NCBI GenBank assembly: GCA_913045445.1
Contig: CAJWQP010000003.1
Location: 6,860 to 70,859, forward strand
DNA: 64,000 nt
Direction: 5' to 3'
Source of the DNA: an uncultured Nitrospina sp.
GTDB lineage: Bacteria > Nitrospinota > Nitrospinia > Nitrospinales > VA-1
In this document: positions 1 to 64,000 of the stretch, piece by piece
Numbering within the stretch: the stretch's first letter is position 1
How the letters are laid out: the number at the start of each line of letters is the position of its first letter
Made by a program: the position numbers and the translations under genes
The notes under the pieces: model-generated
What the model saw: only the letters and a program-made list of their open reading frames with translations
What the model was told of the DNA's origin: nothing
Databases searched by the model: none

Positions 1-17
1 CCACACGAGGTCGCCTG

Positions 18-494
18 GTGACATCGCCCATCCCTTCAAGATCCAATCGTAAAAGTCTTCTTACGCTGATCCTGTTGACGGCTTTCCTCGCCGCCTGTAC
101 CGACCTTCCCTTTTATGAACAACAGGACGACCTGGATGATGCTATAAAATATTACAATGATAATTTTGAAGCCAAGCTGACCGACCGCTGTGCCATGTTG
201 GTGCATCCGGATAAAAGAGAAGAATTCCTGACTCGCAGTCATAATATTACAAGCCGGATCACATTTTACGAAACCAAAATTGTTAACGTGACACTGCTTA
301 ACAAGGGAAAACCAATCCCCATCAATCCAGGTTTTGGTGAAGGAAATTTTGATGAGGCGCATATATCGATTCGGTACCAAGTGGTAATATCGCCCAGTAA
401 CAGCCTGAAGACATTAGTGGTCATTCAAAACTGGGTTTTGACAAACGGTCAGTGGCGTGTCTATCCCAATCTCGATGCATTCACGCTCATGTAA
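18..494 (+). CDS. Putative lipoprotein, function unknown
   Basis: GTG-start ORF. The N-terminus has a hydrophobic stretch ending in the lipobox-like LAAC. I recognise no family motif. Confidence 0.5.
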   Translation: MTSPIPSRSNRKSLLTLILLTAFLAACTDLPFYEQQDDLDDAIKYYNDNFEAKLTDRCAMLVHPDKREEFLTRSHNITSRITFYETKIVNVTLLNKGKPIPINPGFGEGNFDEAHISIRYQVVISPSNSLKTLVVIQNWVLTNGQWRVYPNLDAFTLM

Positions 495-506
495 CACCCT
501 TACGCT

Positions 507-1196
507 TTATATAATAACAGGAATCTGAGTTTTAATAGATACCGTGTTCGCTGTGACCTTGCAGTTATATGCATAGAGCTCCACCCCAGCCTGGCCTGAT
601 TTTCTTAGCCACTCGCCAAACAAGGGATCGATTTCATCATTGGATGTTATGGAACGCGCGTCTGGCCTTTGTGACACAAAAAGGACTGCCGCGCGGTAAC
701 CTTCCTTCTTCAAGTCTATTAGTTCCTTGAGGTGCTTGACTCCGCGTTCTGTAGGAGCATCGGGAAACCTTCCTTCACCCTTCTCCACCAGGCTGACAGA
801 TTTCACTTCTACAAATGCCCTGGCAGCGGGGAAGTCCAATTGAAAATCGAATCTGCTTTTTCCCTTCGTCACCTCTCTCTTAAAATCACGATAACCTCGC
901 AGACTATCGAGTTTGCGATCAGCAAGTTCTTTTTCTACCAGTTTATTCGCAAAAACGGGATACACAGAAACCCAAATGGCACCGTGACGAACCAGAACCA
1001 GACTATAATCTGTTTTTCTTTTCGGGCCTGGATTATAAACAAGCCTCACGCGACGTCCGGGAATCATTAGTCCGGGAAGCCGACCCGGATCTGGAACATG
1101 GGCGGACATTTGCTGTCCATCTATTTCCACACGCGCGATGTATCTGTTGGGCCTCTCTATAAAGGTGCCGTCAACAATTCGTTCGCCGAGTCTCAT
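507..1196 (-). CDS. sfsA: Sugar fermentation stimulation protein SfsA family
   Basis: The N-terminus (GTFIERPNRYIARVEIDG..SAHVPDPGRL) and a length of 229 aa are typical of SfsA. It lies 46 bp downstream of nuoM. Confidence 0.85.
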   Translation of the reverse strand: MRLGERIVDGTFIERPNRYIARVEIDGQQMSAHVPDPGRLPGLMIPGRRVRLVYNPGPKRKTDYSLVLVRHGAIWVSVYPVFANKLVEKELADRKLDSLRGYRDFKREVTKGKSRFDFQLDFPAARAFVEVKSVSLVEKGEGRFPDAPTERGVKHLKELIDLKKEGYRAAVLFVSQRPDARSITSNDEIDPLFGEWLRKSGQAGVELYAYNCKVTANTVSIKTQIPVII

Positions 1197-1242
1197 GTAA
1201 AAAGAAAGTTAGGGTCTTGCTGGAATAAGGAAAGAAAGCTGA

Positions 1243-2763
1243 TCAGTGGTGTCCGCCCTTGTCCTCTCCGGTATGGAGGTTGAGAGTTTTTTCGATGGTA
1301 AGAACAGACTCAACAGATGGGCTAATACGATCAATAATCGGCTTGGGATAAAGACCAATAATAATCACCAGAATACAAGCGGGAAGCAGAAGGCTGAATT
1401 CTCCGCGATTGATATCGGTGAGAGTTTCTGGAATCTGATCATTTTTTTCCTGCATCGCGCCCTGAAACATGTAGAGCATATATATGGAAGCAAAAACGAT
1501 GGCGAGTCCACCCATCAAAACATAAATTGTGGAAAGATCGGCCAACAACTGCGAAGTCCAAACCCCCATGAGAATCAGAAACTCACCGACAAATCCGTTC
1601 AGCCCCGGAAGCCCCAGTGCGGCGAGTGTGATGAGCATGAACATACCGTACAAAACCGGCATGACCTTACCCAGTCCACGAAAATCATTCAGGTTGCGGG
1701 TGCCCATCTTCTTCTCAAGGATGCCTACGATTATGAATAGTGCCGATGCGATGATGCCGTGGTTGACCATCTGCAACACGCTTCCTTCAATTCCTTCCCC
1801 ATTGAGAGCAAATACACCGAGAGCGATGAAACCGAGATGGCTGATACTGGAATACGCGACAAGCGCTTTAAGGTCACGTTGCGCGATAGCAATCCATGCC
1901 CCGTAGACGATACCTGCGGCCGCTCCAAACGCAATGACCAATCCAAATTGCTCCACCGCATCGGGAAATAACGGGATACAAAAACGGATGATGCCATAAG
2001 CTCCAGCCTTCGACATAGCCCCTGTCAAAATCAGGAGTACCGGAATTGGACTGGAAACATAGGCGTGCGGCAACCAGCTGTGAAGCGGAAATATAGGAAC
2101 TTTAATAGCAAACGCTGTAAAAAAGAACAGGAATAACCAGAGCTGGGTACCTGGGTCGATATTCATATGGACGAGGGTCTGAATATCGAAGGTGAGTTCG
2201 TGGGTCGCCTCAAAATGTATAAGACTCAACCAGATTATACCGACCAGCATCAACAAGCTTCCCACCAGCGTATATAAAACAAATTTGGTCGTGGCATAGA
2301 TGCGACGGCCTTCTCCCCATATTCCGATTAAAAAATATGTCGGCACGAGCATCAACTCCCAGAACACATAAAACAGGATTAAATCCAACGCGACAAAAAC
2401 TCCCAGTGTTCCAGCTTCCAGAGCCAATAACAGTGCCATGAAGTTGCGAAAACCTTCTTTGCGATCTAAAGAAAAACAAACGGCGATGAAAGAAATAAAT
2501 GCCGTTAAAACGAGCAACCACAAACTTATGCCATCGACACCCATCTGGTAGTTGATATTGAAGATGGGCACCCAGGCAAAAGTCTCGGTAAATTGCATAC
2601 CCGGCTCCATTGAATCAAACCTGACAAGCAAGGCCAGCGATATGAGAAGACTCAGCCCCGCCGCACCAACGGAAACACTCTTGATGGTCCCGGTATCTTC
2701 CTTATTCACGAACAGGAGGATCAGCACCGCTACCAGAGGTATGAAAACAATAAGTGTCAGCAT
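1243..2763 (-). CDS. nuoM: NADH-quinone oxidoreductase subunit M
   Basis: 506-aa polytopic antiporter-like protein. Its position after nuoL fits, and it is the last nuo gene on this strand. Confidence 0.9.
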   Translation of the reverse strand: MLTLIVFIPLVAVLILLFVNKEDTGTIKSVSVGAAGLSLLISLALLVRFDSMEPGMQFTETFAWVPIFNINYQMGVDGISLWLLVLTAFISFIAVCFSLDRKEGFRNFMALLLALEAGTLGVFVALDLILFYVFWELMLVPTYFLIGIWGEGRRIYATTKFVLYTLVGSLLMLVGIIWLSLIHFEATHELTFDIQTLVHMNIDPGTQLWLFLFFFTAFAIKVPIFPLHSWLPHAYVSSPIPVLLILTGAMSKAGAYGIIRFCIPLFPDAVEQFGLVIAFGAAAGIVYGAWIAIAQRDLKALVAYSSISHLGFIALGVFALNGEGIEGSVLQMVNHGIIASALFIIVGILEKKMGTRNLNDFRGLGKVMPVLYGMFMLITLAALGLPGLNGFVGEFLILMGVWTSQLLADLSTIYVLMGGLAIVFASIYMLYMFQGAMQEKNDQIPETLTDINRGEFSLLLPACILVIIIGLYPKPIIDRISPSVESVLTIEKTLNLHTGEDKGGHH

Positions 2764-2783
2764 ATTATTTGATCTTTACCAGA

Positions 2784-4643
2784 TTATTGAAACACCACAA
2801 ACATCAGGACAACAACCACTCCCACAATCATATTAAAAGCGTAACTTCTTACGTTACCCGATTGCCATAGGCTGATAAGTCGACTCACTTCACGAATCTG
2901 AATTCCCACCTGATCAACAGTAAAGTCGATACCCAGCCTCTCGCCTCTCTCTTTAAGAAAAGCTCCCGTTGCACGAACAGGTTGTACAATCAGAATATCG
3001 TAGATTTCATCTATGTAATATTTATTAAACAAAAGGTCATAAACCGGCGCCAGCATCTGCTTGGCAAAGTCCAACCGATCTTTACCTGTCATATAAAGTC
3101 CAACGGCTCCAGCAATACCTAATAGTCCAGCCGACACCCCAATGGTTTCCAGTAGAGGATCGTGAGGGTGCGGCATGTGCGTTCCCAAATAGGTCACGAG
3201 AAATTCATCCACCATGCCTCCGCCAAATCCAGCGGTCAGTGAAAAGAATGCAAGGAGCAGAAGAGGAGCAATCATGATAAATGGGCTTTCATGCGCATGC
3301 ACATCGGTTCGCGCTTGACCGATGAAGGTGTAAAAATAAACCCGGAAAATATAAAACCCGGTCATAGCAGCCCCCAGCACTGCGATAGCCCAGAAAAAGA
3401 TATTACCCATTTCGGCGTGATACGAATTGATAATAATCGCCTCTTTACTAAAGAATCCAGCCGTCAACGGAAACCCGGCCAGAGCAAGTGAGCCTATCAG
3501 AAACGTCACATGGGTGATCGGCATAGCGTGGCGCAACCCGCCCATCTTCCGAATATCCTGCTCGTCATTCAATCCGTGAATAACACTTCCAGCGCTCAAG
3601 AAAAGAAGCGCCTTGAAAAACGCGTGGGTCATGAGGTGGAACATGGCGATGCTGTACATTCCCAAACCCGCCGCCAGAAACATATACCCCAACTGGCTCA
3701 TGGTCGAATAGGCGATGACTCGTTTGATATCGTATTGCACCAACGCCATTGACCCAGCAAAGATCGCCGTGATCAATCCCACCCCGGCAACGAGATACAT
3801 GGTGTAGGGGGCAAGGTCGAACAACACATGACAACGCGCCACGAGGTAGACTCCGGCGGTCACCATAGTAGCCGCATGAATCAACGCACTGACAGGAGTC
3901 GGACCTTCCATCGCATCTGGAAGCCAGGTGTGAAGCGGAACCTGTGCCGACTTGGCGAATGCCCCCACCAGAAGAAACAGGGTAATCAACAAAATCGTGT
4001 CATCGTTCGGACGAAAAGCTGATCCGGCGGCGGCGAACACATCAAGATAACTCAAGGTACCCAGATGCTCAAAAATAATAAACGCGGCAATGACCATCCC
4101 AACATCGCCAATCACGTTCATGACGAACGCCTTGCGGGCAGCAAGAACTGCACTTGTTTTTTCTCTCCAGAATCCGATCAACAGATAGGATGCCAGCCCA
4201 ACCAATGCCCAGCCCACAATAAGGAAGAAAAAATCGGCCGCCAGCACCAGAACCGACATCGCAAATATGAACAGATTCAGGTAAGCGAAAAACCGGCTGA
4301 ATTCCGGGTCTTCCTTCATATACCCGACGGAATAAACATGAATGACGAATCCGACCCCCGTCACGATCAGAAGCATGAAGATCGATAACGGATCAATGAG
4401 AATAGATAAATCGAGAGAGAACGAACCGGCGGTCACCCAGTTATATAGTGTGGACACACCGCCCTTATTTTCCGAATCAAGCACCAGCTCGCTCAATGCC
4501 GCAAGAGTTACGGCAAAAGAAACTCCCACAGTGCCGCAACCGAGCAGACCCGCTCGTTCACGGGAGATTTGGTTCCCGTACCAACTGAGGACAATGAACC
4601 CTGTAACGGGAGCAATTAATATGAGCCAGCAATAAGTGAACAA
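2784..4643 (-). CDS. nuoL: NADH-quinone oxidoreductase subunit L
   Basis: 619-aa antiporter-like subunit with a long C-terminal extension, located between nuoK and nuoM. Confidence 0.9.
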   Translation of the reverse strand: MFTYCWLILIAPVTGFIVLSWYGNQISRERAGLLGCGTVGVSFAVTLAALSELVLDSENKGGVSTLYNWVTAGSFSLDLSILIDPLSIFMLLIVTGVGFVIHVYSVGYMKEDPEFSRFFAYLNLFIFAMSVLVLAADFFFLIVGWALVGLASYLLIGFWREKTSAVLAARKAFVMNVIGDVGMVIAAFIIFEHLGTLSYLDVFAAAGSAFRPNDDTILLITLFLLVGAFAKSAQVPLHTWLPDAMEGPTPVSALIHAATMVTAGVYLVARCHVLFDLAPYTMYLVAGVGLITAIFAGSMALVQYDIKRVIAYSTMSQLGYMFLAAGLGMYSIAMFHLMTHAFFKALLFLSAGSVIHGLNDEQDIRKMGGLRHAMPITHVTFLIGSLALAGFPLTAGFFSKEAIIINSYHAEMGNIFFWAIAVLGAAMTGFYIFRVYFYTFIGQARTDVHAHESPFIMIAPLLLLAFFSLTAGFGGGMVDEFLVTYLGTHMPHPHDPLLETIGVSAGLLGIAGAVGLYMTGKDRLDFAKQMLAPVYDLLFNKYYIDEIYDILIVQPVRATGAFLKERGERLGIDFTVDQVGIQIREVSRLISLWQSGNVRSYAFNMIVGVVVVLMFVVFQ

Positions 4644-4648
4644 GTGCC

Positions 4649-4948
4649 TTATCCTTTCAAAACGTTGATGTGGTCAACATCTATATCATGGCGTGTTCTG
4701 AAAATTGTGAGAATAATCGCAAGCCCCACCACCACTTCTGCCGCGGCAACGGTCATAATCATCAGCGCAAAAATCTGTCCGTCCATAGATTTCAGAAAAC
4801 TGGAATATCCCACCAGCAGAAAATTTACCGAATTGAGCATGAGTTCGACAGACATAAACATGATCAACGGATTCTTACGGATGATGAATCCCGCCGCTCC
4901 AATGCAAAATATAGTCGCGCTTATAAGTAAAACAAATTGGTGTCCCAT
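4649..4948 (-). CDS. nuoK: NADH-quinone oxidoreductase subunit K
   Basis: I moved the start to the internal ATG at 4948 (MGHQFVLLIS...). This gives about 100 aa, has AGGAGG upstream, and sits just after the nuoJ stop at 4951. The tracked 116-aa ORF looks like an N-terminal overextension. Confidence 0.85.
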   Translation of the reverse strand: MGHQFVLLISATIFCIGAAGFIIRKNPLIMFMSVELMLNSVNFLLVGYSSFLKSMDGQIFALMIMTVAAAEVVVGLAIILTIFRTRHDIDVDHINVLKG

Positions 4949-4950
4949 GA

Positions 4951-5505
4951 CTATCTCGTTCGCCTCCTGACAGGAGCATATGAAAATTTCGCCAGGCAAA
5001 TGATTCCGACCGCGGCAACCAGAAGTAATCCGGAAGCCAGCTCAAACGGAACCAGATGACGCGAGAACAATTCGAGCCCGATGGCCTTGGCACTGCCCCC
5101 CACCTGAGCAACCGTTTGCGGATCAAATCCACCTTCGATCGGTTTGGTAGGTCCTACCGTTGCGGCCAGGAATAATTCACCGAGCATTGTAATAACAAAA
5201 GTAAAAGCCATTGATCGCTGGGCAGAGGATTCCTGAACTTCTTTTTTCCCACCAAGAAGTGCAATAATAAACAGGAACAGAATCATCACCGCTCCGGCAT
5301 ACACGATGATCTGAACCGCGGCAATAAATTCTGCATTGTAGAGGAGAAACAAAAGGGCGAGGCAAATCATATTGCTGATCAAATACAGGGCGCAATAAAC
5401 TGGAGCCGAACACAGGATAACTCCCAGGCTCGCAAGCACCGCCGTAAACCCAACTGCCATGGTGACAGTATCTCTAGTGAGTTCGAACAAGTCGAATTCG
5501 AACAA
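4951..5505 (-). CDS. nuoJ: NADH-quinone oxidoreductase subunit J
   Basis: Membrane protein with a NuoJ-like core (AEFIAAVQIIVYAGAVMILFLFII). TTG start with a G-rich SD upstream. The alternative ATG at 5460 is possible. Confidence 0.85.
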   Translation of the reverse strand: MFEFDLFELTRDTVTMAVGFTAVLASLGVILCSAPVYCALYLISNMICLALLFLLYNAEFIAAVQIIVYAGAVMILFLFIIALLGGKKEVQESSAQRSMAFTFVITMLGELFLAATVGPTKPIEGGFDPQTVAQVGGSAKAIGLELFSRHLVPFELASGLLLVAAVGIICLAKFSYAPVRRRTR

Positions 5506-5614
5506 AGGACCCCCCTCTCAGTTTTTCAAACATTCATCTATTGACAGTGCCCTGTGCAGGACTTACTGCGAAAAAACCTCTCCCCGAAGAGACGCGCCAC
5601 AAAATCAACCCCTG

Positions 5615-6112
5615 TCAAACCCGTGTTGTATTGCCCAGTATGTTTACCTTGAACTGGTTCGGTTCAGGGTAAACCAGCAAGTCGCTCTTGGTGGCGATGT
5701 AATTATCACGATCATAATCGGCCAACTCATAATGCTCACGCAAGACCACCGCGTCCACCGGACAAGCTTCTTCGCAATACCCACAGTAAATACATCTGAG
5801 CAAATTGATCTCGTAAGTTTCCGCGTATCGCTCACCTTCTGAAACCGGATGATCCGGGTTATTCTCCGCCGCGACAACATGGATGCACCCCACGGGACAA
5901 TTCACAGAGCACAGACTACAACCAACACAACGCTCAAGACCGTTTTCATCGCGGTTCAGAAAATGCCTTCCCCGATACCGTTCCGGCATGATCCGCTTGT
6001 CTTCCGGATAACTAAACGTAACCGGCTTGGAAACCAGATTCCTGAAGGTCACCCCAAGCCCGATCAATAAATTTTTTATACCGTCAAAAGTTTTTGCAAT
6101 CATAAGTGCCAC
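5615..6112 (-). CDS. nuoI: NADH-quinone oxidoreductase subunit I (2x[4Fe-4S])
   Basis: Two ferredoxin-type motifs (CVGCSLCSVNCP and CIYCGYCEEACP). Confidence 0.9.
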   Translation of the reverse strand: MALMIAKTFDGIKNLLIGLGVTFRNLVSKPVTFSYPEDKRIMPERYRGRHFLNRDENGLERCVGCSLCSVNCPVGCIHVVAAENNPDHPVSEGERYAETYEINLLRCIYCGYCEEACPVDAVVLREHYELADYDRDNYIATKSDLLVYPEPNQFKVNILGNTTRV

Positions 6113-6118
6113 CCTTTA

Positions 6119-7132
6119 TCACAAGACAACAAACACGCTCGTGACCAGAAGGTTCAATAATGATAGTGGAACAAGAACTTTCCATCCGAAAGTCATCAAC
6201 CTGTCATAGCGAATACGCGGATAGGTTGAACGCAACCAGATGAAAACACAAAGAAGGAAACCCACCTTGCCGGCAAAAGCAATGATCGGCCAGACCGGAA
6301 TACCATAGGAATTCCATCCTCCCAGAAAAAGCAGAGTGACCAGCGCACTCATGGTCACCATGTTGATATATTCACCCATGAAAAACATCGCGAACTTCAT
6401 CCCCGTATATTCTGTGTGAAAACCCGCGACCAGTTCCTGCTCAGCTTCCGGCAAATCAAACGGCGCCCGGTTAGTCTCGGCAACACCCGCAATAAAAAAC
6501 AGCAAAAAAGCCAAAGGCTGAATCAGGATATTCGGATACGAATCCTGACTGTTCACCATATCAATCAGGCTCAATGATCCTGTCAGTACAATAACACTCA
6601 AAGCGGCAAGGCCAAGCGTCAGTTCGTAACTGATCATTTGCGCCGAAGAGCGAAGCCCGCCCATCAGCGAATATTTATTATTGGAAGAAAACCCCGCCAG
6701 AACCATCCCGTAAATCCCCATCCCCGAAATCGCAAAAACAAACAGCAATCCGATATCAACATTGGCGGCCCACAGTCCAATCTCCTGATCCATAACAGTA
6801 ATGGGATCGCCAAAAGGAATCACGGCAAAGGTGACAATCGCCGTGAACACAACAATAGCGGGCGCCAGATGAAAAAGAAATTTATCAGCCGAACCCTGGA
6901 TGATGGATTCTTTGAACAAAAGTTTGATCGAGTCAGAGATAGGCTGGCCCAAACCAAACGGCCCCACACGGTTGGGACCCAGGCGAACTTGAAACCGTCC
7001 CATCAACCGCCGCTCCAGCCACACCAGCAGGGGCACAATGCCCAGCAAGGCACCAGCGATCACAAGGGCTTTAACACTCCCTATGATCAGATAAGTGTAG
7101 GGTTCAAGAAATTCTATTGCATCGTCAATCAT
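6119..7132 (-). CDS. nuoH: NADH-quinone oxidoreductase subunit H
   Basis: 337-aa polytopic protein with NuoH/ND1-like motifs (LERRLMGRFQVRLGPNRVGP, NRAPFDLPEAEQELVAG). Confidence 0.9.
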   Translation of the reverse strand: MIDDAIEFLEPYTYLIIGSVKALVIAGALLGIVPLLVWLERRLMGRFQVRLGPNRVGPFGLGQPISDSIKLLFKESIIQGSADKFLFHLAPAIVVFTAIVTFAVIPFGDPITVMDQEIGLWAANVDIGLLFVFAISGMGIYGMVLAGFSSNNKYSLMGGLRSSAQMISYELTLGLAALSVIVLTGSLSLIDMVNSQDSYPNILIQPLAFLLFFIAGVAETNRAPFDLPEAEQELVAGFHTEYTGMKFAMFFMGEYINMVTMSALVTLLFLGGWNSYGIPVWPIIAFAGKVGFLLCVFIWLRSTYPRIRYDRLMTFGWKVLVPLSLLNLLVTSVFVVL

Positions 7133-7224
7133 AATGATTTCTTAGTCACTCGTTAACAACTCGTGGAAGGCCTTCGGCCCATTAAATCCCCCTCCCCCTT
7201 AAGGAGGAGATAAAACTTTCCTGT

Positions 7225-9639
7225 TTACCCTTTTTTAACTTCAACCCAGCTAACAGATCCACCTCCCGCTAGGCCCTGCACTCCCTGGTCGTCGGCCACC
7301 ATGGGAACAATAACTGCGCCGGGGTTGCATCGATTTGATATCTCAACCTTCGCCCGCACCTCAGCCCCGTTAGCCGAAAGCACTGCTTCATCGCCTTCGG
7401 AAAAACCCAGCTTTGCCGCATCGTCTGCATGCACGTTCACCGTGGACGGTAAAAAGTGATGTGCCAGTGGCGAAGATGTACTCAAAATTTTATCTCTCGT
7501 AAAAAGCCGGGTCGCCACACGCAACTTCAAACCCTGGTCGGCGGAATTCACTTTCTCTACCTGCGGCACCGATCCATTCACTGAAGTTACCGGTTCACGC
7601 GTCTTACCTTCTTTCCTGATTGATTTTTTATTGATCTCGCCATAACCGGGAACTTTTTCCGATATCTCTTCCGTCACATTAAAGGAAGTAATATATTCAA
7701 CAGGCTCTTCGCTCAAGCTGTTGATCATTTTGGAAACTATTTTCCAGTCTGGCAGATTTTTAGTATTCAGCCCACGCCTTCGATATTGAACTCGCCCGCC
7801 GATATTGGTCGTTGTTCCTTCATCATATCCGGGACCGTTTGAAGGTAGAATGATGTGTGCCAACTGAGATGTTTCTGTTTCCATCATATCGTGAACCACC
7901 AGCAAGTTCAGATTCTTAAGCGCCGCTTCAACCCGCTTTCCTCCGGGGAAATCCACTACTGGGTTGCTTCTATACATAAGGAGCGCTTTCAGTTCTCCCG
8001 ACTCGGCTTTATCTATCATCTCCATAGCCGACAGCCCCTTATCCGCAGGCGTCCCTCCCGGGGAAAAGTCGGGTAAGATTCCCATATCCATTGCTCCTAC
8101 CGCATTGGTGGAAGGAGCCGCAGGAATCGCCCCACATTCGATATCTGGAATTTTCCCGATGACCGACAATAAATGCTTGAGCATATGAATTGAGTTGCCG
8201 GTCAACGAAGCCGGATTATAAACAACGCACACCTTCTTCCCGGAACGAATCAACTCCACCAGCGACTTCATCTGCTCAGCCGAAATACCTGTCACCGACT
8301 CATCACCAGCGCCACCTTCCGCGAGGCCGTTAGCCAGCGCGCTCAACGCCGCCCCATCGGCTCCCACATTGTAGGTTGATGATAATTCGGCAAACTTATC
8401 CAGCGCCGTTTTCTGATCATTCAGAATCGCAAGCTTGACTCCCCGGCGCGTGACCGCCTTTTTAATTCGCAAGTCAAGAATCGGCAGTTCTTCCGCCGGA
8501 TCACTTCCAATCAGCAAAACGAGGTTCGCCGTTTCAACATTCAAAAAATCATAATGATCGATTGGCAAACCCGGTGTGTCCTGATAGGTTTTATGATCGA
8601 GATTATTGGTTCCCAACACCGACCGAAACAATTTCTGGTACAGGTATAACTCTTCGTTAGTACCGTAAGCAGACCCCAGAAAACCCACACTTTCAGGACC
8701 ATACTCGTCTACAATTTTACTTAAAGAGTCGGCAACCTGCACCGCCGCGTCCAGTGCATTGACCTTCTTGCGTGCTCCGCCAACCACAGTGCCAGCCTCA
8801 AGCAGGCGATCTTCACTTTCGATAAAATCATATCCGAATCGTGCCTTGTCGCAAATCCATCCATCATCCACCAGATCGTTGGGCCTTGTCTGGATACGCA
8901 TGAGCTTGTTGGTTCGCGACCCCAAAGTCATATTACAATTGCACCCGCAATGGGCACACAACGTCTCCGCGTTATCCAGATTCCAGCTGCGTGCCTTAAA
9001 GCGGAACTCTGTATTAGTGAGCGCACCGACCGGGCAGATATCGATCACATTTCCAGAATACCGGGTCGCATACGGTTCATCACAAAACGTATGCACTTCA
9101 TTTTTGAATCCGCGGTTCAACATGACCAGAGCCTGTTCCTGCTCAATGATGTCACTGTACCGCGTGCATCTCTGGCAAGCGATGCAACGCTCCCGGTCAA
9201 TGGTAATGACCGGACTCAGCGGAGTGACCTTGTCGTTGTCAGCACGGTCAAACTCCATGCGTGTTGTTCCCGAACCAAACTTGAAGGTATTATCCTGAAG
9301 CGGGCACTCCCCTCCCTTGTCACAAACCGGGCAGTCCAGCGGATGGTTGAGCAAAGTGAATTCAAGAACACCCTGCTGGGCTTTTACGACTTTCGGACTC
9401 TCCGTCCTCACCACCATATCCGGCATCACCGTCTGCGTGCAGGCCGTGGTCAGTTTCGGCATCTTCTCCACTTCGACCAGACACATCCGGCAACAGCCAA
9501 ACGGTCCCAGCTTCTCGTGATAACAAAACACCGGAATCTCCACCCCAACTTCCTTCGCCGCATCCACCAGTAATGTTCCCTTGGGAACGGTGACCGGCTG
9601 GTCGTTGATGGTTATATTTACCTGATTATCGTCTGACAT
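7225..9639 (-). CDS. nuoG: NADH-quinone oxidoreductase subunit G
   Basis: N-terminal 2Fe-2S and 4Fe-4S cysteine clusters (CYHEKLGPFGCCRMC, HPLDCPVCDKGGEC) followed by a molybdopterin-oxidoreductase-like body. Confidence 0.9.
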   Translation of the reverse strand: MSDDNQVNITINDQPVTVPKGTLLVDAAKEVGVEIPVFCYHEKLGPFGCCRMCLVEVEKMPKLTTACTQTVMPDMVVRTESPKVVKAQQGVLEFTLLNHPLDCPVCDKGGECPLQDNTFKFGSGTTRMEFDRADNDKVTPLSPVITIDRERCIACQRCTRYSDIIEQEQALVMLNRGFKNEVHTFCDEPYATRYSGNVIDICPVGALTNTEFRFKARSWNLDNAETLCAHCGCNCNMTLGSRTNKLMRIQTRPNDLVDDGWICDKARFGYDFIESEDRLLEAGTVVGGARKKVNALDAAVQVADSLSKIVDEYGPESVGFLGSAYGTNEELYLYQKLFRSVLGTNNLDHKTYQDTPGLPIDHYDFLNVETANLVLLIGSDPAEELPILDLRIKKAVTRRGVKLAILNDQKTALDKFAELSSTYNVGADGAALSALANGLAEGGAGDESVTGISAEQMKSLVELIRSGKKVCVVYNPASLTGNSIHMLKHLLSVIGKIPDIECGAIPAAPSTNAVGAMDMGILPDFSPGGTPADKGLSAMEMIDKAESGELKALLMYRSNPVVDFPGGKRVEAALKNLNLLVVHDMMETETSQLAHIILPSNGPGYDEGTTTNIGGRVQYRRRGLNTKNLPDWKIVSKMINSLSEEPVEYITSFNVTEEISEKVPGYGEINKKSIRKEGKTREPVTSVNGSVPQVEKVNSADQGLKLRVATRLFTRDKILSTSSPLAHHFLPSTVNVHADDAAKLGFSEGDEAVLSANGAEVRAKVEISNRCNPGAVIVPMVADDQGVQGLAGGGSVSWVEVKKG

Positions 9640-9647
9640 AATTTATC

Positions 9648-10907
9648 TCACACACTGACCGCGCCACCCTGGAGCTTCTTCACCAACTCCTCGTAGTCTG
9701 ATCGGAAATTTTTAATACTACTCGCAACAGGTCCCACTGCCGCGTCACCCAGCGGACAAAAACATTTGAAACTCATGTTGTCGCAAATGTCGAGTAACTT
9801 GTCCACGTGACCGTTGGTGCCTATCCCCGCTTGCAACTTGCCAAGAATCTGCCACATCCACCGGGTTCCTTCTCTACACGGCGTACACTTGCCACAACTT
9901 TCATGCATGTAAAAATAAGAAAGCCGCAAAGTGGCTTCGACCACGTTCACCGTATGGTCCATAACGATGAGAGCGCCGGAACCCAGCATCGACCCGGCGG
10001 CCTGTATCGATTCATAATCGTATCCGACATCCACCTTATCCGCTGGAAGCATCGGAGTTGACGACCCACCAGGTATAAATGCCTTGAGCTTGTTATCGTC
10101 ACGAATTCCTCCCGCCAGATCATAAATGAGTTCGCGTGTAGACATTCCCAGAACAATCTCGTAGTTGCCGGGCTTTTTAACATGACCCGACACACTGACC
10201 AATTTGGTACCCTTACTTTTCTCGGTACCAATCGCCGCGTATTTTTCCGCGCCTTCACTTATGATCCACGGAACTGCGGAAAGTGTCTCCACATTATTAA
10301 CAACCGTCGGCTTAGCGTATAAGCCTTCCACAGCCGGGAATGGCGGTTTTAAACGAGGCTCGCCGCGCCGCCCTTCCAGGGAGTTCAGCAACGCCGACTC
10401 TTCACCGCAGATGTAAGCGCCCGCTCCCAGATGCGTGTATAAGTCGAGATCCATTCCGCTTCCCATAATATTCTTACCCAGATAACCTTTGGCGTAAGCT
10501 TCTTCAATCGCCTTGTCCATGAGGTCGGCCGCGTGTTGGAACTCGCCGCGATAATAAATATAAGCGGTGCCAACCTGGCAGGCGTAAGAAGTCAGAATCA
10601 TTCCTTCGATGAGGAGGTGCGGATTCTTCTCCAACAGCTCCCGGTCTTTGCATGTTCCCGGTTCGCTCTCATCGGCATTGCATACCAGATAGCGGGGGAA
10701 GACATCCTTCGCCAGAAAGCTCCATTTCAAACCGGCTGGAAACCCGGCACCGCCGCGCCCGCGCAGTCCGGAAGCTTTAACAATTTCCACAATCTCTTCC
10801 GGCTTCTGGGCAAACGCTTTTTTAAAAGACTGGTAGCCCCCCTGCCCCTCGTACACGCTGAGAGAGGTCAACCCCGGCATATCTATATTTTTAAAAAGAA
10901 TTTTCAT
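9648..10907 (-). CDS. nuoF: NADH-quinone oxidoreductase subunit F
   Basis: GLRGRGGAGFP NADH/FMN-binding motif and a C-terminal ESCGKCTPCREG 4Fe-4S motif. Confidence 0.92.
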   Translation of the reverse strand: MKILFKNIDMPGLTSLSVYEGQGGYQSFKKAFAQKPEEIVEIVKASGLRGRGGAGFPAGLKWSFLAKDVFPRYLVCNADESEPGTCKDRELLEKNPHLLIEGMILTSYACQVGTAYIYYRGEFQHAADLMDKAIEEAYAKGYLGKNIMGSGMDLDLYTHLGAGAYICGEESALLNSLEGRRGEPRLKPPFPAVEGLYAKPTVVNNVETLSAVPWIISEGAEKYAAIGTEKSKGTKLVSVSGHVKKPGNYEIVLGMSTRELIYDLAGGIRDDNKLKAFIPGGSSTPMLPADKVDVGYDYESIQAAGSMLGSGALIVMDHTVNVVEATLRLSYFYMHESCGKCTPCREGTRWMWQILGKLQAGIGTNGHVDKLLDICDNMSFKCFCPLGDAAVGPVASSIKNFRSDYEELVKKLQGGAVSV

Positions 10908-10913
10908 TTCTAT

Positions 10914-11387
10914 TTAAGCGAGCGAATCGAGAATCTTATCGATCTTCGCTGTCGTTAAGTTTTCGTGAAATACATCATTGACCCGCATCATCGGTCCGCC
11001 GGAACAAGCCGCCAGACATTCCTCACGATGCAGTGTGAATTTTTTATCCTTCGTTGTGCCGCCCACATCAATACCCAGTTTTTTGGATGTGTACGCGAGC
11101 AGGTCATCCGCCCCATTGAGCTGACAACTGATGTTGTGGCAGAACAATATAATGTACTTACCCGTTGGATGGGTGTGGTACATCGTATAAAACGACATGA
11201 CCGACTGAACATAAGCCGGCGACAGCTCCAGCTTTCCCCCGATAGCCTTCATCGCTTCGGGGCTTATGTACCCATCGCGACGCTGTACCAGAGTCAGCAA
11301 AGGCAACAAGGCCGACCGCTTGACCGGGTACTTGCCGACAATTTTTTCGATTTGCTTTTCGTCTTCTGGAGTAAACGTAAACATCAA
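10914..11387 (-). CDS. nuoE: NADH-quinone oxidoreductase subunit E
   Basis: Thioredoxin-like 2Fe-2S subunit pattern (CHNISCQ ... CLAACSGGPMM). The start overlaps the nuoD stop by 4 nt. Confidence 0.9.
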   Translation of the reverse strand: MMFTFTPEDEKQIEKIVGKYPVKRSALLPLLTLVQRRDGYISPEAMKAIGGKLELSPAYVQSVMSFYTMYHTHPTGKYIILFCHNISCQLNGADDLLAYTSKKLGIDVGGTTKDKKFTLHREECLAACSGGPMMRVNDVFHENLTTAKIDKILDSLA

Positions 11388-12583
11388 CGGTCAACCTCTC
11401 CCATAACAATGTCTATACTTCCTATAATGCCCACCACATCGGCAATGAAACACCCTTCCATCATCGCGCACATACCAGGGATCGCCATGAATGATGGAGC
11501 ACGCAATTTCACGCGACTCGGTACATTGCTCCCATCGCTGATAATGTAAAATCCAACTTCGCCACGCGGCCCTTCCACTGGAACATAGGTCTCGCCCTTC
11601 GGCACGGAGACCCCTTCGGACACCAGTTTGAAGTGATGAATCAACGCCTCCATGCTCGACTTGAGTGTGTTGCGATTCGGCAAAGATATCTTGCTATCCT
11701 CTACCTTATAAGGCCCGGTCGGAAGATTCTTCAAAGCCTGCTCAACAATCTTGCAACTTTCCCGCAACTCGGCAACACGCACCAGATAACGGTCATAAAT
11801 ATCTCCGTTTTTCCCAAGCGGTACTTCAAAGTCAAAGTTTTCGTATCCCGAGTAAGGCCTCTGCTTTCGCAGATCAAAGTTGGCACCCGAGGCTCGCAGA
11901 ACCGGACCACTCATGCTCCAGTTGATCGCATCTTCACGACTCATCACTCCAATGCCCTGGGTACGGTCGATCCAGATTGGGTTGTTTGTCAGCAGTCGTT
12001 CGTATTCGTCAATCTTCGCGGGGAGGTAATCGATGAACTTGCGTACACCCCGCAACCAGCCGGGAGTCGCGTCTTTCGCGACACCACCCAGGCGGATGTA
12101 ACTCGTCATCATACGCACGCCGGAAATTTCTTCATTGAGGTCAAGAATCATCTCCCGCTCGCGCCAGCAATAAAGAAACACCGTCATCGCGCCGATGTCC
12201 AGCGCATGTGTTGCCAGCCAAACCAGATGACTCGCCATGCGTGCCAGCTCGCACATGATGACCCTGAGATAGTTCGCGCGTTCGGGTATTTCTGTTTGCA
12301 GAAGTTTTTCTGTCGTCAGGCAGAAAGCAAGGTTGTTGCTCGGCGGACTCAAATAGTCCAGTCGGTCGGTCATGGGAATAACGTGAACGTAACGTTTCGC
12401 CTCGGCAGTTTTTTCGATGCCCGTGTGCAGAAACCCGATATGCGGTTCCGTTGCGTCTACCACTTCGCCGTCCATTTCCAGAACAACACGAAACACTCCG
12501 TGCGTACTCGGATGTTGCGGACCCATGTTAAGGGTCATCGAATCCTTTTCGCGTTCCAGCAATCCTTGTTCGGTGACGCTCAT
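11384..12583 (-). CDS. nuoD: NADH-quinone oxidoreductase subunit D
   Basis: 399 aa with 49-kDa subunit motifs (NMGPQHPSTHGVFR, C-terminal GEVDR). Confidence 0.92.
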   Translation of the reverse strand: MSVTEQGLLEREKDSMTLNMGPQHPSTHGVFRVVLEMDGEVVDATEPHIGFLHTGIEKTAEAKRYVHVIPMTDRLDYLSPPSNNLAFCLTTEKLLQTEIPERANYLRVIMCELARMASHLVWLATHALDIGAMTVFLYCWREREMILDLNEEISGVRMMTSYIRLGGVAKDATPGWLRGVRKFIDYLPAKIDEYERLLTNNPIWIDRTQGIGVMSREDAINWSMSGPVLRASGANFDLRKQRPYSGYENFDFEVPLGKNGDIYDRYLVRVAELRESCKIVEQALKNLPTGPYKVEDSKISLPNRNTLKSSMEALIHHFKLVSEGVSVPKGETYVPVEGPRGEVGFYIISDGSNVPSRVKLRAPSFMAIPGMCAMMEGCFIADVVGIIGSIDIVMGEVDR

Positions 12584-12596
12584 TCCTGTTCCTTAA

Positions 12597-13127
12597 TTAT
12601 CTGGTTGGCGGTTTCGTCTTCACCAGATCCTGCTTAAAATCCCGGTTATGCGAAAACGCAATATCTTCTGTTGTCAGCGGGTAATCCTTCAGCAAAGGAT
12701 GCCCACCCCACTCGTCCGGCATGATCAACCGACTGAGGTTTGGGTGCCCCATTATTTTGAATCCGAACATGTCAAACAACTCACGTTCTGGATAAAGCGC
12801 ACCCCTCCATAAATCCGACACCGTTGGAATGGTCGGGTCCTCTTCCTCCAATCCAACTCTCATGCGGATGGAGTGATTCTTATCTATGGAATGAAATTCG
12901 TAAACCACCTCGAAGCGCGGGTCCCGGTCCTCATTGAGATAATCTGCTCCAGTGATGTGCGAAAGGTAATCGAAATTCAGGTCGGCGTCCATCTTGAGAT
13001 ATCCCGCGACCTTATGGAGCGCAGCCGGTGCGACAAAAATAACCGCATCGCCAAGGTTCACCTCGGCAGACTGGATGTCCTCTCCCTGATCTGACTTGAC
13101 CTTCTCGATAATTTCTTCGCTCGTCAT
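12597..13127 (-). CDS. nuoC: NADH-quinone oxidoreductase subunit C
   Basis: I moved the start to ATG 13127 ([10 protein letters not shown]), which overlaps the nuoB stop as ATGA. The tracked 209-aa ORF has an implausible extension inside nuoB. Confidence 0.85.
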
Positions 13128-13729
13128 GCCACCCTCTTGGCGGCTTGCTTCGTTCCCGCTTCGTTCATTATCTTTTCCTGAAGTTTGATGACGCCATACA
13201 AGAGAGCTTCCGGACCTGGCGGGCACCCCGGGACATACACATCAACCGGCACCACACGGTCGACACCCTGCACAATCGCGTAGTTGTTGAACACTCCGCC
13301 ACAGGAAGCACAGGCACCCATCGAAATAACCCATTTCGGTTCCGGCATCTGATCGTAGATCGTTTTCAAAATCGGAGCCATCTTCTGCGACACACGACCC
13401 GAAACGATCATCAGGTCCGCCTGCCTTGGCGAAGCGCGAAAGACCTCCGCCCCGAAACGAGCGGCATCCCAGCGCGAGTTGGCCATCGCCATCATCTCGA
13501 TAGCACAGCAAGCCAGACCAAACGTTGCCGGCCATAAAGCATTTTTCTGTGCCCAGCCGATCACCTTGCCCACCTTCGTCGTTAAAATACTGTCATAGAC
13601 CGCGCCGGAAAGCTCGTAGTCCGCCTGATCAATAATATCCTTTACATTTTCCTGAACGTCATTGACCTTCATTTCAACTAGGTCGACGGCTTGATCAATC
13701 AATCCCATTCCAAACCTCCCCGTCCCCAA
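13124..13729 (-). CDS. nuoB: NADH-quinone oxidoreductase subunit B
   Basis: [10 protein letters not shown] and GACASCGG ... VPGCPP cysteine motifs of the N2 cluster subunit. The alternative start at 13708 (MGLIDQ) is possible. Confidence 0.9.
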
Positions 13730-14052
13730 ATGTAGACGTAAGCAATCCCAAGAATAAAAATGAATACCAGCATCTCGATCAACCCGAACAACTTAAGCTC
13801 ACCCAACGACACTGCCCACGGGTACATAAACACCACCTCGATGTCGAAAATGATGAACAACATCGCTATCGTAGCGAAACGGACCGGGTAACGACCCTTC
13901 GCCTCTTCCTTGGGAACGATGCCGCACTCGTAAGGTAATTGTTTGGTGGGATTGGTATTGCGCGGACCAAGCACGGTGGACAAGGCAAGCAGAGCGCCTA
14001 CCAACACCAGCGCGAACACCGCGACAAGAGCTATGAAGAAATATTCCTGCAT
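13699..14052 (-). CDS. nuoA: NADH-quinone oxidoreductase subunit A
   Basis: Small 3-TM protein (YECGI...[12 protein letters not shown]). I took the start as ATG 14052 (MQEYFF). The ORF remains open up to ATG 14100, so the start is uncertain. Confidence 0.85.
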
Positions 14053-14130
14053 GAAAGACCCGACGCAGACCGAGGCACAGGCAGGCCCCCGGTGGATCAT
14101 AGCGATCCAGAATGCTGAAAAAATAGCACT

Positions 14131-14158
14131 AAAAAACCCCCCGGAAAGTGCCGGGAAG
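14131..14158 (-). terminator. Terminator-like leader hairpin plus U6 between the nuo promoter and nuoA (possible attenuator or 5' stabiliser)
   Basis: The minus strand reads CUUCCCGG-CACUUU-CCGGGGGG followed directly by UUUUUU. This is an 8-bp stem including 2 G.U pairs, and those two pairs become C.A mismatches on the plus strand, so the element is strand-specific. Confidence 0.45.
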
Positions 14159-14172
14159 TCGTTGAATTGGCG

Positions 14173-14200
14173 ATTATATCAGCCTTCCCTAACCTGTCAA
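14173..14200 (-). promoter_or_regulatory. Sigma-70 consensus promoter upstream of nuoA
   Basis: The minus strand reads TTGACA (14200-14195), a 16-nt spacer, then TATAAT (14178-14173). Both hexamers match the consensus perfectly. Confidence 0.6.
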
Positions 14201-14433
14201 TAACAACCTTGCCCCGGCAAACCACACATACCAGAACACCCTCTCCACAAGAGGAAATCCATTTAAATAACAATGGTTAGCCCCCAGGAACCACCGATGG
14301 ACACAGATACCTGCCCTGAACACCAGTGCAGGGAACACGGATGAGGGCAAAGGATTTTAATCCTGTAATCCTGTCAGAACCAAATGCTTCGACAGGCTCA
14401 GCATGACAGCGGGGTCCCGGTTGGGGGCATTAG

Positions 14434-14485
14434 GGTTATTCTCCATACTCCAAATGCAATCTGTAAGATGAGGCTGGTGAGATTT
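14434..14485 (-). pseudogene. Degenerate relic of the 3' end of a paralogue of the 14583-15923 gene
   Basis: The relic translates as LTSLILQIAFGVWRI-stop, against the live gene end LTGLIYRLHLEYRE-stop. The two share GGTTATT across the stop codon and GATGAGGC.GGTGAG. The copies lie 147 bp apart in the same orientation. Confidence 0.55.
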
Positions 14486-14582
14486 GTCCCTCTACGAGGA
14501 CCTAGGAGCTTCAGGGGGTGCTTTATACCTGACCCTGCGGTCAGGCACCAGTCCCAGTAAGATCTGACGAACAGGGACTAGG

Positions 14583-15923
14583 TTATTCGCGGTATTCCAG
14601 GTGTAACCTGTAGATGAGGCCGGTGAGGTTTTCTTCGGGGGATTTGGCATCGGGTTTGGCGAAGCTCATGAGTTCGAACTGCATGGTATTTTCACCGCTT
14701 TTTAAATATTTCTCTACATCTATAATAAACGGTTCGGGATAACTCGCGCCGCCGTATTCCTGATTCAGTCCGACATCGTTGATGGTGATTCTGCATTCAT
14801 CATCAGCCCGCAAAAACAGATCGGCCCGCACGATGCAGTCTCCCTGGCAATTGATCGGCAAATCAAACTTAACCCGGAATCGGTTCTTGGTCCCTGTCTT
14901 GGCTTCTTCGAGCGATAATTCCTCACGCGCCCAGATCCATTGTGCGCCCTTGATGCTCCGCCAATCCGCATTCATTTTACAGATGGACGCTTCCTGCCAA
15001 ACTTCGGTCTCCTGGTTGAAGTAGTCGGTTTCGGGTCCGCTGGTGGCCATGAGCGCTTTGGTTTTAGTACCGAACAAATCTTCGGTAAGCATGTTGAAGG
15101 GTTTGCTTTCCTGCCACATGATGTCGCCCATCTCCCGCCAGTATTCGTAGATGCCGTCTTTCTTGTTGACGACAAGCATGCTCGGTCGCGGTGTGGTGCG
15201 CCCGAGGTAGGGTCCGATATCCGCCACGATGACCCCCTTGGCGCTTCCTTCATCGAGACAAATGAATGAGTGCGATGGGATGAGGTCGTAGGTGTGCACT
15301 GTGAGTTTGCCGCGGTCGGGATAACCGGGTTCGTTTTCGATCTCGTGTGCCACTTTCTGCAACAGCATGAGTGATGTGCGTATCTCGTTGAGGAAGGTCG
15401 CCTTGCCTGTCCCCTGCCGGGTGATGATCTCGACCACATACGCGCTTGGGTTCATGAGCAGTAGACGCACATTGGTTCCGTTCAAGATTTTTTTCTTGAG
15501 CAGTTCGGCGCTGGAAGTGGCAATGGAAAGCAGGGACGACCCACCGATGAACAGTTCCTTATCCGCTTGCTTGAACAGGCTCTCGAAGGACATGGACTGC
15601 CCGAGTTCGGATCGGTTTTTATATATGCCTTCTATGCCCAGTCGCACGGCATCGGGATTAACAATTTCCTGGAGTGCTGATTTGTATTCGCCGAAGGTCA
15701 GTTCGCGCAGGAACAGTTCGTAACCCAGCGACACCACGCCGATGAGTGACATCAGGAGCGCAAACTCTTTGATGGGGTGAAGCCATTCGCTGTGCGGGTC
15801 CATATATTTTCCCGCACCAATATAGACGGCTCCACCAACGAAAAATATGATGACGGCGAGAAATAAAATACGGTCTCGCACCCAGACCTTTACTGAAAGG
15901 CCCTCTGTGTTTGATTGTGACAT
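14583..15923 (-). CDS. Membrane protein of unknown function (2 TM, alpha/beta middle domain, C-terminal beta-sandwich-like domain)
   Basis: Two N-terminal hydrophobic helices. The middle region (LFIGGSSLL...VRLLLMNPSA) recalls DUF5919/PLD-like folds but has no HKD motif. The C-terminal region (AQWIWAREE...) looks like a carbohydrate-binding or galactose-binding type domain. Confidence 0.7.
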   Translation of the reverse strand: MSQSNTEGLSVKVWVRDRILFLAVIIFFVGGAVYIGAGKYMDPHSEWLHPIKEFALLMSLIGVVSLGYELFLRELTFGEYKSALQEIVNPDAVRLGIEGIYKNRSELGQSMSFESLFKQADKELFIGGSSLLSIATSSAELLKKKILNGTNVRLLLMNPSAYVVEIITRQGTGKATFLNEIRTSLMLLQKVAHEIENEPGYPDRGKLTVHTYDLIPSHSFICLDEGSAKGVIVADIGPYLGRTTPRPSMLVVNKKDGIYEYWREMGDIMWQESKPFNMLTEDLFGTKTKALMATSGPETDYFNQETEVWQEASICKMNADWRSIKGAQWIWAREELSLEEAKTGTKNRFRVKFDLPINCQGDCIVRADLFLRADDECRITINDVGLNQEYGGASYPEPFIIDVEKYLKSGENTMQFELMSFAKPDAKSPEENLTGLIYRLHLEYRE

Positions 15924-16053
15924 TTGTTGAAAATTTAGGGGTTAAAAAACGGCTAACGAATTGATCTTACAGGAATTCCGTTAGATTCACAATTGGGAAA
16001 TGTTTAGGGATTAAATCTCCCTAACCCCCTTTGAAAAGGAGGAGCCTGATCAT

Positions 16054-18351
16054 TCAACTCAATCCTGACTTGCGCCGGGTGAACCAGTCGAGAAAAAGGA
16101 ATGTGAGGATCAACCCATAAGTCCACCAGTTGTCCCAGAGGGAAATGCTTTTACTGTGGGTCTTCACTTCTACTTTTGGGTTGGGAAATTTGATAGCGGA
16201 AAGGTCTGTCTTCTCCGTCAGTACTTCATACCTTCCGCCGGAGACTTCGGCGATTCTCTTCAGCAGGGTTTCGTTGACTTTGGGTTTCTGGAATTCTGCG
16301 GTTTCGCTGAACACTGAGAATCCAACATCAGCCTCGCGTTTATCGCCGTCCACATCGACTTTAACTTTGACGGTGTAGAATCCTTCCCGTTGCGGTGTCC
16401 ACTGATGTGCGGCTTCTCCGTTGTTGTCTGTTTTAATAGTTTCGGTGATCTCTTCGCCCTCACGGGATTTTATAGTCAGATTCACTTCTATCCCGATGGA
16501 CGGGTTATAATCTTCCTGCAAAACGCGAATACGCAGAAGCGTGTCTTCTCCTTCTTCGTAACGTTCTTTATCCGTTTCGAGTTGCAAGAGCCGGGTTGCC
16601 GGATCGTCGGTCAACCAGGCGATGAGGTTATTCCAGAGTTTATAGTAGTGGCGTCCGCTTCCCCCTTCACCGACCCGGCGAAAGTTCCAGTTCCATGCGG
16701 AGTCGGTTGCCATCACTATGCTCCTGCCTTCGCCAACCCGCCCGGCGACCAGCACGGGATAGTTTTTATTTCCTTTATCAAACTCTGCCAGAACATGCGC
16801 GTTCTTGCGCGGCTTGAGTCCGGCATTGACTCCGTTCAGTTCCGGCAGGTCCTGCCATGCTTTGGCATTGGCAGACGATTCTTTTTCCAATTGCAGTATG
16901 GGGTGCCGCAGGAGACTCTTCCCCCGTTGCAGGTGAAACGATTCGCCAATAAAAGGTTGCGAGGTGCGTTCCAGTTGAACGGGCAAAATTGCCTCAATCG
17001 CGGTACGCTCGTATCCGCCGCCCTGAAACGACAACTCGCCGCCAACCATCATGAACGCGCCGCCTTGTTTCACATAGTTATTTATATTGCGCAGGTACTT
17101 CTTGTCGATGAACGGTTCGTAACTGAAATTCTGGAACACGATGAGGTCGAACGAGTTGAGGTAATCGCTGAACAACAAATTCGTTGGAAACGGAATGAGG
17201 CTTAACTCGGAGGTGGGCGAAGCGACATCATCGCCCATCGTCCGCAAGATGAAAAAGGATAGCAGGTCTACCTTCGGATGGTTCGCCAACACTTCGCGCA
17301 GAAAACGGGAGTCCCATGCGGGGCGTCCGTTCAGATGCAGGACGCGGATGCGGTCACGGATGACTTTCACTTGAAAGTCGCGCCGATTATTAGTCGCGAC
17401 CGACTCGCCGGCAAAATGCGGAACGGTGAGGGTATAAATGCGTTTACCCAATGCACCGGGTGTGAATTCCATTTCCACGGGATATTGATTTTGTCCTTCG
17501 CGCACTTCAACGATGCGGGAAAGCAGTATCGTATCGCCTTCCTTGAGCACCAGCGGTATGTTCTTGTTGCCCATATTCGATGCGCTGATGGTGACGGTCA
17601 ATCGCACGGGCTGATGGATGAAACCAAAGTCGGCTGAGTCCAGTTCCTCAATGGCCAGGTCCATAAACATCTCATTGCTCCCAGCCTGAAAGGTGTGGAC
17701 CGGACCTTCCCAATCCGCCAGCAGAGCCAACATTTCTGGAGAAACTGTTTCCGGTTCCATCGCCAGGTCAGCTCCATCTGAAAACAACATGACGCCCTGA
17801 AGGGATTTTCCTTCATAACGCTTGCGCAACTGGGAAAAGGTATTCTCCAGATCGGTGACAGCTTTTTTAGGCCGGTAACGGTTCCCCAATTCGGCATGAG
17901 ACGTTGGATTGATCTGGCTGGACGCAAAATAATAATCCACCTGAAATTTTTCCTTCAAGGACTCCAGCATGTTCCGGTTTTTCTCAAAGGTCCGACGCAC
18001 AAATTCGATGCGGGGTGTTTCCGAGGGAAATGTTTTTATCGACATGCTCTTGGTGTCATCCAGCAGAACAGCGATACTGTTTTTCAGAGTGTGGCTTTTT
18101 TTGAATTCCAGTTCGGGTTTCAACAGCATGAACACCAACACAGCAAAAGTGAGCGCACGTAATGCGATAAGAAATATTTTGCGGATGGGCGATTGTATTC
18201 TCTTCAGACTAGTCCAGAAAAACCACAAGGCGAGTGGTGCCACAACCAGCGCGAGTATCCACACCAGTGACAGGTCCTTCGCCACCATGTTCATAGCAAC
18301 CTCGTTAAACTGATCGGGGTCCAACCCGAACCATTCAATGAGAATATTCAT
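16054..18351 (-). CDS. BatA-like membrane protein (N-terminal double-TM, vWA-like segment, GATase1-like domain)
   Basis: N-terminal double-TM region, a DDTKS MIDAS-like motif, an RVLHLNGRPAWDSRFLREVL segment typical of amidotransferase-like membrane proteins, and a C-terminal TM helix. Confidence 0.7.
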   Translation of the reverse strand: MNILIEWFGLDPDQFNEVAMNMVAKDLSLVWILALVVAPLALWFFWTSLKRIQSPIRKIFLIALRALTFAVLVFMLLKPELEFKKSHTLKNSIAVLLDDTKSMSIKTFPSETPRIEFVRRTFEKNRNMLESLKEKFQVDYYFASSQINPTSHAELGNRYRPKKAVTDLENTFSQLRKRYEGKSLQGVMLFSDGADLAMEPETVSPEMLALLADWEGPVHTFQAGSNEMFMDLAIEELDSADFGFIHQPVRLTVTISASNMGNKNIPLVLKEGDTILLSRIVEVREGQNQYPVEMEFTPGALGKRIYTLTVPHFAGESVATNNRRDFQVKVIRDRIRVLHLNGRPAWDSRFLREVLANHPKVDLLSFFILRTMGDDVASPTSELSLIPFPTNLLFSDYLNSFDLIVFQNFSYEPFIDKKYLRNINNYVKQGGAFMMVGGELSFQGGGYERTAIEAILPVQLERTSQPFIGESFHLQRGKSLLRHPILQLEKESSANAKAWQDLPELNGVNAGLKPRKNAHVLAEFDKGNKNYPVLVAGRVGEGRSIVMATDSAWNWNFRRVGEGGSGRHYYKLWNNLIAWLTDDPATRLLQLETDKERYEEGEDTLLRIRVLQEDYNPSIGIEVNLTIKSREGEEITETIKTDNNGEAAHQWTPQREGFYTVKVKVDVDGDKREADVGFSVFSETAEFQKPKVNETLLKRIAEVSGGRYEVLTEKTDLSAIKFPNPKVEVKTHSKSISLWDNWWTYGLILTFLFLDWFTRRKSGLS

Positions 18352-19121
18352 CGCGAATGAGACCTTCTCAATCGTTCGAGAATGATGGGTAAGTGCACCA
18401 TGTCTTTTTTATAATCGAGCGTGAGCGCGTACATGATAATGTTCACGCCAAGTCTTATCGTGAGTTGCCTTTGTCTACTGCCCCCGCCGATGATGTCGTG
18501 GGACCATTGCCCCAGATTATCCCTTGCCCAAGCACCGCCAAAATCGTTTGTGGAATAAATGAGGACTGTTCGACCTTTGATTTTGATGCCTTCCATATAA
18601 GGATTGATCTGCTTGCGCCCCGTCACGCGATTGATCAGGTAAAAGGAACGAAAAATGGAATGGTCGCGGGAAATTTTCTGTAAGGGAATTTGCGGGAACA
18701 GTTGATTGATCATTTCGCGAACAGAGGTATCAAACTTTGAGTTGGCTTTGGCTGAATTGTCATCTATGAGGAGGAATCCGCCAAAGCTCAAATAATTGCG
18801 GAGTCGGTGCAACTCCTCCTGGGAGAAGGATTCAAATTTTTCATTCCCTGCCAGATAAATGAACGGATACCGATAGAGGTTGGGATCGGACAGTTTTATC
18901 TGAAGAGGTTCGCGGTTGACTTCGATAGATGTCCTGCGTGCGACCTGACCCAGCAAACTGCTTACGGCGGTCGGATGCGGATTAGGTTGCCCTCCTTGAT
19001 ACTTCACTTGCGGAATGGACAAGCTGGAGTAATCGGCATCAGACGCAGTGGGGAAAATCACTGAACCCAACAGGCTGACTATAAAAATTGCATTTGATAA
19101 GGTACGCATTGCCCCCCCCAC
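18348..19121 (-). CDS. DUF4159 domain protein (exported)
   Basis: Signal peptide and DUF4159-like motifs (YPFIYLAG, LRNYLSFGGFLLIDD, IYSTNDFGGAWARD). The stop overlaps the next start by 4 nt. Confidence 0.75.
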   Translation of the reverse strand: MGGAMRTLSNAIFIVSLLGSVIFPTASDADYSSLSIPQVKYQGGQPNPHPTAVSSLLGQVARRTSIEVNREPLQIKLSDPNLYRYPFIYLAGNEKFESFSQEELHRLRNYLSFGGFLLIDDNSAKANSKFDTSVREMINQLFPQIPLQKISRDHSIFRSFYLINRVTGRKQINPYMEGIKIKGRTVLIYSTNDFGGAWARDNLGQWSHDIIGGGSRQRQLTIRLGVNIIMYALTLDYKKDMVHLPIILERLRRSHSR

Positions 19122-19363
19122 CAGTGGGTTTTACTCCCTGTGGCTTATCATGTCTTTTAAAATAACTCCATAGTCAGGATACTCGCGATCGCTCGCTATG
19201 GAGTCGTTAACTGGAGTGTAAACGGGACGTGAGGTATTTTCAATCACCAACACCTGCTGTTTTCTGTACCGTGCTATAAAACTTTTGCCTCTGCCCCATG
19301 CTGTGGGGTAAACTGAAGATCGTTCCACACAATCAGGATATCCCCCATTTATCAGGAAACACT

Positions 19364-20464
19364 GTGAAAAAAACGATATTGATGAATCCGGGTCCCGTCA
19401 ATGTGACCGACAAAGTACGAGATGCCCAGCTTCGCGGAGACTTGTGTCACCGCGAAAGAGAGTTCTCTGACCTCATGCGGTCGATCAAGGACAAACTGCT
19501 CCTGGCATTTGAAATTGGGCAGGAATATTCGGCTGTATTGATCAGTGGATCGGGAACCGCCGCTCTGGAAATGGCTGTTTCATCCTGCCTGACTCCGGGT
19601 CGTTCCTTACTGGTCATTCAAAATGGAGTGTACGGTGAGCGCATCGGGAAAATGGCAGATGTTTACCGGATGGACAAACACGCGCTGACTTACGGTTGGG
19701 GTGAACCGCCGCGGTTGGAAGAAATTGAACAGGCCTTAAAGGATAATTCTTCAATTGAAGTGATCGCCATGGTGCATCATGAAACAACAACTGGCCTGCT
19801 GAATCCACTCCCGGAAATCGCCGAGCTGGCAAAACAATATGACAAGCGGCTGGTGGTGGATTGCATAAGTAGTCTGGGCGGAGATGAGATCGACTTCAAA
19901 AAATATCCTATCGACTTCGCGGCAGGAACTGCCAATAAATGTATCCACGGACTGCCGGGCGTTTCCTTTGTTCTTCACCGAAAAAAAGATCTATGTCGAA
20001 TAAAAGATATTCCTGCTCGATCGGTATACTTTCATCTTGCGGGACATCACAAAGCCCAGGAACAGGGCGATACCCTCTTCACTCCAGCGATTCAGCCGCA
20101 CTACGCTTTGGATGCCGCACTGGACGAATTACTGGAAGAAACCGTCGCCGGACGTATCGAACATTACCGCAAGTCGGCGGCTCGTTTGCGCAATGAATTC
20201 CAGTCAATCGGCCTTGAGCTTCTTATCCCCGAAGGCCATCGGTCAAACTGCCTCACAGCATTAAAGCTTCCCGATGGTATTTCTTATGACTGGCTTCACG
20301 ACCAACTGAAGGATAATGGATTCGTCATTTACGCGGGGCAAGGTTTGTTCAATAACAAAATTTTTAGAATCGCTAACATGGGAAATATCCATAACGAGGA
20401 ATTTGACCGCTGTCTGAAAGTCCTCAAAGAATGTTTTATAACAGCTGAAAAAACCAGAGAATAA
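19364..20464 (+). CDS. phnW: Class V aminotransferase, 2-aminoethylphosphonate--pyruvate transaminase-like
   Basis: VHHETTTGLLNP, GTANKCIHGLPGVSFV (PLP lysine) and GFVIYAGQG..FRIANMGNI closely parallel PhnW as I recall it. I chose the GTG at 19364, preceded by AGGAAA, instead of the tracked start at 19298. Confidence 0.75.
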   Translation: MKKTILMNPGPVNVTDKVRDAQLRGDLCHREREFSDLMRSIKDKLLLAFEIGQEYSAVLISGSGTAALEMAVSSCLTPGRSLLVIQNGVYGERIGKMADVYRMDKHALTYGWGEPPRLEEIEQALKDNSSIEVIAMVHHETTTGLLNPLPEIAELAKQYDKRLVVDCISSLGGDEIDFKKYPIDFAAGTANKCIHGLPGVSFVLHRKKDLCRIKDIPARSVYFHLAGHHKAQEQGDTLFTPAIQPHYALDAALDELLEETVAGRIEHYRKSAARLRNEFQSIGLELLIPEGHRSNCLTALKLPDGISYDWLHDQLKDNGFVIYAGQGLFNNKIFRIANMGNIHNEEFDRCLKVLKECFITAEKTRE

Positions 20465-20468
20465 TTAT

Positions 20469-21128
20469 ATGACCCTTTACGAACTGATGAACGAATATGC
20501 AATCGCAAACCCGAGCCCGCCGGAACAGGAGAGCCGAACGCCGGAACTGGGCATGAGCTTGTCCCTTCTCCATTCAAGCCTCATCGAATGCTACCTTGAG
20601 AGTGAAGAACAGGGAGGCACGCCTCGCCTGACGGCAAGCCCCGATGACATAGAGCCATCACACCTCAGTCATTTTATCGTGGCCTTTCTACCATTTAACG
20701 CAGTCACTGAAAAATCGGAGATCAACCACGTTCTGTTTGATGTCTATTCGTTTTTCGACTGGCTTAACAAAAAAGGGATTTCTCACGGACTCGCCAACAC
20801 AGATATTTCCCAACTGGTCAAGCAACTGAGCTCCAAGCAGGAACGATGTCTCAAGCTCAGCCAGCTACTCGACAACGAATCTGGGCGAATCATGAGCGAT
20901 CCGCCAGAAATTCAAAATACGCTGAACGATATTTTTTTAGTAGAAAAAATTGACGGCTACTTTGCTTTACTCAAAGGACGTCGTCAGGAAAACATTGTAC
21001 GACTGAAACTTCCACCCGACGCTCTTCCGCTCATCAAACTGAACGACTGCCTTGATCTTACCCTTGGCGATACCTCTGAAAAATGGGTGGTGCTTGAAGC
21101 GGGACAGGTCTATCCGAAAATACAGTAA
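20469..21128 (+). CDS. Hypothetical protein
   Basis: 219-aa ORF starting 4 nt after the aminotransferase stop. I recognise no motif. Confidence 0.55.
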   Translation: MTLYELMNEYAIANPSPPEQESRTPELGMSLSLLHSSLIECYLESEEQGGTPRLTASPDDIEPSHLSHFIVAFLPFNAVTEKSEINHVLFDVYSFFDWLNKKGISHGLANTDISQLVKQLSSKQERCLKLSQLLDNESGRIMSDPPEIQNTLNDIFLVEKIDGYFALLKGRRQENIVRLKLPPDALPLIKLNDCLDLTLGDTSEKWVVLEAGQVYPKIQ

Positions 21129-21148
21129 AAATAACTCTTGGAATAATT

Positions 21149-24100
21149 TTAACGATAATCGCCTGTCAGGTTAAACCCTGCCCAGTATGAAGGATGTGGG
21201 TAAAGACGCTTGACCAGCAACTGAGCCTTGCGCAAACTTTCTGCTTTGTTGCTTTCAGTGTAGTTACGATAGAAATGTTTGATAAGCACCGCTGTAGAAA
21301 TATCACTCACCCTCCAGAGTGATGAAAGAATGGAATGGGTCCCCGCATAAATAAAAGCCCTGTTGAGTCCCACCAGTTCATCGCCCCCTGTGATCTCTCC
21401 TAATCCGGTTTGGCACGCGCTTAAGGTTACAAGATCGGCTTTGATATCGAGTGAAAAAACTTCGTTCACTTCAAAATTACCATCGGCGGCTTCATCACGG
21501 GTGAGTTTCAATGCAGAAAACAACGGATTAACAGGATCAAACTCTCCATGTGAGCTTATGTGAATTATCTGGTACTCGCTTATATGCTCCTGCAACCAAC
21601 TTTCGCTGGCCTTGTCCCGCGTGAGAACATCTGTCTGTGGAAAATCCCATTTTATTGCATTGACTTCCATCTCCGCTAAAGGCAAATCGTAATTAAAATC
21701 TCCTAAATCCGGATTCCCTAACGCCAGCACTTTGGTGTCTCCACTCTTGTCATACTTACGGGCAAAGGTGAACTTCAGAACAGACGCGCTTGGCGAATAA
21801 AAAAGCGGGTGTTTTTCAACCAGGTAACTTTCACCATCGGTTAATGAAGCAAAAGAAATATAATGCAGATGACCATGAGGGACGATTCCAACGGCCCTTT
21901 TATTTTCGATAAGTAATTGGATGGGCGAGATCAACAGCTCATGCAGTTTTCGCGCCTGATCATCCAGCGGTGCCAGGTTCTGCATGCGATTGCGATAATC
22001 ATGAATCAAAATGTTCAGTTCTTTTTCTTTGACCGGAATCCGCCTGACTTCTATCTTCCCTCCTTTCACCACCCAGGCGACTAACTCATTTTCAGTGACC
22101 AGATATTCAACAAGCGCGATAGACTCGCCAAGAAGCTCATGAAGTTCTTTTAGCTTAATGGATTCAACAGTAACAAAACTTGAAATTTCAGGATTTTGTT
22201 CCTTGGCTTCAATCAGCAGGTCTTGGTAGTGGTTTCGTCCTCCGACAAGGTTTTCTGCAAATCGGGCGATTTCTGTCTCATCGTCCCTGGCTCTTGCAGT
22301 CCCCAAAGCTTCTTCAGCAAGCCTTATCGCCTTCTTCTGAGCTGTTAACCGGTCATAAAGTTTTTGACTGACATCGTTTTTCAAATTGATCTTTTGGTTA
22401 CCCAGCAGATCGATAAAACTTCTCGACTTGGCTCTTTCAGCAAATTCAAAAGATTCCTCGATGCTTTCGGTATCCAGAAGAAGCAGGACAAGTTCCTTGT
22501 ATACGTCTTGTTTGTCAGTGAGGAATCCGTTTTGAAACTCTTCCACCTTGATGGATGCCCTCATGCGATCAACGACCTTAACCGCCTTCTTATAAACTTC
22601 AACAGCGGCAATTCTATCTTCCAGTTTAACCAACGCAAAGCCTTCACCTCTTAGCGCACGCCATAACACTTCAAGAACGTTCAGGCGCTCAGCCATGTCA
22701 CGTGTTTCTTTAAAATGCGCCGCCGCTTTTTTCCATTGACCTCGCTTGAGGGAAAGGTTTCCCAATTCGAGCATGGACTTAACCAGGTTAGTTCGATTAC
22801 CGATGTCACTACTGAGATCGACCGCCTGAACAATATGTATCTCGGCTTCATCAAGATTTCCGAGACGCATATAACTCATGCCAAGGTTGCGATGGGTGTA
22901 GCCCTGCCCCCATTTTGACTTCAACTGGATATCACGTTCTAATGCCAGATTAAAAAATTTAATAGACTCTTCATAGCGTTTGTCTTTTCGGTGCACCAAT
23001 CCAATGTTGTTGTAGGCCGTGGCGACATCCAGCACAGACTGAACTTTTCCCGCAAGCTTCAGACTGCGTTGGAGATGAGTGAGGGCACGCTTGGAATCGT
23101 TGAGAGTCCAGTAAATAAGCCCCAGTGTGTTCTGAATAAAAGCCTGTTGCCTTTGATCGCCGGTAGACACGGCGATTTCCCAGGCTTCTTTTTGCAAACG
23201 AAATGCCTGCTGATAGTTCCCCTGGAACCAATGAGAGTTGGCCTGGTACAATAATGCCTTTGACAAGCCCGGTTTTAACTCCGACTTTTCAGTCAACGCC
23301 TGAGCCTGTTTATAAAATTCCAGCGCACGGGGGAAATCTCCTTCCTTTTCCGAGACCAGCCCCAACTCTAACAACGTTTCGGCTCTTTGTTCTGGTTGCT
23401 CTAACTGAGCGAACAGTTCGTTTGCTTCCGTAAAATATTTTCTGGCCTCGCCATAACGACTGAGCCGCAGATAATAGATTCTACCAATTCGTCTTAATTC
23501 GCGCCCACGATTAATGTCTTCCCCGATATCCTCGCTGATCTTCATCGAAGCGGTAAACGCTTCCAGTGCGCGGTCATAATCCAGCGCGTTCTCTTCAATA
23601 ATACCCAGAGTACTGTAGCTCTCAGCCAACTGATCCAGTATTTCATTTTCCTCGTAGATATTGAGAGCCTGCTTCAAATGATCCACAGCAGAATCAAATT
23701 CCTCAGCCCTTGAATATAGAATGCCCAGAAAGTAATGAGACTCCGCAAGCGCTTCAGGGTCTTCCTTCTTATTCATAATTGAGAAAACCGCTTTTTGATA
23801 ATGAATCGCTTTTGTGTAGTCTCCGTTGTTGTACGCGGCCTGTGAAAGTTTTTTATATATTTTTTCAGCGAAATCTTTTTTGTCCAGATAATCAAGAAGC
23901 ACCAGCGCTTTTTCAAATTGGTCTATCGCCACGAGCCAGTTACGCTGGGCAAACGCACCGGCACCCTGCTTCGCATTGACCATGAAATGCTCTTCCGCAA
24001 AGTCGCTTTTTTCTTCATCGCTCATTCCGGGAAAACCGTAGTACCGGTATCCTGCCCACATAAAATTATCAGGATGCCGTTTCGCTAATTCCTGTTGCGT

Positions 24101-27100
24101 GAGACGCAAAGATTCAGCCGGGCTCATCTTTCTAAAATTCTCGTAAAACAATTCCATGAAATCTTTTTCTATTTGCGAATCGAAAGATCCCGTCCGCAAT
24201 AAAATCCCGGGATATCCCTTGAATGACAATCCGGCAGTCAGAAGCGCGGTTGGAGAGAGGCTTATATCGGGATGGAATTCAGTGGTCACATCCGTCATAG
24301 CTATGAAGTGACCTGACAGCGATTGGGAAAATAAATCAGAAAGATTCAATCGCTCAAACTGACTCTTTCCGCGAGTGAGATTGATAAAGGAAATACGCGG
24401 ATCATGTCGTATCATCCTGACCGGGCTTCCCACATGAATCACTCCAAAGCTAGGCCAACGAGTTTTGAATGCCTCTACTTTGGCATTGGCGCCTGACATG
24501 GATTGCGTGGAAGTGAATACTGAAGCAGCTTTTTCGGAAATCGATTCTTCTACTGCTAAAAAACGCGAGTTGTATAGATTTTTTAAAGACTCTGCTGACC
24601 GAAATTGTTCCAGCGAAGAAATAAAGGTAACGGGGACCGATTCGATCAACCTTCGTCCATCAATCTGCAAAGCGGCCCAGGGAAGAAGCTCCAACTCCCC
24701 ATCGGCGAGTAAAATGAGCGACTTTGATGCGTTCACTTTTTCTCCAACCAGACGAAAAAGAACTTGCGAAAGGTATTCAACGTCAGCTGTGGCAACCTGT
24801 CCCGTGCCCCGCCCCAATCGCCTGATGGTTTCTGTCAATCGTTTGTCCAATGGCACCAAACCTCCACGCATTGAATCGGGACCCACTTCCCAGATTAAAA
24901 TACTGTCGCGCACGGTTTGGTATTTTATCAAAACTTCATTTTCACGAAGAAGGCTTTGTATCTCTTCAATCATGGGGACAGTTGCTGAGTAAAGAGCGAC
25001 CAGTTGTGAGTCATCCTCACGCGCCATCTCAAGAAACTCCGCGTACTCCTCCAGCAAAGCATCTTCTTCTTCCTGCGATGCAGTCTCGCTTGCCTGTTTG
25101 GAATAACTAAGGAATGCCTCCTGATACGCCACTCGGTCCTCGCTGGAAAACAGGGGTTCAGGCCTCAGCCTCACAAGCAGTTGTTGCCTCCCCTTCTCAG
25201 AGTAATTGAGCGCCTCGGTAAACCTTCTCTCCTTAAACAGCGCTCCAGTGATCGCCTGATACAAATCCTCCTGCATTCCAAGAAGCGCTTTTTCATTTGA
25301 ATTCCATTGCGGAGGTTGTTGCGAAAATAACTGCTCAGACTCCATCAACAGCTTTAACCTGTTTTCACCCGCCACCATCAAAGCCTGGAGGTAAAGGAGT
25401 TGCCATTGCCGACCTGCCGGGTAAATTTTCTCTGGAGATTCTGTCGTATTTCCAGCCAGATACTTAGTGAGCTCAAGGTTGTGACGCAAGGTCGGTTCAT
25501 AAGGTTCTTTTGGTAAATTGCTTTGCTCTAAAAGAATTAAAGCATCGCGAAACCTTCGAATGGATTTCTCCATCCATCCTTGTTCCTGCTTCAACGCATT
25601 CAAAGAATTAATTAAACTTAGTTTTTCATCCGCATGGGGCATTGAATTGGCTGGAACATGAAATGCCAGGTAGTGGTATAAAATACCAAGGAAGTTTTTT
25701 ATAAGGACGGGATACTTAGAAGCAACCACTGTTTTATTTTCTGCGGGTCGAATCGATTCCAACAAACTGGCGGCGTCCTCGATTTCTTTCTGCAATGATC
25801 CGATTGGCAAAATGCGACAACGAGTCAGTACTGCACGTCCTATATTTGCGGCGTTAACCATTATTCCATGCCGATTATTCAATTGACCGCTGAGATCATA
25901 GGACTTGCGAAAATAATCCAGACTCTTTTCGTATTTTCCCGACAGGTACAGATAGTTCCCTATCTGGTTCAGGAGAAGCGCTTTTTCTAAAAGGATGGGT
26001 ATGTTTTTTTCCGGGTCCAGATTTTCCGGAATAAACGCAAGTTTCTTTTTGAAATAATCCACCGCCTGATCGTACTCACCAAAATCACCATATATCTTGC
26101 CAATGTAGTGAAAGATAAGTTTCTGTTCGCCCTCCTTGTCAAATCCATAAGCAGCGGCTGTGGAATCGCTTCCCAGTCCGGCCTGGATATCTATATCCAG
26201 AAGCGCTGTCTTCTCTTTATCCTTCTTAACGAGGCCAAACTTTTCCAGATTTTCTATCGCTTTAAAATAATGGCCCAAAGCCTCATTCATCGTTTGCGTA
26301 GCATCAACACTCCCCTGGCTCAAGTCATAAAGGTTGTTAGCAATATTTCTAAGCGTTCTGGAAAATGAAACCTGATTCCCTGTCTGACGATGAAGCTCCA
26401 GAGTTCGCGAAAAAAATTCGACCGCCTTCTCATGCTCCCCCTTGTCCTGCCAGGCGAGGGCAATGCGATCATTGAGTTCTGCCATGCGCTGAAGTTCCTT
26501 TTTTCCTTCAGCGATCTTCAATGCTTTTTTAAACTGCGCCACCGCTTTGAGAGGGAAACCTGCTTTGAAAGCGCTTTCAGCATAGCGTTGATGAAATATT
26601 GCTTTCCGGTTCACATCATAAAAAGGGCGTTCTGTCTGTGCGCGTTCTCTATAGTAGTGGTAAGCAGTGAATGAATTATTGAGCAGGTAATGCCCGTTCC
26701 CCAGGTTCAACAACAGATTGGCCTCATTTTCAGGATCGGATTTTTCATCATTGAGCGCGAGAGCGACCTGGTATTCGTGGAGCGTGCGTTCCAGATATCC
26801 TTCGCCACTGGCCTGCCGTTCTTTCTGCTCGTAGACCCAGCCCAAAGTCTGATGAAAAAACACCTGTTGCGCGTTTAGCCCTAACGCAAGGGAAATTTCT
26901 TTCTCTGCCGCATCCAGATCAGGCGGACTCAAATAGGTGTAGGCCAGGCCAATCGCATAATGATCCACCGCCGATGATGGGCTGTTTTTCAATCGACTCT
27001 CATAAAACTCTATCGCCTTGTCTATTCTTTTAAGAGCTGAACTGGCTTCGACATGTCCTCTATGGCCTTCTACCGTTTCTGGACTGTGTTCGATGATTTT

Positions 27101-29164
27101 AAGAAAAGTCTTCAGGGCCAATTTTGTCTCGCCGACCCTCAGTTCCCATTTTCCTTTTTCGATGGCTTTAAGAACCCAGCCCTTTTGAGCAATCTGGCGG
27201 TTGGCTTGAATAGTTTCAGAGGCGTTGGCAACTTCTTGAAACACGCTCAAGCTTTTATCATAGTTCTCCTCTTCAGAGTAAATGTTTGCCAACGAAACCA
27301 GGGCCTTGAATCGGGCAGAAGACATATCGGAATAGCTTTCGACCGTCTTCCGATATGCTTCCTTCGCCAGTAGATTTTCACCGCTCAGGTAATACAATTC
27401 TCCAATTCTGTTTTGGACTGCCGCAGTCAAACGCATCGGCTCTTTGTATTTCTTAATAACAGCGTTCAGGCTGGACACCTTCTTCTCAAGCCTTGGACTG
27501 GACTCGAAAAGCTTGAAAATTTCATCTATGGATTTATTCGACCATTTTGCCACATCATTATAATCACGAACCACCTGCACGTAATTATCTACCAACCGTT
27601 CGCGGTCACCCACCAGAGAGTAAACCTTGCCGCGCGCATATGCGGCCTGAGCGGCCACATATCTGATTTTTGAGAATCCGGTTATTACCTTGTTATACCA
27701 GGCCAGAGCTTGCTCGGGTTGGTCCAGCATGAAGTTCAGGTTTCCCGACTCAAGTAAAGCACGGGCCACAACCTGAGCATGATTTTGATACCGCCCGGAA
27801 ATTTTTTCCAGGCTCAGCAAACCTTCTTTAATTTTGTTCTTATATGCCGTAGGACCATCGCTTTGAGATTCTTCCACACGCAAAAGCAAATGCTCAATTT
27901 CAGCCAACCCCTTATACAGTGAACCCTGTTGCAGAGTTTCAATCATCTCAGCATAGATACTCTGCGCTGACGACCCATGCCCCAGTTCCTGATAACCGCG
28001 AGCCATTCGGTATTGGATGCGCGGAAGTTCCTCTTCACCAGAAAATTGGAGCAAAAGGTTATTGAACCGCAGAAGACATCTATAGGAAGAGGACTCCTCC
28101 GGACAGGCAGAGGCAACTGCTTTCAACTCGGCCTCGTAACTGGATGACCGACCGCCCTCCAACTCTGGTGATAAAATTTGCCAGATGTCTATATTGTTTT
28201 TGGAGTCGGATGTATATATGACCTTTCCCTTCCCTGCTGAGACAGGAAGAAGATCATAGCTGGAACTATCCGTTAACTGCTGGAAAACTCCAGCGGACTT
28301 GCCATCAAACTGGACACTCCAGATATTGGGTCGATCATCAATAGTGAGTTGACCATCCAAATCAGTATCATCCTGATAACGAACAAAAAGAATCGATTTA
28401 CTGTCAGAGGTCCACCGTGGAGTGGCTTCTATAAAAGTTCCAGGAGAAAACGAAGTGAGACGAATATGGGTTCCTGATTGCATATCCATAACCCATATGC
28501 CAGCCTTTTCACCTGTTCCCAAATAGGCAAGAAAACGATTGTCGGGAGAAATGGATGGATTCAATCCATCCGCCCCAGGAACTGCTGACTTTTCTCCGGT
28601 CGCTATCTCTACTTTGAACACAGCTTTTCGTTTTGATTCTGGATTCAGCGAAGCGAAATAAATAAATTCCCCATCTGGCGACCAGGTGGGGTCCGTGTCC
28701 GGCGATTCAACTGTAGTGAGGCGGGTGAGCGCTGATTCGGGGTTTTCTACCGTCAGTTTTTCAATATCGAGGATGTAGATATCGCCCTTGGGGTCCGAAC
28801 GGTGAGAAACAAAAGCAATACGTTTGCCATCGGGAGCGAACGAGGGTGATGTGTCTGACGCACTGTGAAATGTAAGTTGCCTGTCTGGTGGATGAACACC
28901 GGGCCCCAGCGATTTCAACCAGATATCCAGGTTTCCCGATTGATCGGAAGCATAAACGAGAGTCGTTCCATCAACAGACACGGAAGGTGCAAAATCTTCT
29001 CCCGGATTGGATGTTATCTGAACAAGCGTTACCTGAGCAGGTGCTACCTGAGCAAACCTATCAAACGCATTGGCGGTTTGTATTCCAAAGAAGAAAAAAC
29101 CGGTCAAACAGAAAGTCAGAATCAAGGCCGCACATAGTTTTTCTGAATTTTGATCAGGGAGCAT
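21149..29164 (-). CDS. Giant exported TolB-like beta-propeller / TPR / degenerate CHAT / TPR / CHAT protease-family protein
   Basis: Single 8016-nt ORF with a signal peptide (..QTANA/FD). PD40-type repeats (SPSFAPDGKRIAF, DPTWSPDGEFIYF) span about 28180-29040. Two long TPR arrays follow. The C-terminal CHAT has IIHISSHGEF and VTLSACQTG. The internal CHAT-like copy lacks both catalytic residues. Confidence 0.85.
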   Translation of the reverse strand: MLPDQNSEKLCAALILTFCLTGFFFFGIQTANAFDRFAQVAPAQVTLVQITSNPGEDFAPSVSVDGTTLVYASDQSGNLDIWLKSLGPGVHPPDRQLTFHSASDTSPSFAPDGKRIAFVSHRSDPKGDIYILDIEKLTVENPESALTRLTTVESPDTDPTWSPDGEFIYFASLNPESKRKAVFKVEIATGEKSAVPGADGLNPSISPDNRFLAYLGTGEKAGIWVMDMQSGTHIRLTSFSPGTFIEATPRWTSDSKSILFVRYQDDTDLDGQLTIDDRPNIWSVQFDGKSAGVFQQLTDSSSYDLLPVSAGKGKVIYTSDSKNNIDIWQILSPELEGGRSSSYEAELKAVASACPEESSSYRCLLRFNNLLLQFSGEEELPRIQYRMARGYQELGHGSSAQSIYAEMIETLQQGSLYKGLAEIEHLLLRVEESQSDGPTAYKNKIKEGLLSLEKISGRYQNHAQVVARALLESGNLNFMLDQPEQALAWYNKVITGFSKIRYVAAQAAYARGKVYSLVGDRERLVDNYVQVVRDYNDVAKWSNKSIDEIFKLFESSPRLEKKVSSLNAVIKKYKEPMRLTAAVQNRIGELYYLSGENLLAKEAYRKTVESYSDMSSARFKALVSLANIYSEEENYDKSLSVFQEVANASETIQANRQIAQKGWVLKAIEKGKWELRVGETKLALKTFLKIIEHSPETVEGHRGHVEASSALKRIDKAIEFYESRLKNSPSSAVDHYAIGLAYTYLSPPDLDAAEKEISLALGLNAQQVFFHQTLGWVYEQKERQASGEGYLERTLHEYQVALALNDEKSDPENEANLLLNLGNGHYLLNNSFTAYHYYRERAQTERPFYDVNRKAIFHQRYAESAFKAGFPLKAVAQFKKALKIAEGKKELQRMAELNDRIALAWQDKGEHEKAVEFFSRTLELHRQTGNQVSFSRTLRNIANNLYDLSQGSVDATQTMNEALGHYFKAIENLEKFGLVKKDKEKTALLDIDIQAGLGSDSTAAAYGFDKEGEQKLIFHYIGKIYGDFGEYDQAVDYFKKKLAFIPENLDPEKNIPILLEKALLLNQIGNYLYLSGKYEKSLDYFRKSYDLSGQLNNRHGIMVNAANIGRAVLTRCRILPIGSLQKEIEDAASLLESIRPAENKTVVASKYPVLIKNFLGILYHYLAFHVPANSMPHADEKLSLINSLNALKQEQGWMEKSIRRFRDALILLEQSNLPKEPYEPTLRHNLELTKYLAGNTTESPEKIYPAGRQWQLLYLQALMVAGENRLKLLMESEQLFSQQPPQWNSNEKALLGMQEDLYQAITGALFKERRFTEALNYSEKGRQQLLVRLRPEPLFSSEDRVAYQEAFLSYSKQASETASQEEEDALLEEYAEFLEMAREDDSQLVALYSATVPMIEEIQSLLRENEVLIKYQTVRDSILIWEVGPDSMRGGLVPLDKRLTETIRRLGRGTGQVATADVEYLSQVLFRLVGEKVNASKSLILLADGELELLPWAALQIDGRRLIESVPVTFISSLEQFRSAESLKNLYNSRFLAVEESISEKAASVFTSTQSMSGANAKVEAFKTRWPSFGVIHVGSPVRMIRHDPRISFINLTRGKSQFERLNLSDLFSQSLSGHFIAMTDVTTEFHPDISLSPTALLTAGLSFKGYPGILLRTGSFDSQIEKDFMELFYENFRKMSPAESLRLTQQELAKRHPDNFMWAGYRYYGFPGMSDEEKSDFAEEHFMVNAKQGAGAFAQRNWLVAIDQFEKALVLLDYLDKKDFAEKIYKKLSQAAYNNGDYTKAIHYQKAVFSIMNKKEDPEALAESHYFLGILYSRAEEFDSAVDHLKQALNIYEENEILDQLAESYSTLGIIEENALDYDRALEAFTASMKISEDIGEDINRGRELRRIGRIYYLRLSRYGEARKYFTEANELFAQLEQPEQRAETLLELGLVSEKEGDFPRALEFYKQAQALTEKSELKPGLSKALLYQANSHWFQGNYQQAFRLQKEAWEIAVSTGDQRQQAFIQNTLGLIYWTLNDSKRALTHLQRSLKLAGKVQSVLDVATAYNNIGLVHRKDKRYEESIKFFNLALERDIQLKSKWGQGYTHRNLGMSYMRLGNLDEAEIHIVQAVDLSSDIGNRTNLVKSMLELGNLSLKRGQWKKAAAHFKETRDMAERLNVLEVLWRALRGEGFALVKLEDRIAAVEVYKKAVKVVDRMRASIKVEEFQNGFLTDKQDVYKELVLLLLDTESIEESFEFAERAKSRSFIDLLGNQKINLKNDVSQKLYDRLTAQKKAIRLAEEALGTARARDDETEIARFAENLVGGRNHYQDLLIEAKEQNPEISSFVTVESIKLKELHELLGESIALVEYLVTENELVAWVVKGGKIEVRRIPVKEKELNILIHDYRNRMQNLAPLDDQARKLHELLISPIQLLIENKRAVGIVPHGHLHYISFASLTDGESYLVEKHPLFYSPSASVLKFTFARKYDKSGDTKVLALGNPDLGDFNYDLPLAEMEVNAIKWDFPQTDVLTRDKASESWLQEHISEYQIIHISSHGEFDPVNPLFSALKLTRDEAADGNFEVNEVFSLDIKADLVTLSACQTGLGEITGGDELVGLNRAFIYAGTHSILSSLWRVSDISTAVLIKHFYRNYTESNKAESLRKAQLLVKRLYPHPSYWAGFNLTGDYR

Positions 29165-29489
29165 ATAAATCCAACCGATTTCAAAAGAGAACCATTTTGA
29201 TAAACTACCCCATTATACAGCAAACTTGAGAGTAGCAAAAAAATGGAACCCCTGTAGCCCGACAAACCCCATGGCCCACAAAATATTGATTTTAAAAGCC
29301 CCGTTAGATACAAAACGGCTCTTCGCCAAAAAAAACGAGCGCCCGCAAGCGCTAGAAAAGCGCAGAGAGGGGTCTAGAAAACATTCACTTGAAAAAAGCG
29401 ATGAAATGCTTTAAAAGTCCCAATAATAGTGGGAAATCGGGTAGAATGCGTTTTTTCTGATGAAACTGTCGCTAAAGTAGGTCGCAACT

Positions 29490-31037
29490 ATGGAATTGAA
29501 AATCAACTACGAAGACATGCTTTGGACAGCCCTGAGTCCTGAGCTGACAATATTATTTACGGCGTTTTTTCTCTTGCTCATAGGACTGAAGAAAAACTTC
29601 AACACCAACGAATACCTGTCCAAAGCAACACTCGTGGGTATTATCATAGCGCTCTTTTTCTCGTTTGCGTTATGGGGAGGCGCTCCGACTGCGGAAAGTG
29701 GCATGTCACCGGACATGTTCAGCAAATCTCTGATTCACGACAAGTTCGGTCAAACATTCAACATCATCTTTCTGCTCATGGCGATGTTTGCGATCCTGGG
29801 CTCGGTACGGTACCCACAAACCGGGCATGAAAATAAAGCGGAGTATTTCGCGCTCGTTCTCATGGCAGTTGTGGGAATGATGTTTCTCGCAAAATCCGGA
29901 AACCTGATCACCGCGTTTGTCTCACTCGAAATTTTTTCCATTTCCCTGTATATCCTTTGCGGGTTTTCAGCCAAACATGGCACTGGGAAAGAACATCCTT
30001 CTAATGCGCCGGAGCTGAGCTGGGCAACTCTTGCTTCCCAGGAATCGACAGTCAAATACCTGCTGACAGGTGCTTTCGCGTCTGCCATTCTCGTATATGG
30101 AATGGCGCTGATTTATGCCGGCACCGGCACAACTGAAATTCGTTTCATAGGCGAACTTTTGCATTGCGATGAAATGGGCGAGTGCGTGAATCCTTACAGC
30201 CGCAACACACTCGTTTATATTGGGATGGGGTTATTATTTGCCGGGCTTGCTTTCAAAGTTTCTCTGGTCCCGTTCCATTCGTGGACACCTGACGTTTATC
30301 AGGGAGCGCCAACTCCTATAACCGGGTTTATGTCCGTTGCCACAAAAGCGGCGGCCTTTGCATTGATAGCAAGAGTTTTTTTCACTGCGTTCCCGGAACT
30401 GAATAAAATATGGATGCCTATACTTTTCGGTGCGTCAGTCATCACGATGCTCATTGGTAACATTGCGGCCATTTTTCAGGACGATGTCAAGCGAATGCTG
30501 GCCTACTCGGGTATTGCCCACGCCGGGTATCTGCTGATAGGCATCGTTGCCAACAGCCATGATGGAGTAGCAAGCCTCATATTCTATCTCAACGTATACC
30601 TCTTCATGAACATCGGAGCGTTCGCAGTTGTTTTTATAATGGAAGGAGAAGGAGCAGAGGGAAACTCCATTTCTCGTTTTAAAGGCCTGGCCAAAAACCA
30701 TCCCCTGATCGCCGGGGCAATGAGCCTGTTCATGCTGTCGCTTGCCGGGTTCCCACCCACTGCGGGCTTCTTTGGCAAACTGTATGTCTTCATGGCCGCC
30801 ATTAAGCAGGGATACATACTCATCACCATCATGGCGGTAATCGCCACTGTGATTTCAGTATATTTTTATCTTCGAATCATCGTCATGATGTATTTTCATG
30901 AAAAAGAGGGCAGCGAACATGTGCTTGTCCCAAAAGGCATGGCAACTATCATAGCCGTAAGCTCAATCGCTATTATCCTGATCGGATTCTTCCCTTCCGG
31001 CTTCATGCACCTTGCACTAGAGTCGATTCCCTTCTAA
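29490..31037 (+). CDS. nuoN: NADH-quinone oxidoreductase subunit N (displaced from the nuo operon)
   Basis: 515-aa antiporter-like protein with NuoN hallmarks (VPFHSWTPDVYQGAPTP, LSLAGFPPTAGFFGKLYVF, SVYFYLRIIVMMYF). Confidence 0.85.
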   Translation: MELKINYEDMLWTALSPELTILFTAFFLLLIGLKKNFNTNEYLSKATLVGIIIALFFSFALWGGAPTAESGMSPDMFSKSLIHDKFGQTFNIIFLLMAMFAILGSVRYPQTGHENKAEYFALVLMAVVGMMFLAKSGNLITAFVSLEIFSISLYILCGFSAKHGTGKEHPSNAPELSWATLASQESTVKYLLTGAFASAILVYGMALIYAGTGTTEIRFIGELLHCDEMGECVNPYSRNTLVYIGMGLLFAGLAFKVSLVPFHSWTPDVYQGAPTPITGFMSVATKAAAFALIARVFFTAFPELNKIWMPILFGASVITMLIGNIAAIFQDDVKRMLAYSGIAHAGYLLIGIVANSHDGVASLIFYLNVYLFMNIGAFAVVFIMEGEGAEGNSISRFKGLAKNHPLIAGAMSLFMLSLAGFPPTAGFFGKLYVFMAAIKQGYILITIMAVIATVISVYFYLRIIVMMYFHEKEGSEHVLVPKGMATIIAVSSIAIILIGFFPSGFMHLALESIPF

Positions 31038-31074
31038 ACTCATCGCGTCTGTGTTAAAACAGTCCACTAAAACC

Positions 31075-31560
31075 TGATGAGCCCGTTGCCCTTTACAACA
31101 TGGGCGTGGTCTACGCAGAGAAAAAAGATTATCAGAAGGCCCTCAAATACTGGCTAAAAAGTAAAAGTGTCAAAGCAGACAATCCGGTCTTTCTGGCGGG
31201 GCTGGGTTGGGTGTATGAAAAATTAAATAAGACAGACAAGGCCATCGAAGAGTACAAACTCTGCATCCAGGCCGACCCTTTTAATCACGCATTCATTTCA
31301 CACTCGGACAATTGGCTGCACTTAAGGGAGAGGATAAAGAGGCAATCGATTCATTCAAGAAAGCGATCAACATCGACCCAGGTTATGTAGAAGCATATTA
31401 CAGAATCGGATTGGTCTACGGTAATTTACAGGAAGGTGAAAATGCTATCACCAACACACTGATAGCAGAAAAATTTTACCGGCGATAGGATGATAAAGAA
31501 ATGGCTTCTCATGCGGGTAAAAACATTCGGCTATTCCTGAATAAATACCATTTACGATGA
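31075..31560 (+). pseudogene. Decayed TPR-repeat gene
   Basis: The TPR reading starts without a start codon right after an in-frame TAA. A frameshift near 31285 moves it from ...ADPFN to SRIHFTLGQLAALKGEDKEAI.... An in-frame TAG sits at 31486-31488, and TPR-like sequence continues to 31560. Confidence 0.65.
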
Positions 31561-31649
31561 GATGACTTTGCCACCATGAACTTCCCGATGCGCTAAAGAA
31601 AGTAGTCAGGAAAAAACGTCGGCGCAGATAAAATTTGATTTTTCCTTGA

Positions 31650-32087
31650 TCAACGCTCCAGTATAAAAGTTACAGGCCCGTCATTAACCAACTTCACTTC
31701 CATATCTGCTGCAAACCTTCCAGTACCCACCTTGAGTCCTGATTGAATTAACAGCTCAACAAAATATTCGTACAAGGTCCGTGCAGTACCAGGATCGGCC
31801 GCCTGATCGAATCCCGGACGTCTGCCGCGCGAACAATCACCGACAAGAGTAAACTGCGAGACAACAAGAATTCCGCCACCCACATCAAGAGACGAAAAGT
31901 TCATTTTCCCCTTGTCATCCGGGAAAATCCTCAAATTCAGAACTTTGTCTGCAAGGAACTCCGCCTGCCCCTCGCCATCCCCTTTTTCCGCGCCAAATAA
32001 AATAAGGACCCCCTTATTGATACTGGATATTTCTTCCCCATCAATAGCGACAGAGGCACTGGACACACGTTGCAGAATCAGTTTCAC
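31650..32087 (-). CDS. dtd: D-aminoacyl-tRNA deacylase
   Basis: 145 aa with MKLILQRV...SQFTL.GD...G.RP.F, typical of Dtd. Confidence 0.9.
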   Translation of the reverse strand: MKLILQRVSSASVAIDGEEISSINKGVLILFGAEKGDGEGQAEFLADKVLNLRIFPDDKGKMNFSSLDVGGGILVVSQFTLVGDCSRGRRPGFDQAADPGTARTLYEYFVELLIQSGLKVGTGRFAADMEVKLVNDGPVTFILER

Positions 32088-32197
32088 AGATTTGGAGTCT
32101 TCTAAAATACTAACAAAATGACACCTTTCGGCAAGCTCCCCAGATGGGGTCTTTGATGAAGGGCGACATGTCTCAATTCAGGGTGATACAACACTCT

Positions 32198-32344
32198 TTA
32201 TCTCGCCCTGAAAATCCGGGCCACCGTACCCCCCTGATCGATCCGGGCTATTACCTCACTACGACACTTGGGACATTTACCTTCGTAAGCATTTTTTTCC
32301 TTGTTGATATAAATACGATGGTAAATATTGCAACACTCAAACAA
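32198..32344 (-). CDS. Possible small zinc-ribbon-like protein (48 aa, below the ORF-track cutoff)
   Basis: My own translation gives (M)FECCNIYHRIYINKEKNAYEGKCPKCRSEVIARIDQGGTVARIFRAR. It starts at TTG with GGAG very close upstream, and lies between yjbQ and dtd on the same strand. Confidence 0.25.
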   Translation of the reverse strand: MFECCNIYHRIYINKEKNAYEGKCPKCRSEVIARIDQGGTVARIFRAR

Positions 32345-32376
32345 GACTCCAATGAATTTTTTTGCCTAAGTCATTT

Positions 32377-32808
32377 CTAACAGGAGGCCCCCATCATCTG
32401 AATCAGAACATTTCTTGTCCGCGTCTTATTATCAAAATCGCATAAAATAATCTGTTGCCATGTCCCCAACTGCAAATCACCCGCCAGAAAGGGAATGGTG
32501 AGAGAAGCGCCCATCAGTGCCGCGCGCACATGGGAGAATCCGTTACCATCGCCCCATCTTGTATCGTGAGCGTAATGAAGATCAACGGGAGCCTGCCTTT
32601 CGATAGCCTTTTTAAGATCATCGATAGCTCCCGGCTCATATTCAATTGTAGTTATACCAGCCGTTGAACCCGAAACAAATACCGTTGCGTTTCCATTCAA
32701 AAGATTGGAATCCGACACTCTCTTTTGAACCTGATCGGTGATATCCAGGATATCGCCAAACCCGGCAGTCTCAATCTTAAAAGTACCTGTTTTTAATTCA
32801 ACGCTCAT
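32377..32808 (-). CDS. YjbQ/UPF0047 family (secondary thiamine-phosphate synthase) protein
   Basis: TVFVSGSTAGITTIEYEPG ... NGFSHVRAALMGASLTIP ... LGTWQQI motifs of the YjbQ family. Confidence 0.85.
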   Translation of the reverse strand: MSVELKTGTFKIETAGFGDILDITDQVQKRVSDSNLLNGNATVFVSGSTAGITTIEYEPGAIDDLKKAIERQAPVDLHYAHDTRWGDGNGFSHVRAALMGASLTIPFLAGDLQLGTWQQIILCDFDNKTRTRNVLIQMMGASC

Positions 32809-33704
32809 CGCAATGTTGAAAGAACTTTCATTTTAGAATTGATAAAAACTTTGTGCGAGATACGCATGGCCTTGGTAATCCGCCGGATTTCTTCCGTTTC
32901 TTCATGAGAAAGTTCCCCGTCAGCCCCGGCAATCGCAAACATACAATCGGCTATATGAACCCTTTCGTTGTATGTCGTCAAATTGTTTAGCTCTGCCGTT
33001 ACTTCATGAAAATCAAATCCATGACGAGCCTGCTCTGAAATCACCTCAAACAGAATCTTTAGCTCCTTACCCTTGAACTCGAAGCGATCAGACAATTCTT
33101 TTTTCAGCGCCTTTTTTTCCGACTCATCAAAATGCCCATCAACCTGCGCAACCGCCGCCATCAACGTTCCAATGAGGCAAATGAAATATAACTTATCATC
33201 CGGTGAATTCATTTTAATGCCCTGCCTTGCCGTCTTCAACTCTACTTTTTTAAGAACCTTTCGCTTGAAATACTTTTCCAAATCGGGGTCCTTCTCACTC
33301 ACTTTGGAAAATATAGTTTTTTCCAGTAAATTACGAATTCTCCCCAGCGATCTTCTAGTGACAGAAGATTTCTGAATCAGTTTACGAAACTGGTTCACCA
33401 ACTCCTTTTCTTCATCCCCCACCCTTCTAGCCGCCTGCTCCATAGATTCCAGGGCATTCAGAATCTCTTCTTTTTCTCTTGAGGAGTCCAACTCATGAAT
33501 TAACTGGTCATACAGCTCTTTTTGCTCTTTCTTTGAAACGGGAGCGGCAAGATAATGTTTTAATTCCGCAAGCTCATCTTTATCCAAATTAAATTTTCTA
33601 TAAAAAGACTTAAGGATATTCAACTCAGACTGGGTCACCTCCCCGTCGGCCCAGGCAATCGTGGTTAAAACTTTAAGAAACGTAAGTTTTTTAAAATAAG
33701 ACAT
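32805..33704 (-). CDS. Tandem TerB-like domain protein
   Basis: Two copies of a TerB/DjlA-N-like module (IAWADGEVTQSELNIL and IAGADGELSHEETEEI). The stop overlaps the yjbQ start. Confidence 0.7.
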   Translation of the reverse strand: MSYFKKLTFLKVLTTIAWADGEVTQSELNILKSFYRKFNLDKDELAELKHYLAAPVSKKEQKELYDQLIHELDSSREKEEILNALESMEQAARRVGDEEKELVNQFRKLIQKSSVTRRSLGRIRNLLEKTIFSKVSEKDPDLEKYFKRKVLKKVELKTARQGIKMNSPDDKLYFICLIGTLMAAVAQVDGHFDESEKKALKKELSDRFEFKGKELKILFEVISEQARHGFDFHEVTAELNNLTTYNERVHIADCMFAIAGADGELSHEETEEIRRITKAMRISHKVFINSKMKVLSTLR

Positions 33705-33741
33705 TGTGCCTTTCCATTTAAAATAAAATGTTATACCAAGC

Positions 33742-35010
33742 TCACTTCACCCTGTTCAGCCATAGCTTGGGCGTACTTTTCCCTGCCGAGACACCCAGTA
33801 TGTCAAGAAACCCATCACCATTGATATCGCCAAAGGTCATATTTTTTATAGGACCCGTTTCGGGAAACCGTTTGTTCGTTTCCACACTAAAATTCCATTT
33901 CCCCAACCCGACCATATAGTGCGGTCCTTTTCTACCAAGAATGATCGCATCGGGAATACCCGTTCCATTAGCATCCAGGAGGTAAACACGAAACGCAGAT
34001 TCAGCAGGCAGTTCCCTGTTCGATGTTTTACGAAACCGTCCGTATCCGTCATTTTCCAGAAAATAGCATGTCTCTCCAGGATAACTTTGATAACGCTTAT
34101 TAATGGTCGTGTTTATAACCAACAGGTCATTATCACCATCCTGATCAAAATCTGCCCAATCCGCATGAGTGCTTTTATCCAGAATTCTAGGAAGCAGGCT
34201 ATTCGTCTTATCAACAAACTGGCCTACCCCATTATTCATCAACAACCTATTCTGCCCGTTGCCGTACATAAGAAATACATCAGGCAGACCATCTCTGTCG
34301 TAATCGGCAATACTTGTACCGACAATTCCGGCTGGTAGCATCGGCCACAAGAGAGCGGTCACATTCTTAAATTTTCCCTCGCCGTTATTGACCAGTACCT
34401 GACCCTGCCGCTTGTCAATTTTTCCGTTTCCAGTCAACACCTTTTTTCCGGTAAATATGAGGTCGAGATCCCTGTCCTGATCAACGTCGACCAGGTCAAC
34501 ACGATCCATACTTTCAGGAATAAAAGGTAATTCAACATTGGGTCGAGAAGAAAAATATCCCTTGCCATTGTTAAACAGAACTTTTGCCGAACCTTTTTTT
34601 GAGGAAGAAGTGATTAATATCAGATCATCCGTTCCATTTCCGCTAACATCTCCCTTAGCCAGAAAGCGAATAGCCTCATCCACCCGCTGAACCTTGCTGG
34701 CCCCCTTATTTCGCCCAATTCCTTTTTTTCCTTCATTGAAAAGAATTTTGATTCTGGCCCCATCTCCTGGCACAGAGACAAACCAAATCAGGTCGGAGCC
34801 GGGAATTCGATCCACCCTTGCGAAAGTCGCTCCCTGCAGGGAAACTTTATCGCTGGGTAGATAGTGGTGAGAGACATCCTGAAAAAATTGCAGGTCCGGG
34901 TTTTCAGCGACCCTCCGTTTTTGAGAACAGCCAATTGCAAAGCTGGAAATCAAAATAAAGTAGAGCACTTTAGTCAAACATGGAAGGTGGTAAATCGGGT
35001 TGGGAGACAT
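33742..35010 (-). CDS. FG-GAP/VCBS repeat lipoprotein
   Basis: Lipobox FAIGC. Repeated calcium-binding-like DxDxDG motifs (DYDRDGLPD, DFDQDGDND, DINGDGFLD). Confidence 0.75.
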   Translation of the reverse strand: MSPNPIYHLPCLTKVLYFILISSFAIGCSQKRRVAENPDLQFFQDVSHHYLPSDKVSLQGATFARVDRIPGSDLIWFVSVPGDGARIKILFNEGKKGIGRNKGASKVQRVDEAIRFLAKGDVSGNGTDDLILITSSSKKGSAKVLFNNGKGYFSSRPNVELPFIPESMDRVDLVDVDQDRDLDLIFTGKKVLTGNGKIDKRQGQVLVNNGEGKFKNVTALLWPMLPAGIVGTSIADYDRDGLPDVFLMYGNGQNRLLMNNGVGQFVDKTNSLLPRILDKSTHADWADFDQDGDNDLLVINTTINKRYQSYPGETCYFLENDGYGRFRKTSNRELPAESAFRVYLLDANGTGIPDAIILGRKGPHYMVGLGKWNFSVETNKRFPETGPIKNMTFGDINGDGFLDILGVSAGKSTPKLWLNRVK

Positions 35011-35175
35011 CGACCTCCAATCCCTCGAAAGCGGTCATGCTCCAAGGAATAGGTTAATTTCAAGCTGAAAAAAAGGCATTATAAACAATTACCTTTGGCC
35101 GAACAACGTGATTTAACAAATGTACTGTAAAGATTTTTTATTTTTCGCGCCAGAAATACACAAGCGATTCTTTTT

Positions 35176-35991
35176 TTATGAAGTAGAGATAACCCCTGTC
35201 GAACAAGCATCAGATGCAGATCTGGCAAGCTCACAAGAGCTCAAACTCTCCTGACTCCACCTTCCCGGAAAGGCACGGGAAAACCCCTGTTTTAGTGCCT
35301 GTAAAACTTCTCGGTAACCCACTTCTCTACCAAGACATTCGGACAGGGTAACCACCCGGTTGTTTAATATATCCATTGATTTGAAACGAGAATCTGCCGC
35401 CTCATATTTAAACAGAGAGTTCAAGAGCGACCTGTCGCAATTAATGAGTATGGAACCATGTTGAAGAAATGCCTTCTTTGTCCGCCGCTGTGCGCTGCCC
35501 ACCAGTTTGGCTCCCTGCACTTCTATCTCCCAATGATTGATACTGGATAAACACGAAGGCGAACGAGAAGAATTACGGATTTTTTCAGCCTTTCCTGCAG
35601 ATGCGAGAGCCGCTTCTTGAACACCTATTATCTCAAGCCCCTCAAGTAAGGCCTGCGCAATGACCCGATAAGCTCCTAGTAAAGAAGAAGGAAAGTGAGG
35701 GTGCGGCACAGGTGCCGTAAAACTATAAGTTACTTCATGATGGTGTAATAAGGCTCTACCTCCTGTGGGCCTGCGCACTATCTGAATACCCAGTACCCGG
35801 CACCTCTCAATATCTATTTCCCTGTCAATATCCTGAGCGTACCCCACCGTCAGCGTAGGTCGTTTCCAACTGTAAAGACGCAGAGTTGGCGGAGCCTCAC
35901 CCGCTTCACAAGCGGTAAGAATAGCCCTGTCTACAGCCATATTTGATATGCCATCTCCAGGACCCTCTTCAATCACTCGCCATTCAGGCAT
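35176..35991 (-). CDS. Lipoate-protein ligase / octanoyltransferase family protein (BPL/LPL catalytic domain)
   Basis: NMAVDRAIL, TLRLYSW, VRRPTGGRALLH and KLVGSAQRR motifs. I chose ATG 35991, preceded by GGTAGGGG. The tracked ORF begins at a weak TTG at 36075. Confidence 0.75.
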   Translation of the reverse strand: MPEWRVIEEGPGDGISNMAVDRAILTACEAGEAPPTLRLYSWKRPTLTVGYAQDIDREIDIERCRVLGIQIVRRPTGGRALLHHHEVTYSFTAPVPHPHFPSSLLGAYRVIAQALLEGLEIIGVQEAALASAGKAEKIRNSSRSPSCLSSINHWEIEVQGAKLVGSAQRRTKKAFLQHGSILINCDRSLLNSLFKYEAADSRFKSMDILNNRVVTLSECLGREVGYREVLQALKQGFSRAFPGRWSQESLSSCELARSASDACSTGVISTS

Positions 35992-36135
35992 ATTCGCCCC
36001 TACCTTAAACAATGGACTAACAGAGCAGACTTTTACTTTGACTCTCTCCGCTTCATCCTGATAATATTTATTCAATCAGTTGATTATAATTCCTCACAGC
36101 AACCGCCGAAAGAATCCATTCACCCGGGAAACATT

Positions 36136-37215
36136 GTGAATCAGCGTATTGCCAAATCACTCATCCTGATAGTTCTACTGCTTGGAGTCCCCCTTCCACT
36201 GTCAGCGCACGAAAACCTCCCGGACATTCGATTAGAGGCAAAGGAGTATCCGCACATATTAAAATGTGAAACGGCCTGTCACAAGGTTAAAAATATATCC
36301 CTGGCGAAAACACATAGAACAACGCGGCCTGAATGTCAGCAATGCCATGTTGGAATTGACAAAACCCCTGCCTCTCCATTTTTGTCGCCCGACAAAGTTT
36401 TCCTTCCAGGAACTTCAGGGCTGGTAAAAAAACCCGATCACCAGCTTGCATTTTCTACCACGAAAAACACACCCGCATCGAATGCCCCTGCCTCTACCGT
36501 AACTGCTAAAGTTCTGCAGAAGAAAACCGCAGGGGAAACAGATTCCATGGCACTGATTCCCGAAGGAGAATTTATCATGGGGTCCAACGAGAGATGGGAT
36601 GATGAAGCGCCAGAATACATCGAGTCGACAAAAAAGTTTTTTATCGATCTAAAGGAAGTGAGTAACAGCGATTATGAAAAATTCACCTTGGCCACGAAAC
36701 GGGAAGTTCCCTATCACTGGCCTGGTGGAAAAGTTCCAAAGAAAAAGGAAAATCACCCCGTGACTTATGTAAACTGGTACGATGCTAAAGAGTATTGCCA
36801 GTGGAAAGGCAAACGGCTTCCGACGGAACAGGAATGGGAAAAGGCCGCCCGTGGCGAAAACGGAAATATTTATCCATGGGGCAACATTTGGATGACAGAC
36901 AAATCTAACCATCCCTACAAAGGTTCAACGGGTACCGAACCGGTGGGCTCCTATCCCGAGGGACGAAGCCCCTATGGGTTGTATGATATGTCTGGCAACG
37001 TGTGGGAATGGGTCGATAGCTATTACCTTCCTCATCCGGGGAACACCGTTACCCGTGGCGAATACGGCAAAGACAAAAGGGTGTTGAAAGGTGGGTCCTG
37101 GTTCGATTGTCTGTCCTACGGATGTGGTTTGAGCGCCCCAACTTTCAACCGAAGCTTCTTTACTCCTGAAGTGAAAAATAACAGCTTCGGGTTTCGCTGT
37201 GCCAAGACCCCGTGA
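36136..37215 (+). CDS. FGE-sulfatase (SUMF1/EgtB-type) domain protein with N-terminal heme-c-type motifs
   Basis: Signal peptide. CETACH (36265-36282) and CQQCH (36334-36348). The C-terminal half has GNVWEWVDSYY, RVLKGGSW and FGFRCA. Confidence 0.75.
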   Translation: MNQRIAKSLILIVLLLGVPLPLSAHENLPDIRLEAKEYPHILKCETACHKVKNISLAKTHRTTRPECQQCHVGIDKTPASPFLSPDKVFLPGTSGLVKKPDHQLAFSTTKNTPASNAPASTVTAKVLQKKTAGETDSMALIPEGEFIMGSNERWDDEAPEYIESTKKFFIDLKEVSNSDYEKFTLATKREVPYHWPGGKVPKKKENHPVTYVNWYDAKEYCQWKGKRLPTEQEWEKAARGENGNIYPWGNIWMTDKSNHPYKGSTGTEPVGSYPEGRSPYGLYDMSGNVWEWVDSYYLPHPGNTVTRGEYGKDKRVLKGGSWFDCLSYGCGLSAPTFNRSFFTPEVKNNSFGFRCAKTP

Positions 37216-37466
37216 ACAAACTTAAAAGTATGAATTGACCTGCAAATCATTTGATCTAAAGATATATTCGAAAGTTCTATATGATTTCAATGCCCCCGCC
37301 ATCGGCAGAAAAACCAGCATCCGAAACATGAAAAATGGTATCGAGTTTGTCATACGTAAATTCTACCACAGCAGGGGATAGCTAACCAGCTGATTTCTAA
37401 AGCCCTACTGGACAAAACATTTAAGCCGTCAAGAATCTGCACGCCAACTCTTTTTAATGCCCGACA

Positions 37467-38417
37467 TCACTTTGAGGAACCGTTGTTTCGATCCAGAGTG
37501 GATTTGAATGATGAGAACAGGTTTTGGATAGGAGGGATTAACTTTTCTTTCAGGTCTTCGGGCACGTAATTTATCTTCTCGACTGGCCAGTCTTCGACCC
37601 GCCTTACATTCAGATTTTCTTTGGAGTAGGATTCTTGCAAAGCTTCTTCGAATCCTATAATCAATTTATTTTCCCGTACCTTGAAAAACAATTCTCGAAT
37701 CAGAGCCGGATCAAACAGGCCTTCAAGAAAATGATTAACCATCTCATCAATAACAGGTTGAGAGTTCTCCTGAAAGTCGGGTGAAAAAGCATTCTCCAGA
37801 GTGCGGTAAGTGATGATCACGTCCTGCAAAAGGAACTTGATATCCTTCCAGTCGCGCTTCATGATGGGTTTTTTCTTGACGTTAAAGTTTTCCCTGAACT
37901 CTTTAACATTTCGAATAGCATCATGAATAATCGACTCTTCCCACGAAACATGGTTCCAGATGAAGAATCCGCGTAACCAGTTCACACGCTTGGATGCATC
38001 GACCATGTGCAAGGTGAGACTGGGTTTCTTACGGTTGCTGTAGGGCAGGCGCCCTCCCCACATATCCAAGTCCAGTTCCAGCCCGTACGGACGAAAAGCA
38101 TTGATTATGGAAATGTAATAATAACCCACCAGGTGCTCCATATTCTCACGCTGGTCGAGCGGACTGTTCTGAGGCAAGTTAACGATACAGTAAAGTCGCC
38201 AGATTCTGCGTTGAGCCTTCCCATCGTCATCGGCTATTAGGTAAGTACCGCCCCAAACACCTGAGGTAATGGGAATATCGAGTTGGTGGTTTTCTTTCAA
38301 CTGAAGGGAAACGCAACGGGCGATGTCCGCATATAATTCATTGAGATAGTACAGGTTGATCCGATCATCCTCTGTGAAAACGGGACCGGAAGCCTGGGGT
38401 ATAACAGGTGGCATCAT
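37467..38417 (-). CDS. Hypothetical protein
   Basis: 316-aa ORF divergent from recA. No motif recognised and no signal peptide or TM helix obvious. Confidence 0.55.
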   Translation of the reverse strand: MMPPVIPQASGPVFTEDDRINLYYLNELYADIARCVSLQLKENHQLDIPITSGVWGGTYLIADDDGKAQRRIWRLYCIVNLPQNSPLDQRENMEHLVGYYYISIINAFRPYGLELDLDMWGGRLPYSNRKKPSLTLHMVDASKRVNWLRGFFIWNHVSWEESIIHDAIRNVKEFRENFNVKKKPIMKRDWKDIKFLLQDVIITYRTLENAFSPDFQENSQPVIDEMVNHFLEGLFDPALIRELFFKVRENKLIIGFEEALQESYSKENLNVRRVEDWPVEKINYVPEDLKEKLIPPIQNLFSSFKSTLDRNNGSSK

Positions 38418-38703
38418 GAGACAGCAAAACCTACAAGGGCGTGATTGAAAAAGACAAGAGAAATCAGGATTTTATAATTATTTTAACCAACCGTAAAGGT
38501 TTATTCCTTAACCCGTGGCGACACTTGTCATCGGGCCGATAAATTCCTTGCCATTTGGCCTCACTCCCTCTATAAACGGAATGTAGAGGTGCCTGAAAAC
38601 TTCAGCGTTAATAGAAAAACCGTACCCCGTTTTCCGGGAAGAGCTTTTAACGAACCTGGGAAAAGATATTTTGACATAGTCTTGAATATATAAAGGAGAA
38701 ATA

Positions 38704-39789
38704 ATGGCGTCGGATGATAGAGAAAAAGCGCTGGAATTAGCGTTCACACAAATAGAGAAGCAGTTTGGTAAAGGATCGATCATGAAGCTGGGGAAATCGG
38801 GTTCATTGAAAGGGATTTCCGTTATTTCAACAGGGTCGATCTCACTGGATTCTGCGCTGGGTGTGGGCGGAGTACCACGAGGCAGAATCGTTGAAATATA
38901 TGGTCCGGAAGCTTCGGGAAAAACCAGTCTCACGCTCCATATCATTTCAGAGGCACAAAAATCTGGCGGAGTGGCCGCTTTTATTGATGCGGAACATGCG
39001 CTTGACCCAAAGTACGCGCAAAATCTTGGGGTAAACCTGGATGACCTTCTCCTGTCGCAACCGGACACGGGAGAGCAAACTCTGGAAATTGCCGAAGTTC
39101 TGATCCGTAGCGGAGCCGTGGATGTAATCGTAGTCGACTCGGTCGCGGCTCTCGTCCCTAAGGCGGAACTCGATGGTGACATGGGTGATTCTCACATGGG
39201 CTTACAGGCAAGGCTCATGTCTCAGGCTATGAGAAAACTCGCAGGAGTCGTCAGCAAATCGAAAGCCTGTCTCATTTTCATCAATCAGATTCGTATGAAA
39301 ATTGGCGTGATGTTTGGTAGCCCGGAAACAACTACCGGAGGCAACGCGCTCAAGTTTTATTCTTCTGTACGATTGGACATACGCCGAATCGCCGCCATCA
39401 AAGATGGTGACAGTGTGGTTGGAAACCGCACAAGGGTCAAAGTAGTGAAAAACAAGGTTGCACCGCCGTTCAGAGATTGCGAATTCGATATATTATACGG
39501 TCAAGGCATCTCAAAAGCAGGGGACTTGCTTGATCTCGCCGTGACTCATGACGTAATCGCAAAAAGCGGCACCTGGTTTTCTTACAACGAAACCCGAATG
39601 GGCCAGGGCCGAGCAAACTCGCGAACATTCCTGTTGGAAAATCCTGATATCTACGAAGAAATTGAGATCAGGCTCAGGGAAAAACTGGGGCTGGCTGAGG
39701 AGTCGGGTGACAATGAAGAACCCGTGGGCGAAGAAGCAAAAAAAAGCCCTGAAAAAAAAGGAAAGAAGGGCGCGGCTTCTGCGTCCTAA
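38704..39789 (+). CDS. recA: Recombinase RecA
   Basis: [10 protein letters not shown] Walker [10 protein letters not shown] and [33 protein letters not shown] lies upstream of the ATG. Confidence 0.97.
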
Positions 39790-39804
39790 AATAGCGAACA
39801 CCCT

Positions 39805-40365
39805 ATGCTCGATAAGGAAGAATCAAAAAAAGCTCGCAAAAGTGCAATTCGATACCTGGTGTACAGGGATCGCAGCCGAAACGAAATTGTCCGCCACTTG
39901 AAGGAAAAAGGTTTCTCCGAGAATTCTACGGATGAAACCATCGCCTTTCTGGAAGACAATGATTACATCAATGACCCTCGTTTTGCCATGCAATTTGGGA
40001 GGTCCCGCATCAAAAATAAAAAACTGGGGAGGCTAAGGCTGGAGCGAGAGCTGAGGGACAAGGGTCTTGAAGCTTCGATCATTGAGCAAACACTGAATAC
40101 TCTCTATGAAGAATACGATGAGAGTAAACTCGCAATGGCCTGCGCCAAGAAGAAACTTGAGTCCTCCTCATCAAGCGACATCGAAAAACAGCGCGGTCAA
40201 CTGGCCCGGTTTCTCGATCGAAAGGGATTCCACTCTAGCATTGTCTACCAATTGGTCACTCGCCTGGTCCCCCACGTTACACGCAACGATTTAGATCCTT
40301 CTCCCCCCCCCCCGCCAACTAAAATCAAACATCACCAAACTGTGACCTCCTGCGATCAGGATTGA
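39805..40365 (+). CDS. recX: Regulatory protein RecX
   Basis: Position immediately after recA and RecX-like helical repeats (YLVYRDRSRNEIVRHLKEKGF...). It has an unusual proline-rich tail. Confidence 0.85.
   Translation: MLDKEESKKARKSAIRYLVYRDRSRNEIVRHLKEKGFSENSTDETIAFLEDNDYINDPRFAMQFGRSRIKNKKLGRLRLERELRDKGLEASIIEQTLNTLYEEYDESKLAMACAKKKLESSSSSDIEKQRGQLARFLDRKGFHSSIVYQLVTRLVPHVTRNDLDPSPPPPPTKIKHHQTVTSCDQD
40303..40313. repeat. Homopolymeric C11 tract
   Basis: Eleven consecutive C counted in the sequence. They encode the PPPP stretch in the recX tail, 59 nt upstream of the pilD start. Confidence 0.9.
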
Positions 40366-40371
40366 TAAGGG

Positions 40372-41166
40372 ATGAATATCTTAGCGACCATTCCTTTTCC
40401 ATTACAAGTTGCTACTGTTCTGTTCCTCGGCCTGATGTACGGAAGTTTCGCCAATGTATGTATCCACCGGCTCCCGAAAAAGGAGTCGGTCGTTTCACCA
40501 CGTTCCCATTGCCCCTCGTGCAACACTCAGATTGCCGCGTGGGACAACATTCCCGTTTTCAGTTATCTTCTGCTCAAAGGAAAATGCAGGCAATGCGCCA
40601 CCTCAATCTCCATCATTTACCCAATCATCGAGGCGGTAACAGCTCTTTTGATACTTGCTGGATTCATTAAATTTGGCGTATCATGGAAATTCGTTATCTT
40701 TTGTTTTGTCGGCCCGGCTCTTGTAATCATCACCGCAATCGATATCGAACACAAGGTCATCCCGGATATTATCACTCTTCCTGGAACTATTTTCGGGCTG
40801 GTGGCAGGAAGCTATCTGGTAGGGTTTAAAGATTCAGCGTTCGGTCTGTTTGTGGGAGGCGGTACGTTTTTGCTTATTTCGGAAATTTATTACCGGATTC
40901 GGGGCAATGTCGGGATGGGTGGAGGAGATATCAAGTTTATCGCCGCCGCCGGAGCGTTACTCGGTTGGCAACAAGTTTTTCTGATCATCTTTCTGAGCGC
41001 TTTTATGGGATCGGTGGTCGGAGTGGCCGGACTGGCGAAAAAAAGATTGAGCGCCCTGAGTCAGATCCCTTTCGGACCTTTCCTGGCGGGGGGAACACTG
41101 GTGGCGTACTTTTCTGGAGAACGCCTCATTCATATGTATATCATGTCAGTAACAGGAGGCTATTGA
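40372..41166 (+). CDS. pilD: Prepilin peptidase (A24 family)
   Basis: N-terminal CPSC...CRQC zinc motif followed by a polytopic A24 body with GMGGGDIKF. Confidence 0.88.
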   Translation: MNILATIPFPLQVATVLFLGLMYGSFANVCIHRLPKKESVVSPRSHCPSCNTQIAAWDNIPVFSYLLLKGKCRQCATSISIIYPIIEAVTALLILAGFIKFGVSWKFVIFCFVGPALVIITAIDIEHKVIPDIITLPGTIFGLVAGSYLVGFKDSAFGLFVGGGTFLLISEIYYRIRGNVGMGGGDIKFIAAAGALLGWQQVFLIIFLSAFMGSVVGVAGLAKKRLSALSQIPFGPFLAGGTLVAYFSGERLIHMYIMSVTGGY

Positions 41167-41248
41167 ATTTCACCTGCAGGAATGGTGAAATAACACCAAA
41201 GGTATATTCAAAACTCCACATCATAAACGTTCAACGGGAATTCATATT

Positions 41249-41791
41249 ATGGAAGAAAAGGAAGACAACGAGCCGCAAGCTGGGAACAAAGAATCCAATG
41301 TCGAAGATTCTTCCAATGACAAAATCCAGTCGTTGATCCAAAAAATAAATAACTTATCCGCCGAGTTGGAAGTGGCGAAGAAAAATGTCCTGAAAAATAA
41401 AAATGAACACGCCACTTTGAAAGTTCTGTTTTATACGGGACTGGTGGTTTTGCTGGCTGGTTTTATCTATTCGAATTACGTTCTTCAACGTGCTCATATG
41501 AGAAGTATGGAAAGAAACATCATTTCCGCAGAACAGCGCGTGTCGCTGGAAATGAACAGCATCAAAATGGAATTCGAAAAGGAAGTCAAGGGTTTGCACA
41601 AACAGTTGAAATCCGTTTACGGGACAGATATTTTTACGACTCTAGACCGTATGGATTTAGCGATTTCACAAATTCACCCGAAGAAAGAACAAACCGCCAT
41701 GCTCATCAACCGAGTCCGCTTGCATGCTGATGAGTTTAGCCGGGCGTTGAAGGATCAGGCAAATCGCTCAAAAATAAAAACAACTCCTTAA
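41249..41791 (+). CDS. Hypothetical coiled-coil membrane-anchored protein
   Basis: 180 aa with one central hydrophobic helix (VLFYTGLVVLLAGFIY) flanked by charged helical sequence. Confidence 0.5.
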   Translation: MEEKEDNEPQAGNKESNVEDSSNDKIQSLIQKINNLSAELEVAKKNVLKNKNEHATLKVLFYTGLVVLLAGFIYSNYVLQRAHMRSMERNIISAEQRVSLEMNSIKMEFEKEVKGLHKQLKSVYGTDIFTTLDRMDLAISQIHPKKEQTAMLINRVRLHADEFSRALKDQANRSKIKTTP

Positions 41792-41936
41792 AAAAATAAA
41801 CAGTTATAAGAAATCCACCCACTTCGTGGGGCCGTGTAAAACCTGGAAAGACAAACTAAAAGAAAACATTGAACAACTCACCGAATAACTGCGCGAAAGC
41901 ACGGTCGTTACCTGAGTTCAAGTAGTTTGACAGAGC

Positions 41937-42881
41937 TTAATTCACTGCGAAGATATGATCAATTTCTTCTTTATGCTTTGAGTCCAACTGCCAACCGAGA
42001 GCTTCAGTGTTTTCTTCCATCTGCTTCTCATTCTTGACCCCCAAAAGCGCAGTGGTCAAATGCGGTTGTGAGACGATCCAATTGATCGCCATTTGCGCAC
42101 AAGTTTTTCCCATGGACTCACCTATCGCTTTAAGCCGTGCCACTTTCTCCATATTTTTCTCAAATTGCGGTCCCGAAAAACACCCGATAATTCCTTTACC
42201 ACGCCAGTCCTCGAACTTCGCATCTTTGTCGTACTTGCCAGTGAGCAACCCTGATGCAAGCGGACTGTAGGCAATAATCCCTATCTGGTTTTCTTTGCAA
42301 TAGAGGACAATGTCTTTTTCAATAGACCTATTGAGCAAACTGTAATCGGGTTGCAGGGAAACTATCTTTCCGGATTTCATGATATCTTTCATCTGCTCAG
42401 TGGAGTAATTGCTCACCCCGATGGCCTTTATCTTTCCCTGCCTTTGAATTTCCAGCAAGGTTTCCATGGTCTCATCTTGTGATGTTTCAACATCGGGCCA
42501 GTGAACCTGATAAAGATCTATATAGTCTGTATCGAGACGTTTTAAGCTCTGATCGATTTCTTCCAGAATAGATTTTCGGGTCGCGTTTTTTGTAATAGCA
42601 CCCAATGATTTTTTCTCCCAACGCAAACCACACTTGGTCGCGTATATCACTTTATCCCGAACGGGCTTCAATGTCTTTCCTATCAGCTCTTCAGAGTGAC
42701 CGAATCCATAAACCGGGGCCGTATCAAAAAAGTTAATTCCCAACTCATAGGATTTCATAATAGCCCGCATTGAGCGGGTATGTCCTTCGTTGGACCAGAA
42801 AGGCGCTCCACCAATACCCCATGCACCAAACCCGATAACCGAAACCTTCAGGCCGCTGTCACCCAGCACTCTATATTCCAT
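41937..42881 (-). CDS. Aldo/keto reductase
   Basis: GFGAWGIGG, FFDTAPVYG and IDLYQVHWPD motifs. Confidence 0.88.
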   Translation of the reverse strand: MEYRVLGDSGLKVSVIGFGAWGIGGAPFWSNEGHTRSMRAIMKSYELGINFFDTAPVYGFGHSEELIGKTLKPVRDKVIYATKCGLRWEKKSLGAITKNATRKSILEEIDQSLKRLDTDYIDLYQVHWPDVETSQDETMETLLEIQRQGKIKAIGVSNYSTEQMKDIMKSGKIVSLQPDYSLLNRSIEKDIVLYCKENQIGIIAYSPLASGLLTGKYDKDAKFEDWRGKGIIGCFSGPQFEKNMEKVARLKAIGESMGKTCAQMAINWIVSQPHLTTALLGVKNEKQMEENTEALGWQLDSKHKEEIDHIFAVN

Positions 42882-43004
42882 AACTCACCTTTCACAAATA
42901 TGCGAAACTCTGCATGATCGGTTGACAATTGCTTCCGTGAAAAATACCATGAACGATACAGTTTTTATAGATCAAATCCCTCTCTACTCCACATTCTGGT
43001 ATTT

Positions 43005-44729
43005 ATGAAATCACTTTTACGCGTTCTCGGTTATCTCAAACCCTATAAAAAAGGCGCTCTACTCACTCTCGGCTTCGCGATACTGACCACTCTGCTTGAT
43101 CTTGTCCCGCCCTGGCTGATTAAAGTAATTGTCGATCGACTGGTTGACGACAATGGAACGAGCTTGGTCTATTGGGCGGTGGCAGGACTGATCGGTGTTT
43201 ATTTCGCCCGCAATTTATTCAACCACAAGCGAATTATGCTCAACAACCGGGTAGAGCAAAACGTGGTTTTTGATATGCGCTCAGAGGTGTACAAGGCTTT
43301 GCATCGGTTATCAATCAATTTCTTTGAAAACCGGTCCACCGGCGAACTCATGTCACGAGTCAATGACGATGTGAATTATGTTGAGCGAATATTTATTGAT
43401 GGCGTCGAACAAGTTGTCACCGCGACTTTAACTCTGGTCGGTATCACTGTAATCCTCTTCTATCTACACTGGCAACTGGCCCTGGCCGCCCTGCTCCCGA
43501 TTCCCCTTCTTATTTGGGGAGCCTGTGTATACACAGGAAAAGCTCACAGCCTGTATCACACGGTGCGAAAGCGTGCCGCTAAAATGAATGCCCGACTTCA
43601 GGATTCTCTTTCGGGTATTCGCGAGACATTTGCCTTTAATCGGGAACTACATGAGATATCCCGTTTCGAAAAGAAAAGCAGGGATTACTGCGACGGCACA
43701 TTGGATGTCATGCGGCTGTGGGCTATTTATTCTCCAACCATGATGTTCCTCGGTTCGCTGGGGACCGCATTTATTTTGCTGTACGGAATCGGACTGGTAC
43801 GTGCTGATGAAATAACCATCGGGGCTTTAGTCGCATTTATCGGCTACTTGGCATTGTTTTATACGCCGATTAATCAACTTCATTCTGTCAACCACATGCT
43901 TCAACACGCGCTGGCTTCCGGAGAACGTTTGTTCGAAATCATCGACCGCGAACCCGATGTTAAAGAAATCCCAAACGCTATATTACCTGGCACTAACATG
44001 CGAGGCGAAATCGAATTCCAGGGAGTGAGCTTCGCTTATGTGAAGGGCAAGCCCGCCTTAGATAACCTTTCATTCAAAATTCAACCGGGGGAAAAGATAG
44101 CGCTTGTAGGGCATACAGGGAGCGGCAAATCTACTCTGATGAAACTTTTGCTCCGCTTTTATGATATCGACTCCGGTCGAATAAGCATAGACGGTCTCAG
44201 TGTAAGCGATCTCAAAATATCCTATCTGCGTGAACAAATAGGGATGGTTTCCCAGGACCCCTTCCTGTTCAATGGTACCGTCGCCGAAAATATTCTTTAC
44301 GGAAATGTAGAAGCCAGCCCGGAGGAGATGGGAAAAGCGGCACTGGCGGCACACGCCGATGACTTCATAACAAAGCTTCCAAATGGATATGACACTTTGG
44401 TGGGAGAACGCGGAGTAAAACTATCCGGCGGAGAAAAACACCGTATTGCTATCGCTCGTACTTTTTTGAAAAACCCGCCAATACTTATCCTTGACGAGGC
44501 GACCGCTTCGGTCGACACCGAAACGGAAACAAAAATTAAAGATGCCCTGATACACCTGATGGCAGGACGCACAACCATTGTGATAGCACACCGCCTGTCA
44601 ACACTGGAAGGAGCCAACCGCATTCTGGTGATGAAGTCTGGCAAGCTGGTAGATTCTGGAACGCACGACACAATGATCAACGCAGAAACAGAATATGCCC
44701 AACTCTTCCGCAGTCAAATGCATTTATGA
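43005..44729 (+). CDS. ABC exporter, fused permease/ATPase (MsbA/ABCB type)
   Basis: Six-TM N-terminal half. GHTGSGKST Walker A, LSGGEKHRIAIAR signature and ILILDEATAS Walker B. Confidence 0.9.
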   Translation: MKSLLRVLGYLKPYKKGALLTLGFAILTTLLDLVPPWLIKVIVDRLVDDNGTSLVYWAVAGLIGVYFARNLFNHKRIMLNNRVEQNVVFDMRSEVYKALHRLSINFFENRSTGELMSRVNDDVNYVERIFIDGVEQVVTATLTLVGITVILFYLHWQLALAALLPIPLLIWGACVYTGKAHSLYHTVRKRAAKMNARLQDSLSGIRETFAFNRELHEISRFEKKSRDYCDGTLDVMRLWAIYSPTMMFLGSLGTAFILLYGIGLVRADEITIGALVAFIGYLALFYTPINQLHSVNHMLQHALASGERLFEIIDREPDVKEIPNAILPGTNMRGEIEFQGVSFAYVKGKPALDNLSFKIQPGEKIALVGHTGSGKSTLMKLLLRFYDIDSGRISIDGLSVSDLKISYLREQIGMVSQDPFLFNGTVAENILYGNVEASPEEMGKAALAAHADDFITKLPNGYDTLVGERGVKLSGGEKHRIAIARTFLKNPPILILDEATASVDTETETKIKDALIHLMAGRTTIVIAHRLSTLEGANRILVMKSGKLVDSGTHDTMINAETEYAQLFRSQMHL

Positions 44730-44745
44730 TTGGAGGAAACTTCAA

Positions 44746-45717
44746 TCAGGTAGTGATCTCGAAACCAATCTCGCCTAATTTCCTGAATTTTTCATGGCGT
44801 TTTTCAATCAGTTTTTCAGGCGCGAGGTGAGAAACAAGATGCAGGTTTTTACGCAATGCTTTCTTAAGCAAGATGGCAACGCGCTTGTGGTGTCGGTGTG
44901 CTCCACCCAGAGGTTCCCGGACAATCTCATCAACTATGCCAAGCCTCAAAAGATCTGGAGCTGTCAGGTTCAACGCATCCGCCGCCTGAACAACCTTGTC
45001 CTTATCACCCCATAAAATAGAGGCGCAACCTTCGGGCGATATCACAGAGTAGACCGAATGTTCGAGGATCAAAATTCGATCGCCTACACCGACGGCAAGG
45101 GCACCCCCGGAGCCACCTTCGCCAATCACCGTCACGATGATGGGCACATCTATCTCTATCATTTCGAACAGGTTTTTCGCAATGGCCTCTGACTGCCCCT
45201 TCTCTTCAGCATCGATTCCTGGATAGGCACCGGGCGTATCAATCAGGTTGATAATGGGAATCCTGAATTTCTGCGCCAGCTTCATCAGGCGCAAGGCTTT
45301 GCGATATCCTGCGGGTTGGGACATGCCAAAGTTACGGCGTATTTTTTCCTGGGTCTCCCGCCCTTTCTGATGCCCAATAACGAGAACTGACTGCTCATCG
45401 AACTTGGCTAAACCACCGACAATTGAGGGACCATAGCCGCCATGTCTATCTCCATGAAGCTCAATGAAGTCGGTAAACATATACTTGATATAATCAAGCG
45501 TGTAAGGTCGATCCGGGTGCCGAGCCACCTGCGTCTTCTGCCAGCCAGTGAGATTCGAATAAACGTCGTGCTTCATGCGCCGGACTTTTTTATGGAGGCC
45601 GACTATCTCATGGGTGATGTCACCCACACTATCGTACATATGTGAAAGAGAAACCAATTCGCGTATCTGGTTCTCCAGCGCGAATATTTCCCTTTCAAAC
45701 TCCAGAATTTGAACCAT
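44746..45717 (-). CDS. accA: Acetyl-CoA carboxylase carboxyltransferase alpha subunit
   Basis: ARHPDRPYTLDY, FGMSQPAGYRKALRLM and IDTPGAYPG motifs. Confidence 0.93.
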   Translation of the reverse strand: MVQILEFEREIFALENQIRELVSLSHMYDSVGDITHEIVGLHKKVRRMKHDVYSNLTGWQKTQVARHPDRPYTLDYIKYMFTDFIELHGDRHGGYGPSIVGGLAKFDEQSVLVIGHQKGRETQEKIRRNFGMSQPAGYRKALRLMKLAQKFRIPIINLIDTPGAYPGIDAEEKGQSEAIAKNLFEMIEIDVPIIVTVIGEGGSGGALAVGVGDRILILEHSVYSVISPEGCASILWGDKDKVVQAADALNLTAPDLLRLGIVDEIVREPLGGAHRHHKRVAILLKKALRKNLHLVSHLAPEKLIEKRHEKFRKLGEIGFEITT

Positions 45718-45794
45718 GTTAAAAACCTATCTCAAAAGAAACGATACTTTAGTAATTTTCAAGAGCATCCTATCACAAAAATCAGAATTTTCTG

Positions 45795-46862
45795 TCAATA
45801 GAACCCAAAAACAGGATGCGTGAGGTTCTTTAAAACTAGTGATTCTTTTATTGCTTTAGCCCCATCAATGCCTACGCGATTCTGGCCCAGCCTTAAAGAT
45901 TCGAGGTTGGATAGATTGGATGAATTTGCTATGGCACGGGCACCCTCATCGCCGATAGAATTGAAATTCAAATTCAGCTTTTTTAATTGGCTAAGAATCC
46001 GGGAATCCGCCAACGCATCAGCTCCCAGGTCGGTGATCATATTATTGGAAAGGTTGAGCGCTCGCAATCCCTTCAACTTATCCGAACTGGCGATAGAAAT
46101 GACAGAACGATCCGTCAAGTTACTCTCACTGAGATCCAGAGCCTCCAGTTTTATAACATGAGCAAACTCCAAGAGCGCCTCGACTTCCAGATCTCCATTT
46201 ATCAGATCGCCCACCTCGTCCATACGTCCTTTTTCATACAGTTTCCTGATATCGTGCCTGATCTTGAATTTCTGCAGTGCCTTATTCCCTTTTTTATCCA
46301 ATCGATTGTATGCCAGCCCGATTTTTTTTAGTCGTTCCAAACGGGAGGACTCTACCAGACTAACCGCTCCCTCATCGCCAACCTCGTTAAAGTTCAGATT
46401 AACCTCCAGCAAATTGGACAAAATGCCGGACTTCGCAATGGCTCTGGCTCCATCATCTGTTATCTTATTTCTATACAGGTTCAGGATACGCAGGTTTTTA
46501 AATGTTTCAGATGAAGCAATAATTTTTGCGCCCTGATCTGTGATATGGTTATTTTCCAGATAAATCGCCGTCAACTGCGTCAGGTTTTTTGAATCCGCCA
46601 AAGCACGCACTCCTTCATCCCCAACATTCCCTTTATAAATGATGAGCGTTTCTACATTTTTCAATAACGGTGACTCAGCGAGAACTTTCGCTCCTTTATC
46701 CCCTATCATTTTCTCATTCAGTCTGAGGATACGATCATTCCGCTTGAGCTTTCGCGCAATATATTTTTCCAGTTGATCGCCTGTCATTGGAGCGGTCGAG
46801 GCCGCGACAAGACTTATATAAAAAAAAGGTAGCCACAGGGCCACCCATCTATTAACTAACAT
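45795..46862 (-). CDS. Exported leucine-rich repeat protein (ribonuclease-inhibitor-type LRR)
   Basis: Signal peptide. About ten repeats of roughly 28 aa of the form L..L.L..N.IGDEGA.A(L/I)A.S. Confidence 0.75.
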   Translation of the reverse strand: MLVNRWVALWLPFFYISLVAASTAPMTGDQLEKYIARKLKRNDRILRLNEKMIGDKGAKVLAESPLLKNVETLIIYKGNVGDEGVRALADSKNLTQLTAIYLENNHITDQGAKIIASSETFKNLRILNLYRNKITDDGARAIAKSGILSNLLEVNLNFNEVGDEGAVSLVESSRLERLKKIGLAYNRLDKKGNKALQKFKIRHDIRKLYEKGRMDEVGDLINGDLEVEALLEFAHVIKLEALDLSESNLTDRSVISIASSDKLKGLRALNLSNNMITDLGADALADSRILSQLKKLNLNFNSIGDEGARAIANSSNLSNLESLRLGQNRVGIDGAKAIKESLVLKNLTHPVFGFY

Positions 46863-46914
46863 AAAAATCCATTCATCGTTAATTCAGAATAAAGCTACAA
46901 CCCGCGACTCTATA

Positions 46915-47958
46915 CTACTCCTCGCCCTTCTTTTTTTCAATGTCGCTCAGACGGCTTTCAAGATTACGTATTTTACGGACCAGATCGGGAAGTTTGGGCA
47001 AAACCGTGACGCTCCGCTTCCAGACATTCAAGGGAACGGCTGGGCCGCCCCCATAAACACTGTGACCTTTAAGATCGCTAAAAACAGCAGACCTTGCAAC
47101 AACGGTCACCTGATCGCCTATTTTAACATGATCGGAAACACCCACCTGCCCTGCCAGAATAACATGATGCCCAAGCTCGCAACTTCCCGCAATTCCCGCT
47201 TGCGCAACCAGAATACTATGCTCGCCGATGGTGCAATTATGTGCCACCTGCACCAGGTTATCGATTTTCGTTCCTTCCTTGACCAGAGTCGTTCCCATAG
47301 CCGCACTATCTATACATGAATTGGCACCCACTTCCACATTATCCTCAATCACAACATTTCCAATCTGGTTAACCTTGACATGCCTTCCTTGTTCATCAAT
47401 GGTATAGCCGAAACCATCAGCCCCCACCACCACTCCGGCATGAAGAGTAACCTGATTGCCGATAATTGAGTTGCGGTACAGTGTCACGTTGGAGTGAATC
47501 ACCGTATTTTTCCCAAGCGTACAATCGTCGCTAATCACCGATCCTGAGTGAATCACCGTATCATCACCAATCTCAACATTGTTTCCCACGCACACCAGCG
47601 GAGACAAAGTGACCCTCTTTCCCAGCACCACATTTTCTCCAAGAATAACCGAGGAATGAATTCCCGGCTGGGGTCTCGCTTGAGGATGAAAATGATCCAG
47701 CAGACGAGCAAACGCCAGCATAGGTCCCGGTGTGATGACCTGACTCATATCCACCTCCTGCTCACTAGTCACCAGAACAGCAGAAGCTCTTGACTGCTTA
47801 AGTTTGTTGAGGAATTTTTTACCTGTTAAAAAGGTGAGATGTCCTTTTTCGGCAGCTTCAATACTCCGCACATCGGTGATTTCTATTGAAGCGTCCCCGA
47901 TCACCTTTCCGCCGACCTTTTCTGCGATATCACCCAGGTTCATAATTTTGCCTTTCAA
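46915..47958 (-). CDS. lpxD: UDP-3-O-acylglucosamine N-acyltransferase
   Basis: N-terminal LpxD domain (LGDIAEKVGG...) followed by a long hexapeptide-repeat left-handed beta-helix. Confidence 0.9.
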   Translation of the reverse strand: MKGKIMNLGDIAEKVGGKVIGDASIEITDVRSIEAAEKGHLTFLTGKKFLNKLKQSRASAVLVTSEQEVDMSQVITPGPMLAFARLLDHFHPQARPQPGIHSSVILGENVVLGKRVTLSPLVCVGNNVEIGDDTVIHSGSVISDDCTLGKNTVIHSNVTLYRNSIIGNQVTLHAGVVVGADGFGYTIDEQGRHVKVNQIGNVVIEDNVEVGANSCIDSAAMGTTLVKEGTKIDNLVQVAHNCTIGEHSILVAQAGIAGSCELGHHVILAGQVGVSDHVKIGDQVTVVARSAVFSDLKGHSVYGGGPAVPLNVWKRSVTVLPKLPDLVRKIRNLESRLSDIEKKKGEE

Positions 47959-48006
47959 AATATTTCGTTAACTTTCGTTTCCTACCTGGCAGGAATATCT
48001 TATCTG

Positions 48007-48732
48007 TCAAATGATAAGACTCTTTTCTACCGGATTGATCAATCCACCCGAGAGTTCCATGACTCGGTCCATTTTCGATGCAATTCGCTGGCTGTGCGTC
48101 ACAACCACAACTGTTTGTCCCAGTTCACTATTGAGCGACTGGATCAGTTCTATCAAAGAGTCACTGGCCTTATTGTCCAGGTTTCCTGTCGGTTCATCCG
48201 CTAGCAAAAGGCCTGGCTTATTGATAAGCCCTCTCGCCAGGGCAACACGCTGGCTTTCGCCCCCTGAAAGCTCGCCCGGTTTATGTTGCAGACGATCCTT
48301 GAGTCCCATCTGAACCAAAAGCTGTTCCGCCAGTTCACGAGCCTCTTTTTCCTCAACTCTTCCGATCAGCGCGGGAAACATCGCGTTTTCCAGCGCAGTG
48401 AAGTCTGACAATAAATTGAAAAACTGGAACACGAAACCGACTCTCTGGTTACGGAAATTTTCCAGATATCCGTTTCCTTTGACGCAAATATCTTCGCCTT
48501 GAAACAATACTTTCCCGGACTCTGGTCGGTCCAGTCCACCCAGAACATGCAGTAAAGTGCTTTTCCCAACGCCCGAGGCTCCTATAATGCCAAGCATCTC
48601 ACCGGCCTTCAATTTAAGGTGGGTTCCCGAGAGTACATTAAGAACCTGCTTTGACGTCTTGTAGCTTTTGTGCAAATTCACCGCCTCGAGCAAACAAGGT
48701 GCCGTCAATCCCTGTGAGTTGGAATCATTCAT
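48007..48732 (-). CDS. lolD: Lipoprotein-releasing ABC transporter ATP-binding protein
   Basis: GASGVGKSTLL, LSGGESQRVALARGL and LLLADEPTGNLD. I chose ATG 48732, which overlaps the lolC/E stop by 8 nt (ATGAATGA). The tracked start at 48795 looks overextended. Confidence 0.88.
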   Translation of the reverse strand: MNDSNSQGLTAPCLLEAVNLHKSYKTSKQVLNVLSGTHLKLKAGEMLGIIGASGVGKSTLLHVLGGLDRPESGKVLFQGEDICVKGNGYLENFRNQRVGFVFQFFNLLSDFTALENAMFPALIGRVEEKEARELAEQLLVQMGLKDRLQHKPGELSGGESQRVALARGLINKPGLLLADEPTGNLDNKASDSLIELIQSLNSELGQTVVVVTHSQRIASKMDRVMELSGGLINPVEKSLII

Positions 48733-50011
48733 AGCGCAAACCGTCCACCGGGTCGAGTCTCGAGGCTCTCCAGGCTGGATAAAGCGACGCGACAAAACAG
48801 ATCACAATGGAAAAAATAATAATCAAAAAAGAATCCATATACTGAATTTCAGAGGGCAAACGGTCAAGATAATAAACATCACTCGGAAACGCGACAATCC
48901 CAAATAGAGATTCTATAAACCCGACTATTTCATTCAAGTTGGGAACAATGGTGAACCCTGCCGCGCACCCCAGCAGGGTCCCGACAACGCCAATAACCAA
49001 TCCCTGATAACTGAAAATTTTCATAATACTGCCGCGACTGGCTCCCATGGACTTTAGAACTGCGATTTCCTTGGTTTTTTCCATGACCAGCATGAACAAA
49101 GTACTGATAATATTAAACGCCGCCACAAAAATAATAAGAATAAGAATGATGAACATGACAACCTTTTCCAGTTGGAGCGCGGAAAACAGATTTTTATTCA
49201 TACGCATCCAGTCACGGACAAAAAAAGGGAAACCCAGTTTTTCCTGGAGGACCGAAGCAATCACCCCCGCCTGTTCAATATCAGAAACTCGTATTTCAAT
49301 TCCTGAAACGCCATCCTTCATCGAAAAAAACTTTTGTGCCGACTCCAGAGAAATAAACGACAGGTTGGCATCGTACTCATACATTCCGGATTCAAAAACA
49401 CCAACTACTTTGAACAGCTTCATTCTTGGGATGAGACCCACCGGAGTTATGCGTGAAACGGGTGAAACCATAGACACCACATCGCCTTTCACAACTCCCA
49501 TCCTGCGTGAAAGTTCTTTTCCTAAAATCAGCCCATCGCGCTTGATCTTTCCCACAGGTTTGCCATCTTTAATGAGACGCGGTTCATTTTTCAAATCCAA
49601 AACCGTTCCCGCAATCATATTTTTTGCAAGGTCGGAAACCGTCCCCTTTGCCCCAGGATCAATTCCCCGCACAACAATTCCCGAAACCCGGTCACCATGA
49701 ATCAACATCACCTGATTCATAATAAACGGCGCCGCCGCTGTGACCCCATCCACCCCGCGAACCTGCTCAAGAATATTCTGATAATCTTCCACCATGGTCC
49801 GGTTAACATTGGTCACGACCACATGGGAGTTGGTTCCCAGAATTTTGTCACGCAGGTCCTTGCCAAACCCCGACATGACAGCGATCACCACTATAAGCGC
49901 CATGACGCCCAGGCCCACACCAGCCATGGAAATCCATGTATTGAGCGAAATAAATTTCTGAGATTTTTTTGCGCTAAGGTGGCGGATGCTGACGAAAAAT
50001 TCGTATGACAT
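48725..50011 (-). CDS. lolC: Lipoprotein-releasing system permease (LolC/LolE family)
   Basis: 428-aa MacB/FtsX-type permease with a large periplasmic loop. It is translationally coupled to lolD. Confidence 0.85.
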   Translation of the reverse strand: MSYEFFVSIRHLSAKKSQKFISLNTWISMAGVGLGVMALIVVIAVMSGFGKDLRDKILGTNSHVVVTNVNRTMVEDYQNILEQVRGVDGVTAAAPFIMNQVMLIHGDRVSGIVVRGIDPGAKGTVSDLAKNMIAGTVLDLKNEPRLIKDGKPVGKIKRDGLILGKELSRRMGVVKGDVVSMVSPVSRITPVGLIPRMKLFKVVGVFESGMYEYDANLSFISLESAQKFFSMKDGVSGIEIRVSDIEQAGVIASVLQEKLGFPFFVRDWMRMNKNLFSALQLEKVVMFIILILIIFVAAFNIISTLFMLVMEKTKEIAVLKSMGASRGSIMKIFSYQGLVIGVVGTLLGCAAGFTIVPNLNEIVGFIESLFGIVAFPSDVYYLDRLPSEIQYMDSFLIIIFSIVICFVASLYPAWRASRLDPVDGLRYE

Positions 50012-50119
50012 GACGGAAGAATCGAAAATTTGAAAATCGTGAAGGACTCGCGAACCCTTTTCAGGACAATTCCTGTGGATTCGGAACGGGCGATATTATC
50101 CTACCCGTATTGTGCACGG

Positions 50120-51634
50120 TCAGGATTCTTTTTTCAACTGCGGGAACAGGATCACGTCCCTGATCGACTGCGAATTAGTGAGTAGCATAACCAGACGATC
50201 AATTCCTACCCCCTCCCCGGCTGTTGGCGGCAATCCATACTCCAAAGCACGGATAAAATCCAGATCCATCATGTGAGCTTCATCATCGCCCGCATGGCGT
50301 TCGGAAACCTGTTCCTCGAACCTTTGCTTCTGGTCAACAGGATCATTCAACTCGGTATAAGCGTTGGCTATCTCCTTACCGCCAACAAACAACTCGAAGC
50401 GTTCAACCAGCTCTGGGTTGTCCTCTTTCTTCTTTGACAACGGAGAAAGAGCCAACGGATAGTCTGTTATGTAGACAGGTTGGATCAAATTGGGCTCGAC
50501 GAAATGGTCGAACAGTTTTCCAAGCACCTTCGCGTGACTGTCTTTCTTTTCCAAAGCTACTTTGTGCTCAAGGGCAAATGCGACCGCTTTTTGAGGATCG
50601 TCTATATTTCCTTCAGGTATCTTTCCAATTTCGATCAAAGATTGTTTAAATGTCTTTCGTGCGAAAGGCTGGGAAAAATCTATCGTTTCATCTCGAGTGT
50701 CATCATCTTTACCACAGGTGAGAGTGAACGTCATCGTGCCAAACACGGTCTGGCAAATATGGCGGAACAATTCTTCAGTCAACCCCATAAGATCATTATA
50801 GTCGGCGTAGGCCGTATAAAACTCGACCATAGTAAATTCTGGATTATGCTCGGTAGAAATGCCCTCATTACGGAAATTTCTATTGATCTCATAAACCCGC
50901 TCGATCCCACCCACGACCAACCGCTTGAGATATAACTCCGGAGCCACTCGCAGAAACAGGTCCATATCCAGAGCATTGTGATGCGTCTCGAAAGGTTTTG
51001 CTGTCGCGCCGCCCGCTATAGACTGCATCATCGGTGTCTCCACTTCCAGGTAATCCCTCTGGTTGAGAAACTCGCGAAGCGCCTGAATAATTCTGCTCCG
51101 ATAAACGAAGATATCCTTCACCTCTGGATTGACAATGAGGTCAACATATCGTTGCCGATACCTGAGCTCAACATCCTTCAATCCGTGCCACTTTTCAGGA
51201 AGCGGCAGGAGTGACTTTGACAGCAAGGTGACTTTCGTTGCGAATATTGTTAACTCACCGGTTTTAGTTTTTGAGAGTTTCCCTTCAACGCCAATGAAAT
51301 CTCCAATATCATAAATCCCGAAAGCCTCGTAGCTTTCTTCACCGATTCCATCTTTACGAATATAAACCTGAATTTGCCCGGCCCGGTCTTTGATATGGCA
51401 AAAGGTCGTTTTACCGTGTCCGCGCCTCGTCATCATGCGCCCAGCCACCAGACAATCCAGGCCAGTCTCCTCCAGCTCTTCTTTGGTTTTTTCAGAAAAC
51501 TCGCTGATCAGCGAACCGATATCATTTTTAACTTTGAACCGGTTAATGTAGGGATTGATCCCCTTTTCACGAAGTTGGTCGAGCTTGTCTCTTCGCAGTT
51601 TTATTAAATCACTAGATTCTTCCATGGAGTCCAT
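50120..51634 (-). CDS. lysS: Lysine--tRNA ligase (class II)
   Basis: R.KL..L...G..PY N-terminus, an OB-fold, and class II motifs (FRNEGIS, GIGIDRLVM). I chose ATG 51634 to avoid an extension overlapping the upstream gene. Confidence 0.92.
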
Positions 51635-51677
51635 ACAGTCAATGATTAAAGTTGGTAGGGCATTCCCTGCTATTATA

Positions 51678-52472
51678 TTAAGATCTTTCACCCTTGCGGA
51701 TTTGAATTCGCTTGATGCTCTCGGCCTTTCCCGTTTCCTTGTTGATAGCGATAACGGCTCCGTTGACCTGGCCCTCGCCACCCGCTGTTTCAAAACGTTT
51801 CGGCAAGCACGTGCGGAACCTGCTGATCGAAGCCTCCGTCTTTACCCCAATGACAGAATCGGTCGGCCCGGTCATACCCGCGTCTGTCAGGTAAGCCGTC
51901 CCGTTTGGAAGAATCACTTCATCCGCAGTTTGAACATGAGTATGCGTACCAACCACAGCACTCACCTGACCATCGAGATAACGTCCCAGCGCCATCTTTT
52001 CCGAAGTGACCTCAGCGTGCATATCTACGAATATGATGTTCGTTTTCTCACGCAGACGCTCGACCTCTTCATCAGCCCTTTTGAAAGGACAGTCTATCGA
52101 GTCAATGAACACCCGCCCCATAAGATTGAGGATACCAACGCTTGTTCCATCTTCCAGTTCATGAAGATATTGGCCCACTCCCGGCGTCTCAGCAGGAAAA
52201 TTGGCCGGCCTCAAAATACGAGGTTCCTTAGCAAGGTGATCTATGATTTCTCGTTTATCAAAAATGTGATTGCCCGATGTCAGGGCGTGAAATCCAAGAC
52301 CGAACAGATCGTCCGCTACTTGGCGAGTCAAGCCGAACCCACCAGCCGCATTTTCGGCGTTACCGATACAAACGTGGATCGAATGTTCTTCAATCAATCC
52401 AGAGAGAGTTTTGCCCAACGCACTGCGTCCGGGCTTCCCTACTATATCACCGATAAAAAGTACATTAAGCAT
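51678..52472 (-). CDS. YmdB-like metallophosphoesterase (TIGR00282 family)
   Basis: [27 protein letters not shown] and [10 protein letters not shown]. It lies directly downstream of rny, as in Bacillus. Confidence 0.88.
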
Positions 52473-52481
52473 AAAAGAATG

Positions 52482-54065
52482 TCAGCGAGCAACCTCAACA
52501 AACCGGGTTTCTCTAACAACGGTGATTTTAATTTCTCCTGGATACGTTACTTCTTTTTCTATACGCTTGGCAACATCCTTAGCCAGCATATTCGCCTCGT
52601 TGTCAGTGGTTCCATCGGGAACGACGATGATGCGAACTTCACGACCCGCCTGAATCGCAAAGGTTTTCTCAACCCCCTTGAAGGAGTCGCCAATTTCTTC
52701 CAGCCTGGTCATACGCTTCACATAAGTTTCCAGCATTTCGCGTCGCGCCCCGGGGCGGGATGCAGAAATAGTGTCTCCCGCTATCACCAGAACGGCGTAT
52801 ATGGATTCCGGTTCCACATCCTCATGGTGTGCCGCAATCGCGTTGACCACATATTTATGTTCATTGAACCTGTTAGCCACATCCACACCCAACTGAGTAT
52901 GCGTTCCATCCGTTTGACGATCAACAGACTTGCCAATGTCGTGCAGAAGACCGGCACGCTTGGCAAGCTGAACATCGAGCCCTAGTTCTGCCGCCATGTA
53001 TCCACACACCTTTGCCACTTCCTTTACATGTTCGAGAACATTTTGCGTGTAACTGGTCCTGTATTTGAGACGACCCAGCATATGGGCCAGTTCGGGATTG
53101 ACATTATCCATTTCAAGCTCGACAATCGCTTGCTCACCCGCCTGTTTGATCTGTTGCTCGACTTCCTTGCGGCATTTACTCACAACATCCTCGATCCGCC
53201 CCGGATGAATACGCCCATCAAGCGTCAGCTTTTCCAAAGCCCTGCGGGCAACTTCGCGACGTATCGGATCGAAACCGGACAACACGACCGCTCCCGGAGT
53301 GTCATCAATAATCAGATCAATTCCTGTAGCCTGCTCCAGGGCGCGGATATTTCTTCCTTCGCGTCCGATAATGCGCCCCTTGATCGAATCGTCAGGAAGC
53401 TCGACAACGGAGATGGTACTTTCTGCCACACTGTCTGAAGCAAGTCTCTGCACCGCCATAGTGATGATTTTTCTCGCTTCATCCTCAGCGTTATTTTTAG
53501 CAAATTCCTCAATTTTTTTAACTTCCTTTGCCGCGTCCATGCGAGCCACATCAATGACTTTTTTTCTGATTTCCTCCTTGGCTTCTTCGGCAGTAAAGGA
53601 ACTGATACTTTCCAGCTTTACCATTTCCTGCTTAACCAACTCATCATAACGTGCCTGTTCTTCCTGACTCGACTGTCTGGTTTTCTCTGCAACTTCCATC
53701 TTTCGCGCCAATTCTTTTTCAAGGTCTCGCGCCTTCTCAGATGAAAGCCTCAAGTCGTCTTCCCTTTTATGTGTTATCCGTTCATGCTCCCGCACCTCTT
53801 CCCATTTATCCTGAACCTCTTTTTCAATTTTGGTCTTGGTGACAAGAGCTTGCTCTTTGGCTTCAACAGCGGCGGCCTTTAGTCTGCTTTGAGCTTCCTG
53901 TTCTGCTTCCTCAACAATCTTTACCTTTTTCGCTTCAGCTTCCTTTATCTGGTATTGACTGATCACCTTGCGCAGGAAATATCCTATGAAATACCCGATC
54001 ACCACGGCCAGAAACATCCCGATGAGCAGGGTAGAAAAATTGAATTTAACGGCAAATATATGCAT
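52482..54065 (-). CDS. rny: Ribonuclease Y
   Basis: N-terminal TM helix, a long coiled coil, a KH domain ([15 protein letters not shown]) and an HD domain (LLHDIGK). Confidence 0.93.
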
Positions 54066-54100
54066 TTTTGCTACCTCTATATAAATTAAGCCTCAATGCC

Positions 54101-54712
54101 TTACACGTTCCGGCATCTCAGCGTTTGGGTTTCTGTAACCACAAATTGAACCGGCTCATCTAATTCTGAATGCGGAACCAAATCCAATATTTGCAAATCA
54201 TATCCGACCCCAATCCTGATACTGTCACTGGAAACTTCCTTTAACAGTTTATCGTAATACCCGCCACCGTAACCGATGCGGTTTCCGCAAGCATCAAATG
54301 CCAATCCGGGCGCAACAACCAAGCCGATACGGGAGGGAGAAACAATCTCACGAACTTCAGGAGCCGGCTCCCTGATGCCGTGCTTCCCGATGACAAACTT
54401 TATATTCAGCGAGGGAATTTGCGCCACCTGCAAGCACTCTTCCCTGACATTGACCAAAGGGACGAAAACTTCCTTCCCCAAACGAAAAGCCTCCAGGATC
54501 ATCGCTTCTGTCTGAACCTCATGCGGCAGAGAAAGAAAGAAAAAAACTGATTTAGATTTTTTAAACGCATCCAACCCAAGCAAGCGCTGGGTTATGCTCA
54601 GGCTTTTCTCATTCCGTCTGACATCGCCAAGCGCTTCGCGTTTCCGAATGATTGTTTTTCGGATCGCTGTTTTGGCCTTGCACACCGATTCTGAAGAAAT
54701 CGTTGGCTCCAT
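54101..54712 (-). CDS. ygfA: 5-formyltetrahydrofolate cyclo-ligase
   Basis: IR...R......R...S..I and GYGGGYYD motifs. I chose ATG 54712 with GGGAG upstream. The ORF is open up to GTG 54751. Confidence 0.85.
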   Translation of the reverse strand: MEPTISSESVCKAKTAIRKTIIRKREALGDVRRNEKSLSITQRLLGLDAFKKSKSVFFFLSLPHEVQTEAMILEAFRLGKEVFVPLVNVREECLQVAQIPSLNIKFVIGKHGIREPAPEVREIVSPSRIGLVVAPGLAFDACGNRIGYGGGYYDKLLKEVSSDSIRIGVGYDLQILDLVPHSELDEPVQFVVTETQTLRCRNV

Positions 54713-55142
54713 CGCTGGCTCCCGGCGGGAAGACAGGTTCGATTCCCGCACTCAAATTAACCCTCTATTTGAGCAAATGGGCTAAAATTAAAACAAACTT
54801 GGTCAAATTTTTGAAGGAAATGAGGCGAATCAACTATCCGCAGGCTCAACCGCTGGTAGAAGCAATCAAACTGGGGTGTGGGAACATTGCAACGGAATGA
54901 AAAATCCGGTAAAGAACATCCGTAGAAACCACGTCTCTACAGTAAAAAAAAGACCGTTTTATCGTAACAAACAAAACCATACCCTTCGTTTCGTTTGGAA
55001 TCATCTCGATTACAGGTCTGGCCGCAATCACCCCCCAGGCAAACTCAGCCACAAAAACCTTGCAAACTCACGCCATCATTTTTCTTCAGTAAAAATACTA
55101 AAACCTCTTGCTGTCTCCCTCCACTTGCGCTCGCACTCAGCG

Positions 55143-55330
55143 CTCATTTCCGAGACTCACTTCAAAAACATATTCATTAACTCCCCCGCAATGCCGTGCA
55201 AAAATATTTTTTTGAACCTGTCAAGGACAGGTGGGGAATCTGTATACCGCTTCAGGCTTCCTTCCGGAGAAGGCATGCACACCACGGCAGAAGGTCATCC
55301 CCGTTTGCAAAATGTTGGCTCAAAAAATAC
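55143..55330 (-). ncRNA. ssrS: 6S RNA candidate
   Basis: It occupies the conserved zapA-ssrS-5FCL position. About 188 nt can be drawn as nested helices: UUUUUGAG/CUCGGAAA, AACAU/AUGUU and UGCCGUG/CACGGCA. The segments AUGC-CCUUC-UCCG-GAAGG-AAGCCU and CACCUGUCCUUGACAGGUUCAA parallel E. coli 6S as I recall it. The ends are approximate. Confidence 0.6.
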
Positions 55331-55411
55331 AACTTTTACACGTACAAAACAGGGAAGCAAAAATCATAGCTTCCGTGCGTATACTAGCATAAAGGGTCAG
55401 CGCTAACAAGG

Positions 55412-55723
55412 CTAACCGCCAAAAACTCCTTTACTTTTAATAGCTTCCAGCGACTCCTCAAGCTTCAGAATCATGCCCTCGATGCGCTGGCCCTGCTGAT
55501 CGTTACCCTCTTGCGCGCCTTGCTTCAACTCCATCAATTCATGTCCTAGATTGAGCGCAGTCAACACCGCGACATCCACAGTAGTGGACGACTTCCCCTT
55601 AACGCCAGAAAGCTCCTTCATTTTAGCGTCTACCATTGCCGCCACCTCTTGAATATCCACTGTGGAGGAAACCGGCTTGACTTTATAAGTTTTACCGTAA
55701 ATTTTAATTTCACTCGGTGCCAT
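55412..55723 (-). CDS. zapA: Cell division protein ZapA
   Basis: 103 aa. I.IYGKTYKV... then VAVLTALNLGHELMEL and a C-terminal coiled coil. Confidence 0.85.
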   Translation of the reverse strand: MAPSEIKIYGKTYKVKPVSSTVDIQEVAAMVDAKMKELSGVKGKSSTTVDVAVLTALNLGHELMELKQGAQEGNDQQGQRIEGMILKLEESLEAIKSKGVFGG

Positions 55724-55725
55724 AA

Positions 55726-56028
55726 TCAGACGAAATCCATTTTTTCGATTTTTTGCAAGACATTCTGAACTTTGAGGCGCACCTCAGACCGATCTTTTTC
55801 CAGCTTCCGATGCGAGACTTCCAACTGCTTTAATTTTTCCAAAGAATCCTTATCTTTTGCATTTTCTTTTAACGCTGTTTCCTTTTCCTTTTTCAACTCT
55901 TGCACCCTTTGCTCCAAACGAATATTTTCCGTCTGAAGAGCATTCAACCCTTCCACTGCAGAGGCGACCAGTTTTTCCAGTTTTTTAATTTTATCAACAG
56001 ACATTGATAGAACCTGAGGCAATAACAT
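55726..56028 (-). CDS. ZapB-like coiled-coil cell division protein
   Basis: 100-aa all-coiled-coil protein (LEKLVASAVEGLNALQTENIRLEQRVQELKKE), 2 nt upstream of zapA. Confidence 0.6.
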   Translation of the reverse strand: MLLPQVLSMSVDKIKKLEKLVASAVEGLNALQTENIRLEQRVQELKKEKETALKENAKDKDSLEKLKQLEVSHRKLEKDRSEVRLKVQNVLQKIEKMDFV

Positions 56029-56110
56029 TAACGATAAACCGGATAAAGCAACTTCTCATATGGAGACTAGCACCGGGCAAGGCGGGGTGTCAATCGACAA
56101 TAGCCCAATC

Positions 56111-56130
56111 AAAAAAGGGGCAACAAGCCC
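56111..56130 (-). terminator. Weak intrinsic terminator candidate after pheT
   Basis: The minus strand reads GGGC-UUGUU-GCCC-C-UUUUUU, starting 8 nt after the pheT stop. The stem is only 4 bp. Confidence 0.3.
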
Positions 56131-56137
56131 TGGCAAA

Positions 56138-58234
56138 TCAATCCCTTAAAGTCGCGCCGAGCTGACTGGACAGGGTCTCCACAATTTTTGCAAAGACAGG
56201 GTTGACCTCATCATCTGTCAGGGTCCTGTCTGCCGATTGAAACGTCAAGGCATAGGTGAGACTCTTTTTACCTTCCTGAATTTTCTTTCCGTCAAAATGA
56301 TCGTACAGCTCTACTTTTCTCAGCAATGGCTCCCCCACCTGACTGATTCTGGCGGACACTTCTCCCGAAGCTATCTTCTTGTCAATCAATATGGATATAT
56401 CCCGGTAAGTTTCTGGAAACTTGGGGAGAGGAACGAAACGAACCGGTTCGGGTAAAGCGCCTACCAACTTATCAAAATCCAATTCGAACACCACACAATG
56501 CCGGGGCAATTCGTATTGCCGAACGACACCGGGGGACAATTCACCAAAATACCCACAAACCTGATCACCCGCTAAAAGCTCGACACTCTTACCCGGCAAC
56601 ATATAAAGCTGGCTCACCACAGGCCTCTCCGCAAGCTTTAGTTTCATTTGCCCGGTCACAGAATCCAGAATTCCCCGCAAATCAAAATAGTCGTAACTCT
56701 TTCCGGTTTGTTTCCACACATTATTTTCATAGATACCCGTAGCCAATGCGGCAAGAACCGTTTTTTCCTCACGCCCTCCCTGCTTACCACGCATGAAAAT
56801 ATTACCAAACTCGAAAATCTTCACCTGCTTTTGCCCCTTACTCAAGTTCCTTATCACCGACTGGATTAATCCGGGAACCAGACTTGGGCGCATGATCCCC
56901 ATATCCGAGCTGATCGGGTTGCTCAAGGAGATGATATTCGCTTCGGGTGAAGATGAAAGTGCAGACTGAAATTGCGCGGCACTTCCCGCGTCAATAAAAC
57001 TGTATGTGAGGACCTCTGAAAAACCGATATGACTCAAAGTGTCTTTCACACATCGAACCGCCGACTGTTTCTGCGTAAAACGAACCGGACTGATCCGTGC
57101 CGAAGGACTGGTCACTTCAATTTGGTCGAATCCATGCAAGCGAGCCACTTCCTCAATCAAGTCTATTTCCCTGGCAAGAACCGGGCGAAAGGTAGGTATC
57201 TCCACGCTAAAAGCTTCCCCTTCCTCCGATTTTGAAGCCTTCATCCCCAAACGAGACAGGTAATCTTCTATCTGTCCGCTGGAAAGCGGGCAACCGAGAA
57301 CCTGATTCACACGCGCAACCCTCAGCGACACCTTTTTGCCCGGCAGGGGCGATGGATACGCATCCACTCTTCCCTTGCGAATAGTCCCACCCGCCAGTTC
57401 CTGAATAAGAAGGGCCGCCCTCGCTTGAGCTTTTACCACACCTTCAATGTCCACCTCTCTTTCAAATCGAATTGAGGAGTCGGACCGCAAACCATACTTC
57501 TTTGATCCTTTACGCACCGTTGCCGAATCAAAACTGGCACTTTCCAGCACAATGTGGCGGGTAGATTCTGTAACCTGACTGTTAGCGCCCCCCATGATTC
57601 CTGCAAGGGCAACCGGCTTGCTGGCATCAGCGATCACCAGAGCATCTTCTCCCAGTTTGAGTTCGGTTCCATCCAGACTCGTGAATGCTTCATTTTTCGC
57701 GGCACGGCGCACCACAATGCGGGAGTTTTCCAGCAAATCACGATCGAACGTATGCAACGGCTGACCGTATTCCATAAGAACAAAATTGGTAATATCAACA
57801 ATATTGTTTATCGGCCGAAGCCCTATCGCGGTGAGTCGATCCACCAGCCACTTTGGTGATGGCCCCGGTTTAACATTTTCAACCACCATCCCGGAATAGC
57901 GAAAACACAATTCAGGCTCGCAGTTCTCAACGGTGAGTTCTCCTTCTACCGACTCAGCCCCCCAAACCTTTTCCAACTCAGTGCCGTGATCGGGAAACTT
58001 AAACGGCTTGCCAAGAAGCGCGGCCACCTCCCGAGCGACCCCTAAATAACTCAGGCAATACCCACGGTTGGGAGTTACATTCAGTTCCAGTACTTCCGAT
58101 TTCGTACCGTCACCCAACGTCACTGTTTCCTGCGCTTCGATTTCGAGCCCAGCCATCGTTAGCAAATGCCCGACTTCTCCGGCACTCACATCGACATCGA
58201 CATATTCTTTTAACCAGTCCAATTGGATTTTCAT
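56138..58234 (-). CDS. pheT: Phenylalanine--tRNA ligase beta subunit (short form, no N-terminal tRNA-binding OB domain)
   Basis: B1, B3/4, B5, catalytic-like and C-terminal FDX-ACB domains are recognisable (LNVTPNRGYCLSYLGVAREV, IMGGANSQV). It is 698 aa, against the roughly 795 aa I recall for E. coli PheT. Confidence 0.9.
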   Translation of the reverse strand: MKIQLDWLKEYVDVDVSAGEVGHLLTMAGLEIEAQETVTLGDGTKSEVLELNVTPNRGYCLSYLGVAREVAALLGKPFKFPDHGTELEKVWGAESVEGELTVENCEPELCFRYSGMVVENVKPGPSPKWLVDRLTAIGLRPINNIVDITNFVLMEYGQPLHTFDRDLLENSRIVVRRAAKNEAFTSLDGTELKLGEDALVIADASKPVALAGIMGGANSQVTESTRHIVLESASFDSATVRKGSKKYGLRSDSSIRFEREVDIEGVVKAQARAALLIQELAGGTIRKGRVDAYPSPLPGKKVSLRVARVNQVLGCPLSSGQIEDYLSRLGMKASKSEEGEAFSVEIPTFRPVLAREIDLIEEVARLHGFDQIEVTSPSARISPVRFTQKQSAVRCVKDTLSHIGFSEVLTYSFIDAGSAAQFQSALSSSPEANIISLSNPISSDMGIMRPSLVPGLIQSVIRNLSKGQKQVKIFEFGNIFMRGKQGGREEKTVLAALATGIYENNVWKQTGKSYDYFDLRGILDSVTGQMKLKLAERPVVSQLYMLPGKSVELLAGDQVCGYFGELSPGVVRQYELPRHCVVFELDFDKLVGALPEPVRFVPLPKFPETYRDISILIDKKIASGEVSARISQVGEPLLRKVELYDHFDGKKIQEGKKSLTYALTFQSADRTLTDDEVNPVFAKIVETLSSQLGATLRD

Positions 58235-58439
58235 TTATTACTTTCTATTTTCCAAACCTTATTGATGAAAGACTCAATCCCTTAATAATCTTATGATGAC
58301 AAATGTAAAAACATGAATTATATGGGAAGCTGGAGCAAAAATCAAAATCGGTTCATTTCTCAAAAAGGTCGGTCAGTAAAAAGTTGGTCGTTTGAACGAT
58401 TCTGGGATATAACTAATAGACTAATCTTGTGCCAGAGCC

Positions 58440-60548
58440 ATGAAACTCACCCAAGATACGATAATCAGGAATATCCGAAAAAAAACCAGCCGACCGATGA
58501 AGGTCTCGGAGCTGGCGCGGGCGCTCGCCATCAACGAGGTTCAGCGACGGGAATTTCGCAATCATATAAAAAAAATGGCAGCGGCGGGTACTCTGGTCCG
58601 TCTACGCGGGGGCCGCTATGGCCTTCCTGATGAAATGAATCTGATAACGGGCATCCTTCATGGGCACCCCAATGGTTACGGATTTCTAGTGCCAGACAAT
58701 GGGGAACAGGAAGGCGACATATACATCAGCCCGAAAAACACTTCAGGAGCCATGCATAAGGATAAGGTCGTTGCCCGCATCGAATCACAAGGCGGATCAG
58801 GACGCCCCGAAGGAAGAATCATACGTATTCTGGAGCGATCAACAACCTCGCTGGTCGGACTGTTCGAACCGCTCGACCAGGACGGTTGGATCATCCCGAT
58901 GGACGATAAATACTTCCACGATATTTTTGTCTCTGGGAAAAATAAACTCGGCGCTAAAAACGGACAGGTGGTCGTGGTCGAAATTATTTCCTACCCGGAG
59001 AAACATCAGCCCCCCATTGGCAAAGTGGTAGAAGTTCTCGGGTACTCCAACGACCCACAAGTGGAATTAAATTCCATCTTCCGCAAGTTCGACATACGCA
59101 CTGACTTCCCGCTTAAAGTCCTGGAGCAAGCTAAAAAAGCAACCGCACGTTTAAATGAAAATGATAAGAAAAACAGGCGCGACCTGACAGACTGGACAAT
59201 TTTCACCATTGATGGGGAAACGGCGAAGGATTTTGACGATGCGGTCTCGTTACAAGTAACAGACGAAGGATTCAGGCTGGGTGTTCACATCGCAGATGTG
59301 AGTCACCATATAAGGAAAAACTCCGCTCTCGATAAGGAAGCGCTCGAACGTGGAACGAGTATTTATTTTCCAAACGGGGTCATCCCCATGCTCCCTTTCG
59401 AGTTATCCAATGACATTTGCAGTCTTAAACCAAACGTAAAGAGATTGACATTAACTGCGCTTCTCGATTTCGACCGTAAAGGGAACATGGTCAAGTCTGA
59501 GTTCTTCGACTCCGTTATTAAAAGTTGTACCCGTCTCACCTACACTGAAGTGGCTCAGCTTCTCGAAAAAGGAGACACCGAGAAGAAACACAGCGAAGTC
59601 ATAGATGTCTTAAAAAACATGCATCGGCTCAGCAGAATCCTGCGCAAGCAAAGATTTAAAAACGGCAGTGTCGATTTCCAGGTCCCGGAACTGGAAGTTC
59701 ACATCAACACCGAGGGCGAGGTAGAAAAAATAATCAAGGCCCCACACAACGAAGCGCATGAATTGATCGAAGAATTCATGCTGTCAGCAAATCAGGCGGT
59801 AGCTCGCTACCTGTTTGAACAAAAAACCCCTTCCATCCACCGTATTCATGAGTCACCCGACGCAAGGAAAATCGTGGAGTTCCAGGATTTCGTTGCTGGC
59901 TTCGGCCTGCACCTGCGTTCCCCCGGAGATATTCAATCGACCGACCTGCAAAACCTCCTGAAGAAAGTTCGCGGTAAGCCCGAAGAACGGGTGGTCAACA
60001 CCCTGCTACTAAGGACCATGAAGCGAGCGCAATATTCGCAAAAAGACCCAGGTCATTACTGCCTGGGATTCGAGCATTACACCCATTTCACATCGCCGAT
60101 CAGGCGCTATCCCGATCTGGTCACACACCGGTTACTCAAAGCCAGCCTGACACAAAAATTTTCCGGACATGAGAAGAAGCGTCTCGCAGAGGAAATGACA
60201 GAAATCGCAGAGCACTCCACCCTGAGGGAAGGAAGGGCCACAGAAGTCGAACGGGAAATAAACGACCTGCGACGCGCCCAGTATATGACCGACAAAATCG
60301 GAAAGTCATTTACCGGAACTATTGTCGGCGTCACCCCGTTCGGATTTTTCGTTGAACTGATTGAAGTATTTGTTGAAGGACTGGTGCATGTATCCAGCCT
60401 CACCGACGATTATTATATTCACATCGAACCGGAACATAAGTGGCGCGGTCAGCGAAGGCATAAAGTTTATAAAATAGGAGACCGCGTCAGAGTAAAAGTC
60501 GCAAAGGTTGATCTTGTTTTGCGCAGGATTGATCTGAGTTTGGTGTGA
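58440..60548 (+). CDS. rnr: Ribonuclease R
   Basis: N-terminal HTH and cold-shock domains, RNB catalytic domain (TIDGETAKDFDDAVS, HFTSPIRRYPDL) and a C-terminal S1 domain. Confidence 0.93.
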   Translation: MKLTQDTIIRNIRKKTSRPMKVSELARALAINEVQRREFRNHIKKMAAAGTLVRLRGGRYGLPDEMNLITGILHGHPNGYGFLVPDNGEQEGDIYISPKNTSGAMHKDKVVARIESQGGSGRPEGRIIRILERSTTSLVGLFEPLDQDGWIIPMDDKYFHDIFVSGKNKLGAKNGQVVVVEIISYPEKHQPPIGKVVEVLGYSNDPQVELNSIFRKFDIRTDFPLKVLEQAKKATARLNENDKKNRRDLTDWTIFTIDGETAKDFDDAVSLQVTDEGFRLGVHIADVSHHIRKNSALDKEALERGTSIYFPNGVIPMLPFELSNDICSLKPNVKRLTLTALLDFDRKGNMVKSEFFDSVIKSCTRLTYTEVAQLLEKGDTEKKHSEVIDVLKNMHRLSRILRKQRFKNGSVDFQVPELEVHINTEGEVEKIIKAPHNEAHELIEEFMLSANQAVARYLFEQKTPSIHRIHESPDARKIVEFQDFVAGFGLHLRSPGDIQSTDLQNLLKKVRGKPEERVVNTLLLRTMKRAQYSQKDPGHYCLGFEHYTHFTSPIRRYPDLVTHRLLKASLTQKFSGHEKKRLAEEMTEIAEHSTLREGRATEVEREINDLRRAQYMTDKIGKSFTGTIVGVTPFGFFVELIEVFVEGLVHVSSLTDDYYIHIEPEHKWRGQRRHKVYKIGDRVRVKVAKVDLVLRRIDLSLV

Positions 60549-60888
60549 ATTACAAGGGGAGGGGTAAAGCACTTCTCTCTTACTCCCGCTGTGCGAATTC
60601 AAAATCAATCGATAGCGTTTTCAGAGTATCATGCATCAACTTTAATTCCTTCTCACATTTACACACACGATGGTAAATCCCGGCAACGTAGAACGGTAGA
60701 AAAAAGAGCAGGATCGCCGCGAAGACAGCTATAAAAACCCAAAAGGTAGGCTGGACGGGCCTTCAAGGTTGCGGCCCTTGAAAATAGCACTTATACAAAG
60801 GTCTCCTTTTCAGGTTGTGGTTTGCCACTAAATTTGCTATAAATTTTCTTTCCCCTGTAAACGTTTACTAAAGAGGTAACTGAAGATC

Positions 60889-61113
60889 ATGGCAACTTTA
60901 GAACAATTGAGCACATTCATAACAAAAGCGAAAACCGAATCTGCTGAAGCGGCAAAAAAATCTGAAGGCCAGAAAAGCGAGCCTGACGCACGAAAGAAAC
61001 TGAAAAAAGTAAAACGCCTGCAACGCAAAGTGACAAAATTAACGGCTACGGCAAAAATGGCCGAAGAAAAGAAAAAACCAAAAAAAGAACGTAAGTCAGC
61101 GGCGGCAGAATAA
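60889..61113 (+). CDS. Possible small lysine-rich protein
   Basis: 74-aa ORF with AAGAGG about 12 nt upstream of the ATG and a highly basic low-complexity sequence. It lies 35 nt upstream of gatC. Coding status is uncertain. Confidence 0.35.
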   Translation: MATLEQLSTFITKAKTESAEAAKKSEGQKSEPDARKKLKKVKRLQRKVTKLTATAKMAEEKKKPKKERKSAAAE

Positions 61114-61148
61114 AAACTCTTTCCTGAATCCTTCTCTTCGTCATTCCA

Positions 61149-61433
61149 ATGTCCGGGAAAATCGACATCGACAAAATAGCCCAACTCGCTCGTCTCAAGC
61201 TCACCGATGCGGAAAGTGATCGGCTGGGTGGGCATTTGGAGCAGATTATCGATTACATAGACCAGCTTAATCAATTAGACACATCAAGTGTGGAACCAAC
61301 GTCCCATGTTCTTCCCATCCACAACGTTTTTCGTGAAGATAAAGCTGTCAAGTTCGCCGATGATGATGTGGATTATCTGGCTGGATCGCCCGCGAACAAC
61401 CAGGGCCATTATGAAGTTCCCAAGATTATCTGA
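61149..61433 (+). CDS. gatC: Asp/Glu-tRNA(Asn/Gln) amidotransferase subunit C
   Basis: 94 aa. [13 protein letters not shown]....[13 protein letters not shown] motif. Confidence 0.9.
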
Positions 61434-61441
61434 TCCGGCCT

Positions 61442-62896
61442 ATGCATAGCAAAACAATCCTTCAGGCAAAAGAAGATCTCCGGCAAAAAAAGTATTCTGC
61501 TGTTGAACTGACAGAGGCGGTCTATCAACGCATCGATAGCGTTGAGCCGAAAGTTCAGGCCTTCGTCCACCTGACCCGCGACATTGCACTGAAACAGGCA
61601 CAGACAGCCGACCAGAAACTGGCGGCGGGAGAGGACGCGCCTCTCCTTGGCATTCCCATCGCATTGAAAGACCTCATCTGCACACAGGGCACACGCACCA
61701 CTTGTTCGTCTCAAATTCTCGATCAATTCGTTGCCCCTTACGATGCCACTGTGGCGGGTCAACTGAAATCAGCTGGCGCGGTGATCGTGGGCAAAACCAA
61801 TATGGATGAATTCGCCATGGGCTCTTCGACGGAAAACGCCTGGCATCACCCAACGATGAACCCGTGGAACCTCGAACGCGTTCCCGGTGGGTCCAGCGGT
61901 GGATCTGCGGCGGCGGTTTCTGCGCACGAATGTCTCGCGGCATTGGGAAGCGATACCGGAGGCTCCATCCGCCAACCCGCAAACTTCTGCGGTGTGACCG
62001 GACTGAAACCCACCTACGGCAGAGTGTCGCGTTTCGGACTCGTTGCGTTCGCATCGTCATTGGATCAAATTGGTCCCATGACAAAAACAGTTGCCGACTC
62101 TGCCCTGCTGATGAATGTGATTGGCGGGAAGGACCCGCGCGATTCAACTTCCGCTGATGTAGCACGACCCGATTTCATGAAAGCCCTGGAACGGGATGTG
62201 TCTGGACTGAGGATGGGCATCCCAAAAGAATATTTCACATCTGGTATCGATCCGGAAGTTGAACGCTCGGTGCAGGAAGGGATTAAAACTCTGGAGTCGC
62301 TTGGCATGAAAAAAGTAGAAGTTTCATTGCCACATCTGCAATACGCAGTAGCAACGTATTACATCATCGCCTGTGCCGAAGCGAGTACAAACCTGTCGCG
62401 ATACGACGGCGTGAAGTATGGCCATCGTTCACAGAAAACGGACAACCTGCTGGAGATGTATATGAACACCCGCGAAGAAGGGTTCGGCGAAGAGGTAAAA
62501 CGCCGCATCATGCTGGGAACCTTTGTTCTCAGTTCAGGATATTATGACGCCTATTACCTGAAGGGGCAGAAAGTCCGCACACTCATCAAGCAGGATTTCG
62601 AAAACGCTTTCGAGCATTGCGATGTTATCGTCGCGCCCAACGCGCCGGTGACCGCGTTCAAACAGAAAGAACGCATAGACGATCCGCTTAAAATGTATCT
62701 ATCTGATATTTACACAATCTCAGCGAATCTCGCTGGCATTCCAGGAATTTCAATCCCTGCGGGAATTTCCAGGACAGACGGAATGCCAGTAGGCCTTCAA
62801 CTGATGAGCAAACATTTCGATGAAGAAAGCCTCATCGCCGTAGGCCACCGCTTCCAGCAAAACACCGACCACCACCTGCAGCAGCCTTCGCTGTAA
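61442..62896 (+). CDS. gatA: Asp/Glu-tRNA(Asn/Gln) amidotransferase subunit A
   Basis: Amidase signature [11 protein letters not shown] and KDLICTQG....SS.IL. 484 aa. Confidence 0.93.
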
Positions 62897-63197
62897 AACC
62901 AAAATCTTTGTAAAACGGTATACTATTGAGAAAATGAATTGGGGTTATAAAGCAGTGTGAAGTTTCTTCCGATGAGGGGAGTGTATGTAGATAAACGCGC
63001 TTTCCAGGGAGGGGACTTGTGAAAACTATCTCAGATAATTTAATCTCAATCGTATTTGCGATGCTGTTCGTTGGAATGGTTGCGGCATTGCTTGCGAACC
63101 CACATCACGATCCACTGGGCACCGATATCAGCCGCCAACTGAAGGAGATGGGAAAAGCCCCCCATCCTGAAACCAGACAACTTAAAAGTTTCTCACG

Positions 63198-63603
63198 CGG
63201 ACCGAAGCAAACCATAAGCCGGGTTTTGTTCTCCCCTGATGGACGAATCCAGCAAGGAAGAGGTGATCATCAATCTAGGCCTGCCGTTGCCGACAGGCTC
63301 AAGCAATCAACCCGAAAGTTTCGGGCGAGCCACCCTCAAACACTTTCCTATTTGATCTTGCTCCGGATAGGGTTTGCCAAGCTACCACCGTCACCGATGG
63401 TACTGGTGAGCTCTTACCTCACCTTTTCACCATTGCCGCCGCTAAAAGTTTGCACTTCCACCGGGTGGGCCGTTTCTTTTCTGTTGCACTTTCCTTGAGG
63501 TCACCCCCACTCCGCGTTACGGAGTATCCTGCTCTGTGGAGCCCGGACTTTCCTCTCTCCCGACCTGAAGCCGAGACAGCGATCACCCGGTTTACTTCGG
63601 AAC
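63198..63603 (-). ncRNA. rnpB: RNase P RNA, bacterial type A
   Basis: The reverse complement contains GAGGAAAGUCCGGGCUCCACAG, GUGCAACAGAAA, GGUAAGAGCUCACCAG, CCGGAGCAAGAUCAAAUAGG, GCUUGAGCC...GCCUAGAU and ACAAAACCCGGCUUAU. The P1 helix is CCGAAGUAAACC (63600-63589) paired with GGUUUGCUUCGG (63213-63202). The ends are good to about 5 nt. Confidence 0.92.
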
Positions 63604-64000
63604 CGCAGTTTCTGATGTTTCTTCCCAGTAAAGAATACGCGAACACTGCTCACATTGATTAATGGTCTCGCCCATCTTAACGTCTATCACCTGCTGGGGA
63701 AGGATTTGCGAATGGCATCCCTGACAGATATTTTCTTTTATGGTCACCACGGCAAGACTGTCGCGAGCTTTAAAAACTTTATTGTATTGTCCTAGTAGCT
63801 TTTCCTCGATGCCACCGGCGGCGGCATGACGTCGTGCGCGAAGAACTTCCAGTTCTTCTTCCGTCCGCTTTGCTTCAGCTTCCTTTTTAGCTTTATAGGC
63901 GTTAAAGTTTTCTTCTTCCTCTTTACACTGGGCTTTAAAGGCGGGAATTCTTTTTTCCTTTTCCTCCAGTTCCTCCATCAATTCCAGCTCCTTATCCTCC
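63592..64000 (-). CDS. Coiled-coil C4 zinc-ribbon protein (COG1579-like), 5' end outside the window
   Basis: C-terminal CQGCH...CEQC zinc ribbon preceded by a charged coiled coil. The frame stays open to the window edge. Confidence 0.7.
   Translation of the reverse strand, partial: EDKELELMEELEEKEKRIPAFKAQCKEEEENFNAYKAKKEAEAKRTEEELEVLRARRHAAAGGIEEKLLGQYNKVFKARDSLAVVTIKENICQGCHSQILPQQVIDVKMGETINQCEQCSRILYWEETSETAVPK

Follow-up and report, generated by a model that had tools for sequence, protein, structure and literature searches.

A giant protein of Nitrospinota with an export signal, a PD40 propeller and two TPR-CHAT modules, one with an intact and one with a lost His-Cys dyad

One gene in the 64-kb stretch of Nitrospinota DNA analysed here (in the following called the window) encodes, in a single chain, an export signal, a β-propeller, long TPR arrays and two CHAT domains, which raises the question to which family such a protein belongs and what it might do in the cell. 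Its open reading frame had been described as single and uninterrupted over 8 kb and was indeed found to be intact; the encoded protein has a computed mass of ~299 kDa and a pI of 5.7 in its mature form and differs in 5 residues from the representative of its database cluster. An assembly chimera could be ruled out because the same full-length protein recurs on more than 100 independent assemblies, some of them with contigs of 3–4 Mb. By inference we lean towards a regulated cysteine protease of the periplasm that also serves as a scaffold and acts in envelope homeostasis. The features of the gene and of its upstream region are as follows (window positions):

21149..29164, minus strand: whole open reading frame, 2671 aa plus the stop codon at 21149-21151
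29066..29164, minus strand: signal peptide, aa 1-33, MLPDQNSEKLCAALILTFCLTGFFFFGIQTANA|FD with inferred cleavage site; the sole hydrophobic segment
28160..29041, minus strand: PD40 β-propeller, aa ~42-335 (Pfam PD40; Tricorn matches on orthologues)
28076..28105, minus strand: Cys354...Cys363, a candidate disulfide directly after the propeller
26855..28147, minus strand: first TPR-rich region, aa ~340-770, ahead of the repeated modules (TPR_12, TPR_19, TPR_14, SNAP)
24029..26854, minus strand: module 1, aa 771-1712, TPR array, helical lead-in and dead CHAT (hhalign against module 2)
24029..24937, minus strand: fold unit of the pseudo-CHAT, aa 1410-1712 (Pfam, AlphaFold, Foldseek)
24422-24424, minus strand: Pro1581, equivalent of the catalytic His
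24287-24289, minus strand: Val1626, equivalent of the catalytic Cys
21152..23977, minus strand: module 2, aa 1730-2671, TPR array, helical lead-in and intact CHAT (Pfam CHAT; hhalign against module 1)
21158..21958, minus strand: active-type CHAT domain, aa 2403-2669 (Pfam CHAT, conservation, AlphaFold/Foldseek)
21548-21550, minus strand: codon of His2539, catalytic His of the C-terminal CHAT
21413-21415, minus strand: codon of Cys2584, catalytic Cys of the C-terminal CHAT
29165..29489, no strand: intergenic region between this gene and the divergent Proton_antipo_M gene
29212-29217, minus strand: TATAAT within this intergenic region, a consensus match only
29338-29353, minus strand: terminator-like hairpin with T8 tail within the same region, a consensus match only

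Export signal, propeller and first TPR region

The cleavable signal peptide proposed for this protein is borne out by one hydrophobic segment at the N-terminus, which spans aa 10-28 with a Kyte-Doolittle value of 2.35 and precedes ANA|F; no other segment of the 2671 residues exceeds a value of 1.3. Similar N-termini are present in 103 of 115 orthologues and a lipobox in about 10, the cleavage call itself being based on heuristics and orthologue conservation and not on a trained predictor. The mature chain contains only 4 Cys in 2,638 residues, and the columns of the Cys354/Cys363 pair hold Cys-Cys in 79 of 118 homologues. Because of the conserved signal peptides and lipoboxes, the one hydrophobic segment, the few cysteines with their conserved pair, the PD40 propeller and the precedent of the Myxococcus protein DdvA (see below), the giant protein is very probably exported and resident in the periplasm.

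Using Pfam, PD40 repeats were detected in five stretches inside aa 47-330 (E 8e-39), and six repeats can be counted by eye. The label 'PD40/TolB-type' given in the earlier note holds for the repeats but not for TolB beyond this level: TIGR02800 (TolB) is the best NCBIfam match over the repeats, but it scores 113.9 bits where the cut-off is 343.15, its best stretch is restricted to profile positions 228-310 of 418, and the N-terminal domain of TolB is missing since the propeller begins directly after the signal peptide. Precomputed Tricorn_N and Tricorn_2nd matches on orthologues and weak DPPIV_N and Peptidase_S9_N matches on the propeller itself would fit a nutritional or bulk-turnover peptidase, with the propeller gating unfolded peptides as in tricorn, DPP-IV and prolyl oligopeptidases. 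We regard such a function as very unlikely, as the cultured Nitrospinota are nitrite-oxidising autotrophs and ~2,000 residues of chain lie between propeller and live protease. Furthermore, the partner genes in other phyla belong to membrane biogenesis and not to transport or catabolism, and the characterised TPR-CHAT and separase-type enzymes are site-specific (PMC11506125).

Pfam TPR families were found across aa ~380-1100 and ~1730-2200, in agreement with the two TPR arrays proposed previously. The best in-register alignment of the two modules, described in the following section, does not extend into the first TPR-rich region (aa ~340-770).

Two tandem TPR-CHAT modules with a dead and a live CHAT domain

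A unit of ~940 aa consisting of TPR array and CHAT domain is present twice in tandem. In an hhalign comparison aa 771-1712 and aa 1730-2671 form a collinear alignment of 869 columns (E 2.6e-79), and the in-register score of 729 compares with 253 for the next register, which supports the idea that the TPR-CHAT unit is internally duplicated. Modules 1 and 2 share ~16% identity, and TPR-CHAT proteins from outside the family show 25–28% identity to module 2; the tandem units may have originated from an internal duplication or from the fusion of two TPR-CHAT genes.

In addition to PD40, Pfam detects CHAT (PF12770) twice, with 234.9 bits for the whole protein and 47.3 bits for the middle domain (aa 1465-1709, cut-off 24, E 2.5e-12). 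An intact C-terminal CHAT had been claimed, and both catalytic codons could be confirmed. His2539 and Cys2584 align with the HGE and AC(E)T motifs of Csx29, their columns are invariant in 117 of 117 homologues as well as in 20 of 20 further genome loci, and the domain is the most conserved region of the protein (76% identity within Nitrospinota, 49% to distant members). It carries a caspase-like His-Cys dyad and is predicted to be an active protease.

The middle CHAT domain, previously placed at 24025-24940 (aa 1409-1713), shows Pro1581 instead of the His and Val1626 instead of the Cys; a BLASTP alignment of the CHAT pair (E 2e-11) and a profile-profile alignment agree in pairing these columns (SSH(2539)GEF with GSP(1581)VRM and LSAC(2584)QTG with ITDV(1626)TTE). 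The replacement of both residues is thereby confirmed, but the register printed in the earlier note was one residue off. At the nucleophile position of the middle domain none of 118 homologues out of 118 has a Cys.

Domain-wise AlphaFold models and Foldseek searches predict that both domains fold as CHAT, with a pLDDT of 92.1 and a pTM of 0.91 for the middle domain (aa 1335-1725) and a pLDDT of 82.5 for the live one. The dead domain matches Csx29 (E 2e-12), separase (2e-9) and DdvA (4e-9); within the PDB it was recognised by the fold search alone, as a sequence-only search gave no match. The best fold matches of the live domain are Csx29, DdvA, separase and gingipain, and gingipain and caspase-4 were matched by the live-domain model only. 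The confident model of the dead domain and the family-wide conservation of the dead/live status support the proposed pairing of a pseudo-enzyme and an enzyme within one chain. The identity of the pseudo-CHAT amounts to 41% within Nitrospinota and 19% to distant members. A universal pseudo-CHAT across the family had to be softened, as only fragments are matched in Nitrospirota and Desulfobacterales and the domain is undetectable in three Geobacteraceae loci; this erosion in some lineages argues against the role of an indispensable partner.

Model confidence is low in the loop that follows the catalytic Cys (aa ~2586-2597), as one would expect of a site that is at rest and can be activated, and DdvA, in which a periplasmic TPR-CHAT is part of a signalling protein, is among the best fold matches of both modules. 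Both observations would be in line with a sensor in the periplasm that cleaves itself to signal, a mechanism proposed for DdvA, and that does not cut other proteins. We consider this quite unlikely, as the giant protein shows neither an anti-sigma domain nor an internal TM helix or a cytoplasmic part, and no conserved ECF sigma factor or other regulator adjoins the gene. A mainly non-catalytic scaffold, in which TPRs and propeller serve as a spacer or tether between envelope layers and the CHAT domains as binding modules, would explain that ~1,800 residues are TPR-like, that one CHAT is already dead and further eroded in some lineages and that in other phyla a bridge-like protein of the AsmA family is encoded in linkage with it. 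Nevertheless it is an unlikely solution, since a dyad that is invariant in every homologue examined from several phyla, within the most conserved domain of the protein, is hard to explain without catalysis.

Distribution, inheritance and gene neighbourhood

We surveyed the orthologues and their neighbouring genes, as the earlier note had suggested, and obtained more than 100 full-length homologues of 2,500–2,900 aa from Nitrospinota, Nitrospirota, Desulfobacterota, Magnetococcales, KSB1 and others. The query coverage is 98–100%, with identities of 50–59% to Nitrospinota members and 25–41% to those of other phyla, and the window protein shares with the family the collinear full length, the export signal and the invariant C-terminal dyad. 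All that the databases offer for these more than 100 members is the label 'CHAT domain-containing protein', and no paper was found on the giant PD40-TPR-CHAT-TPR-CHAT architecture, on the family or on the five-gene cluster described below. Thus, the statement that the protein is not of a nameable family is correct as far as a name beyond the generic CHAT label is concerned, but the family itself is already present in the databases. Similarly, the giant architecture is without a paper, but an extracytoplasmic caspase-like protein of this kind is not without precedent, as DdvA from M. xanthus has a periplasmic TPR-CHAT (PMC11506125).

The neighbours of the giant gene in the window include an aminotransferase, the Proton_antipo_M gene and DUF4159 among others. 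Of three Nitrospinota loci compared with it, two have the same flanking genes, and the giant gene appears to be vertically inherited in the loci compared. Searches of 72,556 plasmids and 50,697 phage records gave no full-length relative; the stand-alone TPR-CHAT proteins found there on plasmids are mostly cyanobacterial. Both the inheritance and this search speak against an anti-phage or conflict effector, meaning an infection-triggered TPR-CHAT protease like Csx29, SAVED-CHAT or the gasdermin-activating CHAT proteases, which would cleave a toxin or the cell's own proteins. Csx29 is the closest solved structure of both CHAT modules and SAVED-CHAT was also matched, but such effectors are cytoplasmic whereas the giant protein has an export signal. 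As already stated in the earlier note, cas genes and a CRISPR array are absent: the window contains no tandem repeats, PADLOC returned a generic TPR match only, no Cas7-11/gRAMP neighbour is present and the Csx29 model NF041237 reaches 59.1 bits against a cut-off of 300. As CBASS, gasdermin and NTPase genes are also lacking nearby, we give hardly any weight to an effector function, and an origin from a mobile element or defence system was rejected.

In 25 loci from outside Nitrospinota the neighbourhood of the giant gene follows, in full or in part, the five-gene order AsmA-like (DUF748), YdbL-like (DUF1318) lipoprotein, giant protein, SH3 protein and M48 metalloprotease, with short gaps or overlapping genes. 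In 22 of these 25 loci the DUF1318 gene is the immediate upstream neighbour on the same strand, and in 21 the DUF748/AsmA gene precedes it, while SH3_3 and M48 genes directly follow the giant gene in 14 of the 25; the cluster with the AsmA-family/YdbL-family pair occurs in at least four phyla other than Nitrospinota. All partner proteins have an export or anchoring signal, be it a TM helix at the N-terminus, a lipobox or a signal peptide; the AsmA-like protein is anchored in the inner membrane. The DUF1318 partner is a lipoprotein of ~190 aa with an extra N-terminal region, which gave no match in a sequence search of the PDB and has Nitrospira relatives among the matches listed in a database search. 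A YnbE-like gene was not identified in the cluster loci. In E. coli, AsmA-like/YdbL systems keep the lipid homeostasis of the outer membrane (PMC11126948, PMC13464000), and the YdbL levels are under proteolytic control (PMC13464000).

Using HMMs for DUF748, DUF1318, SH3 and M48 we found no match in the window or in the Nitrospinota loci L001, L002 and L007, and the partner genes are also absent near the giant gene in the closest outgroup (L089). The giant gene stands alone in the Nitrospinota loci compared, including the window. A DUF748 homologue is present elsewhere in a Nitrospinaceae MAG (L087), without an adjacent DUF1318 gene, and the 317-aa gene following it is unrelated to the 310-aa gene which, in Ca. 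Nitronauta, is found upstream of the giant gene. As the partners are missing near the Nitrospinota gene, the argument from the envelope cluster is borrowed from relatives with 25–41% identity.

Proposed function and comparison with known systems

In the function that we favour, a regulated periplasmic protease and scaffold, the C-terminal CHAT would be a working caspase-like cysteine endopeptidase that serves envelope homeostasis by cleaving, at specific sites, proteins of the periplasm or proteins associated with the outer membrane, and the TPR solenoids and the propeller would dock envelope partners or substrates. The middle CHAT would represent an ancient pseudo-protease that kept the fold and lost Cys catalysis, and it might regulate the live CHAT or position the substrate for it, in analogy to the pseudo-protease domain of separase or to the neighbouring protomer proposed to complete the active site of DdvA. 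A more far-reaching model, which is possible but rather doubtful, would make the protein the proteolytic and regulatory subunit of an unrecognised periplasm-spanning envelope machine around an AsmA-like lipid-transfer bridge, together with the YdbL-like lipoprotein, the SH3 protein and the M48 protease. Dead and live CHAT would then form an intramolecular caspase-like heterodimer, with partners that bind the TPR arrays controlling its activity, and Nitrospinota would have kept the protease as a core gene after dispersal of the operon.

The caspase-like CHAT proteases known from bacteria belong for the most part to immune systems of the cytoplasm, with one periplasmic anti-sigma factor besides, and the family described here adds a widely conserved 300-kDa version with an export signal and a built-in pseudo-protease, which could serve as a bacterial model for the pairing of pseudo-protease and protease in one chain. 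As the assembly and regulation of AsmA-like bridges is an open question in outer-membrane biology, a dedicated protease encoded in the same cluster would also be a testable lead.

Among the known systems TolB of the Tol-Pal system is likewise periplasmic with a PD40 β-propeller, but apart from lacking the TolB N-terminal domain and staying below the TIGR02800 cut-off the giant protein has no adjacent tol/pal genes. The position of the giant gene directly after AsmA-family and DUF1318 genes mirrors the ydbH...ydbL operon logic of the YdbH-YnbE-YdbL bridge of E. coli; this comparison concerns the neighbours in relatives and not the window, and the relatives' cluster differs by the additional giant protease, SH3 protein and M48 protease. 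Stand-alone bacterial TPR-CHAT proteins, for example from cyanobacteria, align end-to-end with module 2 (aa ~1732-2669, 25–28% identity) but are single modules of ~900 aa without propeller and pseudo-protease module; they appear to represent the unit from which the giant protein is built.

Separase is also very large with long helical repeats; it is a CHAT-related protease that cleaves at specific sites and is controlled by the partners bound to it, and its active protease domain follows an adjacent pseudo-protease domain. Its fold matches both modules (E 1e-9 to 1e-11), but it is a eukaryotic protein of the cytoplasm or nucleus, whereas the giant protein has two complete TPR-CHAT units with ~700 residues of TPR between them. 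The likeness is at the fold level only, as Peptidase_C50 (PF03568) gave no match in the window protein at E ≤ 0.1; a precomputed match exists on three distant homologues.

Csx29 from the type III-E system (Craspase) shares the order of a TPR array and a CHAT with His-Cys dyad and is the best match to the modules both by sequence (E 1e-4) and by fold (E 1e-12 to 1e-16 for both modules, TM ~0.55–0.62). In contrast to the giant protein, which is four times larger, exported and equipped with a propeller and two TPR-CHAT units outside any CRISPR context, Csx29 is a cytoplasmic protein of ~700 aa in complex with Cas7-11/gRAMP, and RNA activates it. No periplasmic TPR-CHAT other than that of DdvA, a transmembrane anti-sigma factor from M. 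xanthus (PMC11506125; PDB 8rot), has been described structurally; its His-Cys dyad is in a resting state, and it matches the dead (E 4e-9) and the live module (E 7e-13). DdvA dimerises, combines one CHAT with a TM helix and a cytoplasmic zinc-binding anti-sigma domain and acts with an ECF sigma factor, whereas the giant protein has a signal peptide only, with no N-terminal cytoplasmic domain, no second hydrophobic segment and no regulator partner, and unites a dead and a live CHAT in one chain. Thus, TPR-CHAT proteins as a kind, including a periplasmic one, are already known, and what is new is the giant exported variant with a double module.

Two CHAT modules in one chain

The giant ORF is a single intact frame, as the earlier note had described it, and Pfam matched the propeller, the TPR arrays and both CHAT domains that had been named there.

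21149..29164, minus strand: giant ORF, uninterrupted, 2671 aa
aa 47-330, minus strand: PD40 repeats (Pfam, E 8e-39 for the N-terminal 340 aa)
aa ~380-1100 and ~1730-2200, minus strand: TPR families (Pfam)
aa 1465-1709, minus strand: middle CHAT (Pfam, 47.3 bits against a cut-off of 24, E 2.5e-12)
aa 2403-2669, minus strand: C-terminal CHAT (Pfam, strong match)

The layout runs from a signal peptide through the propeller and an extra TPR region to two TPR-CHAT units, the first of them inactivated, and GC across the ORF is 45-46%, which is unremarkable for the window. From P0001, the representative of its 90%-identity cluster, the protein differs in five residues (A1004V, M1623I, E1838K, T2289A, A2363V), and the window represents a strain variant of a sequence that ENA already contains. 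BLASTP aligned one CHAT module with the other (E 2e-11), and both this alignment and a profile-profile one place His2539 opposite Pro1581 and Cys2584 opposite Val1626, confirming that the middle domain lacks the catalytic His and Cys; the codons proposed for the live pair, at 21548-21550 (His) and 21413-21415 (Cys), were located correctly.

A profile-profile comparison of aa 340-1725 with aa 1726-2671 showed aa 771-1712 to be collinear with aa 1730-2671 over 869 columns (E 2.6e-79). As the in-register score is 729 and the best shifted register reached 253, this match is not a mere sliding of TPR repeats. Stand-alone cyanobacterial TPR-CHAT proteins of the ordinary kind align to aa ~1732-2669, and outside TPR-CHAT proteins are less diverged from the live unit than its dead counterpart is. 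The two units may therefore go back either to an internal duplication or to the fusion of two genes: of the duplication proposed earlier the tandem repeat stands, but a fusion is also a possible origin.

In a confident AlphaFold model of aa 1335-1725 with 28 homologues (pLDDT 92.1, pTM 0.91) the pseudo-CHAT found its best PDB matches in Csx29/TPR-CHAT (E 2e-12) and human separase (2e-9), followed by the DdvA periplasmic domain (4e-9) and SAVED-CHAT, and a sequence-only PDB search with this domain gave no match. The live-CHAT model (aa 2225-2671, window 21152-22492, pLDDT 82.5) matched the same set plus gingipain and caspase-4; among solved structures Csx29 is the nearest to it in sequence, and their HGE and AC(E/Q)T motifs line up. 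Twelve residues right after the catalytic Cys (QTGLGEITGGDE, aa ~2586-2597) have a pLDDT <50 in an otherwise confident domain, which would fit a mobile active-site loop. Large proteins of the eukaryotic ciliary central pair (Foldseek 7sqc_R1, 7n6g_1N, 9ijj_A) also match both CHAT modules, with E 1e-5 to 1e-9.

Conservation of the dead and live CHAT domains

The suggested survey of related genomes yielded >100 full-length homologues of 2,500-2,900 aa and a synteny common to two Nitrospinota genomes. About 75 homologue clusters lie at 50-59% identity, all labelled ones being Nitrospinota (including Nitrospinaceae, Nitrospina sp. and Ca. Nitronauta litoralis), and labels at 25-41% identity include Entotheonellaceae, Desulfobacteraceae and KSB1. 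A scan of a single genome for each species brought in Nitrospira sp. T9, Nitrospirales, delta proteobacterium NaphS2, Magnetococcales, Desulfuromonadaceae, Geobacter sp. OR-1, Geomonas oryzae S43, Desulfococcus and others. Using the middle-domain profile against 1.84 billion representatives we obtained 98,785 matches, which represent the general CHAT superfamily, headed by dozens of giants with two CHAT domains and 2,500-2,900 aa. An assembly chimera is excluded by the number of full-length homologues, several of the close ones lying on 3-4 Mb contigs.

Across 118 aligned full-length homologues neither His2539 nor Cys2584 varies (117/117, plus one gap), and the C-terminal dyad is also intact in 20 further genome loci. 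The middle domain carries P, R, K, W, G or Q at the His-equivalent position of this alignment, in which no conserved Cys or His was found anywhere in aa 1330-1720. When all 118 middle domains were aligned to an HMM of the active domain, a Cys occupied the nucleophile position in none and a His the His position in one. Conservation peaks in the live CHAT (76% identity within Nitrospinota, 49% to distant members) and is lowest in the pseudo-CHAT (41% and 19%), whose profile matches Nitrospirota and Desulfobacterales as fragments only, at the expected place, and did not match three Geobacteraceae loci. This gradient, together with the fragmentary or absent matches, argues for an ancient dead domain under weaker constraint. 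A pure scaffold fits less well, because the dyad is invariant and the live CHAT ranks top in conservation. For the pseudo-protease module we infer a role in which it would regulate or position the live protease; the architecture, the dead/live status and the other descriptive points rest on computation.

Location and surroundings

The proposed signal peptide is borne out by the sole hydrophobic segment, aa 10-28, followed by ANA|F, and by similar N-termini in 103 of 115 homologues, with about 10 carrying a lipobox instead. The mature protein has only four cysteines in its 2,638 residues, namely a conserved close pair (C354 and C363, 79/118), one variable and one catalytic, and no C-terminal sorting signal was found in it. 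Together these features point to the periplasm, possibly with a lipid anchor in some lineages. As the Myxococcus xanthus anti-sigma factor DdvA is a known periplasmic TPR-CHAT protein (PMC11506125), such a location would be unusual, not new. A DdvA-like sensor fits less well, since the giant protein has neither an anti-sigma domain nor a transmembrane segment.

One flank of the giant gene, divergent: Proton_antipo_M gene
Other flank, convergent pair: class-V aminotransferase and 219-aa protein
20469-21128, plus strand: 219-aa ORF, no Pfam or PADLOC match
14583-19121, minus strand: one block of DUF4159 (257 aa), GATase1_like/Big_1 (765 aa) and a family-less 446-aa protein
29338-29353, minus strand: terminator-like hairpin, AGCGCTTGCGGGCGCT then T8, ~175 nt upstream of the giant gene's start
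55179-55358, minus strand: 6S RNA, 100 bits
63200-63598, minus strand: RNase P RNA, class A, 316 bits

The same flanking arrangement in two Nitrospinota genomes indicates vertical inheritance, and the giant gene is probably a single-gene transcription unit in this phylum. Together with the best database hits, this synteny makes an uncultured member of Nitrospinota the most likely source of the window. The 219-aa ORF starts 4 nt after the aminotransferase gene, and 20 nt separate its end from the stop codon of the giant gene; the Nitrospinota loci L001 and L002 hold at the matching position a 223-226-aa gene without a Pfam family on record, a likeness of position, and keep the DUF4159/GATase1_like block in the same place. 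The hairpin, near which no minus-strand gene ends, may be a chance match and is followed downstream, at 29212-29217, by a TATAAT. The two RNAs mark the window as ordinary chromosomal core sequence. A defence effector fits less well, as the protein carries an export signal, its gene has no defence context, PADLOC gives a generic TPR match only, and no full-length relative was found on the plasmids or phages searched; the window has no repeat array, in line with the earlier statement that CRISPR context is missing.

Envelope gene cluster and known systems

Outside Nitrospinota, 22 of 25 loci have a same-strand DUF1318 (YdbL family) gene directly ahead of the giant gene, in 21 of them preceded by a DUF748/AsmA/YhdP-like gene of 1,000-1,350 aa, and SH3_3 and Peptidase_M48 genes follow directly in 14, with short gaps or overlaps. 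The order is DUF748/AsmA-like, DUF1318/YdbL-like lipoprotein, giant PD40-TPR-CHAT, SH3_3, Peptidase_M48 (loci L003, L005, L006, L008-L019, L021, L025, L026, L028, L031, L058, L090), and the cluster ranges over Nitrospirota, Desulfobacterota, Magnetococcales, KSB1 and an Entotheonella-like lineage. All five products bear export signals: the AsmA-like partner an N-terminal transmembrane helix, the DUF1318 partner a lipobox (…GC|TLAxV…), the SH3 and M48 partners signal peptides. Neither Nitrospinota nor the closest outgroup (L089) has the cluster around its giant gene; one Nitrospinaceae MAG has a DUF748 homologue elsewhere.

The DUF1318 partner has ~190 aa (e.g. L031:6696-7280, L014:7201-7788), and N-terminal to its DUF1318 domain the stretch C-TLAxVxVxVVSERTALENQVLGxYN is conserved; no YnbE-like gene was seen. 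The YdbL of E. coli is soluble and ~108 aa long. In Ca. Nitrotoga (Betaproteobacteria) the DUF748 (P0150, P0151) and DUF1318 (P0448) partners are 65-74% identical to those of Nitrospira, which suggests that the cluster may have been transferred between these unrelated nitrite oxidisers.

In E. coli, AsmA-family proteins and YdbL contribute to phospholipid transport and to the homeostasis of the outer membrane, and proteolysis controls the level of YdbL (PMC11126948, PMC13464000). By analogy with the gene clusters of its relatives we infer an envelope function, and the best-supported reading is that the giant protein would be an exported site-specific cysteine protease in a very large TPR/propeller scaffold, acting in envelope homeostasis. 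A bulk peptidase fits less well, as domain layout and partner genes speak against it. With the function so predicted, the family and its gene cluster, of which the window holds the stand-alone gene only, are a concrete lead for outer-membrane biology.

The protein belongs to the CHAT family, and curated thresholds exclude it from Csx29 and TolB, its architecture sets it apart from DdvA, and it is not a separase. Its predicted mode of action comes closest to that of the regulated, site-specific proteases in the TPR-CHAT/separase group. Literature searches for the giant architecture, the dead/live CHAT pair and the five-gene envelope cluster returned no description. New is the combination of a giant exported chain, an N-terminal propeller and tandem TPR-CHAT units kept as a conserved dead/live pair, together with the conserved five-gene envelope cluster in other phyla.
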